A DNA stretch of 30,962 bases from an uncultured Flavobacteriales bacterium (GTDB taxonomy: Bacteria; Bacteroidota; Bacteroidia; Flavobacteriales_D; Parvicellaceae), in contig CAZJVX010000004.1 of the NCBI GenBank assembly GCA_964549345.1, forward strand, positions 1 through 30,962. Direction: 5' to 3'. Under the pieces are notes generated by a model. It was not told the origin of the DNA and ran no database searches. It worked only from the letters and a program-made list of their open reading frames with translations. The translations under genes were made by a program, and so were the position numbers. Within the stretch, counting starts at the first letter, position 1, and the number at the start of each line of letters is the position of its first letter. Of the stretch, positions 1 through 30,962 are shown piece after piece.

Positions 1-1416
1 TTCTTTTGACTCGTGATCTATTGTAATGCAATAGGGGGTTCCCACAGCATCTTGTCTTCTGTATCTTTTACCTATGGAATCTTTTTCATCTAATCCACAT
101 TCAAAATTCAATTTCAATTTATGGAATAGGTCAGATGCTATTTCGCTCAAACCATCTTTTTTTACTAAGGGGAGTATTGCTGCTTTAGTTGGCGCTATCA
201 CGGGTGAAATAGACAATAATGTTCTAGTACTGCCATCTTTCAATTTTTCTTCTTTTAGCCCATTAGATAACAAAGTTAAAAACATACGATCCAGTCCAAT
301 AGAAGTCTCAATCACGTATGGGATGTAACTTTCGTTACTTTCTGGATCAAAATAGCGTTGTTTCTTTTTTGAATATTCTTCATGTTGTTTAAGGTCAAAA
401 TCAGTTCTTGAGTGAATGCCTTCCAATTCCTTAAAACCAAATGGAAATTTGAATTCAATGTCGCATGCAGCATCAGCGTAGTGAGCCAACTTAATATGAT
501 CATGAAACTGTAGGTTTTCCTTTTCAATTCCAAGAGATTGATGCCACGCCATACGTTCTTTTTTCCAATATTCATACCACTCCTTTTGGCTGCCAGGTTT
601 AATGAAAAATTGCATTTCCATTTGTTCAAATTCTCTCATTCTAAAAATGAATTGCCTAGCAATAATCTCATTCCTAAATGCTTTGCCAATTTGAGCTATT
701 CCAAAAGGAAGTCTTTTTCTACCCGTTTTTTGGACATTCAAATAGTTTACAAATATGCCTTGAGCAGTTTCTGGTCTAAGATAAATAGTAGATGATTCTT
801 GTGCTAATGAACCTAATTCGGTTCCAAACATCAAATTAAATTGCCTCACGTCTGTCCAGTTTTTTGATCCGCTTATTGGACAGGTAATGCCTAGTTCAAT
901 GATGAGGTTGTAAATATCATTAAGATTTTTACTGTTTAATGCAGCAGATATCTTATTATTAATTTCTTGAATCTGTTTATTTCTCCTTAAAATATTTGGA
1001 TTGGTACTTGTGAAGTTTTCTTCATTAAATGATTCGCCAAATCGTTTTCTAGCTTTTGAAATATCTTTTTCGTTTTTATCCTGAATCTTAGAAACATAGT
1101 CCTCTAGTAATACATCCGCACGATATCTTTTTTTAGAATCTTTATTATCTATCAAAGGGTCATTAAATGCATCTACATGTCCTGAAGCCTTCCAAGTGGT
1201 TGGATGCATGAAAATGGCTGCATCTAATCCTACTATATCTTTGTTCATTTGAACCATTGATTTCCACCAGTATTTTTTGATGTTATTTTTGAGCTCTACT
1301 CCATTTTGACCATAGTCATAGGTGGCGCTTAGTCCATCATAAATTTCACTACTAGGGAATACAAAACCAAATTCTTTGGCGTGACTTATGATTTTTTTAA
1401 ACTTATCTTCATTCAT
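1..1416 (-). CDS. glyQS: Glycine--tRNA ligase (homodimeric alpha2 type), 3' end truncated by the window edge; not in the supplied ORF track
   Basis: Manual translation from ATG at 1416: MNEDKFKKIISHAKEFGFVFPSSEIYDGLSATYDYGQNG. At the window edge it reads GKRYRRQDAVGTPYCITIDHESKE (anticodon-binding domain). The frame runs off position 1. Confidence 0.96.
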   Translation of the reverse strand, partial: MNEDKFKKIISHAKEFGFVFPSSEIYDGLSATYDYGQNGVELKNNIKKYWWKSMVQMNKDIVGLDAAIFMHPTTWKASGHVDAFNDPLIDNKDSKKRYRADVLLEDYVSKIQDKNEKDISKARKRFGESFNEENFTSTNPNILRRNKQIQEINNKISAALNSKNLNDIYNLIIELGITCPISGSKNWTDVRQFNLMFGTELGSLAQESSTIYLRPETAQGIFVNYLNVQKTGRKRLPFGIAQIGKAFRNEIIARQFIFRMREFEQMEMQFFIKPGSQKEWYEYWKKERMAWHQSLGIEKENLQFHDHIKLAHYADAACDIEFKFPFGFKELEGIHSRTDFDLKQHEEYSKKKQRYFDPESNESYIPYVIETSIGLDRMFLTLLSNGLKEEKLKDGSTRTLLSISPVIAPTKAAILPLVKKDGLSEIASDLFHKLKLNFECGLDEKDSIGKRYRRQDAVGTPYCITIDHESKE

Positions 1417-1440
1417 GTTTACACATTCAATAATTTCTGA

Positions 1441-1448
1441 CAAAAATA
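1441..1448 (-). promoter_or_regulatory. Candidate Bacteroidota sigma-A -7 element for glyQS (TATTTTTG on minus strand)
   Basis: Matches TAnnTTTG, 24 nt upstream of the glyQS ATG. No well-spaced -33 TTTG found. Confidence 0.4.
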
Positions 1449-1505
1449 AAACTTCAAATGAAAGAACTATATTTAACCAACTCAATTTCCATAGTTTAAT
1501 ACACA

Positions 1506-2087
1506 ATGATTGAAATAGACAATAAAATTATTTCAGACGACATACTTGAGGAGCAGTTTGTGTGTGATCTTAGCCAATGTAAGGGGGCATGTTGTGTTGA
1601 AGGCGATGCAGGAGCTCCTTTGGACAAAGAGGAAATTAAAATCTTGGAGGAAATTTACCCCGTTGTAAAGTCCGAAATGCGACAACAAGGAATTGATGCT
1701 GTTGAAAAAGAAGGGTTATATTATATAGACGATTTTGGCGAACCGGTTACAACGCTTGTTAATAATAAAGAATGTGCTTTTGTGGTGTTTGATAAAAATA
1801 ATATTGCAAAATGCGCAATTGAAATTTCAAGTAGAAAAAACAAGACTGATTTCATAAAACCAATTAGTTGCCATTTATACCCAATTCGGGTGAAAGAATA
1901 TGAAAGTTTTCAGGGAATTAATTTAAATAAATGGCACATTTGTGAACCTGCCTGTGAATGCGGTAAAGACTTAAAGATTCCAGTATTTAAATTTCTAAAA
2001 GAACCTATAATAAGAAAATGGGGAGTTGAATTTTTTAGCCAATTAAGCCAGGTCTTTGAACAATATTTCCAAAAAAAATTATTGTAA
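1506..2087 (+). CDS. DUF3109 family cysteine-rich protein
   Basis: 193 aa with FVCDLSQCKGACCVEGDAGAPL, KPISCHLYPIR and WHICEPACECG, the pattern I recognise for this Bacteroidota family. Confidence 0.85.
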   Translation: MIEIDNKIISDDILEEQFVCDLSQCKGACCVEGDAGAPLDKEEIKILEEIYPVVKSEMRQQGIDAVEKEGLYYIDDFGEPVTTLVNNKECAFVVFDKNNIAKCAIEISSRKNKTDFIKPISCHLYPIRVKEYESFQGINLNKWHICEPACECGKDLKIPVFKFLKEPIIRKWGVEFFSQLSQVFEQYFQKKLL

Positions 2088-2418
2088 TATTTTGTCTTGC
2101 AAAAATTCTACAAAAGCCAATCATTTTAATTTTTTTTATTGATTTATTTATCTGTTTAGTTTTAATGAAATTTGATATTCTATTTTTTAAATAAATATTT
2201 TATACAATTTTTACAATTAAATTTCTTTGAGAACAACATTAATCTTTAAGTCTTTTCCTAATTATTTAAATTAACTGTTGAAATATAATTCTAACAATTT
2301 TGGTTGAACAACTAGGATTATGTTAGTGTCTTTCCTATATAAAAAAAAAATTTAAAAAACACTTTTTTTTATTTCAATAATATTTCAACACGACATGTTA
2401 ATAAGAGTTTTCGTGTAG

Positions 2419-2451
2419 TTTGATTTTGCATGATTTTGGATATTAGATTTG
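2419..2451 (+). promoter_or_regulatory. Bacteroidota sigma-A promoter for the first RNR pair
   Basis: TTTG at 2419-2422, 21-nt spacer, TAGATTTG (TAnnTTTG) at 2444-2451, 45 nt upstream of ATG 2497. Confidence 0.6.
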
Positions 2452-2496
2452 TCAACATGAGATTTAATTAAATCCATTTTTTTCTAAAATTTTATT

Positions 2497-3771
2497 ATGA
2501 TTATAGATACTATTATAAAAAGAAATAATACAAAGAATACATATGTATCTGAGAAGATAACCAACGCGATATTAAAGGCAATGCTCTCTGTTAATAACGG
2601 TGAATTGGAAGATGCGCAGAGAATAACAAATAACGTTGAAAAAACACTATTGAGCAGAAAAAAAAGTATTTCTAACTACGTTCCAAATGTTGAAGAAATT
2701 CAAGATTTAGTAGAGCAAAAACTTATGCAAAGCGAATTTCTTGATGTCGCAAAATCATTCATAATTTATCGTAATCAACAAGCTCAAAGAAGGAAAAGAA
2801 ATATTTTCGAAAAAAGGTTAAACTTAAAGCCCTACGAATATCCAGAATTATATGAATATGTTTCTGCCATTAGACATTCTTATTGGATACATTCAGAATT
2901 CAATTTCACAAGTGATATACAAGATTTTAAAACGAGACTTAGTGAAACAGAGAGAAGTGCAATAAAAAATACAATGTTAGCAATTTCGCAAATTGAAGTT
3001 GCTGTAAAAAGTTTTTGGGGAGATATTTATCAAAGAATACCAAAACCAGAAGTTGGTTCTGTAGGCGCAACTTTTGGTGAAAGTGAAGTTCGTCATGCTG
3101 ATGCCTATTCTCATCTTTTAGAAATTTTGGGACTTAATAAAGAATTTAAAGTTCTTAAAAAGAAACCAATCATAATGAAGAGAGTTAGGTATTTAGAGTC
3201 AGCCTTAGCTGCATCCAAAAGTAATGATGACATGGAATATGCTGAGTCAGTATTATTATTTTCTCTGTTCATTGAGCATGTATCTCTATTTTCTCAGTTT
3301 CTTATTATAATGGCTTTCAACAAACATAAAAACATGCTCAAAGGAGTCTCTAATGTTGTTGAAGCTACATCTAAAGAAGAGCAAATACATGGTGATTTTG
3401 GGATTGATCTTATAAAAATTATTAAAGAAGAAAATCCCGATTGGTTTAATTTTGAATTTCAAGAAAAAATTCAAGATATGTGCCAAAAAGCATTTGAAGC
3501 AGAAAGCGGATTGATCGATTGGATTTTTGAAAGAGGAGAATTAGATTTTTTACCAAAGCATCATATAAACGAATTTATTAAAGATCGTTTTAACAGATCA
3601 TTAGAAAGTATCGGTGTAGAAAAGATTTTTGAAACGGACCAATCCATTTTGAATGAAACAGAATGGTTTAATGATGAAATTATTGGCACAAAACATGGTG
3701 ACTTTTTTGTAAAGCGGTCGATAAATTACAGTAAAAGAACACAAAGTATAACGGGGGATGATCTTTTTTAA
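2497..3771 (+). CDS. nrdB: Ribonucleotide reductase beta subunit, class Id-like (NrdBi), with N-terminal ATP-cone domain
   Basis: Residues ~1-100 are an ATP cone (IIKRNN...EKITNAILKAM...VEEIQDLVEQKLM...VAKSFIIYR). The ferritin-like core has QIEVAVK, ESEVRHADAY, FIEHVSLFSQF and KEEQIH; the tail is SINYSK...GDDLF. Confidence 0.93.
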   Translation: MIIDTIIKRNNTKNTYVSEKITNAILKAMLSVNNGELEDAQRITNNVEKTLLSRKKSISNYVPNVEEIQDLVEQKLMQSEFLDVAKSFIIYRNQQAQRRKRNIFEKRLNLKPYEYPELYEYVSAIRHSYWIHSEFNFTSDIQDFKTRLSETERSAIKNTMLAISQIEVAVKSFWGDIYQRIPKPEVGSVGATFGESEVRHADAYSHLLEILGLNKEFKVLKKKPIIMKRVRYLESALAASKSNDDMEYAESVLLFSLFIEHVSLFSQFLIIMAFNKHKNMLKGVSNVVEATSKEEQIHGDFGIDLIKIIKEENPDWFNFEFQEKIQDMCQKAFEAESGLIDWIFERGELDFLPKHHINEFIKDRFNRSLESIGVEKIFETDQSILNETEWFNDEIIGTKHGDFFVKRSINYSKRTQSITGDDLF

Positions 3772-3773
3772 AT

Positions 3774-5561
3774 ATGGAAAACAGTATAGAAAAACAAGAT
3801 AATTACATTAACGATGATACATCTGTTGTAAAAAACAAACTAGTTAATGCACGAAAAGTTAGTTTAATAAATCAACAATCTAATAAATCTTTTGCTTGGT
3901 TAACAGACTACAGTAGAGATTTCCTAGCATCAGGTTATCTCACACCTGGCGTATCAGCTGAAGAAAGAATTAAAGAAATTGCCGATAGAGCTGAGGAGAT
4001 TTTAGGTATAAACGGATATTCAGAAAAGTTTTATAATTACATGTCTCAAGGATTTTTCTCATTGGCTTCCCCTGTTTGGTCAAATTTTGGCAAGAAAAGA
4101 GGTCTCCCAATAAGCTGTTTTGGATCCAATATTTCAGACGATATGGGTAATATTTTATATACTCAATCGGAAGTGGGAATGATGTCTAAGTTAGGTGGCG
4201 GAACTTCTGGTTTTTTTGGGAACATTAGACATAGAGGCGCATCGGTCACTAATAATGGAGAGGCATCGGGGTCAGTTCACATCATGCAGTTATTCGAAAC
4301 CATGGTTGATGTTGTAAGCCAAGGCTCTGTTAGAAGAGGTCGTTTTTCTCCTTATTTACCGGTAGAACATAAAGATATTTTAGAGTTTTTAGAAATTGGT
4401 ACAGAGGGTAATCCAATTCAGGAACTCACCCATGGAGTTACCGTAACTGATGAGTGGATGAATAAAATGATTGCGGGTGATCCTGAAAAACGAAATATAT
4501 GGGCTAAAATTATACAAAGAAGAGGTGAAATCGGATACCCTTACATCTTTTTTAAAGATAAAGCAAACAAAGGTGCTGCAGATGTATATCAAGATAACAA
4601 CCTAAATATTAATGCCAGTAACTTATGTACTGAAATCATGCTGCCTACTAATGATAAATGGTCTTTTGTTTGTGTTCTTTCTTCTGTAAATCTTTTACAT
4701 TACGAAAAGTGGAAAGAAACTGATGCTGTTGAAACTATGGTTTATTTCCTTGATGCCGTAATAACGGAGTTTGTGCAAAAATTAGAAGCTTACAGAGACT
4801 CTAGCGATCTTGACGACAAACAAACATTTTTATTCATGGAAAGAGCTTACAATTTTGCAAAAGAAAATCGTGCATTGGGTCTAGGTGTATTAGGCTGGCA
4901 CTCACTGTTGCAATCTAAAATGCTTTCATTTAATAGTCAAGAAGCCTTTAATCTCAATAGCGAAATATTTAAATTAATAAAAGAAAAATCATATAAAGCA
5001 TCTGAACAGCTAGCTTCAAAATTTGGTGAACCAAAGATTTTGAAAGGATATGGAAGAAGAAATGCCACTCTAAATGCTATTGCTCCGACCACATCATCTG
5101 CCTTTATTTTGGGTCAAGTTTCACAGGGCATTGAACCGATATGGTCAAATATTTACGTCAAAGATATAGCTAAAATAAAGACGACAATCAAAAATCCATT
5201 TCTAGAAAGTCTATTAGATGAAAAAGGTATGAACAACCAAGAAACTTGGAGAAGTATTAGAGACAAAGACGGATCCGTTCAACATCTCAGCTTTCTTTCA
5301 GATCAAGAAAAAGATGTTTTTAAAACCTATGCTGAAATAGACCAATTAGATATTATCTATCAAGCCTCAAATCGACAAAGTTATATAGATCAAGGTCAAT
5401 CTGTAAACATTATAGTCCACCCAGAAATGCCTGTAAAAGAAATTAATAAAATTTATGTTACAGCATGGAAATTAGGTTTAAAGTCTCTTTATTATCAGCA
5501 CAGTATGAATGCTGCACAAAAGTTCAAACAGAAGAAAGATTGCGTTAGTTGTGAAGCTTAG
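3774..5561 (+). CDS. nrdA: Ribonucleotide reductase alpha subunit, class Id-like (NrdAi), no ATP cone
   Basis: 595 aa with LPISCF, ASNLCTE, FVCVLSS, AIAPTTSS, KSLYYQ and C-terminal CVSC. Starts 2 nt after the nrdB stop. Confidence 0.93.
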   Translation: MENSIEKQDNYINDDTSVVKNKLVNARKVSLINQQSNKSFAWLTDYSRDFLASGYLTPGVSAEERIKEIADRAEEILGINGYSEKFYNYMSQGFFSLASPVWSNFGKKRGLPISCFGSNISDDMGNILYTQSEVGMMSKLGGGTSGFFGNIRHRGASVTNNGEASGSVHIMQLFETMVDVVSQGSVRRGRFSPYLPVEHKDILEFLEIGTEGNPIQELTHGVTVTDEWMNKMIAGDPEKRNIWAKIIQRRGEIGYPYIFFKDKANKGAADVYQDNNLNINASNLCTEIMLPTNDKWSFVCVLSSVNLLHYEKWKETDAVETMVYFLDAVITEFVQKLEAYRDSSDLDDKQTFLFMERAYNFAKENRALGLGVLGWHSLLQSKMLSFNSQEAFNLNSEIFKLIKEKSYKASEQLASKFGEPKILKGYGRRNATLNAIAPTTSSAFILGQVSQGIEPIWSNIYVKDIAKIKTTIKNPFLESLLDEKGMNNQETWRSIRDKDGSVQHLSFLSDQEKDVFKTYAEIDQLDIIYQASNRQSYIDQGQSVNIIVHPEMPVKEINKIYVTAWKLGLKSLYYQHSMNAAQKFKQKKDCVSCEA

Positions 5562-5782
5562 TAAGCTTAAAAGTAGCCAATAAATATTTTGTTGAAAACT
5601 AATAAAAACACATTTTAAAATCACTTGTTAAAAGTGTAAAAAATTTAAATATTTGCTTCGCTGTTACGTTATTATAGGCGGGTATTCGATATATGTTTTT
5701 TTAAAAAGCGCCTTTTATTACACATTTTATTGCCTTAAAGAGCAACTTTACGTCACAGACGCAATAACAAAAATATACTTTT

Positions 5783-6832
5783 ATGCACAAGAAAATTTCA
5801 CTAGAAAAGGAAGTAGTTGGTCAACATGTCGATTTAAATAAGGATCTAGATAAAAACTTGCATGTAGAAGAACCGATTCTGAAAGAAAATCCAAATAGAT
5901 TTGTATTGTTTCCTATTCAGCATGCCGATATATGGAAAATGTATAAAAAGCAAGAGGCTAGCTTTTGGACAGCTGAAGAACTAGATCTTTCACCCGACTT
6001 AGTAGATTGGGATAATAGGCTCAATGATGATGAGCGTTATTTCATAAAGCATGTTTTAGCTTTTTTCGCTGCATCAGACGGTATTGTAAATGAAAACCTA
6101 GCAGAAAATTTTCTCAGTGAAGTACAATACACTGAAGCTAAATTTTTTTATGGATTTCAAATAATGATGGAAAATATTCATTCTGAAACATACTCGCTTT
6201 TGATTGACACCTATATAAAAGACACAAAAGAGAAAAATTATTTGTTCAATGCAATTGAGACTTTTGGTCCGGTTAAGAAAAAGGCAGAATGGGCATTAAA
6301 ATGGATTGAGAATGGGAATTTTGCACAAAGAATTATTGCATTCGCAGCTGTAGAAGGAATATTCTTCTCTGGTTCATTTTGTTCGATTTTCTGGCTGAAG
6401 AAAAGAGGCCTTATGCCAGGACTTACATTCTCAAATGAGTTGATTTCAAGAGATGAAGGTCTGCATTGTGATTTTGCTTGTATGCTATATAATAACCATG
6501 TGGTTAATAGACTTGAGAAATCTGAAGTAGAAGAAATTATAAAGGAAGCTGTTGAAATAGAAAAAGAATTTATCACTGAAGCTCTTCCAGTTAGATTAAT
6601 TGGAATGAATTCAAATCTAATGAGTCAATACATTGAGTTTGTTGCTGATCGACTCACTTCAGAACTAGGTAATAAAAAGATTTACAACGTATCTAATCCA
6701 TTTGACTTTATGGATATGATAAATTTACAAGGAAAAACTAATTTCTTTGAAAAAAGAGTAGGTGAGTACCAAAAAGCAGGGGTGCTCAATAACAATAACG
6801 ATACTAGCTTTAACCTTGATGCTGATTTTTAA
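5783..6832 (+). CDS. nrdB: Ribonucleotide reductase beta subunit, class Ia, eukaryote-like (NrdBe); start may be TTG at 5858
   Basis: [30 protein letters not shown] (Asp ligand), ENIHSETYS (radical Tyr), [26 protein letters not shown]. Family-like sequence begins near residue 26, where a TTG follows an A-rich context. Confidence 0.95.
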
Positions 6833-6851
6833 ATTTACTTAATCAAAAAAA

Positions 6852-9209
6852 ATGTATGTAGTTAAGAGAGACGGCAGAAGAGAATCTGTCAAATTTGATA
6901 AGATAACTGCCAGAATTAAAAAACTATGTTATGGCTTAAATCCGCTTGTAACACCAGAAAAAGTAGCGATGAAGGTTATTGAGGGATTATACGATGGTGT
7001 CACAACTAGTGAGTTAGATAACTTAGCTGCCGAAGTGGCAGCAACCAATACCATTACTCACCCTGATTATGCTTTACTAGCCTCAAGAATTGCAGTATCA
7101 AATCTACATAAAAACACAAAAAAATCATTTTCTGATACAGTTAAAGATCTGTATGAATATTCTGACCCTAAAACAAATGAAAAGGCTTCCTTAATTTCCG
7201 ATGAAGTTTATAGTTTAATCATGAAAAATTCGGAATTATTGGATTCAACTATAATTTATGATCGTGATTTCAGATATGACTTCTTTGGATTTAAGACGTT
7301 AGAAAGATCCTACTTATTGAAGTTAAATGGCCAAGTTGTTGAAAGGCCTCAGCAAATGCTGATGAGAGTAGCAATGGGTATCCATAAGGATGATATAGAT
7401 TCTGCTATAGAAACCTATAATTATATGAGCGAAGGTTGGTTTACACATGCAACACCAACATTATTTAATTCAGGTACCCCAAAACCCCAAATGTCATCTT
7501 GTTTTCTATTAACTACTAAAGAAGATAGCATTTCTGGAATTTACGATACGCTAAAACAGTGTGCACAAATTTCCCAATCTGCTGGCGGTATAGGTCTTTC
7601 AATACATGATATCAGAGCCACCGGTTCCTACATAAAAGGTACCAATGGAACATCTAATGGTATCGTACCCATGTTAAGAGTCTTTAATGATACTGCCCGA
7701 TATGTTGATCAGGGAGGAGGTAGAAGAAAAGGTTCTTTTGCCATATATATTGAACCGTGGCATGCTGATATTTTTGACTTCTTAGACCTTAAAAAGAACC
7801 ATGGTAAGGAAGAACAACGTGCAAGAGATCTTTTCTACTCCCTTTGGATTCCTGATCTATTTATGAAAAGAGTGGAAGAGAACGGAGACTGGACATTGAT
7901 GTGCCCTAACGAATGCCCGGGGTTATCTGATACATATGGGAAGAAATTTGAAAGATTATACAAGAAGTATGAATCAGAAGGTAGAGGAAGAAAGACCATA
8001 AAGGCGCAAGAGCTTTGGTTTAAAATTTTAGAAAGCCAGATTGAGACTGGCACACCATATATGTTATATAAAGACGCGGCTAACGAAAAGTCAAATCAAA
8101 AGAACTTGGGAACCATAAAGTCCTCAAATTTATGTACAGAAATAATTGAATATACAGCACCAGACGAAGTCGCAGTTTGTAATCTAGCTTCCATAGCATT
8201 ACCCAAATTTGTTGTTGATGGGAAGTTTGATCATGAAAAGTTATTCAATGTAACTTACAGGGTAACTAAAAATTTAGACAGGGTAATTGATGCCAATTAT
8301 TACCCAGTTCCAGAGGCTAGAAACTCAAATATGAGACATAGGCCAATTGGTATAGGAGTGCAAGGACTAGCTGATGCGTTCATTTTAATGCGACAACCAT
8401 TCGATTCACCTGAAGCAAAACAATTAAACAAAGAAATTTTTGAAACTATTTATTATGCTGCTGTTACTGCTTCAAAAGATATAGCTATCCAAAATGGTCC
8501 TTATGAAACTTGGAAAGGGTCCCCCATTTCAAAAGGTGTATTTCAGTTTGATATGTGGAAAGTAAAGCCGACAGACCGTTGGGAATGGGATTTACTGAGA
8601 GAAGAAGTGAAAAAGCATGGAGTAAGAAATTCCTTATTACTTGCACCAATGCCAACAGCCTCTACCGCACAAATTTTAGGTAATAATGAATGTTTTGAAC
8701 CTTACACCTCTAATATTTACACCAGAAGAGTTTTATCAGGCGAGTTCATTATTGTAAATAAGCACTTGTTAAGAGACTTAGTGAAGTTGGGTATTTGGAA
8801 CGACAGGCTTAAAAATAAATTAATGGCATCAAATGGTTCTATACAAAATATTGATGAAATCCCCGAAAACATCAAGGTATTATATAAAACTGCGTGGGAG
8901 ATTTCTCAGAAAGAAATATTAGACATGGCTGCTGATAGGGGCGCGTACATTGATCAATCCCAATCACTCAATATTTTTATGGAGAATGCTAACTTTGCAA
9001 AACTAACTTCCATGCATTTTTATGGATGGAAAGCCGGCTTGAAAACGGGGATGTATTACCTCAGAACAAAATCTGCCACTGATGCTATTAAGTTCACATT
9101 AGATAAAGAGGCGATGTCAGAGCCTGTCGCTAAAACAGAGGAGGAGAGAATGGCAGATATCGATTGTTCTTTGGATGATCCAGATAATTGTGTTTCTTGC
9201 GGCTCATAA
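6852..9209 (+). CDS. nrdA: Ribonucleotide reductase alpha subunit, class Ia, eukaryote-like (NrdAe), with N-terminal ATP cone
   Basis: [22 protein letters not shown] cone, [37 protein letters not shown] and C-terminal CVSC. At 785 aa there is no room for an intein. Confidence 0.97.
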
Positions 9210-9240
9210 TATTCCAAATTTGATTTTTATTTAGCTCAAA

Positions 9241-9265
9241 AAAAAGCCCACATTGTGGGCTTTTT
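9241..9265. terminator. Bidirectional intrinsic terminator between nrdA (+) and the SPFH gene (-)
   Basis: AAAAAGCCCAC-ATT-GTGGGCTTTTT perfect inverted repeat with A and T tracts on either side, between convergent genes. Confidence 0.9.
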
Positions 9266-9284
9266 GTTCATCATAGTCAGATTA

Positions 9285-10145
9285 TCATTTAATACCTTTA
9301 AAAACAGAGGTTCCAGCACCAAATACATTATTCTCTCCATAGGGAGACCCTTTTCCATCAGCGTATCCTTTCCATTTTACAAGTTCAATATAATTAGGAG
9401 ATCTTGTAAGCTGTTGTTGAACTAACCTAATTTCTTCAGCTCTACCTTCCGCTCTAAGAATAGCAGCATTTTTTTCACCTTCTGCTTTTTTGATCTCAGC
9501 ATTTGCTAGGTATTGTTGCTCCTCCTCTAATTCTTTAGCTTTTTGATTTCGCTGTTTTTGTGTTTCTTTTTCAGTAATGGCTATTTTTACATTTTCTGGC
9601 AGATTAACATCTGCAATTTCACAAAAGTTATAGGTAATAAAATTTTCGGGAAATTCTGCTTGAAACATATTGTCCATTTCCGTTTCTAACGCCTCTCTTT
9701 TTGTGGAGTAGATTTCTTCATAAGTGTATCTGCCTATTACATCCTTTATAACACCTCTAACTTTTGCATCAACGAATGAGTTTTCATATGCTTTTCCGTG
9801 TTTTAAATGTAAATTTGGTGTTTTACCCTGCATAGGATTGTAATTAATTGTCACATCTATTCCTATTTCCATTCCGTTTTTTTCCATCACTTTTGACTCG
9901 TAATTTCTACTTTGTTGTAATACATTGTACGTAATCATTTCGTTCCACGGCATAATAAAATAGGTTCCCTCAGAATAATTTTCACTTGTATCAATTCCAC
10001 CGGTGTAAGGTCTATAGACAAATCCCTCTTCTCCAGGGTCAATATCTGTCCATGACATGAAAAATATAATAATAAATATGGCTCCTATTCCACCAAATAA
10101 GGCAGTTTTTAAGATGTTTTTTGGTTCTATTTCGATTTCGCTCAT
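9285..10145 (-). CDS. SPFH / band 7 / prohibitin family membrane protein
   Basis: N-terminal TM helix, IDPGEEGFVY, YFIMPWNEMITY, coiled-coil AITEKETQKQRNQKAKE...AEIKKAEGEKNAAILRAEGRAE. Confidence 0.88.
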   Translation of the reverse strand: MSEIEIEPKNILKTALFGGIGAIFIIIFFMSWTDIDPGEEGFVYRPYTGGIDTSENYSEGTYFIMPWNEMITYNVLQQSRNYESKVMEKNGMEIGIDVTINYNPMQGKTPNLHLKHGKAYENSFVDAKVRGVIKDVIGRYTYEEIYSTKREALETEMDNMFQAEFPENFITYNFCEIADVNLPENVKIAITEKETQKQRNQKAKELEEEQQYLANAEIKKAEGEKNAAILRAEGRAEEIRLVQQQLTRSPNYIELVKWKGYADGKGSPYGENNVFGAGTSVFKGIK

Positions 10146-10160
10146 AATGGTATGTTATTT

Positions 10161-10346
10161 TTAATTGTTTTTAGGTTTAGATTTTATCGTTTTATATGCA
10201 TAGTATATGCTTAATACGTCTATCAGTAACGCAAGTAATTTTATAATTGGACCTGTTTTAATGATATACTTGAATGTCAAAATAAGCAGCAAAGCTACTA
10301 AAGCAATGCTCAAAATTACATTTAGGATATATTTATTGTTGTTCAT
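10161..10346 (-). CDS. Small hypothetical membrane protein, 61 aa, two predicted TM helices
   Basis: Co-oriented and tightly packed: 1 nt after the fumC stop and 15 nt before the SPFH start. Two hydrophobic stretches and a basic tail. Confidence 0.65.
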   Translation of the reverse strand: MNNNKYILNVILSIALVALLLILTFKYIIKTGPIIKLLALLIDVLSIYYAYKTIKSKPKNN

Positions 10347-10347
10347 G

Positions 10348-11733
10348 TTAAATCATTTTTTTTGGGTCGACCCAACTATCATAGTCCTCAGCTGTAACAT
10401 AACCCAAATTTATAGCTTCTTCTTTTAGTGTTGTTCCATTTTTATGAGCTGTATTTGCTATTTCTGCTGCCTTGTAATAACCAATTTTTGTATTTAGTGC
10501 TGTGACTAGCATCAAAGAGTTATTTAATAATCTATTTATATTTTTAAAGTTAGGTTCTATTCCGGTTGCACAATGATTATTGAAGGAAACACATGCATCA
10601 CCGATAAGCTGGGCACTTTCAATCAAGTTTCTAGCAATCATGGGTTTAAATACATTCAATTCATAATGACCTTGCGTTCCTCCGACTGAGAGTGCAACAT
10701 CATTTCCCATTACTTGCGCACATACCATAGTCAGCGCTTCACATTGAGTTGGATTCACTTTTCCAGGCATGATAGAAGATCCAGGTTCATTTGCAGGAAT
10801 GATTATTTCTCCGATTCCTGATCTAGGACCAGATGCTAATAATCGTATATCATTTGCAATTTTATTTAATGATACTGCAATTTGTTTGAGTGCCCCATGT
10901 GTTTCAACCATGGCATCATGGGCAGCTAATGCCTCAAATTTATTTTCTGCACTTATAAAAGGTAATCCACTTATTGACGCAATTTGAGATGCTACTTCAT
11001 TACTGTAACCTTTTGGTGTATTTAGTCCTGTTCCTACAGCTGTTCCACCTAATGCCAATTCGCTTAAATGATGTAGTGTGTTTTTAAGCGCTTTAAGTCC
11101 ATGGTTTAATTGTGAGACATAGCCAGAAAATTCCTGACCAATTGTTAAAGGAGTAGCGTCCATAAGGTGGGTTCGACCAATCTTTACCACATCCATAAAT
11201 TTCTTCGATTTTTCAGAAAGTGTATCTCTTAATACCTCAATTCCAGGAATCGTATTCTCTATGATAATTTTGTAACTCGCAATATGCATGGCTGTAGGAA
11301 AAGTATCATTTGAGGATTGAGACTTATTTACATCGTCATTGGCCTGTAGTGCTTTTGGTCCTGAATCTAAATTTCCACCACTTAAAACGTGTGCTCTATT
11401 TGCAATTACCTCATTTACATTCATATTACTTTGAGTTCCAGAACCAGTTTGCCAAACTACTAACGGGAATTGATCGTCTAATTTCCCCTTGAGGATTTCA
11501 TCACATACTTGAGAAATGAGTTTCATCTTTTTTTCTTCCAATACACCAAGCTTTGAATTGGTGATAGCTGCTGCTTTTTTTAATACTGCAAAGGCATGTA
11601 TAATTTCAATAGGCATTGATCCTGAAGGTCCGATTTTGAAATTATTTCTAGAACGTTCCGTTTGAGCTCCCCAATATTTATCTGAAGGCACCTTAATATT
11701 ACCAATGGTATCTTTTTCAATTCTGTAACTCAT
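10348..11733 (-). CDS. fumC: Class II fumarate hydratase
   Basis: [28 protein letters not shown] and signature [16 protein letters not shown]; 461 aa. Confidence 0.98.
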
Positions 11734-11766
11734 TTCTAAATTTTATTACTAATTTCGTTTAAAATT

Positions 11767-11774
11767 CAAATTTA
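11767..11774 (-). promoter_or_regulatory. Candidate -7 element for the fumC operon (TAAATTTG on minus strand)
   Basis: Exact TAnnTTTG match 33 nt upstream of the fumC ATG; -33 element not evident. Confidence 0.5.
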
Positions 11775-11780
11775 GTATAT

Positions 11781-11936
11781 ATGTCTTTAGGGGTAGCTAT
11801 TTTCTTAATTTTCTTTGGTATGGCTTTTTGGGTACTTTTATTCCTGTTTAGCTTTATTGGAGCTTGGGTGAATTGGGGTTTAATCGATATTACTAAGGCT
11901 CAATTAGCTAAAAGAGGTCTAATAAAAGACGTCTAG
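11781..11936 (+). CDS. Small hypothetical membrane protein, 51 aa (below ORF-track cutoff)
   Basis: Manual translation: MSLGVAIFLIFFGMAFWVLLFLFSFIGAWVNWGLIDITKAQLAKRGLIKDV*. It fills the fumC-arsC gap, and its TAG overlaps the arsC TAG in a shared CTAG (11933-11936). Confidence 0.65.
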   Translation: MSLGVAIFLIFFGMAFWVLLFLFSFIGAWVNWGLIDITKAQLAKRGLIKDV

Positions 11937-12274
11937 CCCATAATAGACATAAAATTTTCAGCTGGTCTTCCAATAGTGGCTTTATTACCGAGCACAAGTA
12001 TTGGCCTCTCTATCAGTTTTGGATGTTCTATCATTTTTATAATTAGCTGATCATCGGTTAGCTTTTTTCCCTTAATTTCAGTCTTGTAAATCGTCTCGCT
12101 TTTTCTCATTAGTTCATCAGGTCTCATATCAAGCTTTTCAAGAATGGATCTGAGTTCTTGTTGAGTTAGTCCTTCTTTAAGGTAATCTATTATTTCGGGT
12201 TGAATATTTTTTTCGTTTAAAAAGGTTAATCCTTCTCTTGATTTTCTGCATCTTGGGTTGTGATAATATATCAT
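11933..12274 (-). CDS. arsC: ArsC/Spx/MgsR family protein (glutaredoxin-type arsenate reductase-like)
   Basis: YYHNPRCRKSREGL, IIDYLK, HPKLIERPI, IGRP motifs; 113 aa. No other ars genes nearby, so arsenate activity is unproven. Confidence 0.82.
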   Translation of the reverse strand: MIYYHNPRCRKSREGLTFLNEKNIQPEIIDYLKEGLTQQELRSILEKLDMRPDELMRKSETIYKTEIKGKKLTDDQLIIKMIEHPKLIERPILVLGNKATIGRPAENFMSIMG

Positions 12275-12276
12275 TA

Positions 12277-13366
12277 TTAAACTGATTTTCCGTATGTCAT
12301 TAGAAATGAATTTAAAAAAGGTTGTAGATCTCCATCAAGTACCTTAAATGGATCATTACTTTGAAAATTAGTTCTGTGATCCTTTACTCTTCTATCGTCT
12401 AGCACATAGCTTCTTATTTGTGACCCCCACTCAATTTTCATTTTTCCTGCTTCAATTTCATCTTGTTTTTCTCTTCTCTTTCTCAATTCAACTTCATAAA
12501 GTTGTGATTTCAAGAGTTGCATGGCTTTTTCTCGGTTACCTAACTGAGACCTCGACTCTGTATTTTCTATAACAATTCCGCTAGGAGCATGCTTTAGACG
12601 AACACCGGTTTCTACTTTATTGACATTTTGCCCACCGGCACCACCGCTTCTGAATGTATCCCAACTGATATCGGCAGGATTGATTTCTATTTCAATAGTA
12701 TCATCAACACTTGGATACACATAAACAGATGAGAATGAAGTCATTCTTTTGCCCTGAGCGTTAAAAGGGCTAACCCTAACTAATCTGTGCACACCATTTT
12801 CACCTTTTAAATATCCGAATGCAAAATCTCCAGAAATTTCTAATGTGACCGTTTTGATACCTGCAACATCTCCGTCTTGACATTGAAGCTCTTTAATTTT
12901 AAATCCATTTTTCTCTCCCCACATTAAATACATCCTCAGTAGCATAGAACTCCAATCACAGCTCTCAGTACCACCAGCACCTGCGGTTATTTGAAGTACA
13001 GCATCGAGGTGATCTTCTTCAGAAGATAGCATGTTTTTAAGCTCAAGCTCTTCTAATTTTTCCATCATGGATTCAAATTGCTCATTAACTTCTTCTTCAG
13101 ATACTTCACCTTCTTTGAAAAAATCAAATAGAACTTCTGTATCTTCCAGAGACATTTTTAAATCATCATAGGTATTAACCCAAAATTTCTTTTGTTTAAT
13201 TCCTTTTAGTACTAATTCTGCTTTCTTTGGATCGTTCCAAAATTCTGGATCTTGAGTGATTAATTCTTCCTCTTTAATGGATTCTCTTTTTTCATCAACG
13301 TCAAAGATACCCCCTTAACGCTTCCAGGCGATCATGTGTATTTTTAATTTGCTCTTGAGAAATCAT
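12277..13366 (-). CDS. prfB: Peptide chain release factor 2, translated via programmed +1 frameshift (about 362 aa)
   Basis: ATG 13366 gives MISQEQIKNTHDRLEALRGYL then TGA. The +1 frame from 13302 reads DVDEKRESIKEEELITQDPEFWNDPKKAE and joins the tracked ORF, which has GGTES, SPF (RF2 specificity) and GGQ motifs. Confidence 0.96.
13300..13315 (-). promoter_or_regulatory. prfB +1 frameshift cassette (internal SD AGGGGG, then CTT TGA C)
   Basis: Minus strand reads AGG GGG TAT CTT TGA C, the canonical RF2 autoregulatory site. Confidence 0.95.
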
Positions 13367-13399
13367 AGATAAAAATTAAGTACAATTTTACTAATTATT

Positions 13400-14275
13400 T
13401 TAACGAAGTTTAATTTCGAAACCAGATTTAATTTCATAGCCTGAAATGTGTTTATTTCTCTTTTTAAGTTTTTTCAATTTTACACCATAAAGTTGTGAAA
13501 TTGATCTCATACTTTCACCATCTTTTGTTATATGAACCACTACCTTTCCTTTGTTTTTTTTAGGTTGAATAAATATTTTCTCTCCCTTTGTAAGATCATA
13601 CTCATTTTCAATATCATTGTATTTATATAGTTGCCATAACCTCATGTCAAATTCTTTTGCAATTTCCAACAGTGTTTCTCCTTCCTTACTAATTACATAT
13701 TTAATCCGGTTAGGATGTAGATATACATTTCTTGAGGATTCAGCAAGAATACTTTGAGTCTCTTTCACCTTATCCAGTTCGTATAGTTGGTTTTCCTCAA
13801 TTAATTTTATGAGCAAATCAGCATATTTTTTATTAGTTGCATAACCAGCTGTTTTTAGTCCTTTTGCCCATGCTTTATAGTCTGTAATTTTAAAGTCAAA
13901 TAAAAAAGCATATCGATTGTATTTTTTTAGAAATAAAGAATGGTCTTCAAATGAAGCTATAGCATTTTCATATTTTCTAAAACATTCATTTTTTTTATCA
14001 TCGTCCTCATATATTTTTTTGCCATCCCAGTTGTGACATTTTATACCAAAATGATTATTGCCCTTAACGGCTAATCTAGAATTCCCATTATTGCTTTCTA
14101 AAATGCCCTGAGCCATGGTAATACTAGCAGGAATCTTATGCTTGTGCATCTGTATAATAGCATCTTTACGGTATTGCTCAATATACTGCTCTCTTGTCAT
14201 GTTTTGACCAGTAATAGAAAACAAAATGAGAAGATATAAAATTGTGGTTTGATATTTTTGAACCTTTAGATTCAT
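13400..14275 (-). CDS. GH73 glucosaminidase-domain peptidoglycan hydrolase with two C-terminal LysM-like repeats
   Basis: IPASITMAQGILES, NNHFGIKCH, GYATN; repeats GETLLEIAKEF...LYKYND and GESMRSISQLYGV. ATG 14275 is preferred to the TTG at 14314. Confidence 0.9.
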   Translation of the reverse strand: MNLKVQKYQTTILYLLILFSITGQNMTREQYIEQYRKDAIIQMHKHKIPASITMAQGILESNNGNSRLAVKGNNHFGIKCHNWDGKKIYEDDDKKNECFRKYENAIASFEDHSLFLKKYNRYAFLFDFKITDYKAWAKGLKTAGYATNKKYADLLIKLIEENQLYELDKVKETQSILAESSRNVYLHPNRIKYVISKEGETLLEIAKEFDMRLWQLYKYNDIENEYDLTKGEKIFIQPKKNKGKVVVHITKDGESMRSISQLYGVKLKKLKKRNKHISGYEIKSGFEIKLR

Positions 14276-14342
14276 CAAATAGTTAGCGCTAAAATTCAGC
14301 TCAAATGACACCAAATTTCAAATACAAAAAGAAGTTTTATTA

Positions 14343-15077
14343 TTAATTTGCTAATGTAGTTTTGTTGAAATCGTACATTTTTTGAAAGTTGTTTTCGATG
14401 TAATTACCAATTACAACAATATCTGCCCCTGCTTTCCAACAATTGATCATTTGTTCTTGACTTTTTACACCACCACCTACAAACAAGGGAACTTTAGTTG
14501 TTTTTTTAACGGTACTTATCATTTTACTACTAATGGGATCTATAGAACCTGACCCAGTATCCATATAGATAAATTTAAGTCCAAGTTGAACACCGGCTAG
14601 TGCTGTAGCAGCGGCAATGTCATGTTTATTCTTAGGAATAGGTAAAGATTCGCTCATGTAAATAGCGGAAGTTATGGAATTGGATTCGATTAACATATAT
14701 CCACAGGGTAAAATCTCTAAATTGGATTTTTGAAGCTTAAAAGCTGTTTTCACATGTTGACCTATTAGTAGGTCTGGATTTCTGCCACTGATTAAACTTA
14801 GAAGTAAAATAGCATCTGCCTGAGAACTTATTTGCTGATTATTTCCTGGAAATAATATTACTTTTTTAGAAGAAAGTTCATGGATTATTTTTAAATAGGT
14901 TTGAAAAAAATTATGATTGATTAGACTGCCACCAACTAATATATAATCGCATGATGAACGATTAGCCATAATAACAAAATCCGAAAGTTGATTAATTGAT
15001 ATTTTATCTGGATCTATTAATATCCCCCATAATTTTTCTCCCTCTTGACTCCTTTTGTATATCTCAGACGATAACAT
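14343..15077 (-). CDS. Geranylgeranylglyceryl/heptaprenylglyceryl phosphate synthase (PcrB/GGGPS family, group II-like)
   Basis: ILIDPDK, ILVGGS, ILFPG, SLISGRNPDLLIGQH, YMDTGSG, VGGGVKS, VVIGN. Confidence 0.92.
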   Translation of the reverse strand: MLSSEIYKRSQEGEKLWGILIDPDKISINQLSDFVIMANRSSCDYILVGGSLINHNFFQTYLKIIHELSSKKVILFPGNNQQISSQADAILLLSLISGRNPDLLIGQHVKTAFKLQKSNLEILPCGYMLIESNSITSAIYMSESLPIPKNKHDIAAATALAGVQLGLKFIYMDTGSGSIDPISSKMISTVKKTTKVPLFVGGGVKSQEQMINCWKAGADIVVIGNYIENNFQKMYDFNKTTLAN

Positions 15078-15690
15078 TTACTTCTTCTCTATAATTTGTA
15101 TTAAATGCTAAACAGTAGCTTTCAAAGTTTAGAACTTTGATAGTAGAATTAAATTTTATTTCAGGATGTTCACAATAGCCAGAGTAAAATTCGCCATTTT
15201 TTTTGATAGTTAAGTGCTCTTTAAAGTGTATGTCTTTTCTCCCATTAATTTTAAACAGAACTTCTTTTGAACACCAATTTTGGATTAATTTTTTGTTTGA
15301 TTTTCCGGATGTAAAATCGTCATCATTAAGAAATTTATGTTTTATGTGTGTGGCATCTCTCTTAGTTGATTCAATGTCAATTCCACAAGGGTATTTGGCA
15401 ATAATCATGGCTATAAGGTTTTGAGTATGCGCTACGGAAACAAATTTTTCATTTCCTCTAATGAAGGGCTTGTCATCTTCAAGGTATAATTCATTCCCAG
15501 GTGCTAATTGTTCGAAAAGAAGTTTCGTAGCATGAATTTGAATTTTTCTAAAGTTATTCTTATAAGCATCAAGATCTGCATGATAACAGGGGTGTAACAC
15601 TCTACTAAATTCGGGATTATATTCATGATTAGCTATTTTCCAAATTCCAATATTAAATTTGGACTTGTCTATGAATTGAATTAAAGGCAA
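15064..15690 (-). CDS. 4'-phosphopantetheinyl transferase superfamily protein (Sfp-like)
   Basis: GIWKI, VSVAHT, CGIDIE, NWCSKEVLFK motifs; TTG start; overlaps the GGGPS start by 14 nt. Confidence 0.85.
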   Translation of the reverse strand: MPLIQFIDKSKFNIGIWKIANHEYNPEFSRVLHPCYHADLDAYKNNFRKIQIHATKLLFEQLAPGNELYLEDDKPFIRGNEKFVSVAHTQNLIAMIIAKYPCGIDIESTKRDATHIKHKFLNDDDFTSGKSNKKLIQNWCSKEVLFKINGRKDIHFKEHLTIKKNGEFYSGYCEHPEIKFNSTIKVLNFESYCLAFNTNYREEVNVIV

Positions 15691-15762
15691 GGTGTTTTTT
15701 TATGCTTATTTAAATGTATGTTTTTTATTTAACAATCTTAATTAGAAACAAAAAATATTTTT

Positions 15763-15796
15763 TTTGCTCACATATAAACCTTACTCTTTACATTTG
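15763..15796 (+). promoter_or_regulatory. Bacteroidota sigma-A promoter for the folE-cysS run
   Basis: TTTG at 15763-15766 and TACATTTG (TAnnTTTG) at 15789-15796, 22-nt spacer (slightly long). Supports ATG 15821 as the folE start. Confidence 0.55.
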
Positions 15797-15820
15797 TTAC
15801 AATCAATATCAATTTCATTG

Positions 15821-16453
15821 ATGGAAAGTAATTCTAATAATATAACCAATGTAAGCCAAGTTGAGGATATAAGACTTAGTCAGGAGGAAAAAATCAGGCT
15901 GATTGAAGGTCATTTTAGGTCTATAATGGAAATCCTTCAACTTGATATGGAAGATCAGAGTTTAAAAGACACCCCAAATCGAGTGGCTAAAATGTATGTG
16001 AATGAGTTGTTTGAGGGGTTAGATCCAAGTCAAGCACCATCCATTTCAAAATTTGAAAACTCATTTGATTACAGGGGATGTATTTTAGAAAAAAATATTC
16101 CTTTCTTTTCCCTTTGTGAACATCATTTCGTGCCTATTAAAGGAGTTGCTCATGTAGCATATTTTGCTAACGAAAAAATCATAGGATTATCTAAAATCAA
16201 TAGAATTGTAAACTACATTTCAAAAAAACCTCAAGTACAAGAAAAACTAACGGTTGAAATTGTAGATTACCTTAAAAATATTTTAGAAACTGAAGATGTA
16301 GCTTGTGTTGTTGAAGCAGAACACCTCTGTGTAAGTATGAGAGGAATTAAAGACGTTAAAAGCCTAACTACTACCGCAGAGTATAGTGGAAAATTTAATA
16401 TGGATGCTGTTAAGTTGGAATTATTAAGCATGATTAACAAAGGAGATGAATAA
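15821..16453 (+). CDS. folE: GTP cyclohydrolase I (type IA)
   Basis: DTPNRVAKMY, FFSLCEHHFVP, GLSKINRIV, PQVQEKLT, AEHLCVSMRG. The start is moved from the tracked TTG at 15764, which lies inside the promoter. Confidence 0.96.
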   Translation: MESNSNNITNVSQVEDIRLSQEEKIRLIEGHFRSIMEILQLDMEDQSLKDTPNRVAKMYVNELFEGLDPSQAPSISKFENSFDYRGCILEKNIPFFSLCEHHFVPIKGVAHVAYFANEKIIGLSKINRIVNYISKKPQVQEKLTVEIVDYLKNILETEDVACVVEAEHLCVSMRGIKDVKSLTTTAEYSGKFNMDAVKLELLSMINKGDE

Positions 16454-17933
16454 TTCAATATACATCAAGAATAGCCTCACTGGCAAAAAAGAAAAATTTG
16501 TACCTATCCATAGAGACTTCATTGGTGTATATGTCTGTGGTCCTACGGTATATAGTGATGTACATCTTGGTAATTGCAGAACATTTATCTTTTTTGATAC
16601 TATGGTGAGGTATTTTAAGTTCCTAGGATATAAAGTGAGGTATGTGAGAAATATAACCGATGTGGGGCATTTAGAAAACGATGCTGATGAAGGAGAGGAT
16701 AAGATTGTAAAGAAGGCAAAATTAGAGCAGTTAGAGCCCATGGAAATTGCACAGAAGTATACGCTAAATTTCCGAGAAGTAATGAGTTGTTTTAATGCGC
16801 TTTCTCCAGAAATAGAACCCACTGCAACAGGGCATATTTCTGAACAAATAGAAATGATAAGCGAGATCATAAAGAATGGTTATGCATATGAAGTGAATGG
16901 ATCTGTTTACTTTAACGTTAAAAAATATATTGATGATGGGTATGATTATGGGGAGCTGAGTGGAAGAAATACAGATGATTTGATTTCCGGCTCAAGAAAT
17001 CTTGACGGACAACAGGATAAAAAATCTCCACACGATTTTGCACTTTGGAAGAAAGCGGATCACAGACATATAATGAAGTGGAGTTCACCTTGGAGTATAG
17101 GTTTTCCCGGCTGGCACTTAGAATGTTCTGCCATGAGTAATAAATATTTGGGCTCAAAATTTGATATACACGGGGGTGGTATGGATTTAAAATTTCCTCA
17201 CCATGAATGTGAAATTGCTCAAGCAAAAGGAGCTAATCATGAACAACCAGTTAATTATTGGATACACTCAAATATGTTGACATTAAACGGAAAGAGAATG
17301 TCTAAATCTACTGGTAATACCATTTTACCATTTGAGTTATTTTCCGGTTCATCAACTCATTTAACTCGAGGTTTTAGTCCTTCAGTAGTTCGATTTTTTA
17401 TGTTACAAGCACACTATGGTGGTGTTTTAGATTTTTCAAATGATGCTCTAGTAGCTTCCGAAAAGGGTTTTCGTAAATTATTAACGGCCTTAGAAACACT
17501 CAATAATCATTCATTTAAAGAAACAAAAATCGATGAAATCATAGAAACTAAAATAGTTTCCTTATGTGATTCTTGTTATGAAAATATGAACGATGATTTT
17601 AATACTCCTAAAGTTATTGCATCATTATTCGATTTAGTAAGTTTTATTAATGGATTTAGTTCTAATAACAACTGGAAAATTTCGAAAAACACATTTGAAA
17701 AATTAATGCATACTTTTAGTGGTTTTGTAGAGGAGGTTCTTGGCTTAAAAAATGATCACTCAGGGGATAATAATCTTTCTAAAAAACTTATTGAAATGAT
17801 ATTAAATATTAGAAATGATGCTAAGGCTAACAAAAATTATCAGGTTTCGGATCAGATAAGGGATGAACTGAACAAAATTGGAATTGAAATCAAGGATGGA
17901 AAAGACAATACCACTTATTCAATAAATGATTAA
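16446..17933 (+). CDS. cysS: Cysteine--tRNA ligase
   Basis: CGPTVYSDVHLGN (HIGH-like), GFPGWHLECSAMS, DLKFPHHECE, RMSKS. Confidence 0.98.
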   Translation: MNNSIYIKNSLTGKKEKFVPIHRDFIGVYVCGPTVYSDVHLGNCRTFIFFDTMVRYFKFLGYKVRYVRNITDVGHLENDADEGEDKIVKKAKLEQLEPMEIAQKYTLNFREVMSCFNALSPEIEPTATGHISEQIEMISEIIKNGYAYEVNGSVYFNVKKYIDDGYDYGELSGRNTDDLISGSRNLDGQQDKKSPHDFALWKKADHRHIMKWSSPWSIGFPGWHLECSAMSNKYLGSKFDIHGGGMDLKFPHHECEIAQAKGANHEQPVNYWIHSNMLTLNGKRMSKSTGNTILPFELFSGSSTHLTRGFSPSVVRFFMLQAHYGGVLDFSNDALVASEKGFRKLLTALETLNNHSFKETKIDEIIETKIVSLCDSCYENMNDDFNTPKVIASLFDLVSFINGFSSNNNWKISKNTFEKLMHTFSGFVEEVLGLKNDHSGDNNLSKKLIEMILNIRNDAKANKNYQVSDQIRDELNKIGIEIKDGKDNTTYSIND

Positions 17934-19491
17934 TATGAGATACTTTATTCATTTACTGTTAATTGCGCTACTAATCTTAAATAATGCAGTTTTTTCTCAA
18001 AGTTTAGAGGATTTATTTCATGATAAAAAAGAAATTTATTTCAAGTTTAAGTATCAATCTGTAAATAAAACAAACAACCTTTCAAATATCATTTCAATAG
18101 ATCATAAAACAAATAAAGAGAATGTGTATGCATATGCCACTAAAAATGAATTTAAAGCTTTTTTAAAGTGTGGGATAGCGTATGAATTAGTAGAAGAATT
18201 AATTCCTCAATATACAAATGTATCAGGCTCAAAAAATAATTGGGACTACTATCCTACCTACAGTGAATACACCCAAATGATGGAGCAATTTGCTGATTCT
18301 TTTCCAAATATTTGCAAACTCCACAATTTAGGTACATTATCATCAGGCCGTAAAATATTGTGTGTACAAATCTCGAGTAATGTGGGTGTAAAATCCAATA
18401 AGCCCTCTTTTTTATATACATCATCCATGCACGGAAACGAATTAACAGGATATGTCTTGATGCTAAGGTTAATAGATGACATTCTAAGCGGATACAACAC
18501 GGTGTCGGAGTATACTCAAATTGTGAATAATGTTGATTTATGGATAAATCCTTTGGCTAACCCTGATGGAGCATATGCATCTGGAAATCAAACCATCTCA
18601 GGTGCTACTAGGAATAATGCAAATGGGGTTGATCTTAACCGTAATTACCCTGATCCACAAAATGGATCAAACCCCGATGGAAATGCTTGGCAAGAAGAAA
18701 CTTTAATTTTCATGGATTTAGCAGATTCAGTTCAATTTGATATGTCATGTAATATTCACACTGGAGCAGAGGTTTTTAATTATCCCTGGGATACTTGGAG
18801 TCGATTAACTGCAGATGACCTTTGGTGGAGAAATATAGCCTATCAGTATGCAGATACAGCTCATGCTCATTCTTCAACAGGTTATTTTAATGATTTAAAT
18901 AACGGAGTTACCAATGGATGGGATTGGTATGAAGTAAATGGTGGGAGACAAGATTTTATGAATTATTTTAGATTTTGTAGGGAATCCACTCTTGAATTAT
19001 CGTCCAATAAAATACCAAACCCAACTACATTACCTTACTATTGGAACGCAAATAAACGCTCATTAGTAAATTACATAAAGCAATCATTAAACGGTCTTAG
19101 AGGATTGGTCACAGATAGCGTCACGGGTTTGCCGCTACAAGCTAGAGTGGAAATTGTAGGACATGATATGGATAGCTCTCATGTCTATTCTAGAACAGAT
19201 ATAGGGAATTACCACAGGTATTTATCTAGTGGGAATTATCAAGTAACTTTTTCTAAAAATGGTTACTACAATAAAACAATTGATGTAAATGTAGTGGATG
19301 ACCAGGTGGTAATTCATGATGTCCAATTGGTACCTGTTAATGCAGTTTACATAAAAGATATAAATGAAGAAGAGTTAAAAATTATAAATACATTTGACAT
19401 CTTGGGACGCAAGTCTCCTTTGCAATGGAATTCGATCTATTTACAGCAAATGAGTGATGGAACAGTTCAAAAACTAATGAAAACAAAATGA
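17926..19491 (+). CDS. Secreted M14 zinc carboxypeptidase with carboxypeptidase-regulatory-like domain and short T9SS-like tail
   Basis: Signal peptide, MHGNE, NPLANPDG, RNNANGVDLNRNYP, NIHTG, TLELS; C-terminus TFDILGRK...SDGTVQKLMKTK. Confidence 0.9.
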   Translation: MINMRYFIHLLLIALLILNNAVFSQSLEDLFHDKKEIYFKFKYQSVNKTNNLSNIISIDHKTNKENVYAYATKNEFKAFLKCGIAYELVEELIPQYTNVSGSKNNWDYYPTYSEYTQMMEQFADSFPNICKLHNLGTLSSGRKILCVQISSNVGVKSNKPSFLYTSSMHGNELTGYVLMLRLIDDILSGYNTVSEYTQIVNNVDLWINPLANPDGAYASGNQTISGATRNNANGVDLNRNYPDPQNGSNPDGNAWQEETLIFMDLADSVQFDMSCNIHTGAEVFNYPWDTWSRLTADDLWWRNIAYQYADTAHAHSSTGYFNDLNNGVTNGWDWYEVNGGRQDFMNYFRFCRESTLELSSNKIPNPTTLPYYWNANKRSLVNYIKQSLNGLRGLVTDSVTGLPLQARVEIVGHDMDSSHVYSRTDIGNYHRYLSSGNYQVTFSKNGYYNKTIDVNVVDDQVVIHDVQLVPVNAVYIKDINEEELKIINTFDILGRKSPLQWNSIYLQQMSDGTVQKLMKTK

Positions 19492-20699
19492 ATAAAATAA
19501 GTATATCTCTATTTTTTCTATTTACCATATTGGGGTACTATAGTCAAGAAAAATTAACTAATAAAAAAGGAAGTGAATATGAATTTGAAGTGGTGAAAGA
19601 ATTGGAAGCAAACCCTGTTCAAAATCAAAATAGAACAGGTACCTGTTGGAGTTTTTCTTCTCTTTCTTTTTTTGAATCGGAGCTTCAAAGATTGGGTAAG
19701 GGTACTCATAATCTCTCAGAAATGTATATCGTCAGAAATGCTTACATCGGAAAAGCAGAAAATTATTTAAGAATGTACGGTACTTTCACCTTTGGACAGG
19801 GTGGTGCTTTTCATGACATTCCTTGGGTAATTAAAAGATGTGGAATAGTTCCTGAGTCCGTATATGATGGACTTGATTATGGTTCTAAAATTCATTTACA
19901 TGAAGAGATGGAAAAAATCATGTTTGCTATGCTTAAAGAATTAGCAAAAAAACCTCAAAGTGGAAAATTGACACCAAAATGGAAAACAGCTTTCGAGGGA
20001 GTTGTGGATGCTTATTTAGGTGAATTACCCACCAACTTAAATGACTTCAAATTTGAGGTTGAAGGTAAAGCCTATAATCCGTTTACTTATGCTGAAGAAT
20101 TGGATTTAAATATGCAAGATTATGTGTCGTTAACTTCATTTACACACCATCCATTTTATGAGTCGTTTGTTTTAGAAGTTCAAGATAACTGGGCTATGCA
20201 ACAAAGTTACAATTTACCTCTCGATGAATTGATGCTGGTTATGGAAGAGGCTATTATGAATGGGTATACTTTTGCTTGGGGTGCTGATGTATCTGAAAAA
20301 GGTTTTTCCTCTCGCGATGCCCTTGCTATTCTTCCTGTTGATGAATCTACAATTAGTCAAAAAGGAAAAGATAATAGATATTTTAGTTCCGCAGGTTCAG
20401 AAAAAATTAGCAATGCTTTTATGAGTCCTGTAAAAGAAAAAAATGTTTCACAAAAAGAGCGACAAGATGCTTTCGATAGCCAAGAGACAACAGACGATCA
20501 TGGAATGCATATTACAGGACTAGTAAAGGACCAAAATGGGACAAAGTATTTTAAAGTGAAGAATTCATGGGGAACAGAATACAACCAATGTGATGGGTAT
20601 TTTTATGCTTCATTTCCTTACATGAGATACAAAACCGTGAATATTTTATTACACAAAGATGCTGTTCCTAAGTCAATTAAGAAAAAATTAGGCTTGTAA
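19488..20699 (+). CDS. C1 family cysteine aminopeptidase (aminopeptidase C / bleomycin hydrolase-like), exported
   Basis: QNQNRTGTCWSFS (Gln, Cys), TDDHGMHITG (His), VKNSWG (Asn); N-terminal signal peptide. Confidence 0.92.
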   Translation: MNKISISLFFLFTILGYYSQEKLTNKKGSEYEFEVVKELEANPVQNQNRTGTCWSFSSLSFFESELQRLGKGTHNLSEMYIVRNAYIGKAENYLRMYGTFTFGQGGAFHDIPWVIKRCGIVPESVYDGLDYGSKIHLHEEMEKIMFAMLKELAKKPQSGKLTPKWKTAFEGVVDAYLGELPTNLNDFKFEVEGKAYNPFTYAEELDLNMQDYVSLTSFTHHPFYESFVLEVQDNWAMQQSYNLPLDELMLVMEEAIMNGYTFAWGADVSEKGFSSRDALAILPVDESTISQKGKDNRYFSSAGSEKISNAFMSPVKEKNVSQKERQDAFDSQETTDDHGMHITGLVKDQNGTKYFKVKNSWGTEYNQCDGYFYASFPYMRYKTVNILLHKDAVPKSIKKKLGL

Positions 20700-20700
20700 G

Positions 20701-20916
20701 TTGAAGTACGTTTTAATCGCCTTAGTTAAATTATATCAACTTTTGATATCCCCTCTTTTCCCAGCAAGTTGCAGATTTTCGCCCACATGTTCACAATACA
20801 CCTTGGAAGCACTAAATCAATTTGGCTTTTTTAAAGGCAGTTATCTTGCAATAAAGAGAATATTAAAATGTAATCCGTGGGGGAGTCATGGCCATGACCC
20901 CTTACCAGAAAAGTAG
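20701..20916 (+). CDS. yidD: Membrane protein insertion efficiency factor
   Basis: LYQLLISP...SCRFSPTCSQY...RILKCNPWGSHGHDP, three conserved Cys; TTG start. Confidence 0.93.
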   Translation: MKYVLIALVKLYQLLISPLFPASCRFSPTCSQYTLEALNQFGFFKGSYLAIKRILKCNPWGSHGHDPLPEK

Positions 20917-20920
20917 ATTG

Positions 20921-21928
20921 ATGCTAAAAATAGACATGCATACTCACATCATTCCCAAAAATTTGCCTGATTGGCAGAAAAAATTTGGATATGATGGATT
21001 CATTCAGTTAGATCATCATAAAAAAGGATGGGCAAGAATGATGATGGGTGAAAAATTTTTTAGAGAAATCAATGAAAATTGCTGGGATCCAGAAGTGAGA
21101 ATTAGAGAATATAAGAAATACCATACTCAAGTACAAGTGGTTTCTACTATCCCTGTATTATTTGCCTATTTTGCTAAACCTAAGGATGGCCTTGAGGTTA
21201 GTAAATTTTTAAATGATGATGTAGCTGAACTAATAAATAAATATCCTAAAAATTACATTGGTTTAGGTACCATTCCAATGCAGTCCCCCGAGTTAGCAGT
21301 AAGAGAACTGGAGCGTTTGAAAAAAAATGGTCTTAATGGAGTTCAAATAGGTTCTAATATTGATGACATGAATCTGAATGATCCAGCATATTATCCTATT
21401 TGGGAATCTTGTGAGAAATTAGATTTGGCTGTTTTGGTTCATCCATGGAATATGATGGGGCAAAAGCATATGGGACGTTATTGGCTTCCTTGGTTAGTTG
21501 GAATGCCAGCAGAAACATCGAGAGCAATTTGCTCAATGATTTTTGGTGGAATATTTGATAAATATCCAAAGTTAAGAGTCAATTTTTGTCACGCTAGTGG
21601 TTCGTTTTTAGCCACGCTCGGAAGAGTAGAACATGGGTTTAATTGTAGACCAGATTTAGTGGCTATCGATAATCCAAATAACCCTAGAGACTATTGTGGT
21701 AGGTTTTGGGTTGATTGTATTACACATGACCCTGAAATATTAAAATACATCTTAAAAATAAAAGGATCAAAAAGAGTGACATTAGGCAGCGATTATCCAT
21801 TTCCTTTGGGTGATTTAGAAATAGGTGATTTTATTACAAAAATGGATCTTAATAGTGAAGAGGTGGAAGATATATTTTGCAATAGCACGATAGAGTGGTT
21901 AAATATCAATAAAGAGGACTATCTATGA
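20921..21928 (+). CDS. Amidohydrolase family decarboxylase, ACMSD-like (2-amino-3-carboxymuconate-6-semialdehyde decarboxylase)
   Basis: KIDMHTHI, FFREI, LVHPW, WLVGMPAETSRAI, FCHASGSF, GRVEHG, LGSDYPFPLG. ATG 20921 is preferred because 20888 overlaps yidD. Confidence 0.85.
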   Translation: MLKIDMHTHIIPKNLPDWQKKFGYDGFIQLDHHKKGWARMMMGEKFFREINENCWDPEVRIREYKKYHTQVQVVSTIPVLFAYFAKPKDGLEVSKFLNDDVAELINKYPKNYIGLGTIPMQSPELAVRELERLKKNGLNGVQIGSNIDDMNLNDPAYYPIWESCEKLDLAVLVHPWNMMGQKHMGRYWLPWLVGMPAETSRAICSMIFGGIFDKYPKLRVNFCHASGSFLATLGRVEHGFNCRPDLVAIDNPNNPRDYCGRFWVDCITHDPEILKYILKIKGSKRVTLGSDYPFPLGDLEIGDFITKMDLNSEEVEDIFCNSTIEWLNINKEDYL

Positions 21929-23796
21929 AAAAATTAATTTATTCTATCTTATTAATAGCTTGTTTTAATTCTTTATTAGGTCAACATTATTGGCAACAAA
22001 AAATAAAGTACGACATGTCCATTAATTTTGACCATTCAACTCATCAATTTTCGGGACTACAAAAAATTACATACTATAATAATTCACCAGAAAATTTATC
22101 TACACTTTATATGCATTTATATTATAATGCATTTCAACCAGGTTCGATGATGGATGTACGATCTAGGACTATTGAGGACCCCGACTCAAGAGTTCGAGAT
22201 CGCATTTCTAAACTTTCACCAAATGAAATTGGCTTTCAAAAAATTAAGACTGTTAAAGATAAAAATGGAAACAGCCTATCATTTGAAGAAGATGGTACTA
22301 TACTAGAAATTAAATTAAATAAACCATTGAAATCGGGTAAACAAATCAAATTACAAGTTGACTTTTTAGCTCAAGTTCCTGTGCAAATTAGAAGAACTGG
22401 TAGATATAATAAAGAAAATGTGGCCTATTCCATGACTCAGTGGTATCCTAAAATGTGTGAGTTTGATAAACACGGTTGGCACACAAATCCATACATTGGT
22501 AGAGAGTTTTACGGAGTTTGGGGTGATTTTAAAGTCAGTATTACCATTGATTCTTCTTTTGTTTTAGGCGGCACTGGCATTATTCAGAATCCTCAAGAAG
22601 TAGGTCATGGTTATCAAGATCTCTCTAAAAATGTAAAACTATCTAAAAAAGCTAAAAAAACTTGGGTCTTTAAAGCAGATAAAGTTCATGATTTTGCCTG
22701 GGCTGCAGATCCTGAATTTATTCATGAAACAACTCTATTAAACAACGGAACAGTTCTTCATTTTTTACATAAAGATGATACTCTAAATATGAACTGGAGT
22801 GCTTTAAAACCGAAAGCAAAGAAATGTTTTGAGTATATGAACGAAAATTATGGTTTATATCCTTATGGACAATATTCCATAATTCAGGGGGGCGATGGAG
22901 GAATGGAATATCCCATGTGTACTTTGATAACAGCAGAAGGTTCATTAAATGGTTTAATTAGCGTTACTGTCCATGAGGCCATTCACAGTTGGTTTCAAGG
23001 ACTATTGGGCACAAATGAGGCTAAACATGAATGGATGGATGAAGGCTTTTGTACGTATGCTCAATATGAAGTCTTAAATCACTTAAAAGGTAAAAAAGTA
23101 ATAAATCCCTTATTGAGGCAATATAAAAGCTATTATAGATTGGTTGAAAATGGAACTCAAGAACCTTTGTCTACCCATGCAGATTTTTATAAAAGAAATT
23201 ACGTGTATGGAATAAGCGCTTACAATAAAGGAGCTGTTTTTTTACATCAATTGGGCTATGTTGTAGGAGATAATGTGTTGAAAAAAGGATTAAAGAAATA
23301 TATTGAGGATTGGAAATTTAAGCATCCCGACCCAACTGATTTTAAGCGAATAATGGAAAATATCAGCGGACTTGAGTTAGATTGGTACTTTGAACAATTT
23401 GTAGAAAGTACAAATACCATCGATTATGAAGTGTTTAATGTTGAACCAAATAATAGTGGTACTTCAATTACCTTGCGAAGAGTTGGTGATATGCCTATGC
23501 CGATTGATATTGTAATTATTGATCAAAGCGATAACAAAACATCCTTCTCTATCCCCCTAAGAATCATGAGAGGAAATAAATCAAGTGATAGTTATTTAAA
23601 TGATTTTAAAATTCTTTCTGATTGGCCTTGGGTCTACCAATATTATCAATTTGAAAGTCCAATAAAATATGACGAAATAAAGCAAATTGCTATTGATCCA
23701 TCTAGCAGATTAGCAGATATAAATCCTCAAAATAATGTGTGGGGTAATAATAAGCTTAAACAGCAAAGCCCGATTATTTATATGAACACCAATTAG
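21925..23796 (+). CDS. M1 family metallo-aminopeptidase, exported
   Basis: Signal peptide, GGMEYP, HEAIHSWF...WMDEG (HExxH-x18-E), AYNKGA. Confidence 0.93.
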   Translation: MKKLIYSILLIACFNSLLGQHYWQQKIKYDMSINFDHSTHQFSGLQKITYYNNSPENLSTLYMHLYYNAFQPGSMMDVRSRTIEDPDSRVRDRISKLSPNEIGFQKIKTVKDKNGNSLSFEEDGTILEIKLNKPLKSGKQIKLQVDFLAQVPVQIRRTGRYNKENVAYSMTQWYPKMCEFDKHGWHTNPYIGREFYGVWGDFKVSITIDSSFVLGGTGIIQNPQEVGHGYQDLSKNVKLSKKAKKTWVFKADKVHDFAWAADPEFIHETTLLNNGTVLHFLHKDDTLNMNWSALKPKAKKCFEYMNENYGLYPYGQYSIIQGGDGGMEYPMCTLITAEGSLNGLISVTVHEAIHSWFQGLLGTNEAKHEWMDEGFCTYAQYEVLNHLKGKKVINPLLRQYKSYYRLVENGTQEPLSTHADFYKRNYVYGISAYNKGAVFLHQLGYVVGDNVLKKGLKKYIEDWKFKHPDPTDFKRIMENISGLELDWYFEQFVESTNTIDYEVFNVEPNNSGTSITLRRVGDMPMPIDIVIIDQSDNKTSFSIPLRIMRGNKSSDSYLNDFKILSDWPWVYQYYQFESPIKYDEIKQIAIDPSSRLADINPQNNVWGNNKLKQQSPIIYMNTN

Positions 23797-23800
23797 CTCA

Positions 23801-24421
23801 CTAGAGCTTTTTCTTGACTCCTACTGAAAATAGTTGCTGATTAGCAGTTCTAAATTCCCATATTTCATTGGTTGTTGAGTTCAGTACAGCACTTGTGAAA
23901 TTTTGATGTAAACCTAAATTTAATTGGACCAATAAATTTAATGACCAACCGTTTTTAAATTGTATATCATTAAATAAATGGTATTGAATTCCAAATCCAT
24001 GGTAGTTAGAATTCCATTGTGCTTGAATTCCCTGCCCAACAGAGGATCTAATTATGTTGGTTCTATAATATGGGCCTATTCCATGACCTAAAATAAATTT
24101 ATCAAAGGATTTAATGATTTTCCCCTTTTCAATTGATACTAAGAATTCATTCATTTCCAAGGTGTATGGTGTTTTTGATGGATGAAACTTAATGTGATTT
24201 CTTAAAAAATCAGATGCTGAAGTTTCTGCAATAAAATCAAAATAAATACCTAAATTTTCATTTATCACATCATTTATATTTCCGATGAAACTGACTGGAT
24301 TAGACCACCCAAAAGCAATGTATTTAGTTAAAGTGTCTGATTGAAAAGGGGGCGTATTGACCTGTCCAAAATTTACTGTCCATGCGAAAAAGCAAAAAAA
24401 CAAAAAACAAAACTTCATCAA
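23801..24421 (-). CDS. Hypothetical exported protein, possible outer-membrane beta-barrel
   Basis: Signal peptide, several alternating hydrophobic/aromatic strands (GIYFDF, GFGIQYHLF, WSLNLLVQLNLG, LFSVGV); 4-nt ATGA-type overlap with the upstream gene. Confidence 0.7.
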   Translation of the reverse strand: MMKFCFLFFCFFAWTVNFGQVNTPPFQSDTLTKYIAFGWSNPVSFIGNINDVINENLGIYFDFIAETSASDFLRNHIKFHPSKTPYTLEMNEFLVSIEKGKIIKSFDKFILGHGIGPYYRTNIIRSSVGQGIQAQWNSNYHGFGIQYHLFNDIQFKNGWSLNLLVQLNLGLHQNFTSAVLNSTTNEIWEFRTANQQLFSVGVKKKL

Positions 24422-24828
24422 TTAAAAATATGCAACTGATTAGAAATAGGATCAAATGAGGTTTGGTATGGCTTTAAAGAGTACACCGCAGGTCCTTGAA
24501 TAACCAATCCATCATAAAGTTGATATTGACTTCCATCACAACTGCACTCAACAAAAGTGTTGGTAGAGTCAACATACGCTTTACCACATGGGTCACTAGC
24601 TTCATATGTACAATGCCTATCATATGCACTGAACTGATCAAATGATTGCCTGTAGACAATTATACCCTCAGAACCCCCTGTTATGTATATCCATCCCCCA
24701 ACTGCATTTAATGCACTGTAACTTGGTAATGAAACATTTATGTATTGATTAACATACACGTATGGAACGATGTTTTGGTTTCTTACGCACCCTGTAGTCA
24801 AAACGATTAACAGAAAAAAGGATGTCAA
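24418..24828 (-). CDS. Rieske-fold-like lipoprotein lacking the His ligands
   Basis: Lipobox LTTG-C, AYDRHCTY, ECSCDGSQY, GPAVYSLKPY. TTG 24828 is preferred because the tracked start at 24909 overlaps the divergent gene head-to-head. Confidence 0.75.
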   Translation of the reverse strand: MTSFFLLIVLTTGCVRNQNIVPYVYVNQYINVSLPSYSALNAVGGWIYITGGSEGIIVYRQSFDQFSAYDRHCTYEASDPCGKAYVDSTNTFVECSCDGSQYQLYDGLVIQGPAVYSLKPYQTSFDPISNQLHIFN

Positions 24829-24859
24829 TTTAATTTTGTAAATTGCATATAAAGCATTA

Positions 24860-25240
24860 ATGCAAAAGTTAATTTTTTTGATATTGGTTTTTTTGGGCGT
24901 TTTTAGCATAAAAGCTCAACATTTGGTAGGTGCTCGTAGCAGTTCTGTAGCTCAAAATTACAAATTACCAAGTTATTCTCATCACCGGTTTGAAGGTTTT
25001 TCAGGTAAACAAATTGCCAAACAAGAGTCCAAAAGACAGAAAGAAGAAGAAAAATTTAAAAAACAACTACTTAACAGCCACATAAAAAAGCAAAGTAAGG
25101 CAACCCAAAAGCGAATGAAACTGTCATTAAAAAAATCAAAACGATTATTGAATAACAAATCAATAACGCCGGTTTGGTTGGTTTGGGTTAAAAGGAAAAA
25201 GGCCTTTTCACAGAGGAAACAAAATAAATATGAAGATTGA
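24860..25240 (+). CDS. Hypothetical exported, highly basic protein
   Basis: Clear signal peptide (MQKLIFLILVFLGVFSIKA-Q); about a quarter of the residues are Lys/Arg. Confidence 0.65.
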   Translation: MQKLIFLILVFLGVFSIKAQHLVGARSSSVAQNYKLPSYSHHRFEGFSGKQIAKQESKRQKEEEKFKKQLLNSHIKKQSKATQKRMKLSLKKSKRLLNNKSITPVWLVWVKRKKAFSQRKQNKYED

Positions 25241-25349
25241 TTTAACAAGATTTATATTTATTTCTCGAATTGTTTAAAATTCGTTAATAATTGCTTAATT
25301 TGTGCGAAGTTCGTTAACTTCTTTTTATTTAGAACTAAAGTTTGATATT

Positions 25350-28300
25350 ATGATTAAAAAAATATTACTTACTACAATTTCGGTTTTTATTTTATCTCAT
25401 CTGAGTTTTGCTCAACCTCAAGGAGGGAGTATCAAGGGAAAGGTAAATGATGAAACCGGAGAAGGTTTCCCATTTGTTAATGTGGCATTATTCCAAAATG
25501 GTAATTTAAAATTTGGAGGAACCACAGATTTCGATGGTGTTTTTAAGATAAGTAATGTAACCGCTGGTTCTTATGATTTAGAGATAAAATTTGTTGGTTA
25601 TCAAACATATCGATTAGAGGGACTTATTGTAAAGGGAGGAAAATTACTTCCTTTATCTCCTATTCAACTAAAAGAAGCTACTGAATTATTGAAAGAAGTA
25701 GAAGTGGTAAGTTATAAAGTACCTTTAATTGATAAAGATGGTGGAGCTTCAGGTGGTACAGTAACAAGAGAAGATTTAGCAAGAATGCCTGGGCGATCGG
25801 CAGCTTCTATTGCCAATACTGTTGGTGGTGTTCAATCCGATGCAGATGGAAATATTACTTCCGTAAGGGGTTCAAGAAGTGATGCTACTTATTACTACAT
25901 AGATGGAATAAAGGTTAGAGGGTCATCTAATCTACCTAAATCCGCAATTGAAGAAGTAAGTGTAATGACTGGTGGTGTACCTGCAAATTTTGGAGATGTC
26001 ACCGGTGGTATTATTTCCATAACTACAAGAGGTGCATCTAGAACCTATTTTGGTGGGGTTGAAGCAGTTACTTCTGGTATAAAATTAGGAGATGATGTTT
26101 ACGGGTTAGATAATAATGGTTTTAATTTATTTGAAGCTACTTTGTCAGGTCCGCTATTAATGAAAAGAGACAGTACTGGCAAAAAAACAGACCCTATTTT
26201 AGGTTTCTTCATTTCCGGAAACTTTAATCATCAATTGGATCCTAGACCCCTTGCTACCGACCAATTTCGTTTAAGTCCTGAGGTTAGAGATTCTATCATT
26301 GCAAACCCATTACGACCTACTGGAAATGGTTTTGGTGCATTTTACAATACTGATTTCTTAACTGAAGATGCCTTTGAACAAGTAAAGTTTAGGCAGAATG
26401 TGGCCAGCACAAGAGCTTCTTTGGCGGGTAAAATAGATGTGAATGCAGGGCCAAATGTAAACCTTTCTTTTGGTGCATCTGGAGCTTACTTAAATAGAAA
26501 CCTTCCAAGTTGGGAAAATTCTTTGTTCAATTATGATAATTTAGGGGAAAGAACAGATTTGGATTGGAGGGTATATGGAAAATTCACCCAAAGATTCCAA
26601 AATAACCAAGAAGGAGAGGAAAGAAAAGCAATCAGTAATGCTTATTATACCTTAATGGTAGACTATTCTAAGACTACTGCAAGTACTTTTGACAATACGC
26701 ATGGTGCTAATTATTTTAACTACGGACATGTTGGTCGATTTGACATCATTAAAGAAGATTCATGGGAGTTTAGAGATTTTGATGGTAATGGTACTATTGA
26801 TCGAGTTCAATCAGGGGTTAATGATGTAGAAGTAGTTTTCACTCCTTCAGAAACGAATAGAGATTTGGCAGCCATTACTAACCAGTATTTCACATTGTAC
26901 GATGATGTATTCGACAATTATGAAAACCTCACTCAAATTTTAGATGGAGGAGGACTTTTAAATGGAAATATACCACAAGATGTGTATGGTGTATGGAGAA
27001 ACTTAGGTAGAAGTTACAATGGTTCTAACCAAAGTGATAATTCACAGTTTAGGATAACTTTTGTAACATCTGCCGATATTGGAGATCACGCTATTTCACT
27101 AGGAGCAGAATTTGAGCAACGAACAGACAGATATTTTGGTGTTAGTCCTGTTGGTCTATGGGGGCTAATGAGACAGCTTGCTAATAGCCATACAGACTAT
27201 GGTAGATCGATTGATTTATCCAACCCAGAATTTGCGACTTTCGGTTCTTTCACTCAGGTATCTTTTCCTACTTTAAATGCTGCTCCAGGAGATTTTTCTG
27301 GAACTGATGCTCAATCCTTTTTTGATTACAACCTAAGAAATAGTTTAGGTCTGGATGATGACGGAACTGAATTTGTGAATGTTGATGCCCTTGATCCCAA
27401 CCAATTTTCTTTGGATATGTTTAGTGCAGATGAGTTACTTAATAATGGTAATAGCTACGTATCTTATTATGGATATGATCATACAGGACAAAAAATAAAG
27501 GGAAGACCTAGTTTTGATGACTTTTTCAATCAAAGAGATGAGTTTGGAAATTACACTCGTCCCATTGGTGCTTTTGAGCCAATCTATATTGCAGGATATA
27601 TAATGGATAAATTCGCTTTTGATGACTTAATTTTTAATGTGGGCGTAAGAGTTGATCGTTTTGATGCAAACCAACAAGTTTTGAAAGATGATTACTCATT
27701 GTACCCAGTGAGAACAGTCAATGAAGTGGGTGCTATTAATGGTCAAACAGTTAGCCATCCAACAAATATACCTTCTACTGCAGTGGTTTATATTGATGAC
27801 ATTGAAGATCCAACGGCTATTCTTGGTTACAGAGATGGGCAACAGTGGTATGCTGCTAATGGTACAGCGGTAACCGACCCAGATGAAGTGAAATCATCCG
27901 AGTTTTTGGTTCCTCAGCCTTATTTAGCACAAGGTGTATCTCCAGATGATGCAGTAAGTTCTAATGCATTTGAAGATTACACACCTCAAATCAATGTAAT
28001 GCCAAGAATTGCTTTTTCTTTCCCTATTTCAGACGAAGCATTATTCTTTGCACATTATGATGTACTCACTAAACGTCCTACCACAGCAAACAGATTGGAT
28101 CCTCTAGATTATTTTTACCTACAAACGGGTAATATTTCTAGAGTAAATAATCCAAATCTTCAGCCAGAAAAAACTATTGATTATGAGCTTGGTTTCCAGC
28201 AAGTGTTAAATACAAGATCCTCCCTTAAAATATCAGGATTTTACAGAGAGCAACGTAACCAAGTAGCACTTGTTAACAGAGTTGGGGCATATCCCCAATC

Positions 28301-29054
28301 ATATACTACGTATGGAAATATAGATTTTGGGACCATTAAAGGAATTACGTTTGCCTATGATTTAAGAAGATCTGGAAATATTTCTATGAGAGCCTCTTAC
28401 ACACTTCAATTTGCTGATGGTACGGGTTCTGATCCAAACGCTGCTGCAAGATTAATTGCTACAGATCAGCCAAATTTGAGAACAATCTACCCTTATAACT
28501 ATGATCAGCGTCACCAAATTATTGTAGCTTCTGATTACAGATATGGTTCTGGAAAAAATTATAATGGTCCAAGAATCGCGGGCAAAGAGATCTTTAAAAA
28601 TACGGGTGCAAACTTAGTGGCAAATTTTGCATCGGGTATGCCTTATTCAAAATCTCAAATTGTGGTTGGATCAGCCTTGCTAAGTCCACAAAATACCATT
28701 TTGTTAGGCGAGCCATTTGGATCAAGAAAACCATGGAATTTTAGAGCAGATCTCCAAATTGATAGAAATATTACGTTAAATTTTGGAGGAGATGATTCAA
28801 AAAAGAAGTCTGCTAACTTAAACTTATATCTGTTAATGACCAACGTATTTAATACACTGAACGTAAGAGATGTGTATCGTGCAACTGGAAATGCTGGTGA
28901 TGATGGTTATCTAAATGCCTCAGAGTACCAGAATTCCATTACTGGTCAAAATAGTGAAGCTACTTTTAGATACCTATACACATTAAAAGCTAATAACCCA
29001 TATAATTTTGGCATCCCAAGACAAATTAGATTTGGTGCTAAATTGGATTTTTAA
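25350..29054 (+). CDS. Large TonB-dependent receptor with N-terminal carboxypeptidase-regulatory-like domain (not SusC type)
   Basis: Signal peptide from ATG 25350; GSIKGKVND...TDFDGVFKISNVTAGSYDLEIKFVGY; TonB-box-like EVEVV; plug VRGSRSDATYYYIDGIKV; NPNLQPEKTIDYELG; terminal FGAKLDF. Confidence 0.9.
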   Translation: MIKKILLTTISVFILSHLSFAQPQGGSIKGKVNDETGEGFPFVNVALFQNGNLKFGGTTDFDGVFKISNVTAGSYDLEIKFVGYQTYRLEGLIVKGGKLLPLSPIQLKEATELLKEVEVVSYKVPLIDKDGGASGGTVTREDLARMPGRSAASIANTVGGVQSDADGNITSVRGSRSDATYYYIDGIKVRGSSNLPKSAIEEVSVMTGGVPANFGDVTGGIISITTRGASRTYFGGVEAVTSGIKLGDDVYGLDNNGFNLFEATLSGPLLMKRDSTGKKTDPILGFFISGNFNHQLDPRPLATDQFRLSPEVRDSIIANPLRPTGNGFGAFYNTDFLTEDAFEQVKFRQNVASTRASLAGKIDVNAGPNVNLSFGASGAYLNRNLPSWENSLFNYDNLGERTDLDWRVYGKFTQRFQNNQEGEERKAISNAYYTLMVDYSKTTASTFDNTHGANYFNYGHVGRFDIIKEDSWEFRDFDGNGTIDRVQSGVNDVEVVFTPSETNRDLAAITNQYFTLYDDVFDNYENLTQILDGGGLLNGNIPQDVYGVWRNLGRSYNGSNQSDNSQFRITFVTSADIGDHAISLGAEFEQRTDRYFGVSPVGLWGLMRQLANSHTDYGRSIDLSNPEFATFGSFTQVSFPTLNAAPGDFSGTDAQSFFDYNLRNSLGLDDDGTEFVNVDALDPNQFSLDMFSADELLNNGNSYVSYYGYDHTGQKIKGRPSFDDFFNQRDEFGNYTRPIGAFEPIYIAGYIMDKFAFDDLIFNVGVRVDRFDANQQVLKDDYSLYPVRTVNEVGAINGQTVSHPTNIPSTAVVYIDDIEDPTAILGYRDGQQWYAANGTAVTDPDEVKSSEFLVPQPYLAQGVSPDDAVSSNAFEDYTPQINVMPRIAFSFPISDEALFFAHYDVLTKRPTTANRLDPLDYFYLQTGNISRVNNPNLQPEKTIDYELGFQQVLNTRSSLKISGFYREQRNQVALVNRVGAYPQSYTTYGNIDFGTIKGITFAYDLRRSGNISMRASYTLQFADGTGSDPNAAARLIATDQPNLRTIYPYNYDQRHQIIVASDYRYGSGKNYNGPRIAGKEIFKNTGANLVANFASGMPYSKSQIVVGSALLSPQNTILLGEPFGSRKPWNFRADLQIDRNITLNFGGDDSKKKSANLNLYLLMTNVFNTLNVRDVYRATGNAGDDGYLNASEYQNSITGQNSEATFRYLYTLKANNPYNFGIPRQIRFGAKLDF

Positions 29055-29072
29055 ATTATTTGAATAAAAATT

Positions 29073-30962
29073 ATGAAGAAAATAGTAGTATTATTTATTG
29101 GCGTTTTTTTATTAGGCAGTATTTCAACTTATGCCTATGTTGACCCTGCAAATAGAAAATCAAAAAACTCAAATTCATCAATTACGTTAAAAGCAAGTAC
29201 TTGTACGCCAGCAACTGGACGAAAATACCTTGAATTTAATAATGTGAAAACATTGATTGAAACGGGGGGGATTATGTGGAGAAACAGGTCCACTGGTGAC
29301 GCTGATTATGAGGTGCCAAAAGGTTCAGGAGAATTTGTAATATACGCAGGTTCCTTATGGTTAGGGGGAACAGATGCGAATAACCAATTAAAATTAGCTG
29401 CTATGCGTTATAGTGGTAACGATTTTTGGACGGGACCATTATCTTATGATGAGAATCAACCTTTTGATGTTTCTCAAGGACAATTAGGGTATGGCCCTGC
29501 AAACATTACCCCACAAGTTTGTCAAGAATATGACGAATTCTACATAACTACTAGAGCAGAAATTGAAACATTTAATGGTTGGTATGAATGTACATTAGAT
29601 CCTGAGTGTGATGCTACGTTGGAATATCCTGGATATCAGACACCTAATAGTATTTTAGAATGGCCTGGCAATTTTAACGAGTTATTAGACAACACAAATA
29701 CATACGACCCTAACCTTGCCCCCTTCTTTGATAGAAACGGTGATTTAGTGTATGACCCACTAGATGGTGACTATCCTTGGTATGACCTTACAGGTGAGAT
29801 AGATTGTAGAACAAGCAGAAGGGTAACCCTATATGGAGATTATAATATGTGGTGGGTTTTTAACGACAAGGGAAATATCCATACCAATACAGGAGGTGAC
29901 GCAATAGGAATGGAAATCAAAGCCCAGGCTTTTGCATTTGCAACTAATGATGAAATCAACTCAATGACTTTTTATAATTATGAGTTAATCAACAGATCTA
30001 CTCAGTTATTGACCAACACCTACTTTGCGGTTTGGGCAGATGCAGATATCGGATGCTACGCTGATGATTTTACTGGTTGTGATGTGCAAAGAGGTTTAGG
30101 CTATCAGTATAACGGTGTGGGGATTGACGGTGGTTGTCAGCAAGCAATAGGTCAAAATCCTCCCGCGATTGGAATAGATTTTTTCGAAGGTCCGTACCAA
30201 GATAATGATGGTAGAGATAATGTACTAGATACGGACGTGGGTGCGGCTTATCAAGATGGGGGTATTCCTTACAAAGGATTAGGTATTGGTTACGGAGATG
30301 GTATTGCAGACAATGAGCGATATGGCATGAAGAGGTTTACTTATTTTGATTACACTTTGAATAATGTAGCTATGTCCGATCCACAAACAGCTCCAGAATA
30401 TTATGGATTTATGGAAGGGTATTGGAGAGACAATACACCATTTTATTATGGTGGTACTGGACATCAACAATCATCCCCAGCTCCACTCATAAGAACTAAT
30501 TATTGTTTCCCTGGTGATAGCGATCCATATAATTGGGGTACCGTTTCGGCAGGTTCAGGTGTAACACCTCCACCGTTTACCAATTGGGCAGAACAGAGCC
30601 CAACAGGCCCAGGAAGTTCTGGAAACACGCCAGGGGATAGAAGATTTGTTCAATCTGCAGGTCCATTTACTCTTGAACCCGGGGCATTAAACAACATTAC
30701 AATTGGAGTTGTTTATGCTAAGGCAATTTCTAGTGACCCTTTTCAATCAGTTGAATTAGTTAGAAAAGCGGATGATAAAGCCCAAGCATTATTTGATAAC
30801 TGTTTTAGAATTTTAAATGGCCCTGACTCTCCGGAGATGTCTATACAGGAATTAGATAAAGAGTTAATACTTTATTTAAATAAAACGGAAACCATTGAAG
30901 CGTATGAAGAGGTTGATCCGGTAATCCTTTCTTACGGTTATCCACCTGAAGACGCTAAATAT
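29073..30962 (+). CDS. Large secreted hypothetical protein, 3' truncated; resembles proteins often annotated as T9SS-sorted; not in the ORF track
   Basis: ATG 29073, 18 nt after the TBDR stop. MKKIVVLFIGVFLLGSISTYA signal peptide, then YEVPKGSG, IYAGSLWLGG, WWVFNDKGNIH, GDRRFVQSAGPFTLEPG. Open for 630 codons to the window end, so the C-terminus is not visible. Confidence 0.88.
   Translation, partial: MKKIVVLFIGVFLLGSISTYAYVDPANRKSKNSNSSITLKASTCTPATGRKYLEFNNVKTLIETGGIMWRNRSTGDADYEVPKGSGEFVIYAGSLWLGGTDANNQLKLAAMRYSGNDFWTGPLSYDENQPFDVSQGQLGYGPANITPQVCQEYDEFYITTRAEIETFNGWYECTLDPECDATLEYPGYQTPNSILEWPGNFNELLDNTNTYDPNLAPFFDRNGDLVYDPLDGDYPWYDLTGEIDCRTSRRVTLYGDYNMWWVFNDKGNIHTNTGGDAIGMEIKAQAFAFATNDEINSMTFYNYELINRSTQLLTNTYFAVWADADIGCYADDFTGCDVQRGLGYQYNGVGIDGGCQQAIGQNPPAIGIDFFEGPYQDNDGRDNVLDTDVGAAYQDGGIPYKGLGIGYGDGIADNERYGMKRFTYFDYTLNNVAMSDPQTAPEYYGFMEGYWRDNTPFYYGGTGHQQSSPAPLIRTNYCFPGDSDPYNWGTVSAGSGVTPPPFTNWAEQSPTGPGSSGNTPGDRRFVQSAGPFTLEPGALNNITIGVVYAKAISSDPFQSVELVRKADDKAQALFDNCFRILNGPDSPEMSIQELDKELILYLNKTETIEAYEEVDPVILSYGYPPEDAKY

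Follow-up and report, generated by a model that had tools for sequence, protein, structure and literature searches.

A predicted manganese-type class Id and a eukaryote-like class Ia ribonucleotide reductase side by side on an alternative haplotype of an uncultured Flavobacteriales bacterium

Gene content of the locus

The window, that is, the whole stretch of 30,962 nucleotides analysed here, comes from an uncultured Flavobacteriales bacterium and carries two class I ribonucleotide reductases (RNRs) in direct succession. Pair 1 consists of nrdBi (2497-3771, 424 aa), assigned as a class Id radical-generating subunit by Pfam, PDB alignment and signature residues, and nrdAi (3774-5561, 595 aa), assigned as the class Id catalytic subunit by TIGR02510 and PDB matches. 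A spacer with the predicted class Ia promoter (5562-5782) leads to pair 2, in which nrdBe (5783-6832, 349 aa) encodes a eukaryote-like class Ia radical-generating subunit (Pfam, mouse R2 alignment) and nrdAe (6852-9209, 785 aa) the eukaryote-like catalytic subunit (Pfam, human R1 3HNC). These features all lie on the plus strand, as does a gene for a Cys-rich protein of the DUF3109 / Rv0495c family (1506-2087; Pfam PF11307, E 1.9e-74), which borders the class I RNR locus on its left as a conserved neighbour; many Flavobacteriales have a homologue that precedes, in the same orientation, an Id, an Ia or an Id+Ia operon. On the right, the locus is anchored by an SPFH/band-7 gene on the minus strand (9285-10145; Pfam PF01145).

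A preliminary description of this DNA had claimed the order nrdB-nrdA-nrdB-nrdA on one strand with intact catalytic motifs. Four intact open reading frames at these positions bear this out, and Pfam and NCBIfam give the order as small chain, large chain, small chain, large chain. Both alpha translations contain SNLCTE, the claimed YY pair is present as SLYYQHS in nrdAi and GMYYLRT in nrdAe, and the identical C-terminal CVSC is found within DCVSCEA (nrdAi) and NCVSCGS (nrdAe). The view that the pairs are two subclasses and not recent paralogs agrees with the Pfam, NCBIfam and PDB matches, which assign one to class Id and the other to class Ia. Two complete, different aerobic RNRs side by side, predicted to be of manganese-type class Id and of eukaryote-like, iron-type class Ia, are thereby confirmed at the level of sequence. 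Each enzyme alone is of a known kind; what is real and rare is their pairing. The same description was silent on the ATP-cone of NrdBi, on the eukaryote-derived nature of pair 2 and on the tandem being one of several alternative haplotypes.

Pair 1, a class Id enzyme

NrdBi matches the NrdB of Leeuwenhoekiella blandensis (PDB 5OLK) at E 9e-205, gap-free over residues 3-424, with residue numbers in the window equal to L. blandensis numbering minus 3. The ATP-cone at its N-terminus (PF03477, E 1.8e-19, residues 5-96) aligns with that of 5OLK, and this fused N-terminal cone is the mark of the ATP-cone-bearing NrdBi subgroup, the L. blandensis type. Class Id small subunits are recognised by a Glu in place of Asp at the first metal-ligand position, together with a conserved Tyr (PMC8463856), and by a conserved Lys next to the metal site that is followed three positions later by a Trp, with a Thr hydrogen-bonded to the Tyr (PMC6754362). 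In NrdBi the first ligand is Glu (E167, in IEVAVKSFW) paired with second-sphere Y204 (EVRHADAY), K171 lies near the metal site with W174 three residues on, and T291 stands as the Tyr-bonding Thr. Together with these signature residues, the His2/carboxylate4 ligand set is complete (E167, E197, H200, E260, E295, H298), and the protein ends in the tail ITGDDLF.

NrdAi scores 739.5 bits against the NrdE-prime model TIGR02510 (cut-off 602), and its top PDB matches are class Id alphas (6DQX, E 1e-217; 6DQW, E 2e-176). As is typical of the cone-less class Id alpha, it is short, at 595 aa, and has no PF03477 match. Also in keeping with class Id, no flavodoxin-like gene that could encode an NrdI activase was found near pair 1 among the window ORFs scanned with Pfam. 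Pair 1 therefore shares with the L. blandensis class Id enzyme (PDB 5OLK, 6SF4) its domain order, metal ligands and Lys/Trp/Tyr/Thr signature residues, and likewise has a short cone-less alpha without NrdI nearby. The partner RNR differs, being class II in L. blandensis (PMC5794259), whereas a class Ia operon lies directly downstream in the window. We conclude that pair 1 is, as judged from its residues and domains, a class Id RNR of the L. blandensis type. A Mn2(IV,III) cofactor is expected in NrdBi from the biochemistry of the family; its assembly would take Mn(II) with superoxide or H2O2 and would need no NrdI. The dATP/ATP on-off switch of pair 1 would sit on the beta subunit, as the N-terminal ATP-cone.

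Pair 2, a eukaryote-like class Ia enzyme

NrdBe matches mouse R2 (1H0N) at E 1e-153, as against about 1e-12 for E. coli R2, and NrdAe aligns with human R1 (3HNC) at 1260 bits over residues 1-785, as against 233 bits for E. coli R1. Grouped by match scores alone, pair 2 thus falls with eukaryotic R1/R2 and not with proteobacterial class Ia. The mouse R2 alignment gives the Asp-first ligand set of class Ia (D99, E130, H133, E191, E225, H228) with Y137 as radical tyrosine, and the C-terminal tail FNLDADF is one residue off the mouse FTLDADF. In NrdAe, Pfam identifies an N-terminal ATP-cone (PF03477, residues 1-87), Ribonuc_red_lgN and Ribonuc_red_lgC, and the catalytic Cys/Asn/Glu (SNLCTE), YY dyad and C-terminal CxxC expected of an alpha subunit are all present.

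A eukaryote-derived class I RNR (NrdAe/NrdBe) has been described in marine Bacteroidetes (Lundin et al. 2010, PMC3019208). Like it, pair 2 is closer to mouse R2 and human R1 than to any bacterial structure, and as is usual for NrdAe/NrdBe in Flavobacteriaceae it is found downstream of a DUF3109 gene. The setting differs in one respect: the NrdBe operon is isolated in 156 species loci, whereas in the window the class Id operon stands between DUF3109 and the class Ia promoter. Pair 2 is accordingly assigned, on its protein matches, to the eukaryote-derived class Ia type of marine Bacteroidetes. By analogy with that class, NrdBe is expected to carry a diferric-tyrosyl radical cofactor, which would be made with O2, and the ATP-cone of this pair sits on alpha.

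Promoter regions and a shared upstream element

A palindromic, RNR-specific element, CAACA-CGACA-TGTTAATAA, was identified ahead of nrdBi (2386-2404, plus strand) by cross-species conservation, and it is the single exact match to YAACA-N5-TGTTR in the window. The pattern TGTT[AG]A[ATC]A[AT] is matched in 76 of 79 species loci, mostly 82-111 nt ahead of the nrdBi ATG, and the full palindrome TTATYAACA-N5-TGTTRATAA occurs in three of the surveyed loci (L001, L002 and L028). A tighter form, TGTTRAWAA, was found in 94/124 RNR-upstream spacers and in 32/600 other spacers. The class Ia spacer also carries the element on the plus strand, as TGTTGAAAA (5590-5598) and a second TTGTTAAAAG (5625-5634). 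Putative Bacteroidetes-type -7 boxes follow on the same strand in both operons. The one for class Id, TAGATTTG (2444-2451), matches TAnnTTTG and aligns with a conserved TGTAAATTTGG block upstream of the nrdBi of relatives; the one for class Ia is AATATTTG (5648-5655). The TGTTGAAAACT and TTTTGT blocks of the class Ia spacer are conserved in four further loci (L081, L002, L082, L083). Both -7 boxes are proposed on the strength of conservation and do not reach significance when the window is taken by itself; more generally, support for the promoter and operator patterns comes from cross-species comparison, as they are not enriched within the window itself.

NrdR sites were sought as two 16-bp boxes (C4, A6, A8, T9, T11, G13) spaced 15-16 bp apart in the promoter. 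The core CNANATNTNG had no match in 2088-2496 or 5562-5782, so neither operon is assigned to NrdR control, and the dyad spacing of the conserved AACA-N5-TGTT differs from that of an NrdR box. A Bacteroidetes SOS (LexA-like) operator, GGA-N5-TCC or CTAA-N5-TTAG, was considered and rejected: the dyad-N5-dyad layout is alike and the dyads are different. The paper that describes these SOS operators makes no mention of nrd genes. Neither a Fur-like nor any other metal-specific signal was recognised; a formal Fur-box scan would lack specificity in such AT-rich spacers. An Rfam scan of 1-12000 (E <= 1) returned only one chance-level match, at 9241-9279, and none in the class Ia spacer. Sigma-70 promoter-like sites were fewer than in shuffled sequences, a method that is uninformative for Bacteroidetes promoters, and no convincing terminator was found between nrdAi and nrdBe. 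Cross-species comparison shows that each pair has its own putative Bacteroidetes-type promoter region and that both have a common RNR-specific upstream element, which is not an NrdR box. One such element at both promoters suggests at least one common regulatory input.

Integrity of the junction

The preliminary description had raised an assembly chimera near 5562-5782 as a concern. The window is a metagenome contig, and three other contigs (L177, L179, L180) have an end no further than a few hundred bases from the spacer, as might be expected had assembly or binning joined two organisms there. Those three contigs nevertheless agree with the window sequence near the spacer, and at least 11 contigs, which come from separate samples and from more than one assembler (SPAdes, MEGAHIT, Tara scaffolds), cross the nrdAi-nrdBe junction collinearly at 98.6-99.4% identity to the window. 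A second lineage has this junction too, and in the window neither codon usage nor GC3 shifts across it. The chimera reading is already refuted and retains virtually no probability; the junction, crossed by at least 11 independent metagenome assemblies, is genuine. Tandem-bearing contigs are mostly marine metagenome assemblies, many of them from Tara Oceans.

Haplotype structure and distribution

In Id-less relatives, whose flanks are 93-96% identical to the window, the interval from the DUF3109 gene to the band-7 gene contains nothing but a spacer and a class Ia operon. Outside 2070-9250, most 250-nt windows of a sliding comparison are 92-97% identical to three such relatives (L337, L341, L342); over 2070-5566 there is no match, and over 5567-9250 identity is only 74-90%. 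The left homology edge lies at about 2070, at the DUF3109 gene; on the right, the band-7 protein is identical in Id-less relatives and nucleotide identity is 96% from 9500 onward. Against an Id-less relative, dS is 0.19-0.24 for band7 and fumC, 0.98 for nrdAe and 2.2 for nrdBe. A simple insertion, in which an Id cassette of 3.3 kb had entered a locus orthologous in all other respects, is at odds with the identity profile and dS: the Ia genes, too, are diverged from those of Id-less relatives, so that the exchanged unit is the whole block (2070-9250, plus strand), in which the class Id and class Ia operons are preceded by a new spacer. The class Ia promoter spacer is intact and homologous to its counterpart in Id-less relatives, where the promoter-proximal ~210 bp between DUF3109 and nrdBe align with about 5567-5782 of the window. 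We conclude that the tandem is a haplotype of ~7.2 kb, in place of which relatives have a class Ia-only haplotype.

Sharp identity breaks at the edges of the slot point to recombination in the flanks, and the haplotype would spread by homologous recombination through the conserved flanking genes. The left spacer (2070-2496) resembles no fetched locus that could be its donor. A foreign composition of the cassettes was ruled out, GC3 and codon usage of both being inside the range of the flanking core genes, and no convincing direct repeats were found as mobile-element scars at the window Id cassette. In another lineage (L002), ~130 bp from the 3' part of a small ORF is duplicated on both sides of the Id cassette. 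A recent phage origin of the Id cassette was also rejected: identity reaches 56% in isolate phages and 64% in IMG/VR, as against 74-89% in cellular genomes. With viral homologues at most 64% identical, there is no recent phage link.

The tandem was surveyed in 236 species-level loci, taken as the best 80 loci per query and including incomplete MAGs. A class Ia pair lay within 10 kb in 1/80 species loci fetched through NrdBi, and a class Id pair within 10 kb in 0/156 fetched through NrdBe. In agreement with the preliminary description, no account of an adjacent Id+Ia arrangement was found in the literature searched, and the arrangement is rare among these loci. It recurs at the same locus and in the same order in a second lineage, here called lineage X (L347-L349), in which flank identity to the window falls to about 80%, and in reversed order in a third lineage, L002, the sole assembly on both the Id and the Ia lists (best 80 loci per query). 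Among surveyed genomes, Ia and Id are mostly alternatives and not partners; one enzyme could therefore normally suffice. The slot downstream of DUF3109 holds Id alone in 10/72 loci, Ia alone in 9/71 (62/76 in Flavobacteriaceae) and both in some, and in neighbour-joining (NJ) trees Id-only and Ia-only loci are interleaved with tandem-bearing ones. At this conserved, DUF3109-anchored locus the tandem is thus one alternative haplotype among several and is not fixed in the group.

Selection on the four genes

Between the window lineage and lineage X, the Id genes have diverged to dS 0.84-0.93, and dN/dS is 0.016 for nrdBi, 0.040 for nrdAi and 0.029 for nrdBe; for nrdAe, compared with an Id-less relative, the ratio is 0.022. 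Most variants within the population, by a wide margin, are synonymous, and no inactivating change was found in about 20 population contigs. These data show strong purifying selection on all four genes (dN/dS 0.01-0.04). With all ligand and catalytic residues present and no stops or indels in the population contigs examined, the earlier statement that neither pair is decaying is upheld.

Discussion

In E. coli and Salmonella, a manganese RNR backs up the iron RNR under iron limitation and oxidative stress. The window resembles their nrdAB (Fe, Ia) and nrdHIEF (Mn, Ib) in having two aerobic class I RNRs, one predicted to use iron and one manganese. The E. coli operons are unlinked, whereas those of the window are adjacent; the E. 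coli manganese enzyme needs NrdI and forms a tyrosyl radical, whereas the class Id enzyme of the window would, by analogy, use a metal-centred oxidant without NrdI; and E. coli has NrdR boxes on both operons, with Fur also acting on nrdHIEF, whereas no NrdR box was found in the window. NrdR and Fur are named as regulators in PMC4898720. A metal- or oxidant-switched module, as the preliminary description proposed, is plausible by analogy with E. coli Ia/Ib. The sole recognisable cis-element is common to both operons, which suggests at least partly common control and counts against a metal switch. The tandem is probably best explained as two autonomous class I RNRs, each transcribed from its own promoter, that provide cofactor redundancy on an exchangeable haplotype. 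The supply of dNTPs could then run on manganese and reduced oxygen species or on iron and O2, which would help in iron-poor surface sea water, in parallel to E. coli nrdAB/nrdHIEF.

The window also resembles known cases of in-situ gene displacement (xenologous replacement), as its slot likewise holds non-orthologous class I RNRs according to lineage. The tandem could accordingly be a transient state in which one subclass replaces the other and one pair will be lost, the two having no distinct roles. That the DUF3109 slot holds Id alone, Ia alone or both, that close relatives have Ia only, that outside L002 no surveyed assembly has both subclasses (best 80 loci per query), and that single-subclass loci interleave with tandem-bearing ones in the NJ trees are all consistent with such turnover. 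In displacement, however, one gene replaces the other, whereas here at least two lineages retain both pairs, on which purifying selection acts. The same-order tandem has persisted over the Id-gene divergence of dS 0.84-0.93 at dN/dS of 0.016-0.04 (Id genes) and about 0.03 (nrdBe), a third lineage has both pairs in the other order, and the relaxed selection on one pair that a transient state leads one to expect is not seen, nor is any inactivating change in about 20 population contigs. We regard passing displacement as unlikely.

Somewhat less probable again is a specialisation of the two enzymes by a non-metal factor, such as allostery, growth phase, DNA-damage demand, inhibitor resistance or phage interference with one RNR. 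The ATP-cones are on different subunits, and beta- and alpha-borne cones give different inhibited oligomers (PMC5794259, PMC8463856). One RNR-specific element stands at both promoters, with no metal-regulator site recognised, and marine viral contigs commonly carry genes for ATP-cone NrdBi, which suggests that RNR is in play in phage-host interactions. The best-documented difference between the subclasses is nevertheless their cofactor (PMC8463856, PMC6754362), and positive evidence was found for none of the candidate roles.

Cofactor redundancy, our preferred reading, may form part of a wider picture that combines a cassette-exchange slot after DUF3109, an adaptive, iron-sparing Id+Ia polymorphism and an undescribed RNR-specific regulator on both operons. 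Marine Flavobacteriales would then swap or stack iron and manganese class I RNRs by homologous recombination in the flanks, the Id+Ia haplotype would segregate against Ia-only within nearly one species, and the regulator would bind TTATYAACA-N5-TGTTRATAA and stand in for NrdR in this order. That all three parts hold jointly is a tentative proposition, and we would not count on it.

Conclusions

De novo synthesis of DNA precursors depends entirely on RNR, whose need for metal ties DNA replication to the supply of trace metals. Joint carriage of iron and manganese RNRs is a known bacterial strategy, worked out mainly for Ia and Ib in enterobacteria. With this locus, the strategy would come to include class Id, an enzyme defined only recently, and would reach uncultured Flavobacteriales that are abundant in the sea. 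Near-identical genomes that carry Id+Ia or Ia alone at one site amount to a natural experiment, so that the ecological value of a manganese RNR may be readable from the ocean distribution of the haplotypes. The shared upstream element may in turn provide a handle on RNR gene control in an order where no NrdR boxes were found.

Gene content and subclass assignment

The DNA of the window is typical chromosomal core sequence from a low-GC bacterium. Between 2497 and 9209 it carries four plus-strand ORFs with short gaps between them: nrdBi (2497-3771, 424 aa; Pfam ATP-cone and small chain), nrdAi (3774-5561, 595 aa; large chain), nrdBe (5783-6832, 349 aa; small chain) and nrdAe (6852-9209, 785 aa; ATP-cone and large chain). 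ORF calls and Pfam domains bear out the nrdB-nrdA-nrdB-nrdA order on one strand given in the preliminary description. Upstream lies a Cys-rich DUF3109 gene (Rv0495c family, PF11307; 1506-2087, plus strand), and downstream, on the opposite strand, are genes for a band-7/SPFH protein, fumarase C, an ArsC-family protein and prfB. The main prfB ORF (12277-13155) begins at PCRF-domain position 61 because of the classical programmed +1 frameshift site, CTT TGA C, at 13300-13306 (minus strand, within 13156-13370), which is preceded by a Shine-Dalgarno-like AGGGGG stretch.

NrdBi aligns with Leeuwenhoekiella blandensis NrdB (5OLK; E 9e-205) without gaps, and its next matches are other class Id betas, 8DQ3 and 6CWO. 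NrdAi scores 739.5 bits against the NrdE-prime model TIGR02510 (cut-off 602), and among solved structures it matches the class Id alphas 6DQX and 6DQW best. Hallmarks of class Id betas are a first-ligand Glu paired with a second-sphere Tyr (PMC8463856), a Lys by the metal site, a Trp at +3 from that Lys, and a Thr keeping the Tyr off the metals (PMC6754362). NrdBi has the full set: E167, K171, W174, E197, H200, Y204, E260, T291, E295 and H298 (L. blandensis numbers minus 3). It also shares with L. blandensis NrdB an N-terminal ATP-cone (residues 5-96), absent from the preliminary description, which in L. blandensis is a dATP-sensing off-switch (PMC5794259).

NrdBe matches mouse R2 (E 1e-153) and NrdAe matches human R1 (1260 bits), each far above the E. 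coli class Ia match. NrdBe has every diiron ligand (D99, E130, H133, E191, E225, H228) as well as the radical tyrosine Y137, and its tail, FNLDADF, differs from mouse FTLDADF at a single residue. This group has been read as a eukaryote-to-Bacteroidetes transfer (Lundin et al., 2010; PMC3019208). By structure matches and signature residues, the earlier assignment of the pairs to different subclasses, class Id and class Ia, holds, the latter being eukaryote-like, and the identities of both enzymes are secure. Among Saprospiraceae-related loci, the NrdAe match is interrupted by ~1.1-1.2 kb, possibly an intein or other insertion, in L114 (11141-14710) and L126 (11129-14662; both Lewinellaceae/Saprospiraceae), and L112 (Saprospiraceae) has two divergently oriented NrdBe copies (2358-3314 and 10001-10957), 80% identical to the query.

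Integrity and rarity of the tandem

An assembly chimera at the nrdAi-nrdBe spacer (5562-5782), a possibility raised at the outset, is refuted: exact-protein look-ups across many samples and assemblers recovered at least 11 contigs, 98.6-99.4% identical to the window, that span nrdAi-nrdBe collinearly. No stops or indels were found in the four genes in the population contigs read, and synonymous variants far outnumber nonsynonymous ones, a pattern of strong purifying selection that agrees with the earlier view that neither pair is decaying.

Among the best 80 species-representative loci retrieved via NrdBi, one, in the Flavobacteriales MAG L002, has an Ia pair within 10 kb, in the reversed order DUF3109-Ia-orf-Id. 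None of 156 loci (best 80 per query list) has an Id pair within 10 kb of NrdBe, and no assembly besides L002 is common to the Id and Ia lists of best 80 matches. The survey backs "rare" and not "mutually exclusive", since the lists hold the best 80 matches each and many entries are incomplete MAGs. Our literature search found no published account of adjacent Id and Ia pairs, consistent with the preliminary description, which knew of none. Every species with an ATP-cone NrdB is reported to hold another RNR as well. Class Id is accompanied by class II in L. blandensis (PMC5794259), whereas here it adjoins class Ia. We conclude that the tandem is a real, rare and new arrangement of two known systems.

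Promoters and an RNR-specific element

The 221 bp spacer 5' of nrdBe shares homology with the promoter-proximal stretch between DUF3109 and nrdBe in relatives lacking the Id pair; thus the Ia promoter was kept intact. Cross-species conservation points to putative Bacteroidetes-type -7 boxes before nrdBi (TAGATTTG, 2444-2451, plus strand) and nrdBe (AATATTTG, 5648-5655, plus strand). The motif TGTTRAWAA, often a full palindrome (TTATYAACA-N5-TGTTRATAA), occurs ~50-60 nt upstream of each; elements of this type lie at 2386-2404 before nrdBi and at 5590-5598, and also 5625-5634, before nrdBe. In nrdB upstream regions of L001-L160 the element is found 5' of both Id and Ia operons. The loose form TGTT[AG]A[ATC]A[AT] precedes nrdBi in 76 of 79 species loci, mostly at a fixed distance, and nrdBe in 42 of 79, and the tight form TGTTRAWAA occurs in 94/124 RNR-upstream spacers versus 32/600 other spacers of those loci. 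Support for these patterns is comparative, their enrichment in the window alone being not significant.

An NrdR box is ruled out, as the dyad spacing differs, the paired box is missing and the core pattern is absent; the element also matches none of the described Bacteroidetes SOS operators. From the separate conserved promoters and the common element we infer that the two operons are separate transcription units and that one RNR-specific input acts on both. No terminator was recognised between the operons, so the Id operon may read through into the Ia operon.

A segregating RNR haplotype

The most informative result is that the tandem segregates. Contigs L337-L346 encode a band-7 protein identical to the window's in the order GlyRS-DUF3109-[431 bp]-nrdBe-nrdAe-band7, without the Id pair. 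Across 1-2000 and from 9500 on, most 250-nt segments show 92-97% identity to the window; homology is absent over 2070-5566, and identity is just 74-90% over 5567-9250. Synonymous divergence between the window and an Id-less relative agrees with this drop (dS 0.19 for fumC and 0.24 for band7 versus 0.98 for nrdAe and 2.2 for nrdBe), so the divergent allele is the whole RNR block, from the DUF3109 end to the nrdAe end. Exchange of the Id cassette alone is ruled out, as the Ia genes are likewise diverged. The simplest mechanism would be that a more distant donor contributed the block by homologous recombination through the flanking genes. In collection index counts, a rough comparison, 458 blocks contain the band-7 protein that both haplotypes share, against 32-35 for NrdAi and NrdBe of the window, which probably makes the tandem haplotype a minority. 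In L346 (10937-12829) the nrdAe call is 630 aa and lacks the ATP-cone, with an nrdBe region 84% identical to the window, which may reflect a scaffold gap or yet another RNR haplotype.

Recurrence and age of the Id cassette

A second lineage (L347-L349; NrdAi 93-94% identical, flanks ~80%) carries the tandem in identical order at the same locus. Between it and the window, dN/dS is 0.016 for nrdBi, 0.040 for nrdAi and 0.029 for nrdBe (nrdAe dS is saturated), and dS is 0.84-0.93 for Id genes, at least 1.8 for Ia genes and 2.1-2.3 for flanks. Within the window population, synonymous diversity of the Id genes is 4-10x below that of nrdAe, band-7, fumC and DUF3109. Together, the lower dS and low diversity are suggestive of a cassette with a shorter history or greater mobility than its surroundings, from small samples of identity-picked contigs and dS near saturation. 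The trough over 2497-5561 amounts to 0.4-0.5 differences per 100 codons versus 1.9-5 in neighbours (1506-2087 and 6852-11733; contigs L161-L180), which would fit a recent sweep or introgression, in a small sample picked by protein identity. When the protein collection is clustered at 90% identity, NrdBi and NrdAi each fall in a cluster of a single sequence.

Elsewhere, in L350-L353 (NrdAi 89% identical), the Id pair stands alone in variable regions rich in glycosyltransferases. Genes for a reverse-transcriptase-domain protein, a PD-(D/E)XK nuclease, a DNA ligase and a methyltransferase lie next to it, a neighbourhood resembling a variable genomic island. The closest species-level relative, L001, has the pair in yet another context. 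In L002 a ~130 bp direct duplication (~80% identical; 9618-9750 and 13202-13317) brackets the cassette: one copy is the 3' part of an intact ORF (141 aa, function unknown), the other a frameshifted fragment of that ORF. It resembles an insertion scar, unconnected with the arrangement in the window. Recent viral origin was rejected, viral homologues being at most 64% identical. Codon usage of both cassettes is native.

A conserved RNR slot

In Flavobacteriales, DUF3109 is a conserved same-strand neighbour 5' of class I RNR operons, whether Ia, Id or both (L181-L256, L005, L008, L010, L022, L034, L040, L042, L056, L077, L080, L081). It directly precedes the Id pair in 10/72 loci and the Ia pair in 9/71; among 76 Flavobacteriaceae loci, 62 have it 5' of the Ia pair within the 10 kb fetched, 28 of them within 900 bp. 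The neighbourhood in L081, a Crocinitomicaceae MAG, is exactly the window's (GlyRS, DUF3109, Ia, band-7, fumC, ArsC) minus the Id pair. PF11307 now takes its name from M. tuberculosis Rv0495c, a protein tied to redox homeostasis in a preprint; by sequence, no relative of solved structure was found. DUF3109 may be RNR-linked (reductant, cofactor maturation) or merely a syntenic anchor.

Functional interpretation

Published biochemistry of both subclasses would predict a dual dNTP supply, in parallel with the E. coli Fe/Mn RNR pair: reduced oxygen species would activate the Mn2 cofactor of one enzyme, and O2 the diiron-tyrosyl cofactor of the other. The tandem might instead be a mere transitional state of displacement, but both pairs have long been kept under strong purifying selection, which speaks against this. 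The occurrence of near-identical genomes with Ia alone points to an Id pair that is useful under some conditions, not essential. The main value of the locus is as a natural experiment in RNR metal choice in the ocean.
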